Shown here: positions 1-55,069 of the stretch, one piece after another
How positions within the stretch are numbered: position 1 is the first letter of the stretch
Layout of the letters: every line of letters begins with the position of its first letter
Assembly (NCBI GenBank): GCA_903882825.1
Contig: CAIRYL010000168.1
Coordinates: 1-55,069, forward strand
Length of the DNA stretch: 55,069 nucleotides
Source of the DNA: an uncultured Candidatus Peregrinibacteria bacterium
GTDB taxonomy: Bacteria > Patescibacteriota > Gracilibacteria > CAIRYL01
Direction of reading: 5' to 3'
Program-made: the position numbers and the translations under genes
The notes under the pieces: model-generated
Told to the model about the DNA's origin: nothing
The model's input: only the letters and a program-made list of their open reading frames with translations
Databases searched by the model: none

Positions 1-1231
1 AGATTTCAAACGCTTTATCCATCTGAGGGTCTTTGTCTTTTTCAAAATCTTCCAGTGTTTTTTTTACTTCTGTATCAGGTATAATTTTTTTCTCTGTGAT
101 ATTCACACCATTAGGAGTAAACCACTTGGCAATAGTCATTTTTATTTTTTCTCCATTTTTCCCAACTGGAAAAAACTTTTGTACACTTCCTTTCCCAAAA
201 CTTTTTTCTCCAACAATGGTGGCTCTTTTATGATCTTGAAGCGCACCAGCAAAAATTTCTGCAGAAGAAGCCGTTCCTCCATTTATTAAAATAACAACAG
301 GAAGGTCTGTCATTTTTTTATTCGTGGTTAAATGCACTTCTGTTTGTTTTATTTCGCTTTTGGAATTTCGATATTCCACCGACACGACTTTTTCTTGATG
401 AGGAAGAAATAATGATGCCATTTCAACCGCTTCATCGAGGTATCCTCCCGTATTATACCGAAGATCAATAATAATTCCTTTTGGTTCTTTTAAAATTGCT
501 TCTCGTAAATATTTTTGAAAAAGGTCAGTGGTGTCCGCTGCAAATTGTGAAATAGTGAGGAGCGCCACTCCATTTTTTATTTCAGATTCTACACTTTCAA
601 TGTGGATAGAATCTCTTAAAATATTCATTTCTATAGGACCTTCTCTCCCTTCTCGATATACCGAAAGTTTTACATTGGTCCCCTTTTTCCCTCTAATTTT
701 GGTCACTACTTCCACGAGGGAAAGTTTTTCAACCGATTCTCCATCTACAGCAGAAATCATATCTCTGGGCATAAGACCATTTCGAGCCGCAGGAGTATCT
801 CGTAAAATTTCTTCCACCTCCACCACTCCATCTTTTTTACGAAGAGATGCCCCAATCCCTTCTAAATCACCATTCAAATCTTTAGAAAAATCTTCTGCCT
901 CCTCTGCTGTGAAAAAATCGGTATAAGGATCTCCAACGCTTAAAATAAGACCACGAGCAAGATATTCTGAAATTTTTTGGGAATTAATTTTTTCAGGGTC
1001 AACAAATTCTTTTTTCAGGAGAGAGAGTGTATCTAAAAACGAAGAAGTGTCAATTTCAGCGGGGATTGAAGAAAAAGAAGGTGTGGAAATTGGCGAAGGA
1101 GAAGATGAAATCTCAAGCGATGGAGGAGAAATACTTGGAGGAGCAGATATGTTTGATGATACTGCAAACCCAATAAAAAACCCAAAAATGGGAAGTACAA
1201 AAAGTGATATTTTTTGAAAAGTCTCGGGCAT
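1..1231 (-). CDS. C-terminal processing peptidase, S41 family (Ctp/Prc-like). The 3' end is truncated by the window edge.
   Basis: Not in the ORF track because it runs off the edge. My minus-strand translation from the ATG at 1231 gives MPETFQKISLFVLPIFGFF (signal/TM). A PDZ-like stretch follows (LRDTPAARNGLMPRDMISAVDGESV). S41 hallmarks follow: GIIIDLRYNTGGYL, LINGGTASSAEIFAGALQD, TIVGEKSFGKGSVQ. The + strand ORFs at 33-233 and 528-926 are antisense shadows. Confidence 0.85.
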   Translation of the reverse strand, partial: MPETFQKISLFVLPIFGFFIGFAVSSNISAPPSISPPSLEISSSPSPISTPSFSSIPAEIDTSSFLDTLSLLKKEFVDPEKINSQKISEYLARGLILSVGDPYTDFFTAEEAEDFSKDLNGDLEGIGASLRKKDGVVEVEEILRDTPAARNGLMPRDMISAVDGESVEKLSLVEVVTKIRGKKGTNVKLSVYREGREGPIEMNILRDSIHIESVESEIKNGVALLTISQFAADTTDLFQKYLREAILKEPKGIIIDLRYNTGGYLDEAVEMASLFLPHQEKVVSVEYRNSKSEIKQTEVHLTTNKKMTDLPVVILINGGTASSAEIFAGALQDHKRATIVGEKSFGKGSVQKFFPVGKNGEKIKMTIAKWFTPNGVNITEKKIIPDTEVKKTLEDFEKDKDPQMDKAFEI

Positions 1232-1292
1232 AACACACAAAAAGTATATCTATTGTGTGGAATAGAAATAAAAAAGTCAAAAAAAGAGAATT

Positions 1293-2081
1293 TTAAAAAA
1301 ATGAATAACTTTCTCCATTTTGTGTTTTTACCTCTTCAATCCCGAAATCTCCTAAATGAAATTTTGGATGACGATGGGGGAACGCCTTTTGTGAGAATCC
1401 AATATAAAAGGATGTTCCAGTAAATCCTCCAAGCACGACTTTCCCAAAATTTCCAGAAACGAAAATAATATCATTTTCTCTTCGGTCTATCATTTTTTCA
1501 TCATAATCTCTAAATTTTTGAAGTGTTTTTTCAATAACGGCTTGAAAATCAGGGGGACAAGTATGGTAATGCGATTGTCGAAAATATTTTTCGATACAAA
1601 AAAGTCTTTCGAGTTCGGCAATACGAGATTCTGAAATACCGTTTTCAGCAAGGGGATAGGTATTTATATCCCATTTTTCAACTATTTTTTTTGGAAGAAT
1701 CCCCGCAAAAATCCGTTTTAAAAATTGGAAGATCAGTTGTACATGTCCCCAAATACTGGAGGGAGTAAGTCCGCCTTTAGAAAGTTCATATACAAATGGC
1801 ATTTGATACCATTCTTCCCCCATGGCATGTAAAAATCCTACGGCACAGCCAACCAGCACAAAAATATTAAAAAAACGTAAAGATCCCCCTAATGACCAAA
1901 AAATAACAGCAAAAATAAAAAGTACAAATGCTTGTCGAGCATGAAAAACAATAAATGGACTTTCCCTTCTGGTAATGAGAAGTATAGGGGCGAAAATAAG
2001 CGTATATGCAAACGCGGCAATATCTTTATTATTGGTAGCATCAACCTTTTGTTCTGCAGATACTGGCTCATTTTCACTCAT
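1293..2081 (-). CDS. Membrane protein with an N-terminal DUF4870-like domain and an uncharacterised ~170-aa C-terminal cytosolic domain
   Basis: ORF 1293-2234. The likely start is the internal MSENEPVS at 2081, since the upstream part is low-complexity and overlaps the L33 promoter region. The motif AAFAYTLIFAPILLI...FHARQAFVL with 3-4 TM helices resembles DUF4870. I do not recognise the C-terminal part. Confidence 0.6.
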   Translation of the reverse strand: MSENEPVSAEQKVDATNNKDIAAFAYTLIFAPILLITRRESPFIVFHARQAFVLFIFAVIFWSLGGSLRFFNIFVLVGCAVGFLHAMGEEWYQMPFVYELSKGGLTPSSIWGHVQLIFQFLKRIFAGILPKKIVEKWDINTYPLAENGISESRIAELERLFCIEKYFRQSHYHTCPPDFQAVIEKTLQKFRDYDEKMIDRRENDIIFVSGNFGKVVLGGFTGTSFYIGFSQKAFPHRHPKFHLGDFGIEEVKTQNGESYSFF

Positions 2082-2191
2082 GAGAAAAGAAAAATTTCTT
2101 GTTATTATTACACTTTTTATAGTTTTTTTCAAGAAAAACTTGACCCTTCTTCTTTTTTCCGAAAAAATACATTGGATTTTTCTATATTTAT

Positions 2192-2377
2192 ATGCCAAGA
2201 GGGAAGAAAAAAAAGGCAGTAGTAGCCCGATCAAAAGACGGGAAAAATATTGTAGCGCACCTCTACATTAATAATTTCCGTCAAAATACTGACAAAATTA
2301 AAGCTCTTCGAAAATACGATCCAAAAACTCGTCAACACGTAGATATCATCATAAAAGACGAGAAACATTCTTCGTAG
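2192..2377 (+). CDS. rpmG: 50S ribosomal protein L33 (Cys-less form)
   Basis: 61 aa and basic. The C-terminal KALRKYDPKTRQHVDIIIKDEK aligns with the E. coli L33 segment [20 protein letters not shown]. Confidence 0.75.
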   Translation: MPRGKKKKAVVARSKDGKNIVAHLYINNFRQNTDKIKALRKYDPKTRQHVDIIIKDEKHSS

Positions 2378-2388
2378 ATTCATTCTTC

Positions 2389-3318
2389 ATGATTCTCTCT
2401 ATTCTTCTTACAGTCTTTGGACTTTGTCTTTTTGAAATTATTTCTAGTATTGATAACGCCATTATTAATGCAGAAGTGCTTTCTACTATGGGGCAAAAAG
2501 CGAGAAGATTTTTTTTAGTATGGGGAATTCTTATTGCTGTATTTTTGGTTCGAGGGCTTCTCCCATGGCTTATTGTTTGGGTAGTAAATCCTTCTTTAGG
2601 ATTTTTGGGATCACTCACCGCTACCTTTAGTGGAGACATCGCCGCACACGAATCTATTGAAAAATCTGCTCCTATTTTGCTTTGTGGAGGAGGAATTTTT
2701 TTAGTATTTCTTTTTTTTCATTGGCTTTTTTTAGAAGAAAAACACTATGGGCTCCCTCATGAAAAATTTTTCATGAAACATGGAGTTTGGTTTTTTGCAG
2801 TCGTATCTATTATTCTCACGAGTGTTATTTGGATTACCATTCATACGAATCCTATTATTGCTTTTGGTGCAGCAATAGGATCAAGCGCTTTTTTTATTAC
2901 CCATGGATTTAAACAAAATGCAGAAGAAAAAGAGAAGGAATTAAAGGATTCCAAACTTTCAGATATGAGTAAAATTTTTTATCTTGAAATTATTGATACC
3001 ACTTTTTCTATTGATGGGGTTATTGGAGCATTTGCATTTACCCTTTCTGTGCCACTTATTCTTCTAGGAAATGGTATTGGGGCAATAGTGGTACGACAAA
3101 TAACCATTGGGAATATTGACCGAATTAAAAAATATATCTATCTGAAAAACGGAGCAATGTATTCCATATTTTTCCTCGGATCATTTATGCTTTTTGAAAG
3201 TCTTGGAGGACATATCCCGAAATGGGCATCTCCTGTAATTACCGTGGTATGTGTGTTATTTTTCTTTTTAAAATCAAAAAAAGCACTCGAAGCAACTGAA
3301 AAATCATGTATGAGTTGA
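2389..3318 (+). CDS. Integral membrane protein, DUF475/TerC-like family
   Basis: 309 aa and multi-TM. The N-terminal LFEIISSIDNAIINAEVL motif is typical of DUF475. Confidence 0.6.
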   Translation: MILSILLTVFGLCLFEIISSIDNAIINAEVLSTMGQKARRFFLVWGILIAVFLVRGLLPWLIVWVVNPSLGFLGSLTATFSGDIAAHESIEKSAPILLCGGGIFLVFLFFHWLFLEEKHYGLPHEKFFMKHGVWFFAVVSIILTSVIWITIHTNPIIAFGAAIGSSAFFITHGFKQNAEEKEKELKDSKLSDMSKIFYLEIIDTTFSIDGVIGAFAFTLSVPLILLGNGIGAIVVRQITIGNIDRIKKYIYLKNGAMYSIFFLGSFMLFESLGGHIPKWASPVITVVCVLFFFLKSKKALEATEKSCMS

Positions 3319-3948
3319 TTCCAGAACTCTTTTCTGTAATTCTTCAAACGCTTCGCAGGGGGAATGAGGAATTTTTCGCGCAGTAAGAACGTTTCGTCCA
3401 TATACAATAATTCGTAAATGAAGAGGAAGCCATTCAGATTCTGGAAAAAGTTTTTGAAGATCTTCTTCTATTTTTGAAGGATCGCTATGAGAGGTAAACC
3501 CAAAGGCGCGTGTTACTCGTGCTACATGGGTATCTACTGGGAAAGCCGGTTCATAACCTTTTTGAACCGTATATACTCCAGACGTTTTATTTCCTACTCC
3601 TGGAAGTGTTATCAGCTCTTTCCTGGTTTTTGGAACATTTCCTTCAAATTTTTCACATAATAATTTTGCCATTTCAAAAATATGTTTTGCCTTTGTGGGT
3701 CCATAATTTACAGATTTGATGTATTCGTAAAGCCCTTCTTTTCCCATTTTTACGGCATCTTCCGGATTTTTTATAAAACGAAAAAGTGATTTTGTAGCTT
3801 TATTCACTCCAATATCTGTCATTTGAGCAGAAAGAACAATAGAACACAGAAATTGAAAATCAGTTTCTCCTTCTAAAAAACGGTCTACCGTAGGATACAA
3901 CGTACGCAATGCACGAGAAAAAAATTTTGGAGTGTATTTTTTAATCAT
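3304..3948 (-). CDS. nth: Endonuclease III-like HhH-GPD DNA glycosylase lacking the 4Fe-4S cluster cysteines
   Basis: IVLSAQMTDIGVNKAT, the HhH motif LPGVGNKTSGV (catalytic Lys) and PVDTHVARV (catalytic Asp) are present. The C-terminus has a single Cys where Nth has C-x6-C-x2-C-x5-C. Confidence 0.8.
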   Translation of the reverse strand: MIKKYTPKFFSRALRTLYPTVDRFLEGETDFQFLCSIVLSAQMTDIGVNKATKSLFRFIKNPEDAVKMGKEGLYEYIKSVNYGPTKAKHIFEMAKLLCEKFEGNVPKTRKELITLPGVGNKTSGVYTVQKGYEPAFPVDTHVARVTRAFGFTSHSDPSKIEEDLQKLFPESEWLPLHLRIIVYGRNVLTARKIPHSPCEAFEELQKRVLESTHT

Positions 3949-3991
3949 TTTCAGAAGATGACAAAGTGTTTCCCATTCTTTATACTACCGA

Positions 3992-4945
3992 ATGTATGAT
4001 TTTCTTTTCAATGTTATGAACCACTTTCTGGATATCACCGATTTGGAACCAGCAGAACTTTTACATCTTTTAAAAAGAGCAGAAGTTTTTCGAAAAAAAA
4101 GAAAATCTGAAGAACTGTATAACCCCATTTTACAGGGGAAAAATATGGCAATGTTTTTTGAAAAGCCATCTTTACGCACAAAAGTGAGCTTTGAATGTGC
4201 TGTAAATATGCTCGGGGGAAACGCTATTTTTATTGATGGAAGAGAAGTTTCGGGAACTCGAGAAACACTTTCGGATATTACCCATAATTTAGAGCGTTTT
4301 TGTGATGGAATTTTTGCTCGCGTTTTTTTGCATTCCGATTTAGAAAAAATGAAATCAATTTCTCGTGTTCCTATTATAAATGCGCTTTCGGATAGCGCAC
4401 ATCCAATGCAAGCACTCGCAGATTTGCAAACCATGTATTGGCATTTTGGAGAAGATTTTCGATCGCAAAAAGTCGCATTTATAGGAGATGGATGTAATGT
4501 TTCTACCAGTTTAGCAGAAGGATGTGCACTCCTGGGAATGCATTTTACCATTGCGACTCCTCCTGGATACGAAATTCCTCAAAAACAGTGGCATACCATT
4601 GTAGAAATTGCGGAAAAAAATGGAGGAAGTGTTTCAAAAACCTCTATCCCACAGGAAGCAATTGCCGAAGCGAATGTGGTGGTTACTGATACATGGGTTT
4701 CTATGGGACTGGAAGCAGAACGAACGCAAAGGCTTTTAGATTTTTCAGGATTTACCGTTACAAAAGAGCTTTTTTCTCAAGCCCATACCAATGCTATTTT
4801 TTTACATTGTTTGCCTGCATACCGAGAAATAGAAGTATCAAGCGATGTTATAGACAGCACCGCATCAAAAGTATTTGAAGAGGCAGAATGCCGAATGTAC
4901 ACCGCAACGGCGGTTTTAGAATATTTTTTTAATAATAAAAATTAA
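3992..4945 (+). CDS. argF: Ornithine carbamoyltransferase
   Basis: FEKPSLRTKVSFE (carbamoyl-phosphate site), SDSAHPMQALADL, DTWVSMG and HCLPA. An alternative start is MNHFLDITDL at 4016. Confidence 0.9.
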   Translation: MYDFLFNVMNHFLDITDLEPAELLHLLKRAEVFRKKRKSEELYNPILQGKNMAMFFEKPSLRTKVSFECAVNMLGGNAIFIDGREVSGTRETLSDITHNLERFCDGIFARVFLHSDLEKMKSISRVPIINALSDSAHPMQALADLQTMYWHFGEDFRSQKVAFIGDGCNVSTSLAEGCALLGMHFTIATPPGYEIPQKQWHTIVEIAEKNGGSVSKTSIPQEAIAEANVVVTDTWVSMGLEAERTQRLLDFSGFTVTKELFSQAHTNAIFLHCLPAYREIEVSSDVIDSTASKVFEEAECRMYTATAVLEYFFNNKN

Positions 4946-5011
4946 GAAAAAATGGGATTTTTATAAAATTTCAGGAATAATAGAGAACGAAATAATTTTT
5001 CACATTTCTGT

Positions 5012-5416
5012 ATGTCGGATAGTTCCAACCCTTCGGTAACCTCTTCTTCCGGAAATCCTGCAGTGGTGATTCCAGACGAAACACAAAAAAAATTCCCAGA
5101 CTTGGTAGTTCTTATTTTGGAAAGCCAATCAATGAATGACCAAGAACGGAATTATTGGCTTCAAGTTCTTCCCGTGATGACAGAAGACCAAGTAAAAGAA
5201 TTACGAGATATTTTAGAAACAGAAAAACGAAAATTAGCAGAAATTGATAAAAAATATGCAACACCTGCTGGCGCTACACCACAAATTTCGGCAGAAGAAT
5301 TAGCGCGTATAGAAATAGAAAAACGAAAAAAAGCAGAAGAACTCCGAAAGGCAGAAGAAAATGCTCGAGCAGAAGAAAATCCTGAATCTATATTGGCATC
5401 ACTGAATGATTTATAA
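5012..5416 (+). CDS. Hypothetical protein, Ser-rich N-terminus and charged coiled-coil C-terminus
   Basis: 134 aa. The segment SQSMNDQERNYWLQVLPVMTEDQVKELRDIL resembles a short motif I recall in Patescibacteria hypotheticals; this is unverified. Confidence 0.5.
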   Translation: MSDSSNPSVTSSSGNPAVVIPDETQKKFPDLVVLILESQSMNDQERNYWLQVLPVMTEDQVKELRDILETEKRKLAEIDKKYATPAGATPQISAEELARIEIEKRKKAEELRKAEENARAEENPESILASLNDL

Positions 5417-5424
5417 AAAATATT

Positions 5425-5688
5425 ATGTCTTCTCAGCCTCAAAACCCTCTTTACCAAGTAAAACTTCAAAAAATTCTAGAAGATTTAGTCCAACAATATG
5501 GATGGGAAAACCTTGCTCAACAAGTAAAAATCAGGTGTTTTATATATAATCCCAGTATTTGTTCTAGTCTTCAATTTTTAAGAAAAACGAAATGGGCACG
5601 AGAAAAAGTAGAAAATATATGGATACAAAATAAAAATTTTAAAATGAGGCAGTCTGTGGATAACAAAGAAGTTTTATCTGCTCCGTAA
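5425..5688 (+). CDS. DUF2132 (VF530-like) small protein
   Basis: LEDLVQQYGWENLAQQVKIRCFIYNPSICSSLQFLRKTKWAREKVE matches the DUF2132 consensus: YGWE..L....I.CF..NPSI.SSLKFLRKT.WAR.KVE. Confidence 0.8.
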   Translation: MSSQPQNPLYQVKLQKILEDLVQQYGWENLAQQVKIRCFIYNPSICSSLQFLRKTKWAREKVENIWIQNKNFKMRQSVDNKEVLSAP

Positions 5689-5714
5689 AAAAATGCCTTT
5701 TTCTCCATCATTTT

Positions 5715-7064
5715 TTAAACGATTTCTTCACCCATCACGCTCCAAACGTCCGATCCTGTAATTTTTACAGGAATAATTTTCCCAACACAGGAAGTAGGGA
5801 TTTTTTGGAATGTGGAGGAATGAAGAGAAAATACACATGTTCTGCCCGTATGTGTTTTTCCTTTCGCCATTCCGTTTTCTACTTCTTCTACTAAAACCGC
5901 TTCTATATCACCAATAATACGCTTATTTTCATTTTGAGAAGTTTCTTTGAGTTTTTCATTTAAAACATCGTATCGTCGTTTTTTTTCTGGCAATAAAACA
6001 TCATCTTTTAGTTTTGATTCGGCAAAAGTTCCTTTCCGAGATGAATATTTAGAAATATACGCCACTAAAAATTGTTCTTCTTCAAATAATTTTATGGTTT
6101 TTTGGAAATCCTCTTCGGTTTCTCCACAAAATCCTACAATAATATCGGTGGTAATGGTTATTTCTGGCATGAGCTCTCGTGCTTTTGTGGTTATTTTTTT
6201 AAAAGTATCAATGCGATGTTCCCGTCCCATCGTTCGTAAAATTCGAGAAGATCCACTTTGAACCGGTAAATGAAGAGTACGAGCAATGTTTTTATATTTT
6301 GCCATGACTTCTAAAACATCATCTCCCATGTGTCGGGGATGTGGAGATGTAAACTTTAAGCGCTGTAATCCAGGAATTTGTGCTACTTTTTCTAATAATG
6401 TTGCAAAATCTGTTTGACGTTGCAGTGGAACACGCACCGAATCATCTACAAAATAAGCGTTTACGTTTTGTCCCACCAGAGTAATTTCTACAACACCTTC
6501 CAAAACATGACGTTCACATTCGGCTAAAATATCTTCAAATGGACGTGAACGTTCACGTCCACGCGTAAAAGGAACAATGCAATAGGTACAAAACTTGTCA
6601 CATCCTGTCATAATGGGTACAAACGCACGATATTTTTCTGTACGTTTTGGCGTAATATTCAAGTAATCAAGCTCATCTATGGGAAGTTCTGGTTGAGTAA
6701 GCGTGGGATCAAAACTTTTTAAAAGTTCTGGTAATTTCAGAATATCTTCAATTCGGAATACGAGATCTATTTTTTTATATTTTTTCAGGAGAGGATCTTT
6801 TATTTCAGACGATTGGAGAGAAGAATTTTTGACCATACATCCAGTAAGCCCCACTATTTTTCCCATTTTTTTTGCATTATGCACAAATCCATGTACCCGA
6901 TCTTCGGCATGTTGTTTAATAGAACACGTGTTTAATAACACTACATCTGTATTTTCTACCATTTCTGTTTTTTCCATGCCAATACTTTCTAAAATGGTTT
7001 CAATACGTTCGGAATCGGAGGAATTCATGGCACACCCAAATGTTTTTAAAAAATAACGACGCAT
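5715..7064 (-). CDS. miaB: tRNA-i6A37 methylthiotransferase MiaB (radical SAM)
   Basis: N-terminal FLKTFGCAMNSSDSE (UPF0004 domain), the radical-SAM motif GCDKFCTYCIVPFTRGRERSR and a C-terminal TRAM-like region. Confidence 0.9.
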   Translation of the reverse strand: MRRYFLKTFGCAMNSSDSERIETILESIGMEKTEMVENTDVVLLNTCSIKQHAEDRVHGFVHNAKKMGKIVGLTGCMVKNSSLQSSEIKDPLLKKYKKIDLVFRIEDILKLPELLKSFDPTLTQPELPIDELDYLNITPKRTEKYRAFVPIMTGCDKFCTYCIVPFTRGRERSRPFEDILAECERHVLEGVVEITLVGQNVNAYFVDDSVRVPLQRQTDFATLLEKVAQIPGLQRLKFTSPHPRHMGDDVLEVMAKYKNIARTLHLPVQSGSSRILRTMGREHRIDTFKKITTKARELMPEITITTDIIVGFCGETEEDFQKTIKLFEEEQFLVAYISKYSSRKGTFAESKLKDDVLLPEKKRRYDVLNEKLKETSQNENKRIIGDIEAVLVEEVENGMAKGKTHTGRTCVFSLHSSTFQKIPTSCVGKIIPVKITGSDVWSVMGEEIV

Positions 7065-7127
7065 AAGAAAAAAAGATACAAGGCAAAAAATAGGGTACCC
7101 AAAAAATACACAACGGGCAAAAAAATA

Positions 7128-7156
7128 TTGACAAATAATAATAAAATAAGTAAAGT
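7128..7156 (+). promoter_or_regulatory. Putative sigma70-type promoter for the 7178-8567 cassette
   Basis: TTGACA (7128-7133), a 17-nt spacer, then TAAAGT (7151-7156), ending 22 nt upstream of the ATG at 7178. Confidence 0.4.
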
Positions 7157-7177
7157 TGCTTCCTTTTTTTTAAAAAA

Positions 7178-8065
7178 ATGAATGCAACAGAAGAAGCAAA
7201 AGCAAATGAACCAATCTCTCAATTACAACAGGAAGTTCATATAATAGGGAGTATGTTCGGAAACGGTATCTCTGGACTTGGGAGTAAGAAAACTGAGCAT
7301 CAAATAAAGGGATTAGAAAATTTTTTATCCATCTGTGGGATAGTAAACGGTGGATTTCCAGCAGCCCTCGTATTAGCAGAGAATGGTAGTAATCCCAGGG
7401 CACCTCACTTACAAAAAACACAAAAATTTCACCTCGCAATACAGCAAGTATTGGGTGAAATATTAGGTAATGATATTAATCAGAAGTTAATAGAAACTGC
7501 ACAGGAACATCTTACAAAGCTTCAAGGCCCCGATCAGTCCGAGCGACAATCGGAGACTCTAGCTGCTTTACAACAGGAAATAATGTCCAAAATTTTAAAA
7601 GTATGGAGGCCAAATGACGTATTATTAGAAGCAAAATTTTTAAAAAAAGTAGAAGACAAAGCAGAAGAAATAAGAAGAAAAGAGTTTGAAACCCTTGCTC
7701 ATACAGTGCGAAGTAAAATAATTGGATATGATTCGATGGCTAATAGGCAAGAAGAAGCCGGTAAAGAGAAGATTTTCGTACACTTACGAAATTTTTTGGA
7801 TACAAATCAAACTTTAAATGTAGAAGGACAATGTGAGAATTCGCCTTGGGTATTAAACGAAGGTTTTTGCCCAGAAATACTTGAGTATTTACACAAAATT
7901 CGCACGAAATACGGGCATCTTTTCACCATTGTTTCAAAACCTGCAGAACAACTCACAGAAGAAAATTTTATAGCAATAGCAACAGAAGGAAAAAAGTTTT
8001 TAGAGGAAATAAATAGTGATTGGAAAATAATAAATGAAGAAGCACCAAGACAAGAAAAAATTTAA
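7178..8065 (+). CDS. Hypothetical protein (295 aa, soluble, helical/charged)
   Basis: Long ORF with an ATG start and its own promoter-like element. I recognise no family motif. Confidence 0.6.
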   Translation: MNATEEAKANEPISQLQQEVHIIGSMFGNGISGLGSKKTEHQIKGLENFLSICGIVNGGFPAALVLAENGSNPRAPHLQKTQKFHLAIQQVLGEILGNDINQKLIETAQEHLTKLQGPDQSERQSETLAALQQEIMSKILKVWRPNDVLLEAKFLKKVEDKAEEIRRKEFETLAHTVRSKIIGYDSMANRQEEAGKEKIFVHLRNFLDTNQTLNVEGQCENSPWVLNEGFCPEILEYLHKIRTKYGHLFTIVSKPAEQLTEENFIAIATEGKKFLEEINSDWKIINEEAPRQEKI

Positions 8066-8129
8066 AATGCCCTAAAAAATGAAGTTAAGGATATCCACAA
8101 AAGCGCCATACTTCTTTTACCGATAAAAT

Positions 8130-8567
8130 ATGCAGGAATTCCCGCAATCCATCGCAAAAGAACAAGCCACTACAGAAAGAAGAATGGTCTCGTGGGATTT
8201 AGTGGATGCTTTTTCCGATATTTTAGATTTATCAACAACCGACGCAGATACCAAAAGAAAAGAAGCGATACACAGTACACGTAAAAAAATAAATGCGCTG
8301 TTTCCTTTTTTTCTATCACAGAATCCTGAAACAACGTTTCTTTCTTATTTTCATCCCGTAATAGAAAAACATTTTTATAAAATTCTTCTTAAAAATACTA
8401 AGCTTTTCCGTTTTATTTACGAAGATAATTTTTCTCAACCAAGAATACAAGAGCTTCAAGCCGTCATTCAAAATTTTTTAGAAGAATGGGACGATCCTAA
8501 CCTTTTTATACAAATGGAAAGAGAAATACGTGCAAGTCTTACTCAAATCGTACTAAAGCCTCAGTAA
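8130..8567 (+). CDS. Hypothetical protein (145 aa)
   Basis: ORF directly downstream of 7178-8065. Its 3' end overlaps the convergent purC by 29 nt. No recognisable motif. Confidence 0.5.
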   Translation: MQEFPQSIAKEQATTERRMVSWDLVDAFSDILDLSTTDADTKRKEAIHSTRKKINALFPFFLSQNPETTFLSYFHPVIEKHFYKILLKNTKLFRFIYEDNFSQPRIQELQAVIQNFLEEWDDPNLFIQMEREIRASLTQIVLKPQ

Positions 8568-9510
8568 TACTTTCTTCAGGATGAAGAGAAAGATGTGGAA
8601 CAAATGGTGTTCCGGTAATTTTCTCAAACGCTTCAATATACGCCTGTGCAACGTCAATAATTAAATCTTCAGGGGCTGTGGGAAGTTCTCCTTCGGCGTA
8701 TGGGTCACAGTGTGTGCTATACCATCGTCTTAATACATCTTTATCAAAACTTTTTGGTTCTTCCCCTTTTGTAAAACGCTCTTCGTAGGTTTCCATGTCC
8801 CAAAATCGTGATGAATCAGGAGTATGAACTTCATCTATCAGAATAATTTCCCCATCTTCTGTTTTCCCAAATTCGTATTTCGTATCTACCAACAACAGTC
8901 CATTTTTTTCACAAATTTCTTGTCCTCGTGCAAAAATTTCAGATGTTTTCTTCGAAATAAATTCCCATTCATCTGGCGTCATATAGCCTCTTGCTAAAAT
9001 ATCTTCTGGAGCAATATTTTCATCGTGTCCGGTTTCTGGCTTGGTAGTAGGCGTTATAATCGGTTTTATAAATTTTTGGTTTTTTTGAAGCCCTTCTGGA
9101 AGAATATTTCCACAAAAATTTCGGACTCCTTTTTGATAATTTACCCATGCAGAAGTATTGGTAGAACCAGTAATATACCCACGAATCACCATTTCTATGG
9201 GAAAAACTGTTGCCTTTTGTGCCACTAAAACATTTGGGTGTGGAACGAATTGCAGATGATTTTTAATAATATCTTTTGTGTGTAAAAACCAAAATTGAGC
9301 CGTTCTATTTAACACTTGCCCTTTAAAAGGAATCGATGCCAATACCCTATCAAAAGCACTTTGCCTATCGGTAGTAATAATAATACGTTTCCCGTTTATT
9401 TCGTATGTGTCTCGCACTTTTCCCGTATGCAATTTTTTCCCCAATGGAATATTGGTTTCGGTAAGTGTATGTGCAATATATTCAGCAATGAGGTCTCGTG
9501 AAATAGACAT
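8539..9510 (-). CDS. purC: Phosphoribosylaminoimidazole-succinocarboxamide (SAICAR) synthase
   Basis: GKVRDTY near the N-terminus, ITGS, LLLVDTKYEFG and LIDEVHTPDSSRFW. Confidence 0.9.
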   Translation of the reverse strand: MSISRDLIAEYIAHTLTETNIPLGKKLHTGKVRDTYEINGKRIIITTDRQSAFDRVLASIPFKGQVLNRTAQFWFLHTKDIIKNHLQFVPHPNVLVAQKATVFPIEMVIRGYITGSTNTSAWVNYQKGVRNFCGNILPEGLQKNQKFIKPIITPTTKPETGHDENIAPEDILARGYMTPDEWEFISKKTSEIFARGQEICEKNGLLLVDTKYEFGKTEDGEIILIDEVHTPDSSRFWDMETYEERFTKGEEPKSFDKDVLRRWYSTHCDPYAEGELPTAPEDLIIDVAQAYIEAFEKITGTPFVPHLSLHPEESITEALVRFE

Positions 9511-9610
9511 AAAAAAATAAAAAAAAATCCTCTACAGAATAAAGGATGAAAAAGAAAACATGCAAATTGAATTTTCAAAGAATCTTTTGAAAATACTCTC
9601 TCTTATAAAA

Positions 9611-9801
9611 ACTGGTGGGCAGAGAGGGATTTGAAACTCAGAAAGGCGAAATAGGCGGATTTAAAAGTCCGGGGTCCCCATTTGGCCACTCTGATGTGGA
9701 AAAGAACTGGTGGGCAGAGAGGGATTTGAAACTCAGAAAGGCGAAATAGGCGGATTTAAAAGTCCGGGGTCCCCATTTGGCCACTCTGATGTGGAAAAAA
9801 A
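9611..9801 (-). pseudogene. Two identical tandem copies (95-nt period) of a decayed tRNA-Tyr-like sequence
   Basis: Copy A (9611-9705) and copy B (9706-9801) are identical over about 91 nt. Each shares the 3' acceptor/T-arm end (CCAGTGGGCAGAGAGGGAT on the + strand) and the D-arm with the adjacent tRNA-Tyr. In both, the 5' acceptor strand (TCCACAT) cannot pair, the T-stem is broken, and the anticodon loop has 8 nt (CTTTTAAA). Confidence 0.7.
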
Positions 9802-9803
9802 AC

Positions 9804-9888
9804 TGGTGGGCAGAGAGGGATTCGAACCCCCGAAGGCGAAGCCAGCGGATTTACAGTCCGCCCCATTTGGCCACTCTGGTATCTGCCC
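9804..9888 (-). tRNA. tRNA-Tyr (anticodon GTA), type II with a long variable arm and encoded CCA
   Basis: The reverse complement is GGGCAGATACCAGAGTGGCCAAATGGGGCGGACTGTAAATCCGCTGGCTTCGCCTTCGGGGGTTCGAATCCCTCTCTGCCCACCA. Acceptor GGGCAGA/TCTGCCC, anticodon stem GCGGA/TCCGC, loop CTGTAAA. Confidence 0.93.
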
Positions 9889-10007
9889 AAAAAAACACAG
9901 AAAGCATTCTTCCAGAAAACATATAAAAAAATCAAGAAGAGATACTCTTTTTCTTGAAATAGTTTCCTTTTTTTGTTACAATAGTTAGATTTTTTATAAA
10001 AAGATTT

Positions 10008-12464
10008 TTGAAGAATTTCCTTTTTGTAGCTATTGGCGTTGTATTATCCCTTGGAATAGTCTTTTTTGGGGGAGACGTGTTAGTGCAATCGGCACCCTTA
10101 CACCTACAAGTATCCGATACAATTGCCGGATACGAAACCACTATTTCTACCACGTATGCAAAACCATACGAAGAAATTATTTTTTATACTGAAGATCCAT
10201 CGGGTGTTCGCAGAGAATTTTCCACTAAAAGTAATAGTACAGGATATGCACAAGTCACTATTTCTGGAGCATTTACACGCATTGCAGGAAAATATTCTGC
10301 TACGGCAGTACGAGACGGACAAATGTATAATGATGGTCCAGTTTTTTCATTTACAGTTTTTTCAGAAAGCATCTCTAATGCCGAATCAACACTTACTACA
10401 CCTGTAAGCTCGGTGAGTGTTGGAAATACTGCCAGTGTGGTAGTACACACGGTAGATAAATATGGAAATCCCATCGCTGGGAAATTTATAACTTTAATTC
10501 CCTCAAGACCTTCAGACCAAATTTTTCCAGAAACAGTACAAACCAACGAAAGAGGGGAAGCTATTTTTCAAATTACTGCACTCCAAGAAGGAACCAGTAC
10601 GTTTTCTGCCCTTGAAAAAATGTCAGGCATAGCTCTGAAAAATACTGCGAGCATCTTCTTTTTTTCCACTACTCCAAAATCACCAAATTGGTCTTCTCGT
10701 CTTTCGGCAAGCCTTGTAACCTCTCAACCCCAAGAAGTAACATCCCCAAAAAGTGTTACGCCTACTTCCAACTTTGGAGAAGCCTCTTCTTTTAGTATAA
10801 AATTTCCAAATGAAGTCGCCGTCAATAGTGATCAACAATATCTCACCATTCAGGTTCTTGATAAAAATGGTCAAATTGTAAAAAATTATGCGAAGCAAAT
10901 TCTTATTAAAACTCCTGATGATCCGCAGTCAACCCTTCCAGGGCAAGGTGGAAAATACACATTTGTAGCCGATGATCAGGGTGAATTTACATTCCCTCTG
11001 GCGCTTATTTTTTCAAAAATAGGATCACAACGGATAGAAGTATATGAATATGATACTGTTAATCAAAAAATAAATCCTTCTATCTCTGGATCGAAAATTG
11101 TTTCCGTTATTGAGAAAACAGGAAATCCTCCGCCAGGATCTCCTCTTATTCGACTCAATTCTCCACAACAAAATTCAAAATTTGGTTCTGGCGAAATTTC
11201 TTTACTCGGAACCGCACAACAAAATAGTGATATTAAAGTGTTTCTAGACGATATTGTTTCTGTAGAGCTTCCCGTAGATGCGAAAGGAGAATTTAAAGGA
11301 GTTTTAAAATCTGTAAAAGATGGGAAACATACGGTATATGTTATGCAAAAAGAAGGTCTTCGAGAAACTTCATCTGTTATATCTTTTGAAGTAGATACCA
11401 CATTCCCAGAACTTCTTGGATTCCAAATTTATCCAGAAGAAGCAGTAGAATCGGAAGCACAAGTCCTTTTCTCTGCACAATCAGAACCAGGATTGGATAT
11501 AGCAAAAATAACGGTAAATGGGGAGCCAGAATTTTTAAAAGAAAGCATTACCAAACCAGGAACATACGAACTCACCACCAGTGCTCCAAAAAATGAAGGA
11601 ACATACGATATTACCATTTCTCTTATCGATCGGGTAGGGAATACCACCACAAAAATAGGAGACAAAAAATTACAAGTAAAAGAACGTCTTTTGGATACAC
11701 CTCCAGCACCAAAAAATTTTAAAGCGACTCCTCTGGCTGGTGGAGCAGAACTCTCGTGGGATGCCATGACAGAAATAAGCCCAAAAGTAGTGATGTACAT
11801 TATTCATAGCGGAAAAGATGAGCAAAATATTACCCGCGCAAAAAGTGTTTCAGGTGAAACCACCAGCATTACCATCGATGGACTCACTCCAGGAGAAAAA
11901 AGATTTTTTGCTATTTCTGCCATTAATATGAGCGGGAAAGAAGGACCAAAAACACCCCTTATTGAAGTTATCCCTCTCACAGGAGAAATTACGCCCACTC
12001 CTACAGAAGAACCTACTCATTCTGCACCACCATCACCCTATACTTTAAAAGCCATTTCTGCAGAAAATAGCGTTGTTCTCTCTTGGACAGCTTTTAAAAC
12101 AAATCCAGAATCTTACACTATTGAATATGGAGTAGAGCCAAACAAATATCGAGCCAGTAGAAAAATTTCTGCCAACATAACGGATTTAGTGGTAGAAGAT
12201 CTTATTCCTGGACGCGAGTACTATTTTAGAGTTTTTCCAGTAGGGAAAAATGGAGAATCTCTTTCCGAACAGTATGAACCTGCAAAAGCGACTCCTATTG
12301 GAAAAAGTGGATATCAAGCTCCTGCGATCCCCCTTATTGCATATCCAAATAAAAATAGTGATACGGGACCTGCATTTTTTCTTTTTATAGGAACACTCTT
12401 CTTTTGTGGAGGAATTATATTTTATTTTTTCCGACAAGAAAGAGCTCACAGATTGTATTCCTAA
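10008..12464 (+). CDS. Large surface protein with bacterial Ig-like (Big/invasin-type) and fibronectin type III repeats, and N- and C-terminal TM anchors
   Basis: TTG start. N-terminal TM (FLFVAIGVVLSLGIVFF). A Big_1-like segment (ASVVVHTVDKYGNPIAGKFITLIP...GEAIFQITA). FN3-like segments (PPAPKNFKATPLAGGAELSWDA..., SPYTLKAISAENSVVLSWTAF...YYFRVFPV). C-terminal TM (FFLFIGTLFFCGGIIFYFF) followed by basic residues. Confidence 0.7.
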   Translation: MKNFLFVAIGVVLSLGIVFFGGDVLVQSAPLHLQVSDTIAGYETTISTTYAKPYEEIIFYTEDPSGVRREFSTKSNSTGYAQVTISGAFTRIAGKYSATAVRDGQMYNDGPVFSFTVFSESISNAESTLTTPVSSVSVGNTASVVVHTVDKYGNPIAGKFITLIPSRPSDQIFPETVQTNERGEAIFQITALQEGTSTFSALEKMSGIALKNTASIFFFSTTPKSPNWSSRLSASLVTSQPQEVTSPKSVTPTSNFGEASSFSIKFPNEVAVNSDQQYLTIQVLDKNGQIVKNYAKQILIKTPDDPQSTLPGQGGKYTFVADDQGEFTFPLALIFSKIGSQRIEVYEYDTVNQKINPSISGSKIVSVIEKTGNPPPGSPLIRLNSPQQNSKFGSGEISLLGTAQQNSDIKVFLDDIVSVELPVDAKGEFKGVLKSVKDGKHTVYVMQKEGLRETSSVISFEVDTTFPELLGFQIYPEEAVESEAQVLFSAQSEPGLDIAKITVNGEPEFLKESITKPGTYELTTSAPKNEGTYDITISLIDRVGNTTTKIGDKKLQVKERLLDTPPAPKNFKATPLAGGAELSWDAMTEISPKVVMYIIHSGKDEQNITRAKSVSGETTSITIDGLTPGEKRFFAISAINMSGKEGPKTPLIEVIPLTGEITPTPTEEPTHSAPPSPYTLKAISAENSVVLSWTAFKTNPESYTIEYGVEPNKYRASRKISANITDLVVEDLIPGREYYFRVFPVGKNGESLSEQYEPAKATPIGKSGYQAPAIPLIAYPNKNSDTGPAFFLFIGTLFFCGGIIFYFFRQERAHRLYS

Positions 12465-12467
12465 TAC

Positions 12468-13787
12468 ATGACCTCCAAAATCTCTCCTGATATAAAATTG
12501 GTTTTTTTTATGACGGCAATTGAGTTTTTTGCTTGGGGGTTAATTGATCCTCTTACTTCATTATTTGTAGAGAATATTGCAAAGAACTATTTTTTAGTAG
12601 GATTAGCATTTGGTTTAAGAGCCCTTTCCAGTACCCTTACTGTTTTTTTTACGAGTCGTGTTCTTAAAAATATTTCTGCTTCTCAAGGATTTTTTATAGG
12701 ACTTTTAGGGCTTTCTTTTTCTGGAATATGTTTTTTTTCTGCAGGATATTGGAACTCGCTTTTTTTGTTATTTCTAGGGTTTTTTATTCAAGGAATCTCC
12801 AGTACCGTTAAGGAAATTTCAAAAATCGAATTTTTAAGTACGTATATCAATTCAGAAAATGTTTCTGGAATTTTAGGAACAAATGCAGGTTTTAAATACT
12901 CATTTTGGAGTGGAGGGATGTTTTTAGGAGCCATTTTCTTTTTTGCATTAGGAGACAGTGCAAAAAATTATGGAGAATATTTCCCATTCTTTTATCTTGT
13001 TTTTGGAATTTTTTGTGCTGGAGTAAGCCTGGTATTATTAAAATTTAGAAACCAATTTCATTCACTCTGTTTTCAAAAAATATGGGAAGATATAAAAACT
13101 GTCATTTTTGATGACCATGTGGTAGTAAGACTCCTGAAAACTATGAAAAAATTCCCAGTTCTTTTAAATTTTTCACTTCTTATTTTTTGTCTTCTCGAAA
13201 TTATTTCAAAAGCAGTCGTCATGTTTGTTCCTCTTCTGGGAATCGCATTGGGGCTTTCTTTACCGCAAGTATTACTCCTCACCGCACTGATGATTGCGCC
13301 TCTTATTTTTACATTTTTATTTTCAAAGTTAGCAGATAAATACGACCGTATGTGGATGGTAGCAGGAGGACTGTTTCTTTCTTTTTTCCCAATGATTTTA
13401 TTGGCAAATACCAATGCCCCACTTTTTATTGGAATTCTCAGTAGTATTACATCTTTAGCCATTGCGATGATTCAGCCTGCTATTATGGGAATTACCGCCT
13501 CACTTACTCCTCCCGAATATAAAGAAGAAACAATGGGACTCGAACTTTTTTTTGGAAATATAGGGAAAATAATAGGGGGAAGTGTTTTAGGCGCAATAGC
13601 TCAAAGTTTTGGAATTCAATTTGCATTTTTAGTAATTGCTCTATTTACCATTCTTTTTTTCTTTATCGCTCTCGGAATAAAATGGCACATAACAGAACAC
13701 CTTTATAAAAAAATACGCGAGGAAAAAACTCATACAAGACATCTGTTTGAACATATCCATTTTCATGCTTTCCGACATTTTCGATAG
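12468..13787 (+). CDS. MFS-type transporter
   Basis: 439 aa with about 12 predicted hydrophobic helices. It starts 3 nt after the upstream adhesin gene. Confidence 0.65.
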   Translation: MTSKISPDIKLVFFMTAIEFFAWGLIDPLTSLFVENIAKNYFLVGLAFGLRALSSTLTVFFTSRVLKNISASQGFFIGLLGLSFSGICFFSAGYWNSLFLLFLGFFIQGISSTVKEISKIEFLSTYINSENVSGILGTNAGFKYSFWSGGMFLGAIFFFALGDSAKNYGEYFPFFYLVFGIFCAGVSLVLLKFRNQFHSLCFQKIWEDIKTVIFDDHVVVRLLKTMKKFPVLLNFSLLIFCLLEIISKAVVMFVPLLGIALGLSLPQVLLLTALMIAPLIFTFLFSKLADKYDRMWMVAGGLFLSFFPMILLANTNAPLFIGILSSITSLAIAMIQPAIMGITASLTPPEYKEETMGLELFFGNIGKIIGGSVLGAIAQSFGIQFAFLVIALFTILFFFIALGIKWHITEHLYKKIREEKTHTRHLFEHIHFHAFRHFR

Positions 13788-13806
13788 TAAAAATACTATC
13801 GTTTTG
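13782..13806 (+). terminator. Intrinsic terminator hairpin between convergent genes
   Basis: Perfect 8-bp stem CGATAGTA / TACTATCG with an AAAA loop, followed by TTTT. It spans both stop codons (MFS and ridA). Confidence 0.55.
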
Positions 13807-14176
13807 CAATTATTTCTATTTCTACTCGAGCATTTAATGGTAAGCGAGCAACCTGAATAGTTGAACGAGCAGGCTTATATATGCCAAAAAAATCAGCATA
13901 TTTTCCATTTATAAATGAAAAATCATCCATATCTTGTAAAAACATAGTAACTTTTACTACGTGTGCTTTGTTAATTTGAGACGCCTGGAAGAGTGCTTCA
14001 ATATTTTCAAAAATTTGAGTGAGTTCTGTTTCTAAAGACTCATTCCGAAAAGATCCATCGGGAGCCGTGGCAATTTGACCAGAAAAAAACAAAAAGTCTC
14101 CTGTATCCATTCCGGGGGAATATGGACCAAGCGGAGCCGATGAATGGGCAGGAATAATGGGGTGAAAAAGGTACAT
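13796..14176 (-). CDS. ridA: RidA/YjgF family reactive-intermediate deaminase
   Basis: 126 aa. GPYSPG, FFSGQIA and ARSTIQVARLPLNARVEIEIIA are typical of YjgF/RidA. Confidence 0.85.
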   Translation of the reverse strand: MYLFHPIIPAHSSAPLGPYSPGMDTGDFLFFSGQIATAPDGSFRNESLETELTQIFENIEALFQASQINKAHVVKVTMFLQDMDDFSFINGKYADFFGIYKPARSTIQVARLPLNARVEIEIIAKR

Positions 14177-14208
14177 AAAAAATAAAATAAATTTTCCAAA
14201 AAAACTCC

Positions 14209-15147
14209 TTATTTTCTTATTTTTCCAGCACTTCCAAGAACAGTAATTTTATGTTCCACCATCTTTTGAATCTCATCACGTGCTGGTCCAAGATATTTTC
14301 GAGGATCAAATTCTTTTGGATTTTCAAAAAAAACTTTTCGAATAATAGCCGTCATAACAATGCGAAGATCTGTATCAATGTTTACTTTTGAAATACCGTA
14401 TTTCACTGCTTCGGAAATAGTTGATTCTTCTACTCCCCGTGCCCCTTTTAAATCACCGCCATATTGGTTGCACATTGTTACATATTCTTGTGGAACGCTT
14501 GATGATCCATGCATGACTAATGGAAGACCAGGAAGTACTTCTGTGAGCTTTATAACCCGTGCTACATCCACTTTCCCATCAGATGAAAATTTATATGCTC
14601 CATGAGATGTCCCAATGGCACACGCTAACGTATCACATCCAGTTTGTTGTACAAATTGAATAGCTTCATCTGGGTCTGTGAGCCGTGCTTCTTTTTCACT
14701 CACCGAAACATGTTCTTCAATTCCCCCTAATTTCCCCAGTTCTGCTTCTACTATTACTCCGTGTGCATGCGCATACGTAACGACTTCTTTTGTAATACGA
14801 ACATTTTCCGCAAATGATTCATGGGAAGCATCAATCATAACCGAATTAAACCCTGCCTCAATAGCACTTTTACACGTTTCAAAATCTGCACCATGATCTT
14901 GATGAATAATAATAGGAACTTCTGGATATTGTTCGGCAATAGAATGAATAATGTCTACGAGCATTTTTGTATTGGCATATTTTCGTGCGCCAGAAGAAAG
15001 TTGCAAAACAACCGGTGCTTTTTGTGCGCTGTGTGCCATCATAATAGCCTGTGTAATTTCCATGTTATTCACATTAAACGCACCAAGGGCATACCCACCA
15101 TTATATGCGTCCATAAGTAGATCTTTTGGGTTTTTAACAATAGGCAT
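14209..15147 (-). CDS. fba: Class II fructose-bisphosphate aldolase
   Basis: GGYALGAFNVNNME, IIHQDHG and HGSSS motifs. The ORF extends to 15174, but MPIVKNPKDLL at 15147 fits the family N-terminus better. Confidence 0.88.
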   Translation of the reverse strand: MPIVKNPKDLLMDAYNGGYALGAFNVNNMEITQAIMMAHSAQKAPVVLQLSSGARKYANTKMLVDIIHSIAEQYPEVPIIIHQDHGADFETCKSAIEAGFNSVMIDASHESFAENVRITKEVVTYAHAHGVIVEAELGKLGGIEEHVSVSEKEARLTDPDEAIQFVQQTGCDTLACAIGTSHGAYKFSSDGKVDVARVIKLTEVLPGLPLVMHGSSSVPQEYVTMCNQYGGDLKGARGVEESTISEAVKYGISKVNIDTDLRIVMTAIIRKVFFENPKEFDPRKYLGPARDEIQKMVEHKITVLGSAGKIRK

Positions 15148-15255
15148 AAAAAAGAGGTGAAAAAATCGAGACATATCATAATAAAAAAATAAAAAAATCT
15201 CCAGAAAGAAAATTTTTGTTATTTTTTTAGAGTGTATACAACACGTATAAAAAGT

Positions 15256-15654
15256 TTAATGGAGCTTACTTTTACGAGGATCGTAGAAACGAAAAACATT
15301 TACATGGGTAAGTAACGTAAAAAATTCTTCGGCAAAATTTTCTATTAGTGTATCTATTTCTGATTTTATGTTTTGTAATTGTTCTTTTGGCACTGACCCA
15401 ATATTCACTGTAATGGTTACAATATTTTCATTATTATACTCAACATTAGTATGAAACTTAACGCTACCCATCTCCAAATTCGATAAAAGAGTCCCAACCC
15501 GATTATTTACTTCTTCTTTAATTTTTTGCAGTACCTTAGCCTCTTCAAGGTTTAATCGAGAAGAAGTGGAAAAAATGGGATATGTTTTTTTAAAGGGACA
15601 TGTTTTCTTAGTTTTTTTTCCATACTTTGTAAAAAATAGTATATGGGCGCGCAT
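15256..15654 (-). CDS. Hypothetical protein (132 aa)
   Basis: ORF only; no motif recognised. Confidence 0.4.
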   Translation of the reverse strand: MRAHILFFTKYGKKTKKTCPFKKTYPIFSTSSRLNLEEAKVLQKIKEEVNNRVGTLLSNLEMGSVKFHTNVEYNNENIVTITVNIGSVPKEQLQNIKSEIDTLIENFAEEFFTLLTHVNVFRFYDPRKSKLH

Positions 15655-15713
15655 TTTTTATTTCTTTTCTCTCTTTGTCAATATAAAATTTTTTTAGATT
15701 TTTACACTTCTTC

Positions 15714-16886
15714 ATGATACATGCTCTTCCGAAAGGATTTTTATTTGGATCTCATATTTTTGGTCTTCGCAGTAGTATCAGTACAAAACCCGATTTTTCG
15801 GTACTTTTTTCCGAAAATCCGTGCACTGTTGCCTTTGTTTCCACCACCAATATTTTTTGTGGCGAGCCCGTAAAACTCTGTAAAGAGCGCTTTAAAACCT
15901 CAAAAAAAATGAGAGGAGTAATAGTAAATGTGGGAAGTGCGAATGTTGGGACCGGAAAAGAGGGGAAACGCAATGCAGAAGAAGTGCTCACTCTTTCTGC
16001 AAAAGCATTGGGAGTAGATCCTCAAGAACTTTTTTGTGCTTCCACAGGAGTTATTGGAAAACCACTTCCAATGCAAAAAATTCGAGAGGGAATTATTAAA
16101 AAATTCCCAAAATTGTCTTCTGATCCCAGTATTTTTGCAGAAGGAATTCTTACCACCGATTTAGTGCCAAAAATGGCTTCTCGTGAACTTTTAAATGGAG
16201 TAAAAATTTTTGGAACATGTAAAGGAAGTGGCATGATAGAACCAAATATGGCAACTTTACTGGCATTTGTTATCACCGATGCCGAAATGGAATCAGCAGA
16301 ATTACAACAAATATGGAAACGCGTCGTTTCCAAAACTTTTAATGCTATTTCGGTAGATGGAGATACTTCTACTTCTGATATGGCATTTTTATTTGCCAAT
16401 GGAGAAAAAAAAATAAGCGAATCCGAAAAAGAGGATTTTGAAAAAAATCTTACAGAAGTGTGTACTTCCCTTGCAAAACAAATTGCCAAAGACGGAGAAG
16501 GCGCTACAAAACTATTAGAAGTGAATGTTTTCGGCACTCATACCACCGAAGATGCTCAAAAAATTGCAAAATCAATAGTAAATTCCAGCTTGTGGAAATG
16601 CGCACTTTTTGGGAATGATCCGAACTGGGGACGCATTTTGTGTGCCATGGGATATGCGGGAGTTCCTTTTAATCCAGAAAAAGTATCTATTACGCTGTGT
16701 AAAACACCACTGCTTATAAACGGATCGATTATAAAGTTTGATACTGCAATGCTCTCAAAAATCCTTTCTGAACAAAAAGAAATAATTTTAGAAATTGTTT
16801 TACAGGAAGGAGATGCGGAATTTACAGCATATGGATGCGATTTATCGTATAAATATGTAGAAATTAATGCAGAATACCATACCTAA
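15714..16886 (+). CDS. argJ: Bifunctional ornithine acetyltransferase / N-acetylglutamate synthase ArgJ
   Basis: KGSGMIEPNMATLLAFVITDA contains the autoprocessing A-T site. The C-terminal end INAEYHT is typical of ArgJ. Confidence 0.9.
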   Translation: MIHALPKGFLFGSHIFGLRSSISTKPDFSVLFSENPCTVAFVSTTNIFCGEPVKLCKERFKTSKKMRGVIVNVGSANVGTGKEGKRNAEEVLTLSAKALGVDPQELFCASTGVIGKPLPMQKIREGIIKKFPKLSSDPSIFAEGILTTDLVPKMASRELLNGVKIFGTCKGSGMIEPNMATLLAFVITDAEMESAELQQIWKRVVSKTFNAISVDGDTSTSDMAFLFANGEKKISESEKEDFEKNLTEVCTSLAKQIAKDGEGATKLLEVNVFGTHTTEDAQKIAKSIVNSSLWKCALFGNDPNWGRILCAMGYAGVPFNPEKVSITLCKTPLLINGSIIKFDTAMLSKILSEQKEIILEIVLQEGDAEFTAYGCDLSYKYVEINAEYHT

Positions 16887-19009
16887 CCACTCCTTTCCAT
16901 TCCTGTTTCTTTTTTTTCTACTTCTAATAACAAATCTGGGAAATCATACAGAGAAAAATTCTGAAGAAATTCTTCTGCACATTTTCGTACTTCTAAAACG
17001 GTTCGTCCGTCGCTCAAAATTGCCATTTTTAAATCAGGAAGTCCGCTTTGCCGAAGTCCGTACACCGAACCCGGACCACGAAGTCGCATATCAATTTCTG
17101 CAAGTTCAAAACCATTTTGTGTTTTTTCCAAAGCTTTTAAACGAAGAGTTTCTTTTTCGGTAGGAAATAAAAAACAATAGGAAGCGTGTTCCCCTCTGCC
17201 CACTCTTCCACGAAATTGATGCAGTTGAGAAAGCCCAAACCGCTCGGCTCCTTCTATCATCATAATACTGGCATTTGGAATATCAACGCCCACTTCTACT
17301 ACGGACGTGGAAACTAAAATATCATATTTCTTATTTTTAAAATCTTGCATAATTTGTTCTTTTTCTGCTGGACGCATTTTTCCGTGTAAAAGGGCAATAC
17401 GCCGATGAGGAAAAATATGTTGTTCCAATCGAACAAATTCTTCTGTTGCTGCTTTTACATCTAAATTTTCAGATTCTTCAATGAGCGGACAAATAACAAA
17501 TGCCTGTCTTCCTTTTTCTATTTCTATTTCCACAAATCGTTCTACGGTAATGCGGTCAGACGGCGGAACAACGGACGTGTGAATCGGCTTTCTTCCAGGG
17601 GGGAGTTCGGTAAGAACGGAAAGATCTTGATCTCCATACGCGACAATGGCTAATGTCCGAGGAATAGGAGTCGCGGTCATTTGCAAAAAATGAGGATTCC
17701 CTTTTTGGAGAAGTTTTTTTCGTTGTAATACTCCAAATCGATGCTGTTCATCTACCACCGCCAATCCTAAATTATGAAACACCACCGAATCTTCAAATAC
17801 CGCATGTGTTCCTACTAAAATATCAATTTTCCCAAAACGGAGATTCTCCAAAATGTTTTTTCTTATTTTCCCTGTTACAGAACCTGTTAATAAAGCCACT
17901 TCAGGAATTTCAAATACTAAATGTATACTTCCTTCTGCATCCTTTTTCTTTTCCGATATACATCGAAAACCTTTTTTGTATACTTCTTCTAATATATTTT
18001 TTATTCCTTGTGAATGTTGCATCGCTAAAATTTCTGTTGGGGCAATAATGGCACATTGATATCCAGAAAAAATAACTGAAATCATGGCAGTAAGTGCCAC
18101 GAGTGTTTTCCCACTTCCCACATCACCCTCTAAAAGCCGTTGCATGGGGACTGTTTTTTCTAAATCTTTTAAAATTTCAAAAATTGCAATTTTTTGTGAA
18201 TTCGTAGGCGTAAAAGGGAGATGCGAAAAAAAATCTTTTACCAATTCCGGGTGAAAAGGAATAACAAAGGCTGGGATAGTTCCACAAGACTGAAAAAATG
18301 TTTTTTTGCGAAGTGAAGCGAGTTGAATCACCAATAATTCTTCAAAGCTGAATGTTTTCTTTGCACTCTCTAGCTTTTCCGACGAATTAGGAAAATGTAT
18401 GTCTTGAAGTGCAATATTTCGATTGAGTAAACGATGTTCTTTTAAAATTTGAGGAGGAATTACCTCCGGAATACGGATATTTTTCCGTTCCACCATTTCT
18501 AAAATTTCTCTCATTTTTTTTTGAATCCACTCGGTAGGAATGCCATTTACAGCTTTATAAATGGGAGCAATATTTCGAGAAAGAGCGCTTTCGGTGTACA
18601 TTTCAACATGAGGATTTTGAAGAGATATTTTTCCATACGCCAAATTTGCTTTTCCAACCACTAACACACGTTTTCCAACGGGCAGGGTATGCTCTATTCC
18701 GATACTATTAAACCACACACATTCTATTTTCGCGTGTTCGTGTTCTGTTATAAAAATTGCTTTTCCTAAAGAATGTCCTCGTAGCGTTTTTTCACGACTG
18801 ACAGAGGAAAAAGTCCCCAAAAGTACATTTTTTTGGTCAGCTCTTATTTCCGAAAAAAGTGTTATTTCACTGTGATCTTCATATTCTCGTGGGAAAAAAA
18901 ATAAAAAATCCTCTATGGTATAAAATCCAGAATTTTTAAGAAGTACTTTATATTTTTCCGTCGTGCGCAAAACAGAAAGAAGTGGAGAAGAAAGAGAAAA
19001 AGACTCCAT
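16883..19009 (-). CDS. recG: ATP-dependent DNA helicase RecG
   Basis: Wedge/OB N-terminal region, Walker A GDVGSGKT, DEQHRFG, and helicase motifs QMTATPIPRT and HGKM...VSTSVVEVGVDIPNA. The ORF runs to 19081; the likely start is MESFSLSS at 19009. Confidence 0.9.
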   Translation of the reverse strand: MESFSLSSPLLSVLRTTEKYKVLLKNSGFYTIEDFLFFFPREYEDHSEITLFSEIRADQKNVLLGTFSSVSREKTLRGHSLGKAIFITEHEHAKIECVWFNSIGIEHTLPVGKRVLVVGKANLAYGKISLQNPHVEMYTESALSRNIAPIYKAVNGIPTEWIQKKMREILEMVERKNIRIPEVIPPQILKEHRLLNRNIALQDIHFPNSSEKLESAKKTFSFEELLVIQLASLRKKTFFQSCGTIPAFVIPFHPELVKDFFSHLPFTPTNSQKIAIFEILKDLEKTVPMQRLLEGDVGSGKTLVALTAMISVIFSGYQCAIIAPTEILAMQHSQGIKNILEEVYKKGFRCISEKKKDAEGSIHLVFEIPEVALLTGSVTGKIRKNILENLRFGKIDILVGTHAVFEDSVVFHNLGLAVVDEQHRFGVLQRKKLLQKGNPHFLQMTATPIPRTLAIVAYGDQDLSVLTELPPGRKPIHTSVVPPSDRITVERFVEIEIEKGRQAFVICPLIEESENLDVKAATEEFVRLEQHIFPHRRIALLHGKMRPAEKEQIMQDFKNKKYDILVSTSVVEVGVDIPNASIMMIEGAERFGLSQLHQFRGRVGRGEHASYCFLFPTEKETLRLKALEKTQNGFELAEIDMRLRGPGSVYGLRQSGLPDLKMAILSDGRTVLEVRKCAEEFLQNFSLYDFPDLLLEVEKKETGMERSG

Positions 19010-19114
19010 GAAAGGCTTTTTTGAGAGTGTGTATATGGTACGCAAAACAAAACGGCTTGCAAAGAAGAAGAAGAAGTACAATGGAAAGAATTTTTATTCT
19101 TTTACTTTTTTTAT

Positions 19115-19435
19115 ATGGATGAAAAATATAGAGGTATTTTTGTTCCAAATTCTCCTCCTTCTCCTCCTTTGAACCAGCCAGGGCTAGCTAAATCGATATG
19201 CGACAAAATAGAGAATGCAAGTCGAGATGATATTTTACAAGTCGTTCAGGAGGTATCAAATAGTATTGGATTTTGGTCAACGGAAAAAAGGTATGAGACT
19301 CCATATATAGTAAATATGGTTAGGAAAGCATTAGCTGGAGAAATAGGTGTGGAATATGTTACCTCATCTTTTGGATTACAAGATAAAATTAAAGCAATTC
19401 GTCACGATATGGCAGGTGTGACTCCTGTGTACTAA
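19115..19435 (+). CDS. Hypothetical protein (106 aa)
   Basis: ORF followed by a strong intrinsic terminator. No motif recognised. Confidence 0.5.
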   Translation: MDEKYRGIFVPNSPPSPPLNQPGLAKSICDKIENASRDDILQVVQEVSNSIGFWSTEKRYETPYIVNMVRKALAGEIGVEYVTSSFGLQDKIKAIRHDMAGVTPVY

Positions 19436-19461
19436 TCTACTCATTCTCTACACGTTGTGCT

Positions 19462-19495
19462 GGGCTGACTCGGGAGAGTCAGCCCTTTTGTTTTG
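19462..19495 (+). terminator. Rho-independent terminator
   Basis: 10-bp stem GGGCTGACTC / GAGTCAGCCC with a GGGA loop, followed by TTTTGTTTTG. Confidence 0.8.
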
Positions 19496-19540
19496 CCTGC
19501 GTTTTAGTAGTGTTGCACCCCCAAAAATCCATCACCAAAC

Positions 19541-19568
19541 AAAAAAAGACGCCCCAGCGGGGCGGTCT
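19541..19568 (-). terminator. Rho-independent terminator for the toxin-antitoxin operon
   Basis: The minus strand reads GACCGCCCC-GCT-GGGGCGTC followed by TTTTTTT. Confidence 0.7.
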
Positions 19569-19631
19569 TTACAGGCTCACCCTTCCTTCGCTCATTCCAT
19601 ATTCCCCAAAAGTGACCGTGGAGCATTTGTA

Positions 19632-19994
19632 TTATACCACTATTTCAAACCTATTTTCCTGAATATCCTGTACAATACATTCATAGTTTTTAAGGAGTAC
19701 TTCTTGAAATTCCTGGTTTTCTGGCGTCATATTTTTTCCAATTTTATCGGTTTTCTTTCTCAACAGGAGAGGGATAAAAAGCCCATCTGCCGTTTGAAGA
19801 AGCGTAATTAATCGTGCATGCCCTGTAGCCGTCGTAAAAGAAAGTTTCCGGAGGCGAGAAGAAACAATCCCCATGGATCCAAGAGAAACACCAAGTCCTT
19901 TTTGAACTTTTTGGAGTCCTTTTTCTAAATCGGCACGAGAAAAAGAACTTTTTTGAAGTTCTTTTTGAAGAAAAAATTGAGAAAGAAGAATCAT
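19632..19994 (-). CDS. Putative RelE/ParE-superfamily-like toxin
   Basis: 120 aa, with a 4-nt overlap with the upstream small RHH gene. The pattern RLRKLSF...GHARLITLL...LFIPLLLRKKTDKIGKNMTPEN resembles the K.R....GKSGG.R.I....L..iY.K....N.t core of DUF1044/RelE-like toxins. This is a weak, by-eye call. Confidence 0.45.
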   Translation of the reverse strand: MILLSQFFLQKELQKSSFSRADLEKGLQKVQKGLGVSLGSMGIVSSRLRKLSFTTATGHARLITLLQTADGLFIPLLLRKKTDKIGKNMTPENQEFQEVLLKNYECIVQDIQENRFEIVV

Positions 19995-20245
19995 ATTACT
20001 CCCTGTAAGCGTTCTTTTACTTTTTCAGAAGCAGTATTCCCCAAGGTATCCATCTTTTCTTGCATTTCAGAAGAGAGAACAATGTCTCCTTCATCCACAA
20101 TAAGAAGAGGATTTTCGAGTCGAGAAAAGTTCTGAAGAGCACTTTTAATAACAAAAGTAAGAGACACTCCCATTTTTTGTGCTTTCTGGTAGGCACTTTT
20201 CCACACTTCATCCTCTATCCGAATAGACCTCGCAACGGTATTCAT
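19991..20245 (-). CDS. Putative ribbon-helix-helix antitoxin
   Basis: 84 aa. The N-terminal RSIRIEDEVWKSAYQKAQKMGVSLTFVIKSAL fits a beta-strand/helix/helix RHH (CopG-like) pattern. The C-terminal tail is acidic. Confidence 0.5.
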   Translation of the reverse strand: MNTVARSIRIEDEVWKSAYQKAQKMGVSLTFVIKSALQNFSRLENPLLIVDEGDIVLSSEMQEKMDTLGNTASEKVKERLQGVI

Positions 20246-20303
20246 AGCATAATAAAAAATTCATCTGTAATATATCATCGTTTGTAGTTTTTTTGCAATA
20301 CAC

Positions 20304-21230
20304 TTATTTCCCCTTGGAAACATATTCAAAAACCGAATTGGCTGCCACGGCTGCTTCCCCAATAGCAGTCGCAATTTGGTGAAAATGATTTGATTGATTG
20401 GTAACATCACCCGCCGCAAAAAGTCCTGGAACAATGGTACCTTGATCTTCTCCTACTATTAAAAAACCTTGTTTATCTTTTTCAAGCCCAAATTTTTCTA
20501 CCAGTGCGGTATTCGGACTGGACCCAATTTCTATAAAAACACCTTCAATATCTGTAATTTCTTGCCCATTGGTAAGAAGCACTTTTTCTAACTTTTTTTC
20601 TCCTTTAAATTCTTCCACCGAAACATTATAAACAATTTCAATATTTTGTTTTTTTGAAATTTGCTCCATCCAAAATGGTTCCGCACGCATGGCTTCTTTT
20701 CGGACAAAAATATACACTTTTGGACATATCCCCGAAAGATATAAAGCAGATGTGGCAGCGCTATCACCTCCACCCACCACCGCTGTCACCTTATCACGGA
20801 AGAAAAAACCATCACAAGTGGCACAGTAGGTTACCCCTTTCCCATCTAGTTTTTCTTCACCTTTGGCTCCTAATTTTTTAGTTTTTGTTCCTACCGCCAA
20901 AATAATAGTTTTGGTAGTAATGGTTTCTCCCGAAAAAGAAAGAGGAAGAGAAAAAGTTCCATCTTCATTTTTGATAATTTCGGTCACCTCGTCTGATCGC
21001 ATTTCGGCACCATATTTTTCGGCATGCGCTTTAAATTTTTGCATTAGTTCTGGACCTTTAATGCTTTCAAATCCTGGATAATTTTCTACATCATGTGCCA
21101 ATGCGCTTTGACCTCCTTCTTGATTTCCAATAACAAGAGTGTTGAGTCTATATCGAACGGCATACAGTGCAGAAGTATACCCTGCAGCGCCAGACCCAAT
21201 AATAACCGTGTCATATACGAGTGAATTCAT
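20304..21230 (-). CDS. trxB: Thioredoxin-disulfide reductase
   Basis: FAD motif VIIGSGAAGYTSALYA, redox-active CATCDG, NADPH motif GGGDSA and GLFAAGDV. Confidence 0.92.
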   Translation of the reverse strand: MNSLVYDTVIIGSGAAGYTSALYAVRYRLNTLVIGNQEGGQSALAHDVENYPGFESIKGPELMQKFKAHAEKYGAEMRSDEVTEIIKNEDGTFSLPLSFSGETITTKTIILAVGTKTKKLGAKGEEKLDGKGVTYCATCDGFFFRDKVTAVVGGGDSAATSALYLSGICPKVYIFVRKEAMRAEPFWMEQISKKQNIEIVYNVSVEEFKGEKKLEKVLLTNGQEITDIEGVFIEIGSSPNTALVEKFGLEKDKQGFLIVGEDQGTIVPGLFAAGDVTNQSNHFHQIATAIGEAAVAANSVFEYVSKGK

Positions 21231-21358
21231 AAGAATAAAAAAATGTGCTGTTATTTTCCTGTATTTTTTTAGTTTTTACTAGTATTTTTTGTTTTTTAAA
21301 ATATTCATAAACGTTGATATCAGTAATGAAAGTCTACAAAATCATTTTGCAAAAGATT

Positions 21359-21499
21359 TTACTGTCGTAAATAATCGTATCTCGTCTGCTCGAAATCATA
21401 AATAAGTGTAAATTTACACTTTAAACCTTTGATTTGAATCCCTTTTGCAAAAGGTTCCTCTTGTTTTGTTTCCGCGAAAATTTTTGAATCACTGGATAT
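21359..21499 (-). pseudogene. Decayed N-terminal fragment, paralogous to the 5' end of gene 21667-22383
   Basis: My minus-strand translation is ISSDSKIFAETKQEEPFAKGIQIKGLKCKF...*. The intact gene reads MSSDSKSFGDAKQDEPFEKELQLKDSKCNF. ATG is replaced by ATA. The upstream leader is also similar: TTTAAAAACGAACATA versus TTTACAAATAGACATG. Confidence 0.65.
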
Positions 21500-21600
21500 G
21501 TTCGTTTTTAAAATTTACTTTTCGCTAGTATCGTACTTATTTTCTTCCGTTTTAAAAAGTTTTGATGTGATATTTCACAAGATGAATACTTGAAAATGGA

Positions 21601-21633
21601 AGAAACAAAAGGGTGCGACTTTCAGTCGCGCCC
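21601..21633 (-). terminator. Rho-independent terminator of gene 21667-22383
   Basis: The minus strand reads GGGCGCGAC-TGAAA-GTCGCACCC followed by TTTTGTTTCTT. Confidence 0.75.
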
Positions 21634-21666
21634 AACACAGGTTATTTCAATAATCGTGAATGCACT

Positions 21667-22383
21667 TTACCGTTCCACACAGGTTACGCCGTGATATGTT
21701 GAGGTTATTTGTTCAATATAAACTCCGAACCAATTTTGTTTGCCTTTGAGTTGTAAAGACTCGCCTATTTCAAATTGAGGGCAATCAAATCGTCGCTTGG
21801 ATAAAGTGAGATAATATACTTTTCCATTTGATGGTGTTTTAAGGTCAAGGTCATTTGCTTTGTTTTTGGAGCCTCTCGTTTGAGCACCTATAATTTCCAT
21901 TTGATTCTGATAGGGGGTATTGGGGAGTGTGACAACCAATAATCCAAGTGTGCCCGCACTTGGCCATGCTGTAGCAAATATAAATATCACTATTCCCAGG
22001 CAAGCACCCAGCCAATGTTTCAAATCATAGTTAAGCGTTTCAATGACAGACTTTTTTTGTTGTGAGCTAGCAATAGCTAGGTAAAAAATAAAAGCGCCAC
22101 TCCAAATCAAGAACACTATCAACACACGTTTCATTAGGGCTGATTCATGCAAGTAGGGTATTGCGCCCCAAAAATGGTTCACAACAACAGAGAGAAACGA
22201 ACCAAAAAACAGTATTGCTAGCAATATGCCCCAACTGTATTGCAATATGGTTCTGGTTTTCGAATAAATATATTCAATACCTTTTGTTGGTTCAAAGTTA
22301 CACTTTGAATCTTTGAGTTGGAGTTCTTTTTCAAAGGGCTCATCTTGTTTGGCATCCCCGAAACTTTTTGAATCACTTGACAT
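21667..22383 (-). CDS. Hypothetical membrane protein (238 aa, about 4 TM, unknown C-terminal domain)
   Basis: ORF with an ATG start and its own terminator. Hydrophobic helices include WGILLAILFFGSFLSVVV, VLIVFLIWSGAFIFYLAIA and LGACLGIVIFIFATAW. No family recognised. Confidence 0.6.
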   Translation of the reverse strand: MSSDSKSFGDAKQDEPFEKELQLKDSKCNFEPTKGIEYIYSKTRTILQYSWGILLAILFFGSFLSVVVNHFWGAIPYLHESALMKRVLIVFLIWSGAFIFYLAIASSQQKKSVIETLNYDLKHWLGACLGIVIFIFATAWPSAGTLGLLVVTLPNTPYQNQMEIIGAQTRGSKNKANDLDLKTPSNGKVYYLTLSKRRFDCPQFEIGESLQLKGKQNWFGVYIEQITSTYHGVTCVER

Positions 22384-22428
22384 GTCTATTTGTAAAATCC
22401 CCCTTTGGGGGATACCCCCCGTGAGTGT

Positions 22429-24192
22429 CTATTCCGCCTCCAACACACAAATATTCTGTTCCCGTAGCTCTTTTTCGGGCATAGATGCTGGAGAACGCAA
22501 CATGAGATCTCGTGCATTTTGGTCTTTTGGAAAAGCGATGACTTCGCGAATAGTGTGCTCATCTGCCCAGAGCATTACGAGGCGGTCAATTCCGAGTGCA
22601 CAGCCTCCATGTGGAGGACATCCATATTGAAAAGCCTTAATAATATGCCCAAATTTTGCTTCTGTTTCAGTAGGCGTTAATCCCAGTACTGCAAACATTT
22701 TTTCTTGAAGTTTTGAATCGTGAATTCGAATAGATCCTCCCCCCAGTTCTACTCCATTCATCACGACGTCGTATGCGTATGCACGCACTTTCATCGGATC
22801 AGACTCTAATAAATGAATATCTTCATCATTGGGACGAGTAAATGGATGATGCGCTGCTTGGAGAGTCCCATCTTCTTTTTGTTCAAAAAGTGGAAAATCT
22901 ACCACCCATGCAAATGAAAATTCATTTGGATTTTTAAGTCCAAAACGTTTTCCAATATCAGATCGTACTGCGCCTAACGGTTCTACTGCTTTTAAAAATT
23001 CTCCTGCTCCAAAAAATATTATATCTCCTTCTTGTGCACCTGTTTTTTCTCGTACCACTTGTAAAAATTCTGGAGTTCCATTTTTTGCAACTGGTCCAGA
23101 ATCTTCTCCGGTTCGGAGCCATGCCAATCCACCTGCACCGTGTTGTTGTGCCAATCGCGTAAGGTCTTCAATATCTTTTCGGGAAAGCTCTCCATATTTT
23201 TTGGGAACGCGAAGAGCAAAGAGATGTTCGGCTTTTTCAAAAATTCCAAACCCTGAATTTTTTGCATCATGACTCAGATTTACAAACTCCATACCGAAGC
23301 GCAAATCGGGCTTATCAGATCCATATTTTTCCAAAGCTTCTTTCCATGTAATTCTTGGAAATCGTCCGTTTATCAGATATTTTTTCCATTCTTTTTGTGG
23401 TGCACACTTTTCGGTAAGTTGATGGAGCATGTCTTCAATTACCTCCATAACATCATTTTGTTCTCCAAAACTCATTTCTAAATCGAGTTGCGTAAATTCT
23501 GGCTGACGATCACCTCGTAAATCTTCGTCTCGAAAACACCGAGCAATTTGAAAATACTTATCAAGCCCTCCTACCATACACAATTGTTTGAGTTGTTGTG
23601 GACTTTGTGGCAGTACATAAAATTGCCCACGGTGCAGGCGAGATGGGACAAGATATTCTCGAGATCCCTCTGGAGTTCCTTTGACCATAATGGGTGTTTC
23701 AATTTCTAAAAAATCAGCATTGTGATAAAAATTTCGAATAAGGTGCACCATATCATTTCGAAGCTTCATATTCTTTTGCATTTTTACCCGTCGAAGATCT
23801 AAATATCGATATTCTAAACGAAGGTCTTCCCGAACATCAGTTTCGGAATCAATTTCAAAAGGAGGTGTTTTTGACTCATTAAAAATCTGGATATCTTCTG
23901 CAAAAACTTCTATTTTCCCCGTTTCTAAATTGAGATTTTCAAGTCCTTCTCCTCGAGGACGAACCGTTCCTGTTATTTGTAATACCCATTCACTCCGAAT
24001 ATGTTCTGCCTTTGCATGAGCTTTTGCATTCACTTCTGGATCAAATACAATTTGAGTTAACCCATATCGATCACGAAGATCGATAAAAATAATTCCTCCA
24101 TGATCTCGACGATGGTATACCCATCCAGAAAGAGTAACTTTTTCCCCGGAATGAGTGAATCGAAGGTCATTACAAGTATGCGTTCTTAACAT
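22429..24192 (-). CDS. aspS: Aspartate--tRNA ligase (bacterial type)
   Basis: N-terminal OB domain (LSGWVYHRRDHGGIIFIDLRDRYG), the class II motifs FRDEDLRGDRQPEFTQLD and GGGSIRIH, and the terminal GCALGIDRLVM. Confidence 0.93.
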   Translation of the reverse strand: MLRTHTCNDLRFTHSGEKVTLSGWVYHRRDHGGIIFIDLRDRYGLTQIVFDPEVNAKAHAKAEHIRSEWVLQITGTVRPRGEGLENLNLETGKIEVFAEDIQIFNESKTPPFEIDSETDVREDLRLEYRYLDLRRVKMQKNMKLRNDMVHLIRNFYHNADFLEIETPIMVKGTPEGSREYLVPSRLHRGQFYVLPQSPQQLKQLCMVGGLDKYFQIARCFRDEDLRGDRQPEFTQLDLEMSFGEQNDVMEVIEDMLHQLTEKCAPQKEWKKYLINGRFPRITWKEALEKYGSDKPDLRFGMEFVNLSHDAKNSGFGIFEKAEHLFALRVPKKYGELSRKDIEDLTRLAQQHGAGGLAWLRTGEDSGPVAKNGTPEFLQVVREKTGAQEGDIIFFGAGEFLKAVEPLGAVRSDIGKRFGLKNPNEFSFAWVVDFPLFEQKEDGTLQAAHHPFTRPNDEDIHLLESDPMKVRAYAYDVVMNGVELGGGSIRIHDSKLQEKMFAVLGLTPTETEAKFGHIIKAFQYGCPPHGGCALGIDRLVMLWADEHTIREVIAFPKDQNARDLMLRSPASMPEKELREQNICVLEAE

Positions 24193-24270
24193 AAAAAAAG
24201 GAGAAAAAACGTTTTTGACAAATATTTTTCCGAAAGAGCCATTGAAAAAAATATTCTAAAAGTCGAAAAG

Positions 24271-24299
24271 AGTGTACCCGAAGGCGTTAAAATTGACAA
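24271..24299 (-). promoter_or_regulatory. Putative sigma70-type promoter for aspS
   Basis: The minus strand reads TTGTCA, a 17-nt spacer, then TACACT, about 75 nt upstream of the aspS ATG. Confidence 0.35.
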
Positions 24300-24326
24300 A
24301 AAAAAGAAGAAAGAGATTGATATTTT

Positions 24327-24707
24327 TTAATTTTCAAAGGATACGGGATTTCTTTGGAATAGTTCTGTTTTTTTCCCAGATAAAAGCCAAGCTTGCATTC
24401 CTCCGGTAACACTTTTTACAGAAGAATATCCGGCGTTTATAAGCGCATTACAAACAACAGATGAACGATACCCACTCCAACACAAAAGAATAATGAGATC
24501 TTGCTTTTGAATTTCTTTATTTTTTAATGATTCTTCGCTTATTTCTGACATAGGAATGCATAATGCACCAGAAATAATACCGGTTTCTTCAATTTCAGAA
24601 GGTTCACGAATATCTATTAAAAAAAAAGATTCAGAATTTTGTAATTTTTGAAATACATCTTCTCCAGAAATTTCTGGAACTCCTGAAACAGGAAAACTAT
24701 GTCCCAT
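24327..24707 (-). CDS. Rhodanese-domain sulfurtransferase
   Basis: 126 aa. The active-site loop is CWSGYRS (C-x2-G-x-R-S/T). Confidence 0.8.
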   Translation of the reverse strand: MGHSFPVSGVPEISGEDVFQKLQNSESFFLIDIREPSEIEETGIISGALCIPMSEISEESLKNKEIQKQDLIILLCWSGYRSSVVCNALINAGYSSVKSVTGGMQAWLLSGKKTELFQRNPVSFEN

Positions 24708-24724
24708 ACAAAAAAAGAAAAAAA

Positions 24725-25999
24725 TTATAAACTAACCCACAGCCCTAAAGCCCCAAGAAAGAGAATAAGTATCGTAAAAACTCCCATTCTTTTTAAAAGT
24801 TCACGAGATCCAAAAACTCCTACGATTCCTACTTTTACAAGAGTATTGACCACTACCGCTGTAAAAATAACCACTAAAGGAAGACTTCCTTCGGTAATAT
24901 TATTTGCCATAGCAAGAGTAATGGCATCAATATCTGTTAAACCGGCAATTGCCCCCACCGCAATCAGTCCTGCATCTGAGAAAATAGCAGTAATTTTTTC
25001 GGATGCGATAAGAATTATTAAAAAGAATCCCCCGAAATATAAAGCAGATTTCATATGTAGAGGCTGGGAAATTTCTACATCATCTTCATCTTTTCGTGAT
25101 ATTATAGATGTTTTTTTTTGATGGAATAAAAAGAAAATCCCCACTGCAAAAGCAGTAATGCCCATAAATCCTAGTGCGAAAAAAAGCGGAATAAATTTTT
25201 CTTTCTGGGGTGCCACAATCAAAATTTCTAAAATGACTCTACAAAACATCATTCCAGAGGCAATAAGAATCGGAACTAAAAAAATAGTACTTTCTTTTTT
25301 TCCTTTTGATTCCTGTGCAAGTCCGGTAGTAACTGCAGTAGAAGAAACAAGACCTCCAATAATCCCAGATAGTAAAGATCCTTTTGATTTCCCAATAAAT
25401 TTTGAAAGAAAATATCCAATAAAACGAATCGCCGCAACAAACATCACCATGAGCCATACTTTCCGAGGTGCCCAATCAAAAAATCCAAATGGATCCACCC
25501 AAGATGCTGGCAAAATCTGAAGGATAATAAACGAAAAAATAAGAAATTGCAGAATAGAAAGAAGCTCATTTTTATTTATACGTTCTGCAATACCATGAAA
25601 CCCTTCTTCAAATGCTAAAATTCCTGTAAAAAAAACACTCACTGTTAATGCCATTACTAAAAGGTTTTGTTCCACAAAAACCCCTATAATAAAACTCGCA
25701 AAAAGAGAAAATACAGAAGTCATCCCATATCGTTCGGTTTTTAAAGCAAAAAGAGTATGAGAAATAAAGATAAGACCAAAAATACCAAAAGTAAAAATTG
25801 GTAAAAACCATCCCGAAAAATTTTCTGCCAGAAAAAAAGAGAGAAAGCCGAGGACTCCGAGCATCGCATGGGTTCTCATTCCTCCAATTACTTTTTCTTG
25901 TTCGTCTTTTTTTTGAATACGCATTTCACGTTCTAGACCAATAAGTCCTGCAAGTCCACCAGCCGAAACAAAAAGAGTAAGAAAATCTGAAAATATCAT
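24725..25999 (-). CDS. MgtC/SapB-family membrane protein with a DUF4010-like C-terminal half
   Basis: N-terminal GLIGLEREMR motif (MgtC family), 424 aa and polytopic. It has a 4-nt overlap with the upstream leuD. Confidence 0.7.
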   Translation of the reverse strand: MIFSDFLTLFVSAGGLAGLIGLEREMRIQKKDEQEKVIGGMRTHAMLGVLGFLSFFLAENFSGWFLPIFTFGIFGLIFISHTLFALKTERYGMTSVFSLFASFIIGVFVEQNLLVMALTVSVFFTGILAFEEGFHGIAERINKNELLSILQFLIFSFIILQILPASWVDPFGFFDWAPRKVWLMVMFVAAIRFIGYFLSKFIGKSKGSLLSGIIGGLVSSTAVTTGLAQESKGKKESTIFLVPILIASGMMFCRVILEILIVAPQKEKFIPLFFALGFMGITAFAVGIFFLFHQKKTSIISRKDEDDVEISQPLHMKSALYFGGFFLIILIASEKITAIFSDAGLIAVGAIAGLTDIDAITLAMANNITEGSLPLVVIFTAVVVNTLVKVGIVGVFGSRELLKRMGVFTILILFLGALGLWVSL

Positions 26000-26604
26000 A
26001 AAAAGAGATGTAATTTTCGTTGTTCTTCAAATGCGCGTATTTTTTCTTCAAACGACAATAAATAATCAAGATCAGATGCACCTTTTAAAAATCTATTTTT
26101 TGAAAACCCAGAAATTTCAAAATGATATTTTTCTCCAGTGGCGGTTTCTACCATTTGGTTTTCTAAATCAATAATGAGTTCTTCTAATTCATCTTCCGGA
26201 CTTAAAAGTTTTTGCACTATTTCCTCCGGCAAAAGAATAGGTAGAAGTCCGTTTTTTTCAGCATTTCCCTTAAAAATATCAGCAAATTCAGAAGAAATAA
26301 CCACTTCAATTCCTGCATCTTTTAGCGCCCATGGAGCATGTTCTCGACTGGATCCACATCCAAAATTAGCACCAGATACTACAATGCGAGATCCTGCAAA
26401 TTCAGGTTTATCCATTGGGAAATTTTTCCCTTCTCCTCGTAAATTTTTAAAAACTTGTTTCCCAAGCCCTTCTTTTGTAGTGGTTTTTAAAAACTCAGCA
26501 GGAATAATAATATCCGTATCAATATCTTTTAGAGGAATACGAATAACACGAGATGAAAAACGTGAAAAATGAGACATAAAAGAAGGAGAATGTAAAATAC
26601 CCAT
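25996..26604 (-). CDS. leuD: 3-isopropylmalate dehydratase small subunit (LeuD / aconitase swivel domain)
   Basis: DIDTDIIIPAEFLK and GANFGCGSSREHAPWALKDAGI. An alternative start is MSHFSRF at 26577. Confidence 0.85.
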   Translation of the reverse strand: MGILHSPSFMSHFSRFSSRVIRIPLKDIDTDIIIPAEFLKTTTKEGLGKQVFKNLRGEGKNFPMDKPEFAGSRIVVSGANFGCGSSREHAPWALKDAGIEVVISSEFADIFKGNAEKNGLLPILLPEEIVQKLLSPEDELEELIIDLENQMVETATGEKYHFEISGFSKNRFLKGASDLDYLLSFEEKIRAFEEQRKLHLFL

Positions 26605-26644
26605 CTATTGTTTCAAAACAACGCACAAGACTCAAGTCTTCATT

Positions 26645-27754
26645 TTATTTGTGAATGATCTGCGCTATTTTTTCTTTTAATATTTCTATGCCTTCTCCTT
26701 TTTGTGCAGAACAAAAAATAGGATTTCGATTTTTATATTCTTTCAAAAGTGCTATTTTCCCAAAACGTTTTTTGGCAATATCGGTTTTATTAAATACCAA
26801 AATTTGAGATTTTTCGCTCAATCCTAAATTTTCTAAAATTTCGTCTACTACTTTTATTTTTTCTTTTTTTTGGGGATCGGAAACATCAACGACATGCAGA
26901 AGAATATCCGCATGAATACTTTCTGAGAGAGTAGATCGAAAAGCGGAAATAAGATGAGGGGGAAGGTCTGCAATAAAACCAATAGTATCAGAGACTAAAA
27001 TTTCAGAATGGACTTCCGGAAGATACATTTTTCCAATACGCGTATCAAGCGTTTCAAAAAGAGCATTTTTCACACTCACTCCTTTTTTAGAAAGGCGATT
27101 CATCATGCATGATTTTCCAGCATTGGTGTATCCCACTAACGAAAGCGTTAAAAAATTATCTCGTTTTCGTCTTTCTCGTTGCAAAGATTTGGTATTTTCA
27201 GACTTTTTTAATTTTTCAGTAATATCTTTTTCGGCTCTTTGAAGATGGCGCTTCATGATTTCAGTATTGGTTTCCCCAATTCCACGGGTACCAATTCCGC
27301 CTCCTTGTCGGGAAAGTTCATCTCCCATTCCAAAAATTCTGGGTCCCATGTGGCGAATTTTGGCGAGTTCAATTTGCAATTTTGCTTCTGAACTTTGTGC
27401 GTGAAGAGAAAATATTTTTAAAATGAGGTCTATTTTATCCCATACCTCTATTTTCTCAAGACGAAAAATCTCTGAAAGTTCATAAATCTGGCGAGGTTTC
27501 AGGGTATTTCCTAAAATTAAAATCTGTATATTTTGTAATTTTGCTTCTGTTAAAATTTCAGAAATAGTATTTTGGCTCAAAAATGTTTTCAGATTAATAT
27601 CCGCTCTTTTTGATATTTTCCCACATATTTCCACGGTTCCCAGTGTTTGAACTAGACTTGAAATTTCTTCCATTTGAATATTTCGATCGGAGATCGCCAT
27701 TTTTTTGTCGGGCGTTATATGTATAATAATGGCATTCTGAAGAGGAGATTTCAT
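26645..27754 (-). CDS. hflX: GTPase HflX
   Basis: HflX N-terminal domain (QIELAKIRHMGPR, GGIGTRGIGETNTE) and G-domain motifs GYTNAGKSCMMNRL, DTIGF and NKTD. Confidence 0.9.
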   Translation of the reverse strand: MKSPLQNAIIIHITPDKKMAISDRNIQMEEISSLVQTLGTVEICGKISKRADINLKTFLSQNTISEILTEAKLQNIQILILGNTLKPRQIYELSEIFRLEKIEVWDKIDLILKIFSLHAQSSEAKLQIELAKIRHMGPRIFGMGDELSRQGGGIGTRGIGETNTEIMKRHLQRAEKDITEKLKKSENTKSLQRERRKRDNFLTLSLVGYTNAGKSCMMNRLSKKGVSVKNALFETLDTRIGKMYLPEVHSEILVSDTIGFIADLPPHLISAFRSTLSESIHADILLHVVDVSDPQKKEKIKVVDEILENLGLSEKSQILVFNKTDIAKKRFGKIALLKEYKNRNPIFCSAQKGEGIEILKEKIAQIIHK

Positions 27755-28446
27755 AAAATATTGGGGAAAAACGGCTGAGAAAAAAAATATGCGAGGAGGT
27801 ATGCTTTATCAGTGAGATACCCAAGAAAATCATAAAACCAAGAAACTCCAAAAAATGCCTGCAATCCTAAAAGTCCAAAAAGAAATAACGGACCATACGT
27901 AGAAAATCTTTCAAAATATTGTTCAAATTTTCGAGGGATAAATGCAAAAAGTACCTTTTCTCCGTCTAAAGGTGAAAGAGGAATCAGATTAAAAACACAA
28001 AGCAGGAGGTTGATATGAATAAAAATTTTTAAAAATTCCTGAATCGGATTGGGCATCCACAATGCTCCCCAAAAAAAGAGTGCAATAGCCAGCAATGCTT
28101 GTAAAAAATTAGAAAGAGGACCCGCAAGAGCGGTAAGAGCTTCATCTCTTTTTGGATGTTCAAAATTGGAAATATTTATAGGAACCGGCTTTGCCCAGCC
28201 AAAACCTGCAAAAAGTAAAAAAATAGTTCCCAGTGGATCTAAATGCGCCAGAGGATTTAAAGAAAGCCTTCCTTGAATTTTTGCGGTTGGGTCACCGAGT
28301 ACATATGCCATTCCTGCATGAGACGCTTCATGCACAGAAATAGCAATAAGAAAAGAGGGGAAAAGATACCAAAAAACAGAAAGATCTTGAAAGAACATTG
28401 ACGAGAAAAAAGAGAATGCGGTAGAGTGATTTTTGCATTTTTGCAA
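27751..28446 (-). CDS. Site-2 protease family (M50) membrane zinc metalloprotease
   Basis: HEASHAGMA (HExxH) lies in a TM helix. LNPLAHLDPLGT and PLSPLDGEKV are present. It has a 4-nt overlap with hflX. Confidence 0.8.
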   Translation of the reverse strand: MQKCKNHSTAFSFFSSMFFQDLSVFWYLFPSFLIAISVHEASHAGMAYVLGDPTAKIQGRLSLNPLAHLDPLGTIFLLFAGFGWAKPVPINISNFEHPKRDEALTALAGPLSNFLQALLAIALFFWGALWMPNPIQEFLKIFIHINLLLCVFNLIPLSPLDGEKVLFAFIPRKFEQYFERFSTYGPLFLFGLLGLQAFFGVSWFYDFLGYLTDKAYLLAYFFSQPFFPNIL

Positions 28447-28523
28447 AAAACAATCGAGGGTTTCTTTCTGAAGTAAAAATATTTTAAAAGATACCTTTTT
28501 CTCCTTTTTTTTATTTTAGAAAT

Positions 28524-28760
28524 ATGGCAAAAGTTTGTGATCTCTCTGGGAAAAGACCAACCGTTGGAAATAACGTTTCGCACTCTGTACGACGTACCAA
28601 GCGAAGATTCTTGCCAAATTTACAATGGAAAAAAATATGGGATACTGCTACAAAACAGTGGATTTCTCTTCGTATTGCCACTAGTACCTTACGTACACTT
28701 TTTAAAGAACCTTCCAACCACGAACAAAAGAAAATTGAACGAAAAGCAGAGAAAAAATAA
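28524..28760 (+). CDS. rpmB: 50S ribosomal protein L28
   Basis: [34 protein letters not shown] aligns with E. coli [33 protein letters not shown]. Confidence 0.92.
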   Translation: [78 protein letters not shown]

Positions 28761-28792
28761 GAGTTCATTTCTGGTGGAGACTGTTTTTATAA

Positions 28793-28823
28793 AACACAAA
28801 CGATGATTGTTTGGTGTTTTTTT
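28793..28823 (+). terminator. Probable intrinsic terminator after rpmB
   Basis: AACACAAAC...GTTTGGTGTT is an imperfect stem with one bulge, followed by TTTTTT. Confidence 0.5.
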
Positions 28824-29045
28824 GTGTATATCACTGAATGGAAATCTGAAAAAGAGTGGTTCTGAATTGAGATACCAAGAATTTTAGAGAACGAATACCA
28901 TTTTTAGAAAATGAATATTTGGAATTCTTCATTTTTGTAAAGCCTCCTCAAAAGAGCGTAATACTCAATTTTTAATGATACCGCTAAAAAGGAAGCGCTG
29001 TTCTCACTTCTTATAACATTCAAAAATAATAATAATTTAAAAAAC

Positions 29046-29122
29046 TGGTCGGGGTGAAAGGACTCGAACCTTCGACCTCATGGTCCCAAACCACGCACTC
29101 TAGCCAACTGAGCTACACACCG
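29046..29122 (-). tRNA. tRNA-Pro (anticodon TGG), CCA encoded
   Basis: The reverse complement is CGGTGTGTAGCTCAGTTGGCTAGAGTGCGTGGTTTGGGACCATGAGGTCGAAGGTTCGAGTCCTTTCACCCCGACCA. The anticodon loop is TTTGGGA with G37. There is one U4:C69 mismatch in the acceptor stem. Confidence 0.88.
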
Positions 29123-29239
29123 AATTGTTCTCTTCAAGGTTCATGCTACTCAAATTTTCTATACATATCAAGAGTTTACACATAAAAAATTGTATTTTTT
29201 TTGTTTTTTTAGTACAATTGCACGAAAAAGTTTTATTTA

Positions 29240-30826
29240 TTGCCAATTATGATTGTTCCTAAATTTTTTGCAAAAACAACAATTCAAACAAAACGAACGC
29301 TTATGTATTATGCAGGAGCCATGAATTTTATGTTCGTATACACTATTTTAGGGTATTCGATTGCTATTTTTTTAATGGAACGCTTCCCAAATAATCCAAA
29401 TGCTATTTTTTTAGTAGGGCTTATTTTAGGAATGGCAAGTGTGTTTGGTCTTTTTGTGGATGTATTTCTCTCTTATCTTCAAAAACTTTTTCAACCCAGA
29501 AAACTCATTCTTACGGCTATTATAGGTCTTATTTTGACCGTATCCATTTTTTTAGCGTCACAAATGGTAGATACGCTTAAATGGCCTCTTTTTACGGTAG
29601 TGGCTGCTTGTTTTTATGGATGGAGTTATGATTTGTATGAAGTGACGATGTCGACCATGATTTTTGAAAGTACAAAAAACGAAGAATATGCCAGAGCTAT
29701 TTCTCAAAAAAAAGTGGCGGAAGCTCTCGGAATGCTTTTTGGAATTATTATCAGTGGAATTACTTTGCACTACGGATCCACCATTGCCCAAATTTTTCTT
29801 CTTATTTTTCTTACTTCTATTTTTGTATTTTTTAAACTCCATTTTAATCAAGAAGCCGATAACGTAGCCTTAAAATTTTCTGAAAAATCTGGGATTCAGT
29901 GGAAGGAAATTTTTGCTTCACTGTCGGACACCGAGGAAGTAAAAAATAAACTTTCACACACAGAAAGTAGTTTAAAAGAAAAAGTAATTGCGCTTTCAAT
30001 AAAAACAGCAGAAGAAATCCGAAAACTTCCAGAAAATGCTCTCGAACTTAAAAAATCAACTCAAGCATTACTGGAATCTGCCAGATTAACGCTTTTGGAT
30101 TTATTGGCAAAAGAGGAAGAAATTGTTCGTGAAAAAGTCCCAGAACTCCCATTCCATCCAAAAGATATGGTAAAAGAAGTGCATAACGCCTTCGCCTCTT
30201 TTTTTAGAATTTTTAATGCAAATACACCTTTTTCACTCCTGTGGGTTACTTTTATTGTGACCTTTTTTAGCTTTTGGGATACAATGGCCATTACTTTTCA
30301 GCCACTTTTCTTCAAAAATTTTCAAGAGAACTTTGGAATTTTTAGTTCCTTTTTTATGCTCTTTTTTGTATTGCCAGTTTTTTTGTGTGAAATCCCATTC
30401 GCAACACTTGCAGATAAATACGGGAGACATATTATGATTTTTCTTGGAATATCTATTTCAGGAATTTCTCTTGTTTTTTTAGGGCTAGCGGAAAGCGCTT
30501 TTGGAGGAAGTATTTGGGTGATTTTACTGGCAGGAGTTGGAAACGCAGTTGGATATGCCGCCGCATTTTCTCCCGCACAAGCAAAATTTGCAGATGAATT
30601 AGAGAGATTCGCAAAACTGGAAGGGAAGATTTTAACCAGCTCGGAAATTTCAGCACCACTTCGAATTACCTTAAATATTGGAAATATTTTAGGTCAAATA
30701 GCAGGAGGTTTAATATTTTCATTATTAGGATTTTTTAATGGATTTTTTATGTTTGGAGTATTACTGGTTTTTGTCAGCATTCTTTCGGCAGTACAATATT
30801 CAAAAATTAAAGATCACCCATTGTAA
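29240..30826 (+). CDS. MFS-type transporter with a long charged central loop
   Basis: 528 aa: about 6 TM, a hydrophilic coiled insert of about 130 aa (KFSEKSGIQW...EKVPELPF), then about 6 TM. The ORF begins at a TTG; the ATG at 29249 (MIVPKFF) is an alternative. Confidence 0.6.
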   Translation: MPIMIVPKFFAKTTIQTKRTLMYYAGAMNFMFVYTILGYSIAIFLMERFPNNPNAIFLVGLILGMASVFGLFVDVFLSYLQKLFQPRKLILTAIIGLILTVSIFLASQMVDTLKWPLFTVVAACFYGWSYDLYEVTMSTMIFESTKNEEYARAISQKKVAEALGMLFGIIISGITLHYGSTIAQIFLLIFLTSIFVFFKLHFNQEADNVALKFSEKSGIQWKEIFASLSDTEEVKNKLSHTESSLKEKVIALSIKTAEEIRKLPENALELKKSTQALLESARLTLLDLLAKEEEIVREKVPELPFHPKDMVKEVHNAFASFFRIFNANTPFSLLWVTFIVTFFSFWDTMAITFQPLFFKNFQENFGIFSSFFMLFFVLPVFLCEIPFATLADKYGRHIMIFLGISISGISLVFLGLAESAFGGSIWVILLAGVGNAVGYAAAFSPAQAKFADELERFAKLEGKILTSSEISAPLRITLNIGNILGQIAGGLIFSLLGFFNGFFMFGVLLVFVSILSAVQYSKIKDHPL

Positions 30827-31476
30827 AAAACAGAAAATTGTTCTGCTAATATTTCCATTTTTTTTACATCTTTGTGTCCAACACTCTGTTCTACAGAAGA
30901 AGAAATATCAATTCCCTCTGATAGAGATACTGAAAGAATTTCTTGAAAATTTTTGCTCGAAACACCACCCGCAATAATGAGTTTTTGATGTGGTGCGCAA
31001 AATGACTTCGCATTTTTTAAAATTTCAAGAGAAATCATTTTTCCAGTTCCACCACGTTTTTCAAAAGAAAAAGCATCCAAAAGAATGGTGTCACACATTT
31101 TATACTCTTGAATTTTTTCAAGATCTTTTTCTGTTTCTGGGCAAAACACTTTCCAAACTTGTTTTTGTGGAAAAATATTTTTTACAAGAGTACAAAACTC
31201 GGGAGATTCTTCTCCATGAAGCTGAAAAACATCAAAAAAATGGAGTGTTTTCACCTCTTCGAGAGGAGGATGAATAAGTACTGCCACCCATTGCACAGGA
31301 GAAAAATGAATTTTTTTAAAATTCGTTATTATTTTCTGGGCAACATCCAGAGGAACGCACCTGGGAGATTGTTTCGCCAAAATAATCCCCAATGCTTCTG
31401 GATGTAAAATGCTACACACCTGCTGTGCATCAGAAAGATGAGTAATGCCACAGATTTTTAAAAAAGGGCGAATAAT
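30814..31476 (-). CDS. trpF: Phosphoribosylanthranilate isomerase; start codon unresolved
   Basis: GIILAKQSPRCV, VFQLHGEES and IIAGGVSSKNFQEIL. The ORF track starts at the GTG at 31419. The conserved N-terminal LKICGITHLSDAQ is encoded in frame upstream (31420-31461), with only ATT/ATC as possible starts. Confidence 0.75.
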   Translation of the reverse strand: MIRPFLKICGITHLSDAQQVCSILHPEALGIILAKQSPRCVPLDVAQKIITNFKKIHFSPVQWVAVLIHPPLEEVKTLHFFDVFQLHGEESPEFCTLVKNIFPQKQVWKVFCPETEKDLEKIQEYKMCDTILLDAFSFEKRGGTGKMISLEILKNAKSFCAPHQKLIIAGGVSSKNFQEILSVSLSEGIDISSSVEQSVGHKDVKKMEILAEQFSVFYNG

Positions 31477-31500
31477 ACAAAAATAATAAAAGATATCTTT

Positions 31501-32289
31501 TTACAGTGAACGAGGAATACTTTTTAAAAATTCTTCCATTCCGAAGACTCCTTTTTCTTCAAAAATTTTTAAGAGTGCCGTTCCAATAATCACCATTTCT
31601 ACTTTTCCATGAAGAGTATGCACTTGTTCGGGTGTTTGAATTCCAAATCCGAGTGCCAGAGGAGTATCCGTCACCCTTCGTATTTTTTTTATAAAAATAT
31701 CCAATTCCTCAGAAAACTCTGTTTTTGATCCGGTAATTCCAGTTCGTGCTACCACATACAAAAGGTCTTCTGCATATTGAGCTAAAAATTGAAGACGTTC
31801 ATCGGAAGAGGTAGGAGCCAAAAGAGGGAGAACACAGAGTCCTTCACGTTTCGAAAGGGTAAAAAATTCTTCTCCTTCAGGGGTATCAAAAGGAAGATCT
31901 GGGATAATAAACCCATCAGCACCAGATTTTTTTGCCATGGTTACAAATGATGGAATCCCTTTTGCAATAACAATATTTGCGTATGTCATTATCAGAAATG
32001 GCGTACGAATACCAAAAAGTCTCATTTCTTCTATAAGATGAAAAACATCCTGTACTTGGACTCCATTTTCTAAAGCATTTTGGCTTGCTTTTAACAAGTG
32101 CGGACCATCTGCAATAGGGTCAGAAAACGGAATTTGCAGTTCAATAATATCGACATACGGAGATATTATTTTCAAAATTTCCTTCGTATGAGAAAGTGTT
32201 GGATACCCCACCACTGTATGCGCCATTACTCCCATTTTCTTTTCTCTTTTGAGTTTTTGAAGAATGGAAGAAAGAAGAGAATTCGTCAT
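31501..32289 (-). CDS. trpA: Tryptophan synthase alpha chain
   Basis: IELQIPFSDPIADGP, GADGFIIPDLP, VARTGITGS and ALGFGI. Confidence 0.9.
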   Translation of the reverse strand: MTNSLLSSILQKLKREKKMGVMAHTVVGYPTLSHTKEILKIISPYVDIIELQIPFSDPIADGPHLLKASQNALENGVQVQDVFHLIEEMRLFGIRTPFLIMTYANIVIAKGIPSFVTMAKKSGADGFIIPDLPFDTPEGEEFFTLSKREGLCVLPLLAPTSSDERLQFLAQYAEDLLYVVARTGITGSKTEFSEELDIFIKKIRRVTDTPLALGFGIQTPEQVHTLHGKVEMVIIGTALLKIFEEKGVFGMEEFLKSIPRSL

Positions 32290-32468
32290 ATTGATGAAAA
32301 ATTTTTTAAATTTGTTTTTCTTTCTTAAGCTTCTCGAAAATTCTTTTAAAAATCAATTCCTAAAAGAGAAGATTTTTGGTATAATGGATGGAAGGAAGAT
32401 TTTTATATTTTTTCCGAATCAGGAAATAAATCTTCAAAAAAACAAAAAATAATTTTAAAAGCTTTCTC

Positions 32469-34946
32469 ATGCCCTTTGTTTTTCAACATTTTTTCACTCG
32501 TATTTTAAATATTTCTCCTCATGAATTCTCACGAGTATTTCTTTCTTGGATTTTAAAATTCGTTCTGCATACCGCAACAATACTCGGATTTACCATTATC
32601 CTGGCACTGTTTGTAGGAGATATGGGACTCGAAAACCTTCCATATTTGTATATTTTCCAGGCAATTTTTGCAATTATTGGAACTTTAGCGCTTTCCCATA
32701 TTTTAAGAGATTTTCCAAAGCCAGAAGCCCTTGGGATTGGTGGATTTCTTGTTTTTATACTTGCCACACTTGGATTTTTCCTCAAAGAAACACACCCTTT
32801 TCTTTTTTTCTCAGTCCTTATTTTGGCGTATTCCGTGATTATTACACAAATGAATATTGCTCTTTCTCTTTTTATAGAAGAGCTTTTTTCTCCATTAGAA
32901 AGTGAACGAACCTTTCCTATTATCGATTCAGCAGAACCCATTGGCGGTATTTTTGCAGGGCTTATCACGGGAATTGGTATCCAATTTACAGGCCTGAATG
33001 CAAACGATTTTTTATTTATATGGGCTTTATTTGGAGCACTTTTTTCTCCTCTTATTTACTTTTTTGTACAAAAATTAGATCCTATTCCAAAACCGCATTC
33101 TCGTCAGGATGAATTTGAAAGGCTGAGCACAATCGGTGAATTACAAGAAAGTATAAAACATATTTTCCATAACCCTTTTTTAAGAACACTTTTTTTTACT
33201 GTTATTTTACAATGGCTTGTATTTAACCTTATTGAATTTCAATACACGAGTGCTGTAAAACATGAATTTACCGATGCTCATAGTGGAGATTTGGTGGCAA
33301 ATCAACTCACACATGGTCTGGGAATGGTGCAAATAGGGATTCATGGGATTGTTCTTTTTTCTCAACTATTTTTGGCTTCTAGCATTATAAAACAATTTGG
33401 GATTGTTCGAACAATTATTTTAAATCCTATTCTTGTGTTTTTATCAGCATTTTTAATGACGATAAACTTCTCATTTCTCACCGCCACCAGTACCAGAGGA
33501 TTTTTTGAAACATTTGGAGGACTTGCCAGAAATGCATACCATTCATCTTTTTATGTTTTTCGCCCACATGTGCGAGAACGAGCAAAAGAATTTTTAGAAG
33601 GAATCGCCCGACCATTTGGAATGCTCTTGGGGACTGTAATTATTTTTATAGTGCAATACGTATCAAATTTTAACGAATTTTTCCTTTTAAATACGCTCTC
33701 TATTTCTCTTTTGTTTTTGCTCGGAGTATGGACTATTCTTTCTTTTTCATTGCGTACAAAATACACACTTTTAGCTCGAAAAAATTTAGAAACATCAGGA
33801 CATGCCCCAGAAAAACTGGATGCTATTGAGATATTAGCACAAAAAGGACATGAAAACCCGGGTATACACCTCATGAAAGTTCTTCATTTTAAAAATGAAA
33901 ATCCAAAAGTACGATCAAAGATTTTAAAAACCCTTGGGCAGATAAAAAATACAAATGCCATCCCTGAAATTATAAAATGTTTTGATGATCCTTCCATAGA
34001 TGTAAAACTTTCGGCAGTAGAAAGTTTGATGGAATTTAAAGGCTTGGGGAACCATTTTATGGGACAATCATTTGCAAAACATCATGTTATGGAGGCTCTT
34101 CAAACGCTTTTTTATACCACCAGGTCAAAAAAAATTAAATCCGCAGTTATTCAAGTTTTTAAAAATATTCAACATTCAGAGATTGTTCCTTTCTTACTAA
34201 AAGCATTGGAATCAAAAGATGAAGAAACTGTTTCTGGTGCTATTCGGGTTTGTGGTCTTTTTCATGATGTTTCCGCGGGTTATTATTTAGAAAAATTTTT
34301 AAATCATCCAAATCCTATTATTCGATCAAACACGATTGTAGCATTGTGGCAGTTTATTCCTTATCGGATGAAGCTCACGGTGACACTCGCAGGAATGCTC
34401 GAATCAAGAGATCAAAAAATTTTAGAATGTGGAATTTATGCGGTAGGAGAAACCGAATCCATTCAAGAAATACCAAGACTTTTGAGAATTTTATCCGAAA
34501 ATAAAAATAATCAACACCTTCGAAAACATGCTGCCATTGCACTTGCAAAAATGAATCATGAACATTCCATAGATCATTTGGTGGAGCTCCTTTTACATCC
34601 TGAAAAAGAAATTTCACTCTCTACAAAAAGTCTTTTTCCAAGGGTGCATGAGAATATTAAAAAAATTGTGAATCAGCATATTATGCAAAAAATTACACAA
34701 GAAATTTTAGAGACGCTTGCAAAAGAACAGAATGATATTTTAGAAGATATGTCATCTCCAACACTCAAATCGCTCTTTCGTGCGTATGAAATACTCGGAG
34801 AAGAAAAGGAAATGATGCAAATAGAAGAGATTTTAGAAGATCGAAAAAAGAAAAAAGAAGAAATTCTTCCCAATAAAAAAGAAATGGAAAAATACTTTGA
34901 AAAAGGAAAAAAAATGACACTCGAAGATCTTATCCCTTCATTTTAG
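32469..34946 (+). CDS. Fusion of a polytopic MFS/nucleotide-transporter-like membrane domain with a C-terminal HEAT/PBS-lyase-type repeat domain
   Basis: Residues about 1-430 hold 11-12 hydrophobic helices. Residues about 440-760 show repeated units: NPKVRSKILKTLGQIKNTNAIPEIIKCFDDPSIDVKLSAVESL, ALESKDEETVSGAIRVCG, HPNPIIRSNTIVALW and NQHLRKHAAIALAKM. These are typical of HEAT_2/PBS-lyase repeats. Confidence 0.65.
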   Translation: MPFVFQHFFTRILNISPHEFSRVFLSWILKFVLHTATILGFTIILALFVGDMGLENLPYLYIFQAIFAIIGTLALSHILRDFPKPEALGIGGFLVFILATLGFFLKETHPFLFFSVLILAYSVIITQMNIALSLFIEELFSPLESERTFPIIDSAEPIGGIFAGLITGIGIQFTGLNANDFLFIWALFGALFSPLIYFFVQKLDPIPKPHSRQDEFERLSTIGELQESIKHIFHNPFLRTLFFTVILQWLVFNLIEFQYTSAVKHEFTDAHSGDLVANQLTHGLGMVQIGIHGIVLFSQLFLASSIIKQFGIVRTIILNPILVFLSAFLMTINFSFLTATSTRGFFETFGGLARNAYHSSFYVFRPHVRERAKEFLEGIARPFGMLLGTVIIFIVQYVSNFNEFFLLNTLSISLLFLLGVWTILSFSLRTKYTLLARKNLETSGHAPEKLDAIEILAQKGHENPGIHLMKVLHFKNENPKVRSKILKTLGQIKNTNAIPEIIKCFDDPSIDVKLSAVESLMEFKGLGNHFMGQSFAKHHVMEALQTLFYTTRSKKIKSAVIQVFKNIQHSEIVPFLLKALESKDEETVSGAIRVCGLFHDVSAGYYLEKFLNHPNPIIRSNTIVALWQFIPYRMKLTVTLAGMLESRDQKILECGIYAVGETESIQEIPRLLRILSENKNNQHLRKHAAIALAKMNHEHSIDHLVELLLHPEKEISLSTKSLFPRVHENIKKIVNQHIMQKITQEILETLAKEQNDILEDMSSPTLKSLFRAYEILGEEKEMMQIEEILEDRKKKKEEILPNKKEMEKYFEKGKKMTLEDLIPSF

Positions 34947-35012
34947 AAAATTCTGTTTCTCAAAAAAAGCAGAGAGCATATTATAGAAATATTTTTTTAA
35001 CTGTTATTTTCG

Positions 35013-36173
35013 ATGGAAAATTTTTTTACCATTCATAAAAAGGCTCTAAAATCTCGAGCTAGATCTGGAACGATTCATACACTTCATGGAGATTTACAAA
35101 CTCCCTGTTTTATGACGGTTGGGACAAAAGCAAACGTAAAAACTATTTCTTCTCTTCAATTGGAAGAAATTGGAGTTCCGGTAGTGTTGTGTAATACGTA
35201 TCATTTACATTTATTGCCAGGAGAAGACCTTATTGCAGAAATGGGAGGATTACATGGCTTTATGAATTGGCAAAAACCTATTTTTACCGATTCTGGGGGA
35301 TACCAAATATTTTCTATGGGACATGGAAGTGTTTCGGAGGAAATTAAAGGGGTGCGAAATAGTCCTACAAGACGGTCCCTATTAAAAATTTCTGAAGATG
35401 GTGCGGTATTTCGTTCTTATCTTGATGGATCCCAAAAAATAATTACTCCTGAATCATCTATACAAATACAAAACAAGCTGGGCGCGGATATGATTGCAGT
35501 ATTTGACGAATGTACCCCTTTTCATGTGGAAAAAACGTATACTCGAAAATCTATGGAAATGACACATCGCTGGCTGAATAGATGTATTGCAGAACATCAA
35601 AAACTAAAATCTCCACAAGCATTGTATGGAATTATTCAAGGAGGAATATACGAAGATCTTCGGGAAATTTCGTTGGAATATATTGCAAAATCTGGGACTC
35701 CTGGAATTTGTATTGGAGGATCCCTTGGACAAACAAAAGAACAAATGTATACGATTGTTGATTTTGTGACACAACGACTTCCGGTAGAAAAACCGGTACA
35801 TTTACTGGGGATTGGAGATTTAGATGATTTAGTACAAGGCGTAGCAATGGGGATTGATACTTTTGATTGTGTGGCACCTACCAGAAATGCAAGACACGGA
35901 CGAATATTTTCTTCCGAAACCCCAAAAAACACACTACAAGTTACCAATGCAACTTTTAGAAATAATCATACTCCGCTCGATATACACTGCTCATGCGCCG
36001 TATGTACACAATATTCTAAAAGTTATATCCATTACCTCTTTCGGGCAAAAGAAGTATTAGGAATGCAACTCGCGACATATCATAATATTTGGTTTTTAAC
36101 GCGATTTATGGAAAAAATACGAAAAAGTATTGAAAATGAACAATTTGAAGAAGAATTTCAGAAAAAATTCTAA
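35013..36173 (+). CDS. tgt: Queuine tRNA-ribosyltransferase (tRNA-guanine transglycosylase)
   Basis: ARSGTIHTLHGDLQTPCFMTVGT, the catalytic TDSGGYQ, and the zinc site CSCAVC...H. Confidence 0.92.
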   Translation: MENFFTIHKKALKSRARSGTIHTLHGDLQTPCFMTVGTKANVKTISSLQLEEIGVPVVLCNTYHLHLLPGEDLIAEMGGLHGFMNWQKPIFTDSGGYQIFSMGHGSVSEEIKGVRNSPTRRSLLKISEDGAVFRSYLDGSQKIITPESSIQIQNKLGADMIAVFDECTPFHVEKTYTRKSMEMTHRWLNRCIAEHQKLKSPQALYGIIQGGIYEDLREISLEYIAKSGTPGICIGGSLGQTKEQMYTIVDFVTQRLPVEKPVHLLGIGDLDDLVQGVAMGIDTFDCVAPTRNARHGRIFSSETPKNTLQVTNATFRNNHTPLDIHCSCAVCTQYSKSYIHYLFRAKEVLGMQLATYHNIWFLTRFMEKIRKSIENEQFEEEFQKKF

Positions 36174-36193
36174 AAAATATTAAAAGACGTTTT

Positions 36194-36270
36194 TGGTGTC
36201 ACGGGGCAGATTTGAACTGCCGACCTCAGGGTTATGAATCCTGTGCTCTTACCAACTGAGCTACCGTGAC
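36194..36270 (-). tRNA. tRNA with CAT anticodon (elongator Met or lysidine-modified Ile2), CCA encoded
   Basis: The reverse complement is GTCACGGTAGCTCAGTTGGTAAGAGCACAGGATTCATAACCCTGAGGTCGGCAGTTCAAATCTGCCCCGTGACACCA. The acceptor stem is fully paired at 1:72, so it is not an initiator. The loop is TTCATAA. Confidence 0.88.
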
Positions 36271-36713
36271 ATGTAAATATGATATTATCCTTTTTTCTCC
36301 AAAAAGAGAAAAATATCTTCTTTGAGAATATCAGGAATAACAAAAGAGAAAAAGGTTTTTTTAGAAGAGAATATAATTTTTATATTCAAAAAAGAAAGGA
36401 AGAGTGTATACAGTCATATCCTATATAAATCCTACTTTTTAGACACTTTTTTCTCATACCTGCCGATAATTCTTTTTTGCTTGTAGTATGCAGACAAAAT
36501 TTGCGGGACAGCTTGTTTCACTAAAACGGAAAAACTCTTTTTTTGCTGTTTCATAAACTTTTTCTTCACATTATTTACGCTTAAACTTTCTTAATTTGAA
36601 AAACAAGAAAATGTTCGAATGGTACATCCAACAGGCATATTTGTAGCATTACAACACCACCTACTCACCGAAGAAGAACTACTACGCACTTTTTTAAATT
36701 ACTCGATTATTGC

Positions 36714-37451
36714 TTAATAATTACACCGTTTCTCCATTCTAGATACATTATTATCAGTAAAGTTATTAAAACCTAGTGCTCCATATGTATTACTCCAAGC
36801 GTTATATCCATACTTTCTTTTATCAACACTCCGAATGCCCCACATTAAAAACGTACCATCAGCATTCCATGTTAAAAACCTTCCAAAATATTTCTTACTT
36901 ATACCTGTGGGATATGTCATGAGTTCAAATGAATTTGTTGCTTGTTCTACACCGAACCAAGCCTTATTTGCACCACCACTAATACTTGTCATATAGGCGC
37001 GATACTCACAATGTTCTATATCATAATCAGCCTGATCTGTAAGAGGAACATTTTCCCAAATAGGATTCTCAGCTTTAAAACATTTCAGTCCATCTTTGTC
37101 ACAATATTCCACAGCGCCCACTTTTCCTTCTACATCTAATTTTAATCCAGGACTCAAATTGTTGGTACCTACTCCCACATTTCCGCTCGTATCAGTATGC
37201 ACACTACGGGTTCGGTTATGTAAATCTATAATGTCATTTGCCATATTATTTAAGCTAGCAGAAGTAAGGAGTTGCCCCGAAACAGCTTCCGTTGGTGGAT
37301 ATGGAAGATTTGAAACTCCTCCTGTATTTTGTACGGCAGTAAGTGCCGCAAATCCAACACCTCCTACCAGTACAATGGCTATCCCCAAAAGAGCTCCAAA
37401 TCCTAAATGGGATATACGAGATAAAAAATTAAGAAAAAATGAGGATTTCAT
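36714..37451 (-). CDS. Membrane-anchored/secreted hypothetical protein with a tail-fibre-like Gly-rich segment
   Basis: N-terminal TM (LGFGALLGIAIVLVGGVGFAAL). The segment GNVGVGTNNLSPGLKLDVEGKVGA resembles repeats seen in fibre or collar proteins. The C-terminal domain is Cys-containing and rich in Asn/Tyr/Trp. Confidence 0.55.
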   Translation of the reverse strand: MKSSFFLNFLSRISHLGFGALLGIAIVLVGGVGFAALTAVQNTGGVSNLPYPPTEAVSGQLLTSASLNNMANDIIDLHNRTRSVHTDTSGNVGVGTNNLSPGLKLDVEGKVGAVEYCDKDGLKCFKAENPIWENVPLTDQADYDIEHCEYRAYMTSISGGANKAWFGVEQATNSFELMTYPTGISKKYFGRFLTWNADGTFLMWGIRSVDKRKYGYNAWSNTYGALGFNNFTDNNVSRMEKRCNY

Positions 37452-37648
37452 AAAAAAAACGGAAAAAGTTTGTGTATAACAGCGGGTATTGTACTAAAAA
37501 ATACACGTATAATCAATATATTTTCACACAGAGCAGAACGAAAGGATTTTTTTAATAGTGTTTTAAAAAATGAAGATTTATAAAAAATAATAAAAACATT
37601 TTTAAGTATGGTATACTACAGCATGAAAGGTTTTTTTATCCCTTTTAT

Positions 37649-40600
37649 ATGTTTTTCCCACGTTTTGTAGCTCTTACGAGTGCGTTTTTTTTAATTTTTG
37701 GAAGCGTCATTCCTATTTTTGCACTTTCTCTAGAACCTGTTGCAGAAAATACTTCCACGGTTTCGCCTTCTTTTCCACCAGAACTTCAAAAAGAAATAGA
37801 TATTGTACAACCAATAGTGGAAGAAGTGCAAAAAATAGAAGAGAAATATGACAGCTATTCTTCTGTTCCTGCCGGAACAATTTTAAGTACGATGATTTCA
37901 TTAAAACTGAAACAGTGGGGTCAAAAATATCCAGATATTTCTCGAGAATCTTTTATAAATGCAATTGATCCTTCAAAAAAAACAGGTACTGGAAAAGATG
38001 GTACTTTTTTGGAAAGTTCGCGAGATTGGGAACAAGAAAATTTTTTAGAATCAACGGTTTCTCATTCTCAACTTTTGTATGATTGGAACGAAGGATTAGG
38101 AGAAATAAGTACTCTTTTTTCAGGTGACAATACTCCGCTCTCTGGAAATGAAATGGATATTATAACGGGAAAAAGGGCAATGGAAGAGAGCCTACAAACA
38201 GGATCTATTGGATCCACTCGCCCTGGAGAAGCCAACCCTGAAAATCAAACGGTGTATATTAAAGATATTCCAGCGGTGGAAACAAAATCTCATAATTATG
38301 ATCAACTCATACAACAAGAAAATTTAGCAGAAAAAATAAAAGTTCCAGAAATTATGAAACTGGTTCCCGCGGATATGATGGTGGTTCATTTTGCCGATAA
38401 AACAAAATTTGATTCGTTTTTAAAAGGTATAAATGCTCTTTCTGAACCTTTGCAAAAAGTAATGGGGAAAGATTCTTCTGTGCAGGCGAAAGAAGTAATT
38501 TTAAAACGACTCGGTATTACAGATGAATTTGATGTAGCAGAAGAGTTTGCTTTTGTGGCGGAAGATCTTGATTTTGTGCATCGTAATGATTTTGCTCTTA
38601 TTGTAAAATTTAAAAATAAAAGTACGGATATTATTGCAAAAATGATGCAAACAGGAGAAAACCGGTTTGGCACGGTTGGCGACTATTTTGTGTTTGCCAC
38701 CAGCCAAGATATGATGGACTGTATCACGATGGTTTTTACAAAAGAGGCACCTCTTTCTGTAAGTCGGAAAGCCTATGAATTAGGGCATCATAAAAATATA
38801 GAGGAAGCAACTCGATCACTGGCAGATGAAAAAGATTTTCACTATGCGTTAGGAGTATTAGACCCTCGAAAAGATGGGATTATTTATTTTTCAGATGCTT
38901 TTATCCGAAAACTTACGAGCCCCGAATATCGTTTAAATGCTCGTAGAAAAAATGGGATTATGCAGGAAGTTATCAAACTTCAGTACGAAGTTTTTGCGTA
39001 TAGAGGACTGGAAGGAGTATGGCCGAAAAATTTTAAAGAAATGGCAGACAAAAAATATGAAACTTCCACAACACTGGATGAATCGTTCCGTATTTCAGAT
39101 CAAGGTATTGTATCGCATATTGTTTGGGGAAGCCTTGCAGAACCAACTCCAATAAATCATGTACAGATCGATTTGGTTACGAAAGATGAAGAAGCGTTGT
39201 ATACCCGTTTTAGAAATGGTTACCAAAACTTTTTTCGAGAATTTTTTGATCCCATTGGGATTGCTATTTTGGTGGGAGACCGAATTTCTTTCCATACTAT
39301 TATTCTCCCACTCATAGATAATTCAGAATATAACTGGGTAAAAGCTATTTTTGGAGGGAATGGAAAAGAAGAATTTCGATTTCTTTCGCATGCAGATTTG
39401 TATACAGGAATTGCTTCGTTTCTGGTAACCAAATGGAGTTTAGACGATGCATTAGCAAAAATAGGGCAAATGGAAATAGGAGGGAGAAGTTGGCAATGGC
39501 AAATAAGAGATGATATCGAATTGTACTCTTCTGAAAAAAACACACTTCCTAACACTCTGGAAGATTTGAATACTTGGTCGAAGACCAATCCTGAACGGAG
39601 ACAATATTTGGAAGAATACTTTAAAGAGACGGGACTCGATTATAAAATAGATTTTAAATACGAAGTGTATGAGGGGAAAACAAAAGGATCGCGACAATGC
39701 TGGAGAGTCACCAATCTCCTTACTGGGGAATCCACAGGGAATATTAATGAGGATGAATGTTCAGGCACAGTACTCCCCGAAATTACGCCTCGCCCAATGA
39801 ATGATGAGCTTCAGCAAAAATATATAAATACCGCAGAAAAATGGATAAAAGAGGAGTTTACACTTCCCGAAAATGAACGAGTTTTTGATTTTTTTGGGAA
39901 AGAGATGATGGTAGGGATTATGGATAATTTTTCTGTTTCAACCAGTAATTTTTCAAATATTCATGGATTTTTAGCGTTTGAAATTCAGAATGTCCCTAAA
40001 ATGAAAAAATTTATGGAAATAGTCTACAACAAGGTTTTTTCATCAGAAATGAAAAATAGTGATATTGGGCAAGGTTTGAGCATGTTGGGGATTGGAGGAA
40101 AACCACTTTCAAAAGATATGAATGGGAAAGAAGTATTTATTATTCCTCTTCGTTGGCTCGATTTTTACTATTTTTTTACCGATGATCGTTTTTATATTAC
40201 GCCTTCTCGGCAAGTAGCAGAAAAAATTACATTGGCAATAAGCCAAAAAAATCCTGAACAAACCTCATTTTCTCCTCCTCTCCCCCGAATTCTTGATTAT
40301 ACCTCCAATACGGGAAATTTGTTGCTGGCATTTGATCTTGAAAAATTTTATACAGGAATAAATAATGAAAAAGCTCTGTATGAAGATTTTTCTGAATATA
40401 CACTTCGGAATGAATTTCAACAAAAAGCTTCTTATGTAGAAGAATCTTTTATATTAGCAAAAATTTTAAATTCCGATGTCCCAAATTTAGAAGCTGTAAA
40501 ACCTTATTATTCTCATATCCCAACTCATTTTTATACACTCCCATTTGTTATTGCAGAGAAGAAAATTGCGATAAAAGGACCACTCGGAGATATTCCTCTC

Positions 40601-41008
40601 GAAAAAATAGACAGTAAATATTCTTATATTGCCCTTCCTGATAATCGAGAAGACGGGAAAATAACGATTAAAAAACTCCTCGAGGGTGTAAATCTTGAGA
40701 ATCCTTTTAAAATAATTTCTGAAACAGTAAAAAGCGGAGGCGTATCGTTTGCGTTTACTCCGCATGGGGTAGATATTCGAACTGCTGTGTATAACCCTGC
40801 GTGGGCAGAGAAAGATGATGTGCGCTTTGGAGTGATACATACCGTGACCGATGAAATGATTTCAAATCTTACTTATAAATTGTTTTTTATTGGATGTGGG
40901 ATATTTCTTTTCCTGGGAGTTTTGTTCATTATTTTAAAAAAGCATAAAGAAACCCCAAATATTCCGGATACTCTTTCAGAAAATTCATCTCAAAATATTT
41001 CCCAATAA
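37649..41008 (+). CDS. Very large (1119 aa) hypothetical surface protein with an N-terminal signal/TM and a C-terminal TM anchor
   Basis: N-terminal FVALTSAFFLIFGSVIPIFA and C-terminal LFFIGCGIFLFLGVLFIILKK. No catalytic motif recognised. Confidence 0.6.
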   Translation: MFFPRFVALTSAFFLIFGSVIPIFALSLEPVAENTSTVSPSFPPELQKEIDIVQPIVEEVQKIEEKYDSYSSVPAGTILSTMISLKLKQWGQKYPDISRESFINAIDPSKKTGTGKDGTFLESSRDWEQENFLESTVSHSQLLYDWNEGLGEISTLFSGDNTPLSGNEMDIITGKRAMEESLQTGSIGSTRPGEANPENQTVYIKDIPAVETKSHNYDQLIQQENLAEKIKVPEIMKLVPADMMVVHFADKTKFDSFLKGINALSEPLQKVMGKDSSVQAKEVILKRLGITDEFDVAEEFAFVAEDLDFVHRNDFALIVKFKNKSTDIIAKMMQTGENRFGTVGDYFVFATSQDMMDCITMVFTKEAPLSVSRKAYELGHHKNIEEATRSLADEKDFHYALGVLDPRKDGIIYFSDAFIRKLTSPEYRLNARRKNGIMQEVIKLQYEVFAYRGLEGVWPKNFKEMADKKYETSTTLDESFRISDQGIVSHIVWGSLAEPTPINHVQIDLVTKDEEALYTRFRNGYQNFFREFFDPIGIAILVGDRISFHTIILPLIDNSEYNWVKAIFGGNGKEEFRFLSHADLYTGIASFLVTKWSLDDALAKIGQMEIGGRSWQWQIRDDIELYSSEKNTLPNTLEDLNTWSKTNPERRQYLEEYFKETGLDYKIDFKYEVYEGKTKGSRQCWRVTNLLTGESTGNINEDECSGTVLPEITPRPMNDELQQKYINTAEKWIKEEFTLPENERVFDFFGKEMMVGIMDNFSVSTSNFSNIHGFLAFEIQNVPKMKKFMEIVYNKVFSSEMKNSDIGQGLSMLGIGGKPLSKDMNGKEVFIIPLRWLDFYYFFTDDRFYITPSRQVAEKITLAISQKNPEQTSFSPPLPRILDYTSNTGNLLLAFDLEKFYTGINNEKALYEDFSEYTLRNEFQQKASYVEESFILAKILNSDVPNLEAVKPYYSHIPTHFYTLPFVIAEKKIAIKGPLGDIPLEKIDSKYSYIALPDNREDGKITIKKLLEGVNLENPFKIISETVKSGGVSFAFTPHGVDIRTAVYNPAWAEKDDVRFGVIHTVTDEMISNLTYKLFFIGCGIFLFLGVLFIILKKHKETPNIPDTLSENSSQNISQ

Positions 41009-41009
41009 T

Positions 41010-41654
41010 ATGGGTATAACCACTATCGTGCACGAATCTTCTGAACCTCTTATAGATCTCAAAATTTTTAAGATTTTAGGAGAACCTCTATATTTTAAAC
41101 AAGGACTCTCGAGTACCCCAAAAATGTTGGTGCGCAAAACCGTAGGAGAAAAATTATTAAGAGTCCAATGTGGGCTTCCAAATGGTTTTTCCCTAAAGGT
41201 TTTTGATGCCTTTCGTCCAAAAAAAGTACAAGAGAAACTCTATAAAAAATATTGGGCGGAACTCCAGATGAAAAATCCACAATGGAATGCCAAAAAACTT
41301 GCAGAAGGTACCGAGAAATTTGTTTTTTCTCCATATCTACCAGAAATAATTCCTCCTCATGTAACAGGAGGAGCTGTAGATGTAACACTTATAGATGGAA
41401 CAGGAAATGAACTGGATATGGGAACCGCATTTGACGCTTTTTGTCCAGAATCTGCACCATTTTTTTATGACATTCATGAGAGAAATCCAAAAGTATCTGA
41501 AAATCGAAGAATTTTACGAACCGCCATGGAACAAGAAGGATTTACCCCCAATGATTCTGAATGGTGGCATTTTGACTATGGGAATCACATTTGGGCATTA
41601 AAAAGTGGAGCGTTGCAGACATTGTACGGAGAATATGTGGAGAGATTTCAGTAA
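41010..41654 (+). CDS. ddpX: D-alanyl-D-alanine dipeptidase (VanX/DdpX, peptidase M15D)
   Basis: VFDAFRPKKVQ, PPHVTGGAVDVTL (Zn ligands) and WWHFDYG. It starts 1 nt after the stop of the 1119-aa gene and has no signal peptide. Confidence 0.8.
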   Translation: MGITTIVHESSEPLIDLKIFKILGEPLYFKQGLSSTPKMLVRKTVGEKLLRVQCGLPNGFSLKVFDAFRPKKVQEKLYKKYWAELQMKNPQWNAKKLAEGTEKFVFSPYLPEIIPPHVTGGAVDVTLIDGTGNELDMGTAFDAFCPESAPFFYDIHERNPKVSENRRILRTAMEQEGFTPNDSEWWHFDYGNHIWALKSGALQTLYGEYVERFQ

Positions 41655-41708
41655 AAGTATTCATTTATTTTTTTGTTTTTTTAACTCTCTTTCTCGTCTC
41701 TTTTTCTT

Positions 41709-41738
41709 TTGTTCTTTTTTCTTTTTCCCCTTTATAAT
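41709..41738 (+). promoter_or_regulatory. Putative promoter for dnaJ inside a pyrimidine-rich tract
   Basis: TTGTTC (41709-41714), an 18-nt spacer, then TATAAT (41733-41738), ending 30 nt upstream of the ATG. Confidence 0.35.
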
Positions 41739-41767
41739 GGTTTTCGCTCATTTTTGTTTTTTTTATT

Positions 41768-42895
41768 ATGAAAAATTTGTACGAAGCGTTAGGAATTGAA
41801 AAAGGGGCATCTGAAATGGAAATTAAACGTGCCTATAGGAAGTTAGCGTCTAAATACCATCCAGATGTAAATAAAGATGCCAGTGCGTTAGAAAAATTTA
41901 AAGAGATTCAACAAGCGTACGAAGTTCTTTCTGATCCCAAAAAACGGTCACAATATGACCAATTTGGGAGTGTCGGTGGACCAGAAGGATTTGGGTCGGG
42001 AGGATTTGAAGGTTTTAGTGGGTTTGGAGGTGGACAATCGGGTTTTGAAGATATTTTTGAAACTTTTTTTGGAGGAGGGGGAGGACCATTTGGAGCCACA
42101 AATGCACGACAAAAAAATCGTCCTCAAAAAGGAGAAGATATTCAAACCTATGTCGATATTTCTTTTTCAGAAAGCGTAACGGGTGTGAAAAAAGAAATAG
42201 AAGTAAATACGTTTGAATCGTGTGAAAAATGTGAAGGAAAGGGAATCTCAAAAGGATCATCATATAAAACATGTGCTACTTGCCATGGTGCTGGAAGTGT
42301 TACCAGACAACAACGGACGCCATTTGGAATTATTCAAACCTCTGCAGTGTGTTCTAATTGTAATGGAGAAGGACAAATCCCTGAAAATCCTTGTACATCT
42401 TGTGGGGGGAAAGGTCGGAAACAAAAAAGAAAAAATATTACGGTTCATATCCCCGCAGGCGTTTTTCATGAAGCGCTTTTACGAATTTCTGGAAAAGGAG
42501 CGGTAGGAGAAAAAGGGGCACCTCCAGGAGATCTTCTGATTCGCATTCACGTGGCACAATCTCGTGAATTTACACGGGAAGGGGATGATATTCATACCAC
42601 TCTGCATCTCCATTATTTGCAGGCTATTTTAGGCGCAGAAATAAAAATAAAAACAGTATTGGGGGAAGAGACTATTCGTATTCCTGCAGGAACACCAAAT
42701 GGGAAAATTCTGCGTTTAAAAAATAAAGGAATGCCCAAAGTGAACAGTTCTAGCACTGGAGATCATCTGTTACATATTGTGGTAGATATTCCAGAAAAAC
42801 TGTCGAGTACAGAAGAAAAAACACTGCGCAAACTTTCTGAGGATTTAAAAATTCCAGTACAAGAAGAGGAAGGGTTTTTTGGGAAGATTTTTTAA
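41768..42895 (+). CDS. dnaJ: Molecular chaperone DnaJ
   Basis: J domain ([31 protein letters not shown]), a G/F-rich linker, and four CxxCxGxG zinc-finger repeats. Confidence 0.93.
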
Positions 42896-42899
42896 AACT

Positions 42900-43541
42900 T
42901 TAGACTATTCTCATGGCTCCTAAAATTTCACTGAGGAGTATTTCTACCTCTTCGGCTATGTGTTGAGGGTTTTTAAAAGAAATAAGTTTTCCAGGTGGAC
43001 AAAAAACCGCGGATTGTTTTGCGATTCGTTCATCATCTTTATTGGCTATAAACCGAAAACTTCGTGAGGAAAGAATTTGGAATTCTTTCTCCATTGTTGA
43101 AAGAAAATCTTCATCTCCAAATCCACGAGGGCGAATGCAATACAACACTGAAATATCAGGATGCACAATATTTAAAAGTTTTTCCATTTCTCCTTTTGTA
43201 TCTACTCCCAGTTCTAGTACTAATACTTCCGGGAATTCTTTTTGAAAAAATGCCTTTTTAAATGCCGAAAGAAGAATGGTATACCACTCAGAAAGACTAC
43301 TTTTCCCACTTGGTTCATCTAAAATGGCAAGAGGAAGACCAATTTCTGTATTAAACCCGCGGGAATTTTCCCGGATACGAAGAGTATTGGATTCTAAAAG
43401 TTTGGCAGTAATAGCTTCTCGAATTTCTGTTTTTCCTTCTGTTCCTGCAATAGCAATAATGCGTGGAGAAAATCGCCAAAGAATTATTTTTGCGAGGTAC
43501 TTCAGGAGAACACCGACCAGACATTTCAGAAAAGATTTCAT
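42900..43541 (-). CDS. Short Mur-ligase-family protein (MurF-like central domain only, atypical P-loop)
   Basis: IIAIAGTEGKTE sits where Mur ligases have GTNGKTT. NTEIGLPLAIL, VLELGVDTKGEM and HPDISVL parallel the MurF central domain. At 213 aa it has no C-terminal domain. Confidence 0.55.
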   Translation of the reverse strand: MKSFLKCLVGVLLKYLAKIILWRFSPRIIAIAGTEGKTEIREAITAKLLESNTLRIRENSRGFNTEIGLPLAILDEPSGKSSLSEWYTILLSAFKKAFFQKEFPEVLVLELGVDTKGEMEKLLNIVHPDISVLYCIRPRGFGDEDFLSTMEKEFQILSSRSFRFIANKDDERIAKQSAVFCPPGKLISFKNPQHIAEEVEILLSEILGAMRIV

Positions 43542-43580
43542 GGAGAAAAAGCGATGAAGAGAGGTTTTTAAAAATGATGC

Positions 43581-44417
43581 TTAAAAATTTTCACACTGAC
43601 TTCCTCTACAGACCTTTTTTTTGAGTAATACATTTTTATCGTAGTAATATTCATACTCTGCGGTTACATTTCCTACTTTTCCAGAAAGAGTAATAACACC
43701 ACCTCTTCTTTTCCCAAAATTATCGGGACAAGCTTCTTGGCAAAGACCATCTAACAAATACGCATCTGAAATATTTTTACTCTCAAATTCATACTTTATC
43801 ATATGAAATTCTGTTTTTTTATCCGATTGTGCGCCTAAAAAAACAGCCATTTTCCCATCACTCGAAGCACACACTCTAGAAAAATCTGATGCTTTTAGTG
43901 GTCTATTGAGTTCTTGGAAAGAAATATTTTTTGATTCTAATGCTTTTGTAAACTCGGCATACCATCCCTTTGCAGTGGCATTTCCAATGGGTCCACAGAC
44001 ATCAAAAGGGAATTCTTTTTGAGGAACGGAAGCGAGTGATTCTCGTACAATTTTTGAAGTGGGAGAGAGAATTCCTGATTCCGTATTAGAAGCATCTTGG
44101 TTTTTTACAAGAGCTTCAAATCTATTTTTTTGAATTTGGCAATCTCGTAATTCGGTTTGCGCTACTCGTACCGCTTCGGTGAGATTATTTTTTTCTGCGA
44201 GAACCGCTTCACAACTTTGCGGAGCACCAGAAATAAGAGGGGAAACTGAAGGGCTGGGGCTTACCCCTTCTGCTCCTGGGCTTTGAATTGCAGGAGTGAT
44301 AATAGGAGCAGGAGTCGCAACGGCAGATGGAGATGGAATTGTTTGTGGAATTTCTATTTCTCCACATCCAGCAAAAAATAAAAGACAACCAGAAAGAAGA
44401 AAAAGGGAGGGTTTCAT
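43581..44417 (-). CDS. Lipoprotein, hypothetical
   Basis: Signal peptide with the lipobox LFFAGC, a Pro/Ser/Ala-rich linker, and a Cys-containing globular domain. Confidence 0.6.
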   Translation of the reverse strand: MKPSLFLLSGCLLFFAGCGEIEIPQTIPSPSAVATPAPIITPAIQSPGAEGVSPSPSVSPLISGAPQSCEAVLAEKNNLTEAVRVAQTELRDCQIQKNRFEALVKNQDASNTESGILSPTSKIVRESLASVPQKEFPFDVCGPIGNATAKGWYAEFTKALESKNISFQELNRPLKASDFSRVCASSDGKMAVFLGAQSDKKTEFHMIKYEFESKNISDAYLLDGLCQEACPDNFGKRRGGVITLSGKVGNVTAEYEYYYDKNVLLKKKVCRGSQCENF

Positions 44418-45628
44418 GAAGAAAGAGTAAAATGACGAAAAAAGAGATTCATACGCTCAAAGGCTTCTTGAAGGTCTTTTTCACTTCTGCCAAAAGAAAT
44501 ACGAACATGACCTTCTCCTGTTGGTCCAAATGCTACCCCTGGTACTAACGCAACGCTAGTTTTTTCCAAAAGTTCCATACAAAAGTCTTGAGAATTAATA
44601 ATTTTTTCACTTTTTGATACTAATTTTGGAAAAACAAAATACGAAGCATTTGGCTTCACATAGGAAAAAACATCAGGAAGAGTATTTAAAAAAGTAGTGG
44701 TCATTTTTAGTCGTCGAATATATGCAGTTTTAAATTCTTGAATAGACTTTTTTCCTTCCTCAGAAAATGCACCAATGGCGGCATATTGAGAAACAACAGG
44801 GGCACAAGTGACCATTGAATCATGAATTTTTAAAATTTCTGTAATATTTTTCGCACTCGAATGAACAAATCCCACTCTCCACCCCGTCATGGCAAAGGCT
44901 TTTGAAAAAGAAAAAACACGAATAACCCGATCTTTTAATTCTGGGATACTCGCCAATGCGAAAATTTCTTCATTGGTATATACAAAATCTTTGTACACTT
45001 CGTCAGAAAGAAGAAAAAGATCATGTTTTTTTGCCATATCGGCGAGAAGAAGAAGATCCTCTTTCTTAAAAATGGTTCCCGTAGGATTAGAAGGATTACA
45101 ATAAAAAATAACGCGTGTTCGTGGAGTAATTCGTTTTTCAAATTCTTCTACTTTTACGCTCCAACCTCCTTCTTCATCTAATGGTACAAAAACAGGAACT
45201 CCATGAGCGAGTTTAATGGCTTGCGCATACGAAGCATATACAGGAGAAGGGATGAGTACTTCATCTCCAGGATTAAGAATAGCGAGAAGAGAGGCGGTAA
45301 TACCTTCAATGGATCCACACGTCACAATAATTTCTGATTGATAATGATAGTGCATTCCTTCTTTTCTCAATTCTTCTGCAACGATTTCTCGAAGTTCTGG
45401 AAGCCCATTGGTAAGAGAATATTTTGCAGATTTCCCACTCATAATGGCATCTATTGCCACTTTTTTAATATATTCTGGCGTATCAAAACTCGGAATTCCT
45501 TGTGCCAGTGAAACTACTTTGGAATGCTTTGAAGCTTCCAACTCCATGAGTTTAATAGGCGAAACGGTCATTTTTCCCGTACGAAAAACACTCATAAAAA
45601 TAGGGGAAATCATGAAAAACGGTAGCAC
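44414..45628 (-). CDS. Pyridoxal-phosphate-dependent aminotransferase, class I/II (aspartate aminotransferase-like)
   Basis: LAQGIPSFDTP, NPSNPTG and SFSKAFAMTGWRVG (PLP lysine). The exact start is uncertain because there are several Met codons in the first 20. Confidence 0.85.
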   Translation of the reverse strand: MLPFFMISPIFMSVFRTGKMTVSPIKLMELEASKHSKVVSLAQGIPSFDTPEYIKKVAIDAIMSGKSAKYSLTNGLPELREIVAEELRKEGMHYHYQSEIIVTCGSIEGITASLLAILNPGDEVLIPSPVYASYAQAIKLAHGVPVFVPLDEEGGWSVKVEEFEKRITPRTRVIFYCNPSNPTGTIFKKEDLLLLADMAKKHDLFLLSDEVYKDFVYTNEEIFALASIPELKDRVIRVFSFSKAFAMTGWRVGFVHSSAKNITEILKIHDSMVTCAPVVSQYAAIGAFSEEGKKSIQEFKTAYIRRLKMTTTFLNTLPDVFSYVKPNASYFVFPKLVSKSEKIINSQDFCMELLEKTSVALVPGVAFGPTGEGHVRISFGRSEKDLQEAFERMNLFFRHFTLSS

Positions 45629-45681
45629 GGGAAATATTCAAGATGCAAGATACAGAAACTGTGCGAAACTCTCATATTTTT

Positions 45682-46923
45682 TTATAAGATTTTTAAGACT
45701 TCTTCTCCTACTTTTTCTAAAAGAATATTTTTACTTTCCTTTTCTGTTCGTATTTTCCATTCTCCTTCTCCTTTTTCCAGTGTTTTTGGAGAAATAACAA
45801 CACGGATAGGAAAACCGAGTAAATCTGCATCTCCAAATTTTTTCCCAGGAGATTCATCTCTATCATCTACGAGTACGTCTATCCCTTTTTCAGAAAGGGT
45901 TTTTTCCAGTTTTTTCGCTTCTAAAAGGCTGGTTTCAAATTCCTCTTTGCGTCCAATAGGAATAATAACCACGGTATAAGGTGCTACTGGTAATGGCCAA
46001 CAAATACCATTTTCATCATGAAAGGCTTCTACAATGGTGCCCATAAGCCTGGTAACGCCAATTCCATAACATCCCATCACTGGAGTTTCTCGCGTTCCTT
46101 CAGCATTGGGCACTTGTACGTCGAATGCTTCGGTATATTTTTTCCCGAGTTTAAAAATATTCCCTACTTCCACACATTTTTTTTCATCCAAAGTTTCTGC
46201 ACAGTGTGGACATTTCTTCCCACCTTTTTGGGTAGAAATTTCTGTATTTTGTGCCCAGCCACATTGTTTACAAAATACCATCGTATCTTCTCCTGCGTTC
46301 GTTATTACGGCAAACTCGTGAGAAATATCGTTTGAAAATTCTCCTCCAGAAGCCTCAATAGAGTAGGCAATAAGTCCGCATCTTTGAAAAACTCGAAAAT
46401 ATGCTTCTTTTACTCGTTCGTAATACGTATCTAAACCCTCCTGCGATTGGTGAAAGGAATACATATCTTTCATAATAAATTCACGACCTCGTAAAATTCC
46501 ACTTTTTGCGCGAGCTTCATCTCGAAATTTTGTTTGAATTTGGAAAAGGGAAAGGGGAAGATCTTTCCACGAAGTTAAAAATTCTTTTGCAAGTGGGGTT
46601 ACCATTTCTTCATGGCTCCAACCGAGTACTGTTTTTTCATTTGGTTTATAGGCAATATCTACTTGGTCTCGACCGGTTTTTTTCCAGTTTTCCAATGGAG
46701 TAAGTGCAGGCATGAGAACTTCGCAGGCATCAACATTTCCCATTTCTTCACGAATAATAATTTTTATTTTTTGAAGTACTTTTAATCCCAAAGGCAAATA
46801 CGAATACACTCCTGCCATTTCGCGTTTTATAAATCCTCCTTTTACGAGGAGTTCTGCATTTTTACTGTCCGCATCATGAGGAGCATTTTTTTGAGTTTTT
46901 ATTCCCGCACGAGTAAAGAGCAT
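45682..46923 (-). CDS. proS: Proline--tRNA ligase, short form lacking the INS editing domain
   Basis: N-terminal LVKGGFIKREMAGVYSYLPLGLKVLQKI, motif 2 FRDEARAKSGILRGREFIMKD, motif 3 GCYGIGVTRL, and a C-terminal anticodon-binding domain. It is only 413 aa. A CxxC...CxxC segment sits where INS normally lies. Confidence 0.88.
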   Translation of the reverse strand: MLFTRAGIKTQKNAPHDADSKNAELLVKGGFIKREMAGVYSYLPLGLKVLQKIKIIIREEMGNVDACEVLMPALTPLENWKKTGRDQVDIAYKPNEKTVLGWSHEEMVTPLAKEFLTSWKDLPLSLFQIQTKFRDEARAKSGILRGREFIMKDMYSFHQSQEGLDTYYERVKEAYFRVFQRCGLIAYSIEASGGEFSNDISHEFAVITNAGEDTMVFCKQCGWAQNTEISTQKGGKKCPHCAETLDEKKCVEVGNIFKLGKKYTEAFDVQVPNAEGTRETPVMGCYGIGVTRLMGTIVEAFHDENGICWPLPVAPYTVVIIPIGRKEEFETSLLEAKKLEKTLSEKGIDVLVDDRDESPGKKFGDADLLGFPIRVVISPKTLEKGEGEWKIRTEKESKNILLEKVGEEVLKIL

Positions 46924-47060
46924 ACCAAAAAAAGAAAATACTTTTTAAATATATCGTGCGAAAGAAGAAAAAGAAAGACTATCCCATACGCTTCATTTTC
47001 TCTGAACTTTTGAATCGGAATATCACAAAATGTACACTTGACACTGCAATACAATAAAAA

Positions 47061-47089
47061 TTGACTTATAAAAAATATATGTTTAAAAT
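47061..47089 (+). promoter_or_regulatory. Putative sigma70-type promoter for gene 47113
   Basis: TTGACT, a 17-nt spacer, then TAAAAT, ending 24 nt upstream of the ATG. Confidence 0.4.
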
Positions 47090-47112
47090 AAAAAAGTATT
47101 TTTTATTTTTTT

Positions 47113-47643
47113 ATGGTAAAAATTTCTTTTGCAGTACTGGGTTCGTTTTTTTTGGTACTTCCTATTTCTTCTTTTGCAGAAGAAATAATCCCTTCTCCCA
47201 CTCCGATTGTGGAAATAGGTATTCCCCAAGGAGAAAACCCAAACATTCCTCCTCGTTCTGAAAATATAAATTCCAAAAAAATTGAGAAAGCAAATCAAAT
47301 ATTGGAAAAACTTTTAGAATCTTCTGCCGATCGTCTCTTCCAAATGGGTATGCCGGAAGCGGATTTGTTAGTTTTTCAAGAGAAAATTCGAAAAGATTTT
47401 TCTGATCGTTTGGCAACGGTAAAAACCCCTCAAGAGCTTGGAAATCTTATCCGTGATACTCGAAAAACTGTGCGTGATACCATTCAAGAACTTCGAAAAT
47501 CATTCAAAGGTGTAGAGAAAGCAAAACGTGAAGCTACTAAAGGTGTGAAAGAAGAAGAGAAGGCAAAACGCGAAGCTGATAAAGCCCTACGAGATGCTGA
47601 AAAACAGAAGGAAGAGGGAGAATCTGTGAATTCTTCTCTCTAG
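47113..47643 (+). CDS. Secreted coiled-coil hypothetical protein
   Basis: Signal peptide (FAVLGSFFLVLPISSFA) followed by a charged helical region with repeated EKAKREA units. Confidence 0.55.
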   Translation: MVKISFAVLGSFFLVLPISSFAEEIIPSPTPIVEIGIPQGENPNIPPRSENINSKKIEKANQILEKLLESSADRLFQMGMPEADLLVFQEKIRKDFSDRLATVKTPQELGNLIRDTRKTVRDTIQELRKSFKGVEKAKREATKGVKEEEKAKREADKALRDAEKQKEEGESVNSSL

Positions 47644-47675
47644 CTTTGAGTAATTTTTATATTGTTTTTTAAAAA

Positions 47676-47702
47676 GGCTGTCCATTTTTGGACAGCCTTT
47701 TT
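47676..47702 (+). terminator. Rho-independent (bidirectional-looking) terminator
   Basis: GGCTGTCC-ATTTTT-GGACAGCC, flanked by AAAAA upstream and TTTTT downstream. Confidence 0.8.
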
Positions 47703-47777
47703 AAAATTCATTACTAACCAACGTGTTCATTATTTGCAGAAACACGTTCTCATGAGTACCATTCTTTTGTTTTTCTT

Positions 47778-48686
47778 TTGTTTATGTTTTCAGAAATTAT
47801 TTCTAAAATTTTGCATCTAAAAAAACAAAAAAATGCCATTATTTTGGCGCATAATTATATGCGACCAGAAATTTTTGAGGTGGCAGATGCGGTTGGAGAT
47901 TCTTTTGAACTTTCAAAATCAGCACAAGAAATGAAAGGAGATATCATTGTTTTTGCAGGTGTTCATTTTATGGCAGAATCGGCAAAACTGCTCAATCCCT
48001 CTAAAAAAGTTCTTCTTCCTTCTCTTGCGGCTGGGTGTTTTATGGCAGATACCATCACCGCAGAAGGACTGTTACGCCTCAAAAAAAAATACCCAAATGC
48101 TCCCGTTGTGGTGTATATGAACACCTCTGCCGAGGTAAAAGCCCTTTCCACTGCCACTTGTACTTCTTCTAATGCCTTAAAAATTGTAGAAAGTTTCGCG
48201 GAAGATACCATTATTTTTGCTCCCGATAAACATTTATGTGAATTTGTTCAAGACAGGACTCATAAAAAACTTATTCCCTGGGCAGGATTTTGCCATGTGC
48301 ATACCCAGCTTTCGCCCGCTTTTTTGCAGAAAACAAAAGAAAAATATCCAGGTGCGCATGTTCTTTTGCATCCCGAATCGCCCAAAAGGCTTTTCCCTTT
48401 TGCAGAACATATTTGCGGAACGGGTGGGATGAGCCAATACATTCAAAATCATCCCGAAGTGGATACTTTTTTAATTGGAACGGAAGAAGGAATGGTGGGC
48501 AGGCTGAAAAGAGATTTTCCCGAAAAAACATTCGTAGCCCTTATGGGAACTTGTATCAACATGAAGCAAATCACGCTGGACAATATTTTCCGTTCTCTGT
48601 CTCAAGAAAAGTACGAAATTACCATTCGAGATGAAATTTTTGTTCCCGCGCAAAAGTCTTTGGAGGAAATGATGAAGCGGAGTTAG
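47778..48686 (+). CDS. nadA: Quinolinate synthase NadA
   Basis: IILAHNYMRPEI, AGVHFMAESAKLL, VVVYMNTSAEVKA, HPES and GTEEGM. A TTG start at 47778 or the ATG at 47784. Confidence 0.9.
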   Translation: MFMFSEIISKILHLKKQKNAIILAHNYMRPEIFEVADAVGDSFELSKSAQEMKGDIIVFAGVHFMAESAKLLNPSKKVLLPSLAAGCFMADTITAEGLLRLKKKYPNAPVVVYMNTSAEVKALSTATCTSSNALKIVESFAEDTIIFAPDKHLCEFVQDRTHKKLIPWAGFCHVHTQLSPAFLQKTKEKYPGAHVLLHPESPKRLFPFAEHICGTGGMSQYIQNHPEVDTFLIGTEEGMVGRLKRDFPEKTFVALMGTCINMKQITLDNIFRSLSQEKYEITIRDEIFVPAQKSLEEMMKRS

Positions 48687-48706
48687 TGGTTTTTTATAAA
48701 TTTATT

Positions 48707-50566
48707 ATGTATTTAAAAAATATTGTTATCAAAAATATTGGACCAATAGAAAATCTTTCGGTTGAGCTTCCTTTTAAAGAAAATGGTGATCCTAAACCTG
48801 TTATTTTTGTTGGTGAAAATGGGTCTGGAAAAACAATTCTACAATCGCAAATAATAGATGGTTTCTATGAAATTGGAAGTTCCTTGTTTGATGATGTTGG
48901 TATTCAAGATGGATTAAAAAGAAATTATTATAAAGTTTCAGGAGGTGTGAATTTACAAACTGGCAAAGATAAGGGATTCTCTCTTTTAAAATTTATTGAT
49001 AGTGAAAATCAAACTTTAGAATATTTTGATAAAGTCGGGGAAGTGAGAAAAGAAGATTTTACAAGCTATATTACAGATTTTTCACTTTCTCCAAATAGTT
49101 CACAAAAATACCAAAAAGAAATAACAGGAATAAACGATACTAAAAAAGAAAAATTACAAAATGAGTGGATTCAGGGTGTTCACTTTTATCAGCCAGCCTA
49201 TAGATACGAAGAGCCTTTTTGGAAAAATGAGTCTTTTGTAGATTATATGAGATTTGAAGATAAAACGAGATTTTCGGGACAACTAGGAAAAGAGTTAGAA
49301 ATAATATCCTCAACAAAGGAGAGTAAATCTTATTTGATGGATTTAGTTTTGGATTTTACAAATTTCTCTAGTTCACAAAGCTCGAAAATCTTGAAACTTA
49401 TACAAAAAAAGATTTCTAATAAAGACTATATCTCGATAGAAGACACAATAAGTGAAGAGTATTCTTCTGACCAAATCACATGGCAAAATATAAATAACAT
49501 TTTAAAGCTGATAAAAAAGAGAGCTGATATTAGGTTTGGCATTGGTCATAGAGGAAGATATAGAGTTAGTATCGTAGAGCAAAATCAAGATGGAATTGTA
49601 AAACAACAATTATTACCAAGTATTGATAACTTATCGCTGGGAGAATCAATTTTATTGAATCTTTTTATAAATATTATTCGTCATGGTGATAATCCACCAA
49701 AAAATACAGCACAAATACAAGGGATTGTTGCAATAGATGAAATAGATGTTCATTTACACACAGATTTGCAAAATTCTGTATTACCAGAACTGATAAAACT
49801 ATTTCCAAAAATTCAATTTATTATTACTACTCATTCTCCTTTGTTTTTATTGGGAATGAAAAAGACTTTTGGTGAAGAAGGATTTGAAGTGAGAAATATG
49901 CCAAAAGGTGATTTGATAACAACGGAAAGATTTTCTGAATTTGAAAATGCCTATAATGTTTTGACGGAAACAGAAAAATTTGAAAACGAGAAAAAATTAC
50001 AAATAGAATCCTCCATAAAACCTGTCCTTTTTGTAGAAGGAGATTATGATATTAGGTATATACGAAAAGCTGCTGAACTATTGAATAAAAATTCCATATT
50101 AGAAGTAATACAAATATTTGATGGAGATGGGTTTGGAAATCTCGATAAAATATGGAAACACTATGATTCAAAGCTCTCAGAAGCTATTCCTCAAAAAGTC
50201 ATATTACTTTTTGATTGTGATACTGGAAAACAAGATACCGAAAAAGGAGTAGTCTTTAAAAGAATAATTCCATCTATAGATGGAAACTTAATAAAAAAGG
50301 GAATAGAAAACCTTTTTCCTACTACACTTATTAATAAAGCAAGAACTCATAAAAAAGCATTTATTGACTTTTTATCAGAAAGTCAATCAGAGATCAGAGG
50401 AGAGACTGTTATTACTCCTGAATCCTATAGAGTCAATAAAGATAAAAAAGGTGATTTATGTAATTGGATTTGCAAAAATGGAACAAAAGATGATTTTAAT
50501 AATTTTGAAAAAATATTTGAGATTATTGAAAGTATAATTCAGAAAAAAATTTTCGTAGAGTCGTAA
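48707..50566 (+). CDS. ABC/SMC-like ATPase fused to a C-terminal TOPRIM-type nuclease domain (OLD-family / fused PARIS AriA-AriB-like)
   Basis: Likely start MYLKNIVIKNIGPI at 48707. The ORF track starts at the GTG at 48686, overlapping the nadA stop. Walker A is GENGSGKT (48812-48835), the signature-like motif is LSLGES, Walker B is IVAIDEIDVHLH, and the H-loop is TTHSP. The C-terminal ~180 aa carry LFVEGDYD (50033-50050) and LLFDCDTG (DxD at 50213-50221), as in TOPRIM/DUF4435. Confidence 0.7.
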   Translation: MYLKNIVIKNIGPIENLSVELPFKENGDPKPVIFVGENGSGKTILQSQIIDGFYEIGSSLFDDVGIQDGLKRNYYKVSGGVNLQTGKDKGFSLLKFIDSENQTLEYFDKVGEVRKEDFTSYITDFSLSPNSSQKYQKEITGINDTKKEKLQNEWIQGVHFYQPAYRYEEPFWKNESFVDYMRFEDKTRFSGQLGKELEIISSTKESKSYLMDLVLDFTNFSSSQSSKILKLIQKKISNKDYISIEDTISEEYSSDQITWQNINNILKLIKKRADIRFGIGHRGRYRVSIVEQNQDGIVKQQLLPSIDNLSLGESILLNLFINIIRHGDNPPKNTAQIQGIVAIDEIDVHLHTDLQNSVLPELIKLFPKIQFIITTHSPLFLLGMKKTFGEEGFEVRNMPKGDLITTERFSEFENAYNVLTETEKFENEKKLQIESSIKPVLFVEGDYDIRYIRKAAELLNKNSILEVIQIFDGDGFGNLDKIWKHYDSKLSEAIPQKVILLFDCDTGKQDTEKGVVFKRIIPSIDGNLIKKGIENLFPTTLINKARTHKKAFIDFLSESQSEIRGETVITPESYRVNKDKKGDLCNWICKNGTKDDFNNFEKIFEIIESIIQKKIFVES

Positions 50567-50746
50567 TAGAATTTTATAATTCTTCCCTTTTTCTATGCCC
50601 CAAAATATCCAAGTGTTCCCTTTGACAGGCTCAGGAAGCGAAAAAGAAAAAATAGTTATTGAGCTTGTAAAAATAACCGATAAGGCTGGCTGAGCTTGTA
50701 TAATAAGTTGGCTGAGCTTATCGAAGCCAGATTTTAATATTTTTTT

Positions 50747-51232
50747 ATGTCTTCCTCTCTTCGCATTCTTGGCATTGATCCGGGCTACGCCACTATTGGT
50801 TTTGCGGTAATTGAAAAAACAGGTCAATCCATCCAAATTATAGATTTTGGGGTTATTACCACATCTTCAAAACTTTTATTTCCAGAGCGTTTAAAAAATA
50901 TTGCGGAAGATATTTCTCAAATAATAAAAAATTTTTCACCCGATTGCATGGCCATTGAAAAACTTTTTTGGGGTGCAAATGTCGATAATGCGATTCGTGT
51001 TGCAGAAAGTAGAGGAGTGATTGTCTTACAATCTGCTCTGTATCATCTTCCTCTTCATGAATTTTCACCCAATGAGGTAAAAAGCCAACTCGTAGGGAAT
51101 GGAAAAGCTCCAAAATTTCAAATTCAAAATATTTTAAAAATGAGGCTTGGTTTACAAGAAATTCCAAAACCAGATGATGCGGCTGATGCCCTTGCTATTG
51201 CACTGGTTGCCAGTGAAATGATGAGCCTCTGA
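50747..51232 (+). CDS. ruvC: Crossover junction endodeoxyribonuclease RuvC
   Basis: ILGIDPGYATIGFAV (catalytic Asp), AIEKLFW and the C-terminal PDDAADALAIAL. Confidence 0.92.
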   Translation: MSSSLRILGIDPGYATIGFAVIEKTGQSIQIIDFGVITTSSKLLFPERLKNIAEDISQIIKNFSPDCMAIEKLFWGANVDNAIRVAESRGVIVLQSALYHLPLHEFSPNEVKSQLVGNGKAPKFQIQNILKMRLGLQEIPKPDDAADALAIALVASEMMSL

Positions 51233-51308
51233 AAAACAAAATTATTTTTACTCTTCCGCAAAATACAAAAATTTCGTATGGTACATTTTGAATACTCTTC
51301 TTCTTTGT

Positions 51309-52916
51309 ATGCAAAAATTTGTTTTCGTAACGGGTGGTGTGTGTTCTTCTCTTGGAAAAGGCATTACCAGTGCTTCTATTGCTATGCTTCTCAAAAGCGC
51401 AGGATACCGAGTTTCTATTCAGAAGCTGGATCCATATTTAAATGTTGATCCTGGGACGATGTCGCCTTTTCAACATGGAGAAGTTTTTGTAACGGAAGAT
51501 GGTGCAGAAACAGATTTAGATTTAGGGCATTACGAACGATTTATTGATGAAAATCTTTTTAAATTTTCTACCGTTACTACTGGAAAAATTTATTCTGAAG
51601 TGCTTCAGAAAGAGAGAAAAGGTGATTTTTTGGGAGGAACCATTCAAGTGGTTCCGCACATTACCGACGCTTTAAAAACAAAGATTTTTTTGGCATCTGA
51701 AAAATCTGGTGCGGATATTCTGATTGCGGAAATTGGTGGGACAGTAGGAGATATAGAAGGAGAGCCATTTTTAGAAGTGGTACGTCAAATGAAAGCAGAG
51801 CTCGGATCTGAAAATGTATTATCGGTTCATTTAACGCTTCTTCCTTTTTTAAAAGCTTCTGGAGAGTTAAAAACAAAGCCCACTCAATTATCGGTTCGAG
51901 AGCTTCGAAGAGTGGCTATTCAACCAGATATTTTGGTATGTCGTGCAGATGCTCATATTCCAGAAGATATTCTTGATAAAATTTCTCGATTTTGTGGTGT
52001 GCCACGAGATTCTGTTTTTCCAGCCGAAACGGTCAGTAGTATTTATTCGGTTCCTTTAGAATTTGAAAAGCGAAACATGGCAGAAATTTTGCAAAAAAAA
52101 CTCGCTCTTCCTGTAAAAAAAACAAAACTTCACGAATGGGAAACCATGGTTCAACGAATTTTTGATACGAAAAAAACAATGTCAGTAGCACTAGTGGGGA
52201 AATATACTGATCTTGATGATGCGTATCTTTCAGTATTAGAGGCACTTTCTTCTGCGGGGTTTGCGAGTGGTGTACGAGTAAAAACGGAGTGGGTGAATGC
52301 TGAAAAATTAGAAATGCAGGATGAGGAAGAATGGAATTTATTACGAAAATGCTCAGGTGTTTGCGTCCCAGGAGGGTTTGGCGGACGCGGAATTGAAGGG
52401 AAAATTTTAGCAGCGGAGTATTGTCGAGAAAATAAAATTCCTTATTTAGGGCTTTGTTTAGGATCACAAATTATGGCGATTGAATTTGCGAGAAATGTAT
52501 GTGGTCTTCAAAATGCCAATTCTCAAGAATTTGATGAATCTTCTCCTCATCAGATAGTTCATTTTTTACCAGATCAACACCAGAAGGTTTCAAAAGGTGG
52601 AACTCTTCGATTGGGTTCGTATCCATGTATCCTCAAAAAAGAGACACGTGCATTTGAGGCATATCAAACACTCGAAATTACAGAAAGACATCGTCATCGA
52701 TACGAGTTTAATAACGAGTATCGCGAGGAAATGGAAAAACGAGGACTTGTTTTTTCTGGAACTTCTCCTGATGGGCATTTGATGGAAATGGTGGAAATTA
52801 CAAATCACCCATTTTATGTAGGATGTCAGTTTCATCCAGAATTTAAAAGTCGTCCTCATCGTCCGCATCCTTTGTTTTTAGCTTTTATAAAAGCGAGTAA
52901 AGCATTATTCTCCTGA
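51309..52916 (+). CDS. pyrG: CTP synthase
   Basis: KFVFVTGGVCSSLGKG, EVFVTEDGAETDLDLGHYERF, and the GATase domain GLCLGSQ...HRHRYEFN...QFHPEF. The ORF track starts at an upstream TTG (51288). Confidence 0.93.
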   Translation: MQKFVFVTGGVCSSLGKGITSASIAMLLKSAGYRVSIQKLDPYLNVDPGTMSPFQHGEVFVTEDGAETDLDLGHYERFIDENLFKFSTVTTGKIYSEVLQKERKGDFLGGTIQVVPHITDALKTKIFLASEKSGADILIAEIGGTVGDIEGEPFLEVVRQMKAELGSENVLSVHLTLLPFLKASGELKTKPTQLSVRELRRVAIQPDILVCRADAHIPEDILDKISRFCGVPRDSVFPAETVSSIYSVPLEFEKRNMAEILQKKLALPVKKTKLHEWETMVQRIFDTKKTMSVALVGKYTDLDDAYLSVLEALSSAGFASGVRVKTEWVNAEKLEMQDEEEWNLLRKCSGVCVPGGFGGRGIEGKILAAEYCRENKIPYLGLCLGSQIMAIEFARNVCGLQNANSQEFDESSPHQIVHFLPDQHQKVSKGGTLRLGSYPCILKKETRAFEAYQTLEITERHRHRYEFNNEYREEMEKRGLVFSGTSPDGHLMEMVEITNHPFYVGCQFHPEFKSRPHRPHPLFLAFIKASKALFS

Positions 52917-53474
52917 TCTTTCTGCGACTTTCTTTAAAAACTCATCCAATTCAGATCGAGATTTTTTATTTTTTGAATCTAAAATATCGAATGAGGTGGT
53001 TTTTATGCCACAAAATCCAAGTCGGAAAAGATTCCAACCCCATCGTGTTAATCCAGGGAATGTTTTAAATACAAATCCTGGTCCGTCACACGTGGTAAAT
53101 ATACGTGCAGTTTTTCCTTTTAAAAGACCTTCGGACTTTCCACCTTCTAAAAATCGGAATGCAAATCCTGCACCAAAATTCATATCAAAGAAGTTTTTTA
53201 AAATAGCCGGCGCATCTCCCCACCAAATGGGAAAAATCAACACCAGTTCATCTGCTTTTGTAATTTTTGATTGTATGTCTTGCACTTTTGGCAAAGTATT
53301 CATGGTTTGTACGTCTTCATACGATAAATAATCTTGCTTCCATTCCGGAGTATACAAATTCATAATTTCACCCGTTTTCCCTGTATTTTGTAATCCGTTT
53401 ATATACGCATGAGCAATTTCATGGGTGAATCCTTTGCTAGATGGGTGCGCGGTAATAATAAGAGAGTGGGTCAT
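52905..53474 (-). CDS. NAD(P)H-dependent quinone/azo-reductase-like flavoprotein (Flavodoxin_2 fold)
   Basis: MTHSLIITAHPSSKGFTHEI and ADELVLIFPIWWGDAPAILKNFFD. The ORF track extends to 53549; the Met at 53474 fits the family N-terminus. Confidence 0.75.
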   Translation of the reverse strand: MTHSLIITAHPSSKGFTHEIAHAYINGLQNTGKTGEIMNLYTPEWKQDYLSYEDVQTMNTLPKVQDIQSKITKADELVLIFPIWWGDAPAILKNFFDMNFGAGFAFRFLEGGKSEGLLKGKTARIFTTCDGPGFVFKTFPGLTRWGWNLFRLGFCGIKTTSFDILDSKNKKSRSELDEFLKKVAERSGE

Positions 53475-53538
53475 GGAAAAAGGGGTAAAAGAGGTAATAA
53501 GATTTTTTAAGAAGTGATGGAATCTTAGAATTATAAAA

Positions 53539-54294
53539 CTATTTTTCAAAATGAAAACTATTCATAATTTTCGATTCCCAATCTGCATCAGAAGGGTTAG
53601 AACAGTCTTTGCTTCCGCATCCTACTGCTGATGTGCCATTTGATTTTCCTCGTGTAATAACGAGAAGTTTTCTTTGAGGATAAAAAATTTCCGTACGATA
53701 CCCGCATCCTGAGCTTATTGCTTGTTCAAAATATACATTTTCTGGGAGCTTAAAAAATAACTTTTGAGACAGTTCGCCTGTTTCGGCAGAAAAATCGCTT
53801 GTTTCTGAAATTTTGCAATCTTTCCTTTTAGAAAGCTTTTGTACATAGGCTTCTGCTTCTTTTTCGCTGTTAATTTTTGGCATGTACATCCAGTACAAAA
53901 CACCTGGAGAGAAAGGCTCATTTAAGTCTTTTTCTTCAAATTTTTTTGGATTTTTACTACAATCACTTCCTGGCTGATATTTTGTGGTCACAAAAAAAGC
54001 GTCTCCTTTGGTTATAACCTGCGTGGGCATTTTGGGGCATTTGTCATTGTCTACATCATACACAAATGGCGGGTACGAAAAAGAAAACTTTTTTTCTTTA
54101 TTTTTGTAGGTAAGCCATTCTGGTAATGGAGCTAACGTTGGAGTAGGAGTAGAGGGAGGAGTTTGTGGTAGAACTTCTTTTATTTCAGGAGTCGCTTTTC
54201 CAGGGGTTATTTGCGGTTTTTCTGTACAGCCACTAAAAAGAAGAACCAATAAAGAAAGAGCCGTCATTATCAAAATTTTTTTATCAGTCTTCAT
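53539..54294 (-). CDS. Lipoprotein, hypothetical
   Basis: Signal peptide with the lipobox LLFSGC, a Pro/Thr-rich linker, and a Cys-containing globular domain. Confidence 0.6.
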   Translation of the reverse strand: MKTDKKILIMTALSLLVLLFSGCTEKPQITPGKATPEIKEVLPQTPPSTPTPTLAPLPEWLTYKNKEKKFSFSYPPFVYDVDNDKCPKMPTQVITKGDAFFVTTKYQPGSDCSKNPKKFEEKDLNEPFSPGVLYWMYMPKINSEKEAEAYVQKLSKRKDCKISETSDFSAETGELSQKLFFKLPENVYFEQAISSGCGYRTEIFYPQRKLLVITRGKSNGTSAVGCGSKDCSNPSDADWESKIMNSFHFEK

Positions 54295-54310
54295 TGTAAT
54301 GGATCAAAAA

Positions 54311-54385
54311 TGGTGGGTGAGGCGGGATTCGAACCCGCGGCCAATAGCTTAAGAGGCTACTGCTCTACCGCTGAGCTACTCACCC
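54311..54385 (-). tRNA. tRNA-Lys (anticodon CTT), CCA encoded
   Basis: The reverse complement is GGGTGAGTAGCTCAGCGGTAGAGCAGTAGCCTCTTAAGCTATTGGCCGCGGGTTCGAATCCCGCCTCACCCACCA. The cloverleaf is canonical at 75 nt, and the loop is CTCTTAA. Confidence 0.92.
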
Positions 54386-54456
54386 ATTTTTGTGAAGCTG
54401 GAAGATTCTACGAAAACTTTTGGCATGAGCAAAGGTTTTTTGTAAAAATAAAAAAT

Positions 54457-55069
54457 ATGAAACGCAAAACCCTTTTATTGTGGGCATTTATTTCTTTTTT
54501 ATCGGGAGTATTTGTTATGGATATTTGGAGAATGCCAGAATTATTATGGGGTGGGCTTCTTTTTTTCCCGCTCGCCTTTTTCCCAACAATTCCACTTCGT
54601 TCCATTTTTATATGGTCTCTTTTTTTTGTATTGGGGGGACTTCGGATTTTATGGGCTTTATCACCACTTCCTGTGCACCATATTTCATCGGTGGTTTTAA
54701 AAAATACCGACGAACAAGAAATAGAAATGAGCGGTATTGTTGATCGATTTCCAGAAGAATATGCCGATAAAACAAAAATTTTTGTTCGTGCAGAAACAGT
54801 ATTCTTCCAAAATCAAGAAAAATTTGTGTCTGGAACAGTATTAGTAAATATTCCGGCAGACATTTCGGTTCAATACGGAGATCGTATTATAGTTTCTGGA
54901 ATACTCAAAAAACCATTTCTGATTGAAAATTTTAATTATGCACGATATCTGGAAAAAGAAGGTGTATATTCTTATTTCCCCTGGTCACGGGTACAAATTT
55001 CTTTCCCTGGAGATCTTTCTGTAAAAGAAAAATTTTGGAGAAAAATATTTAAGGTACGGACGCCGGTTC
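54457..55069 (+). CDS. comEC: ComEC/Rec2-family competence channel protein, N-terminal part (DUF4131 region). The 3' end is truncated by the window edge.
   Basis: Not in the ORF track because the frame stays open to the edge. My translation from the ATG at 54457 is MKRKTLLLWAFISFLSGVFVMDIW...GGLRILWALSP...MSGIVDRFPEEYADKTKIFVRAE...YGDRIIVSGILKKPFLIENFNYARYLEKEGVYSY. The last part is the typical OB-like ComEC N-terminal motif (F.Y..YL...GI). Confidence 0.7.
   Translation, partial: MKRKTLLLWAFISFLSGVFVMDIWRMPELLWGGLLFFPLAFFPTIPLRSIFIWSLFFVLGGLRILWALSPLPVHHISSVVLKNTDEQEIEMSGIVDRFPEEYADKTKIFVRAETVFFQNQEKFVSGTVLVNIPADISVQYGDRIIVSGILKKPFLIENFNYARYLEKEGVYSYFPWSRVQISFPGDLSVKEKFWRKIFKVRTPV

What the first reader, a model, noticed from the sequence alone, without database searches (positions are those of the whole stretch)
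48686..50566. Stand-alone ABC-ATPase + TOPRIM (OLD / fused PARIS-like) defence candidate wedged between nadA and ruvC
Seen in sequence:
- One 620-aa ORF combines an SMC/ABC-type ATPase with a C-terminal ~180-aa module.
- ATPase motifs: Walker A GENGSGKT, signature-like LSLGES, Walker B IVAIDEIDVHLH, H-loop TTHSP. A long helical insert lies between Walker A and the signature.
- The C-terminal module carries VEG-x2-D and a later D-C-D, the acidic constellation of TOPRIM nucleases.

Established knowledge: this architecture defines OLD-family nucleases (P2 Old, class 1 OLD). It also matches the ATPase + DUF4435 pair of the PARIS system, which has been reported to occur as a fusion.

Inference:
- The gene is visibly more AT-rich, and richer in ATA/AGA/TTA codons, than nadA, ruvC and pyrG around it.
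- It abuts the nadA stop and is followed by a 180-nt spacer.
- It has no partner helicase (unlike Gabija or class 2 OLD) and no HNH partner (unlike Septu).
- It therefore looks like a horizontally acquired single-gene immunity module in an otherwise streamlined genome. Such lineages are thought to be defence-poor.
Basis: partly seen in the sequence, partly recalled or inferred. Interest (0 to 1): 0.7.

Follow-up and report, generated by a model that had tools for sequence, protein, structure and literature searches.

The report
Stand-alone ATPase-TOPRIM nuclease defence gene
A single AT-rich gene between nadA and ruvC in a probable Peregrinibacteria (CPR) contig encodes a PtuA-type ABC ATPase fused to a retron-Eco2-type TOPRIM nuclease, an uncharacterised but widespread variant of the OLD-type anti-phage nucleases, most likely acquired horizontally.

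Summary
There is one intact ORF, most likely starting at the ATG at 48707 (619 aa). All ABC-ATPase motifs are present, and the C-terminal module carries EGDYD and DCD.

The C-terminal domain is a TOPRIM:
- A diverse family profile matches the TOPRIM domain of retron Ec67/Eco2 (E 2e-7). Its four catalytic residues align with E444, D448, D503 and D505.
- PADLOC RT-Toprim_I-C models hit 25 of 43 members.
- Foldseek ranks OLD C-terminal regions first, but weakly.
- hhalign to P2 Old gives 87% probability, colinear from Walker B to DxD.

The ATPase is nearest PtuA (Septu and retron I-A, E 1e-30). It is much further from AriA and TsOLD. No DUF4435 match was found, so a fused PARIS is not supported.

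The family is large (559 clusters at 50% identity). It has no conserved partner gene and often sits inside or beside restriction-modification operons, on plasmids or next to recombinases. The gene is a GC outlier here (z -4.5) and is AT-richer than its flanks in 12 of 12 homolog loci. The closest relative found has aspS, not this gene, after nadA.

Verdict: a horizontally acquired, single-gene, OLD-like defence nuclease, and a new domain-lineage combination. The defence role and the substrate (tRNA or DNA) are inferred, not shown.

The parts
48707..50566 (+). CDS for the ATPase-TOPRIM protein (619 aa plus stop). The mechanical ORF starts at a GTG at 48686, but the ATG at 48707 is the likely start.
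48707..49891 (+). N-terminal ABC/SMC-type ATPase domain of the PtuA clade (aa 1-395).
   Evidence: Pfam AAA_21 5e-10. PADLOC PtuA 1.4e-28. Family profile against PDB PtuA 1e-30 to 4e-22 over the whole domain. Foldseek PtuA about 4e-14.
48812..48835 (+). Walker A, GENGSGKT (K42).
49313..49516 (+). Helical (coiled-coil-like) insert in the ATPase, the presumed dimerisation element. Includes a 32-aa insertion (49367-49462) that most homologs lack.
   Evidence: AF2 helices 203-237 and 254-270; alignment
49631..49648 (+). ABC signature motif, LSLGES.
49724..49759 (+). Walker B and D-loop, IVAIDEIDVHLH (D344, E345, D347).
49826..49840 (+). H-loop, TTHSP (H376).
49922..50014 (+). Long linker helix between the ATPase and the TOPRIM (aa 406-436).
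50018..50542 (+). C-terminal TOPRIM nuclease domain with its helical extension (aa 438-612), of the retron I-C (Eco2) type.
   Evidence: Profile A4 against PDB Retron Ec67 residues 368-577, E 2e-7. PADLOC RT-Toprim_I-C 1.3e-7 for the query and 25/43 members. Foldseek top hits are OLD C-terminal regions, E 0.012, prob 0.92. hhalign to P2 Old 87%.
50036..50050 (+). TOPRIM motif IV, EGDYD (E444, D448). Aligns with the Eco2 catalytic residues E374 and D378.
50213..50221 (+). TOPRIM motif V, DCD (D503, D505). Aligns with Eco2 D460 and D462.
50300..50311 (+). Conserved GIEN (E534, N535). Candidate second-metal ligand, colinear with T506/E508 of BpOLD.
   Evidence: Conservation. The comparison is inference.
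50447..50449 (+). Invariant K581. Candidate catalytic lysine, colinear with K562 of BpOLD.
   Evidence: Conservation. The comparison is inference.
50567..50746 (+). 180-nt spacer before ruvC. No terminator-like site was found. It holds three TGAGCTT repeats.
47778..48686 (+). Upstream flank: nadA (quinolinate synthase).
   Evidence: Pfam NadA 1e-106
50747..51232 (+). Downstream flank: ruvC.
   Evidence: Pfam RuvC 2e-44

Best explanation
The gene encodes a self-contained, OLD-like defence nuclease made of two parts. The N-terminal part is an ABC ATPase of the PtuA clade, with a helical insert that probably mediates dimerisation or oligomerisation. The C-terminal part is a TOPRIM nuclease of the type fused to the reverse transcriptase in retron Eco2.

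Proposed mechanism, by analogy with Septu/PtuA, OLD, PARIS and Eco2:
- The ATPase assembly holds the nuclease inactive and acts as sensor and regulator.
- A phage- or mobile-element-derived cue releases or activates the TOPRIM site. Because many homologs sit inside restriction-modification operons, that cue may be an anti-restriction function.
- The two-metal site (E444, D448, D503, D505, with E534 and K581 as candidate auxiliaries) then cuts nucleic acid and stops the infection, possibly by abortive infection.
- The substrate is either tRNA/RNA, as for Eco2, AriB and P2 Old, or DNA, as for GajA, Eco8 OLD and TsOLD. tRNA/RNA is slightly favoured because the nearest characterised TOPRIM relative is Eco2.

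The gene was most likely acquired horizontally by this probable Peregrinibacteria genome.

Shown: domain architecture, conservation of catalytic motifs, family size, lack of a conserved partner, association with defence islands and mobile elements, and compositional anomaly.

Inferred: nuclease activity, substrate, trigger and the defence phenotype.
For: Architecture:
- Pfam AAA_21 passes its cut-off.
- PADLOC PtuA models reach 1e-28, and AriA 1e-16.
- Family profile A3 against PDB gives PtuA of retrons Ec83/Ec78/Eco7 and Septu at 1e-30 to 4e-22 across the whole ATPase, AriA at 1e-11, Ec67 RT-TOPRIM at 3e-5 and TsOLD at 0.002.
- Foldseek of the full model (pLDDT 79) returns PtuA at about 4e-14.

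TOPRIM:
- The diverse C-terminal profile A4 hits Retron Ec67 residues 368-577 at 2e-7. EG.TD aligns on E374/D378 and D.D on D460/D462. Mutating these four residues together (the dTOPRIM variant) abolishes Eco2 RNase activity and phage defence (PMC12916289).
- The motif pair EGxxD plus DxD or DxE is the retron I-C signature (PMC7736814). Both variants occur in this family.
- PADLOC RT-Toprim_I-C hits 25/43 members, best 5e-11.
- Pfam OLD-like_TOPRIM hits 8/43 members, best 9e-5.
- Foldseek of the C-terminal model (pLDDT 85) ranks the OLD C-terminal regions 6njv and 6nk8 first (E 0.012-0.03, prob up to 0.92), with GajA and Eco8 further down.
- hhalign of the family against P2 Old gives 87% probability, E 4e-6, colinear from Walker B through VEGKTE to ADCD.

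Defence and mobility context:
- 559 clusters at 50% identity have E <= 1e-30, and most listed hits are about 600 aa and match full length.
- Identity of 55-74% is seen across unrelated phyla.
- Neighbourhoods: embedded in type I RM (L003, L027); between the NgoPII endonuclease and a C5 methylase in a Tn7-like element (L004); upstream of type III RM (L007); after EcoRI-methylase plus GmrSD, with Shedu nearby (L015, L025); next to serine recombinases (L001, L015); on plasmids next to a RelE toxin or IS elements (L012, L013).
- No RT, HNH or helicase partner recurs.

Horizontal transfer:
- GC z = -4.5 in the window.
- The gene is AT-richer than its flanks in 12/12 homolog loci.
- The gene is absent after nadA in the closest relative.
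Against: - No experiment exists for any member of this family in the literature I could search.
- Structural support for the TOPRIM fold is weak on its own. No Foldseek hit reaches E <= 0.001, and TM is about 0.4.
- Pfam OLD-like_TOPRIM is below its gathering score for this protein (15.5-18.4 bits against 23.2).
- In this window the gene is flanked by housekeeping genes, with no RM system or mobile-element gene beside it and no insertion scars. Local context therefore gives no defence signal.
- Low GC is a trait of the whole family, so it does not date the acquisition.
- Some OLD-family proteins are not defence proteins, for example Cran1 in archaea (PMC12796447). For E. coli YbjD the TOPRIM was reported dispensable for the phenotype (abstract).
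Confidence: 0.72

Rival explanations
1. It is a fused PARIS system (AriA-AriB in one polypeptide): an anti-restriction-triggered ATPase that releases a DUF4435-type TOPRIM tRNase.
For: - The PADLOC AriA model covers aa 8-387 at 1e-16.
- PDB AriA scores 1e-11 with the family profile.
- Homologs are embedded in type I RM operons, as has been described for PARIS.
- AriB is also a TOPRIM (abstracts).
Against: - PtuA models and structures score far better than AriA (1e-28 against 1e-16; 1e-30 against 1e-11).
- No DUF4435 hit appears for the query at E <= 10 or for 43 diverse C-terminal domains at E <= 0.01.
- No AriB model appears among the nine PADLOC families hit by those 43 domains.
- No AriB structure is among the top 50 Foldseek hits.
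Confidence: 0.06
2. It is one component of a multi-gene system whose partner is missing or encoded elsewhere: an orphaned retron type I effector, or a Septu PtuA without PtuB. It would then be inactive or dependent on an unlinked gene.
For: - The closest solved relatives of both domains work inside multi-component systems: PtuA with PtuB and a retron RT, and the Eco2 TOPRIM fused to an RT and caged by msDNA.
- The NCBIfam PtuA equivalog is the only strong NCBIfam hit, although it lies far below its cut-off.
Against: - No RT, HNH or other protein recurs next to the gene in 11 other neighbourhoods.
- Some copies are alone on a 12-kb plasmid or among housekeeping genes.
- The fused TOPRIM supplies the nuclease that PtuB would provide.
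- Rfam finds no ncRNA near the gene.
- The ORF is intact with all motifs conserved.
Confidence: 0.1
3. It is a housekeeping DNA-repair or chromosome-maintenance ATPase-nuclease (like RecF/SbcC/Rad50, or like the archaeal OLD-family protein Cran1), placed with ruvC for functional reasons.
For: - It lies immediately upstream of ruvC on the same strand.
- There is a weak, sub-threshold SMC_N match.
- Cran1 shows that OLD-family proteins can have non-defence roles.
Against: - The distribution is patchy across phyla at high identity.
- The gene is absent beside nadA in the closest relative.
- Neighbourhoods are variable and rich in defence or mobile genes, and no other examined context has ruvC next to it.
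- Copies occur on plasmids.
- The gene is AT-rich relative to its host in 12/12 loci.
Confidence: 0.05
4. It is a selfish addiction or exclusion module of mobile elements and RM cassettes. It would stabilise its carrier or exclude competing plasmids and elements rather than act against phage.
For: - It lies next to serine recombinases, Tn7-like transposition genes, IS elements and a RelE/ParE toxin, and on plasmids.
- It is embedded in RM operons, which themselves behave as addiction modules.
Against: - This is not mutually exclusive with defence, and the same contexts are typical of anti-phage systems.
- In this window no mobile element is adjacent.
Confidence: 0.07

Closest known systems
Class 1 OLD family nucleases (P2 Old, Thermus scotoductus OLD, Vibrio cholerae OLD, E. 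coli YbjD)
   Same: - A single gene of about 590-620 aa.
- An N-terminal ABC ATPase with a helical insert and a C-terminal TOPRIM with E...DxD.
- No dedicated partner gene.
- hhalign of the family against P2 Old gives 87% probability, colinear from Walker B to DxD.
   Different: - The ATPase is much closer to PtuA than to any OLD (1e-30 against 0.002 for TsOLD).
- Pfam OLD-like_TOPRIM scores 15.5-18.4 bits here, below its 23.2-bit cut-off, against 64.6 bits for P2 Old.
- The review PMC10568477 describes class 1 OLDs as not lying near other defence genes, whereas this family often does.
Retron-Eco2 (Ec67, type I-C) RT-TOPRIM
   Same: - It is the best sequence match for the C-terminal domain, over its whole length (E 2e-7).
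- It has the same EGxxD and DxD/DxE motif pair.
- All four catalytic residues are conserved.
   Different: - Here the TOPRIM is fused to an ABC ATPase, not to a reverse transcriptase.
- There is no ncRNA or msDNA.
- Regulation by an msDNA cage therefore cannot apply.
Septu PtuA and the retron I-A (Ec78/Eco7, Ec83) PtuA ATPases
   Same: They are the best sequence and structure matches for the ATPase domain over its whole length.
   Different: - No PtuB HNH partner occurs here or in homolog loci.
- The nuclease is a fused TOPRIM instead.
- The NCBIfam PtuA equivalog scores 81 bits against a cut-off of 500.
PARIS (AriA ATPase plus AriB DUF4435 TOPRIM; class 4 OLD)
   Same: - ABC ATPase plus TOPRIM logic.
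- Homologs are embedded in type I RM operons.
- AriA is detectably related.
   Different: - One polypeptide rather than two.
- No DUF4435 or AriB match.
- AriA is a weaker match than PtuA.
Retron I-B effectors (Eco8 OLD; class 3 OLD) and Gabija GajA (class 2 OLD)
   Same: ATPase-TOPRIM fusion. There are weak partial Foldseek matches to the Eco8 and GajA TOPRIM cores, and 2/43 members hit PADLOC GajA models.
   Different: - No RT or ncRNA and no UvrD-like helicase nearby.
- No sequence-level PDB hit to Eco8 or GajA with the family profile.
- The retron I-B motif IV is EDxxL (I-B1) or EGxxE (I-B2), not EGxxD.

Membership tests
TOPRIM domain superfamily | Invariant glutamate after the first strand. 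| tested here: met
   E444 follows strand 440-443 and is at least 90% conserved in 75 diverse sequences. It aligns with Eco2 E374. The definition is quoted from PMC6755086.
TOPRIM domain superfamily | Conserved glycine after strand 2. | tested here: met
   G475 follows strand 469-472 and is at least 90% conserved.
TOPRIM domain superfamily | DxD motif after strand 3. | tested here: met
   D503-C-D505 follows strand 498-502. D503 is invariant. The second acidic residue is D, or E in a subgroup.
TOPRIM domain superfamily | The fold: a four-stranded parallel sheet between helices, similar to solved TOPRIM domains. | tested here: inconclusive
   For the C-terminal model (pLDDT 85), the Foldseek top hits are the OLD C-terminal regions 6njv and 6nk8, but with E 0.012-0.03 and TM 0.38-0.43. 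No hit reaches E <= 0.001.
OLD family nucleases (ABC ATPase plus TOPRIM) | An N-terminal ABC ATPase with Walker A, signature, Walker B and H-loop motifs and a helical insert. | tested here: met
OLD family nucleases (ABC ATPase plus TOPRIM) | Detectable homology to the archetype P2 Old across both domains. | tested here: met
   hhalign of A3 against P2 Old: probability 87%, E 4e-6, 157 columns from Walker B to DxD.
OLD family nucleases (ABC ATPase plus TOPRIM) | Pfam OLD-like_TOPRIM (PF20469) at its gathering score. | tested here: not met
   15.5-18.4 bits against a cut-off of 23.2. Only 8/43 members reach E <= 0.01. P2 Old scores 64.6 bits.
OLD family nucleases (ABC ATPase plus TOPRIM) | Auxiliary catalytic residues for two-metal catalysis: an acidic residue at i+4, a glutamate in the helical domain, and a lysine. 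| tested here: inconclusive
   D448, E534 and K581 are conserved and colinear with BpOLD E404, E508 and K562.
Class 1 OLD (defined by context) | A single gene without a dedicated helicase, RT or split nuclease partner. | tested here: met
   The window flanks are nadA and ruvC. No recurrent partner appears in 11 other neighbourhoods.
Class 2 OLD / Gabija | A UvrD/PcrA-like helicase gene (gajB) immediately downstream. | tested here: not met
   The downstream gene is ruvC. No such helicase gene follows the gene in the homolog loci.
Class 3 OLD / retron type I-B | An adjacent retron RT and ncRNA. | tested here: not met
   No RT domain occurs in the neighbours here or in the homolog loci. Rfam finds only four tRNAs in the window.
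PARIS (class 4 OLD), fused form | An AriB-type DUF4435 TOPRIM domain. | tested here: not met
   No PF14491 hit for the query at E <= 10 or for 43 members at E <= 0.01. No AriB model is among the PADLOC hits.
PARIS (class 4 OLD), fused form | An AriA-type ATPase as the closest relative. | tested here: not met
   AriA scores 1e-16 and 1e-11, against PtuA at 1e-28 and 1e-30.
Septu (PtuAB) | A PtuA ATPase together with an adjacent PtuB HNH nuclease. | tested here: not met
   The ATPase is PtuA-like, but the NCBIfam PtuA equivalog scores 81 bits against a cut-off of 500. No PtuB-type HNH partner is conserved: the window has none, and the only adjacent HNH-bearing genes among the homolog loci are GmrSD-type.
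Retron type I-C TOPRIM (Eco2) | Motif IV EGxxD with motif V DxD or DxE. | tested here: met
   EGDYD and DCD here; EGPTD and DPE in a subgroup. Profile match to Ec67 at 2e-7.
Retron type I-C TOPRIM (Eco2) | Fusion to a retron reverse transcriptase, with a cognate ncRNA. | tested here: not met
   The N-terminal domain is an ABC ATPase. No retron RNA was found.

The most novel reading that the evidence does not exclude
This gene represents a large, unnamed clade of single-gene 'PtuA-TOPRIM' immune proteins. They would be free-standing relatives of the modules that type I retrons recruited (the I-A ATPase and the I-C TOPRIM). They would work without any RT, msDNA or HNH partner and are preferentially embedded in restriction-modification operons. 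There they would act as a second line of defence that senses anti-restriction or nuclease activities of phages and shuts down translation by tRNA cleavage. If so, the family would be a missing link for how retron effectors and Septu/OLD/PARIS systems exchanged modules, and it would be a compact defence system used even by CPR bacteria.
Probability: 0.3. Interest if true: 0.6.

Novelty: new variant of a known kind. Interest (0 to 1): 0.4.

Why it matters
ATPase-TOPRIM (OLD-like) nucleases are a major theme in anti-phage immunity, covering P2 Old, Gabija, retron Eco8 and PARIS. This family combines a PtuA-lineage ATPase with an Eco2-lineage TOPRIM in one stand-alone gene.

- It falls below the curated OLD-TOPRIM model.
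- Databases annotate it only as 'AAA family ATPase' or 'hypothetical'.
- None of the PADLOC models shown covers the whole protein; the ATPase and the TOPRIM match separate sets of models.
- The family is nevertheless large and is repeatedly embedded in RM operons and mobile elements.

Characterising one member would add a compact single-gene system to the defence catalogue. It would test whether TOPRIM substrate choice (tRNA or DNA) follows the TOPRIM lineage. It would also shed light on how retron effectors were recruited.

For this window the practical value is a much better annotation, plus evidence that a reduced CPR genome carries a horizontally acquired defence-type gene. It is not a conceptual surprise.

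Tried and rejected
- PDB sequence searches with the single protein and with the close-homolog profiles (A1, A2) found only PtuA/AriA for the ATPase and nothing for the C-terminus. A profile from 29-51%-identical representatives was needed to reach Ec67.
- Foldseek of the full-length model was dominated by the ATPase, so a separate C-terminal model was required.
- Foldseek of the C-terminal model against the viral library gave only noise.
- I looked for insertion scars (target-site duplications or terminal inverted repeats) around 48300-51000 and found only short, chance-level repeats.
- The promoter and terminator scan gave counts no higher than in shuffles, and no terminator after the gene.
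- Rfam found only four tRNAs and no retron-like or other ncRNA.
- The synteny test was limited. It shows absence at that position but not a clean empty site.
- tblastn against the phage collection found no full-length homolog, and only one turned up in IMG/VR. A phage origin is therefore not supported.
- DUF3226, RloB, AbiLii and GajA matches occur in only 1-2 of 43 members. They indicate the wider TOPRIM neighbourhood, not membership.

Full report
**Observation**

The ORF reported at 48686-50566 (+) exists. It is 626 aa from a GTG that overlaps the nadA stop codon by one base. The biological start is almost certainly the ATG at 48707, giving 619 aa. Every aligned homolog begins MYLKN/MYIKN, and the public protein identical to this one (P0001) is 619 aa.

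- Walker A GENGSGKT
- signature LSLGES
- Walker B/D-loop IVAIDEIDVHLH
- H-loop TTHSP
- EGDYD
- DCD

In an alignment of 75 representatives that are only 29-51% identical to the query, the Walker A residues, S310/G312, D344, H376, G445, D448, D503, N535 and K581 are invariant. E345, D347, E444, G475 and E534 are at least 90% conserved. These are selected functional motifs, not chance strings.

The flanking genes are NadA, RuvC, CTP synthase and ProRS by Pfam. The spacer to ruvC is exactly 180 nt.

**Composition**

The gene has GC 0.285, against 0.366 +/- 0.018 for the 38 other long ORFs of the window (z = -4.5). Its GC3 is 0.182 against 0.245 +/- 0.031 (z = -2.05). It is the most AT-rich long ORF of the contig.

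The same holds elsewhere: in 12 of 12 homolog loci the gene is AT-richer than its flanks, by 1 to 19 points, even in hosts with 44-54% GC. Low GC is therefore a trait of the family. That fits a horizontally circulating gene but does not date the acquisition here.

**ATPase domain**

- Pfam gives AAA_21 above its cut-off and SMC_N below it.
- PADLOC is dominated by PtuA models (best 1.4e-28), followed by the retron I-A ATPase and AriA at 1e-16.
- NCBIfam gives only the retron Ec78 PtuA equivalog, at 81 bits against a cut-off of 500.
- Against solved structures, the diverse family profile matches PtuA of retrons Ec83, Ec78/Eco7 and of Septu at 1e-30 to 4e-22 over the whole ATPase. AriA scores 1e-11 and Thermus OLD only 0.002. 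GajA and Eco8 OLD are not among the 60 best matches shown.
- The AlphaFold model (pLDDT 79) has a long helical insert between Walker A and the signature. It matches PtuA structures at about 4e-14 by Foldseek.

The ATPase therefore belongs to the PtuA lineage. That is the Septu/retron I-A ATPase, not the canonical OLD lineage.

**C-terminal domain**

- On its own, the query's C-terminus gives only a sub-threshold Pfam OLD-like_TOPRIM match (E 0.003-0.005, 17.8-18.4 bits against 23.2). It gives clear PADLOC matches to the RT-Toprim fusion of type I-C retrons, at 1.3e-7 to 2.4e-7.
- Across 43 diverse C-terminal domains, 25 hit RT-Toprim_I-C models (best 5e-11). Eight hit Pfam OLD-like_TOPRIM (best 9e-5). 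GajA, AbiLii, RloB and DUF3226 are each hit by one or two members. None hit DUF4435 or AriB.
- A profile of these domains matches residues 368-577 of the solved Retron Ec67 (Eco2) protein at 2e-7, over the whole domain. EG.TD aligns on E374/D378 and D.D on D460/D462.
- Mutating those four residues together abolishes Eco2 RNase activity and phage defence (PMC12916289). Here they are E444, D448, D503 and D505.
- The motif pair EGxxD plus DxD or DxE is what Mestre et al. list as the signature of I-C TOPRIM domains, as opposed to EDxxL or EGxxE in I-B (PMC7736814). Both the DxD and the DxE variants occur in this family.
- A separate AlphaFold model of the domain (pLDDT 85) shows the strand-helix pattern of a TOPRIM. 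The glutamate follows strand 1, a conserved glycine follows strand 2 and DxD follows strand 3 (definition).
- Foldseek ranks the OLD C-terminal regions of Xanthomonas and Burkholderia first, with GajA and Eco8 lower. Support is weak (E 0.012-0.03, TM about 0.4, nothing below 0.001).
- hhalign of the full family profile against P2 Old gives 87% probability (E 4e-6). The alignment is colinear from Walker B through VEGKTE to ADCD.

Taken together, the C-terminal domain is a TOPRIM nuclease domain with an intact catalytic tetrad. It is closest to the retron I-C type and more distantly related to the OLD TOPRIM.

**Family and context**

The family is large. There are 1,611 hits among the 8,000 candidates scored in the 90%-identity clustered collection, and 559 clusters at 50% identity have E <= 1e-30. 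Most listed hits are about 600 aa and match full length. Proteins 55-74% identical occur in Campylobacterota, Gammaproteobacteria, Eremiobacterota, Patescibacteria and Peregrinibacteria. That pattern points to horizontal transfer.

I examined eleven neighbourhoods besides the window:
- two copies inside type I RM operons (L003, L027)
- one between an NgoPII-type endonuclease and a C5 methylase in the cargo of a Tn7-like element (L004/L005)
- one upstream of a type III RM system in another Peregrinibacteria genome (L007/L008)
- two directly after an EcoRI-type methylase and a GmrSD/HNH enzyme, one of them with Shedu nearby (L015, L025)
- two of the above or others abutting a large serine recombinase (L001, L015)
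- two on plasmids, next to a RelE/ParE toxin or IS elements (L012, L013)
- two alone among housekeeping genes (L006, L026)

No reverse transcriptase, HNH partner or helicase recurs. The protein is a self-contained unit that travels with defence islands and mobile elements. It is rare in phage genomes.

**The window itself**

The contig most likely comes from a Peregrinibacteria (CPR) genome. NadA is 83% identical, and AspRS about 91% identical, to those of a Candidatus Peregrinibacteria MAG. In that relative nadA is followed by aspS, not by this gene. The gene is therefore not a syntenic core gene, although the region is rearranged and no clean empty site was seen.

Around the gene there are no insertion scars, no terminator and no ncRNA. 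The other large ORFs that gave a Pfam match are housekeeping or cell-surface genes (RecG, ArgJ, DnaJ, a MiaB-like enzyme, MFS transporters).

**Mechanism**

By analogy with its relatives, I propose three steps:
1. The PtuA-type ATPase oligomerises through its helical insert and keeps the TOPRIM site silent.
2. An infection cue activates it.
3. The two-metal TOPRIM site then cleaves nucleic acid to stop the phage, possibly at the cost of the cell.

E444, D448, D503 and D505 form the core of that site. E534 and K581 are colinear with BpOLD E508 and K562.

The substrate is open. TOPRIM domains of Eco2, AriB and P2 Old cut tRNAs. GajA, Eco8 OLD, TsOLD and Vibrio OLD cut DNA. Because the nearest characterised TOPRIM is Eco2, I lean slightly to tRNA/RNA.

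The repeated embedding in RM operons suggests a PARIS-like logic, in which the protein backs up restriction when it is inhibited. That idea is inference only.

**Comparison and membership**

- By architecture and by the context-based scheme of the OLD field, this is a class 1-type OLD-family protein: a single ATPase-TOPRIM gene.
- It fails the Pfam OLD-like_TOPRIM gathering threshold, and its ATPase is not of the OLD lineage.
- It is not Gabija (no helicase).
- It is not a retron effector (no RT or ncRNA).
- It is not Septu (no PtuB).
- It is not a fused PARIS (no DUF4435, and AriA is a weaker match).

The best description is a new domain-lineage combination within the known ATPase-TOPRIM defence theme. 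I found no paper describing or testing this family. My literature access is limited to open-access text, so prior description elsewhere cannot be excluded.

**Verdict**

Its interpretation is supported, with two corrections: PARIS is the wrong relative, and PtuA plus the Eco2 TOPRIM are the right ones. The finding is a solid, useful annotation and a reasonable candidate for experimental defence testing. It is not a conceptual surprise. Interest 0.4.

Noticed in passing
window 50655-50725 (spacer before ruvC): There are three copies of TGAGCTT(G/A)T at about 50660, 50691 and 50713. The middle one runs into a TATAAT, and CTGGCT/AGCCAG inverted ends flank the last two. This may be a promoter/operator for ruvC.
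   Followed up: no
window 49367-49462: The window protein carries a 32-aa insertion (SSSQSSKILKLIQKKISNKDYISIEDTISEEY) at the tip of the ATPase helical insert that most homologs lack. Two other homologs (P0033, P0119) have unrelated insertions at the same site, so this is a variable surface.
   Followed up: partly
window 37649-41008 (+): A 1119-aa ORF with no Pfam match at E <= 1e-6, the largest unannotated protein of the contig.
   Followed up: no
L015:376-4360 and L025:2667-6758: The same three-gene string recurs in two unrelated contigs: an EcoRI-type methylase, a GmrSD_N/HNH enzyme, then the ATPase-TOPRIM gene, with 6-14 nt gaps. This suggests an operon-level association with a methylase and a GmrSD-type (type IV-like) restriction enzyme.
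   Followed up: partly
L001:7769-9028 and L015:4344-5690: In two contexts a large serine recombinase gene converges on the ATPase-TOPRIM gene and overlaps its 3' end by 8-17 nt. The pair may move together as a small integrative element.
   Followed up: no
L009:5995-8771 compared with window 22432-24192 and 47778-48686: In the closest Peregrinibacteria relative, nadA is followed by aspS, which lies 24 kb away on the opposite strand in this window. Gene order around nadA is therefore not conserved between these genomes.
   Followed up: partly
alignment A1, homologs P0089, P0093, P0102, P0108, P0109, P0120: A subgroup of the family replaces EGDYD...DCD with EGPTD...DPE and has a differently organised segment after strand 2. 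This parallels the I-C1 versus I-C2 split of retron TOPRIM domains.
   Followed up: partly
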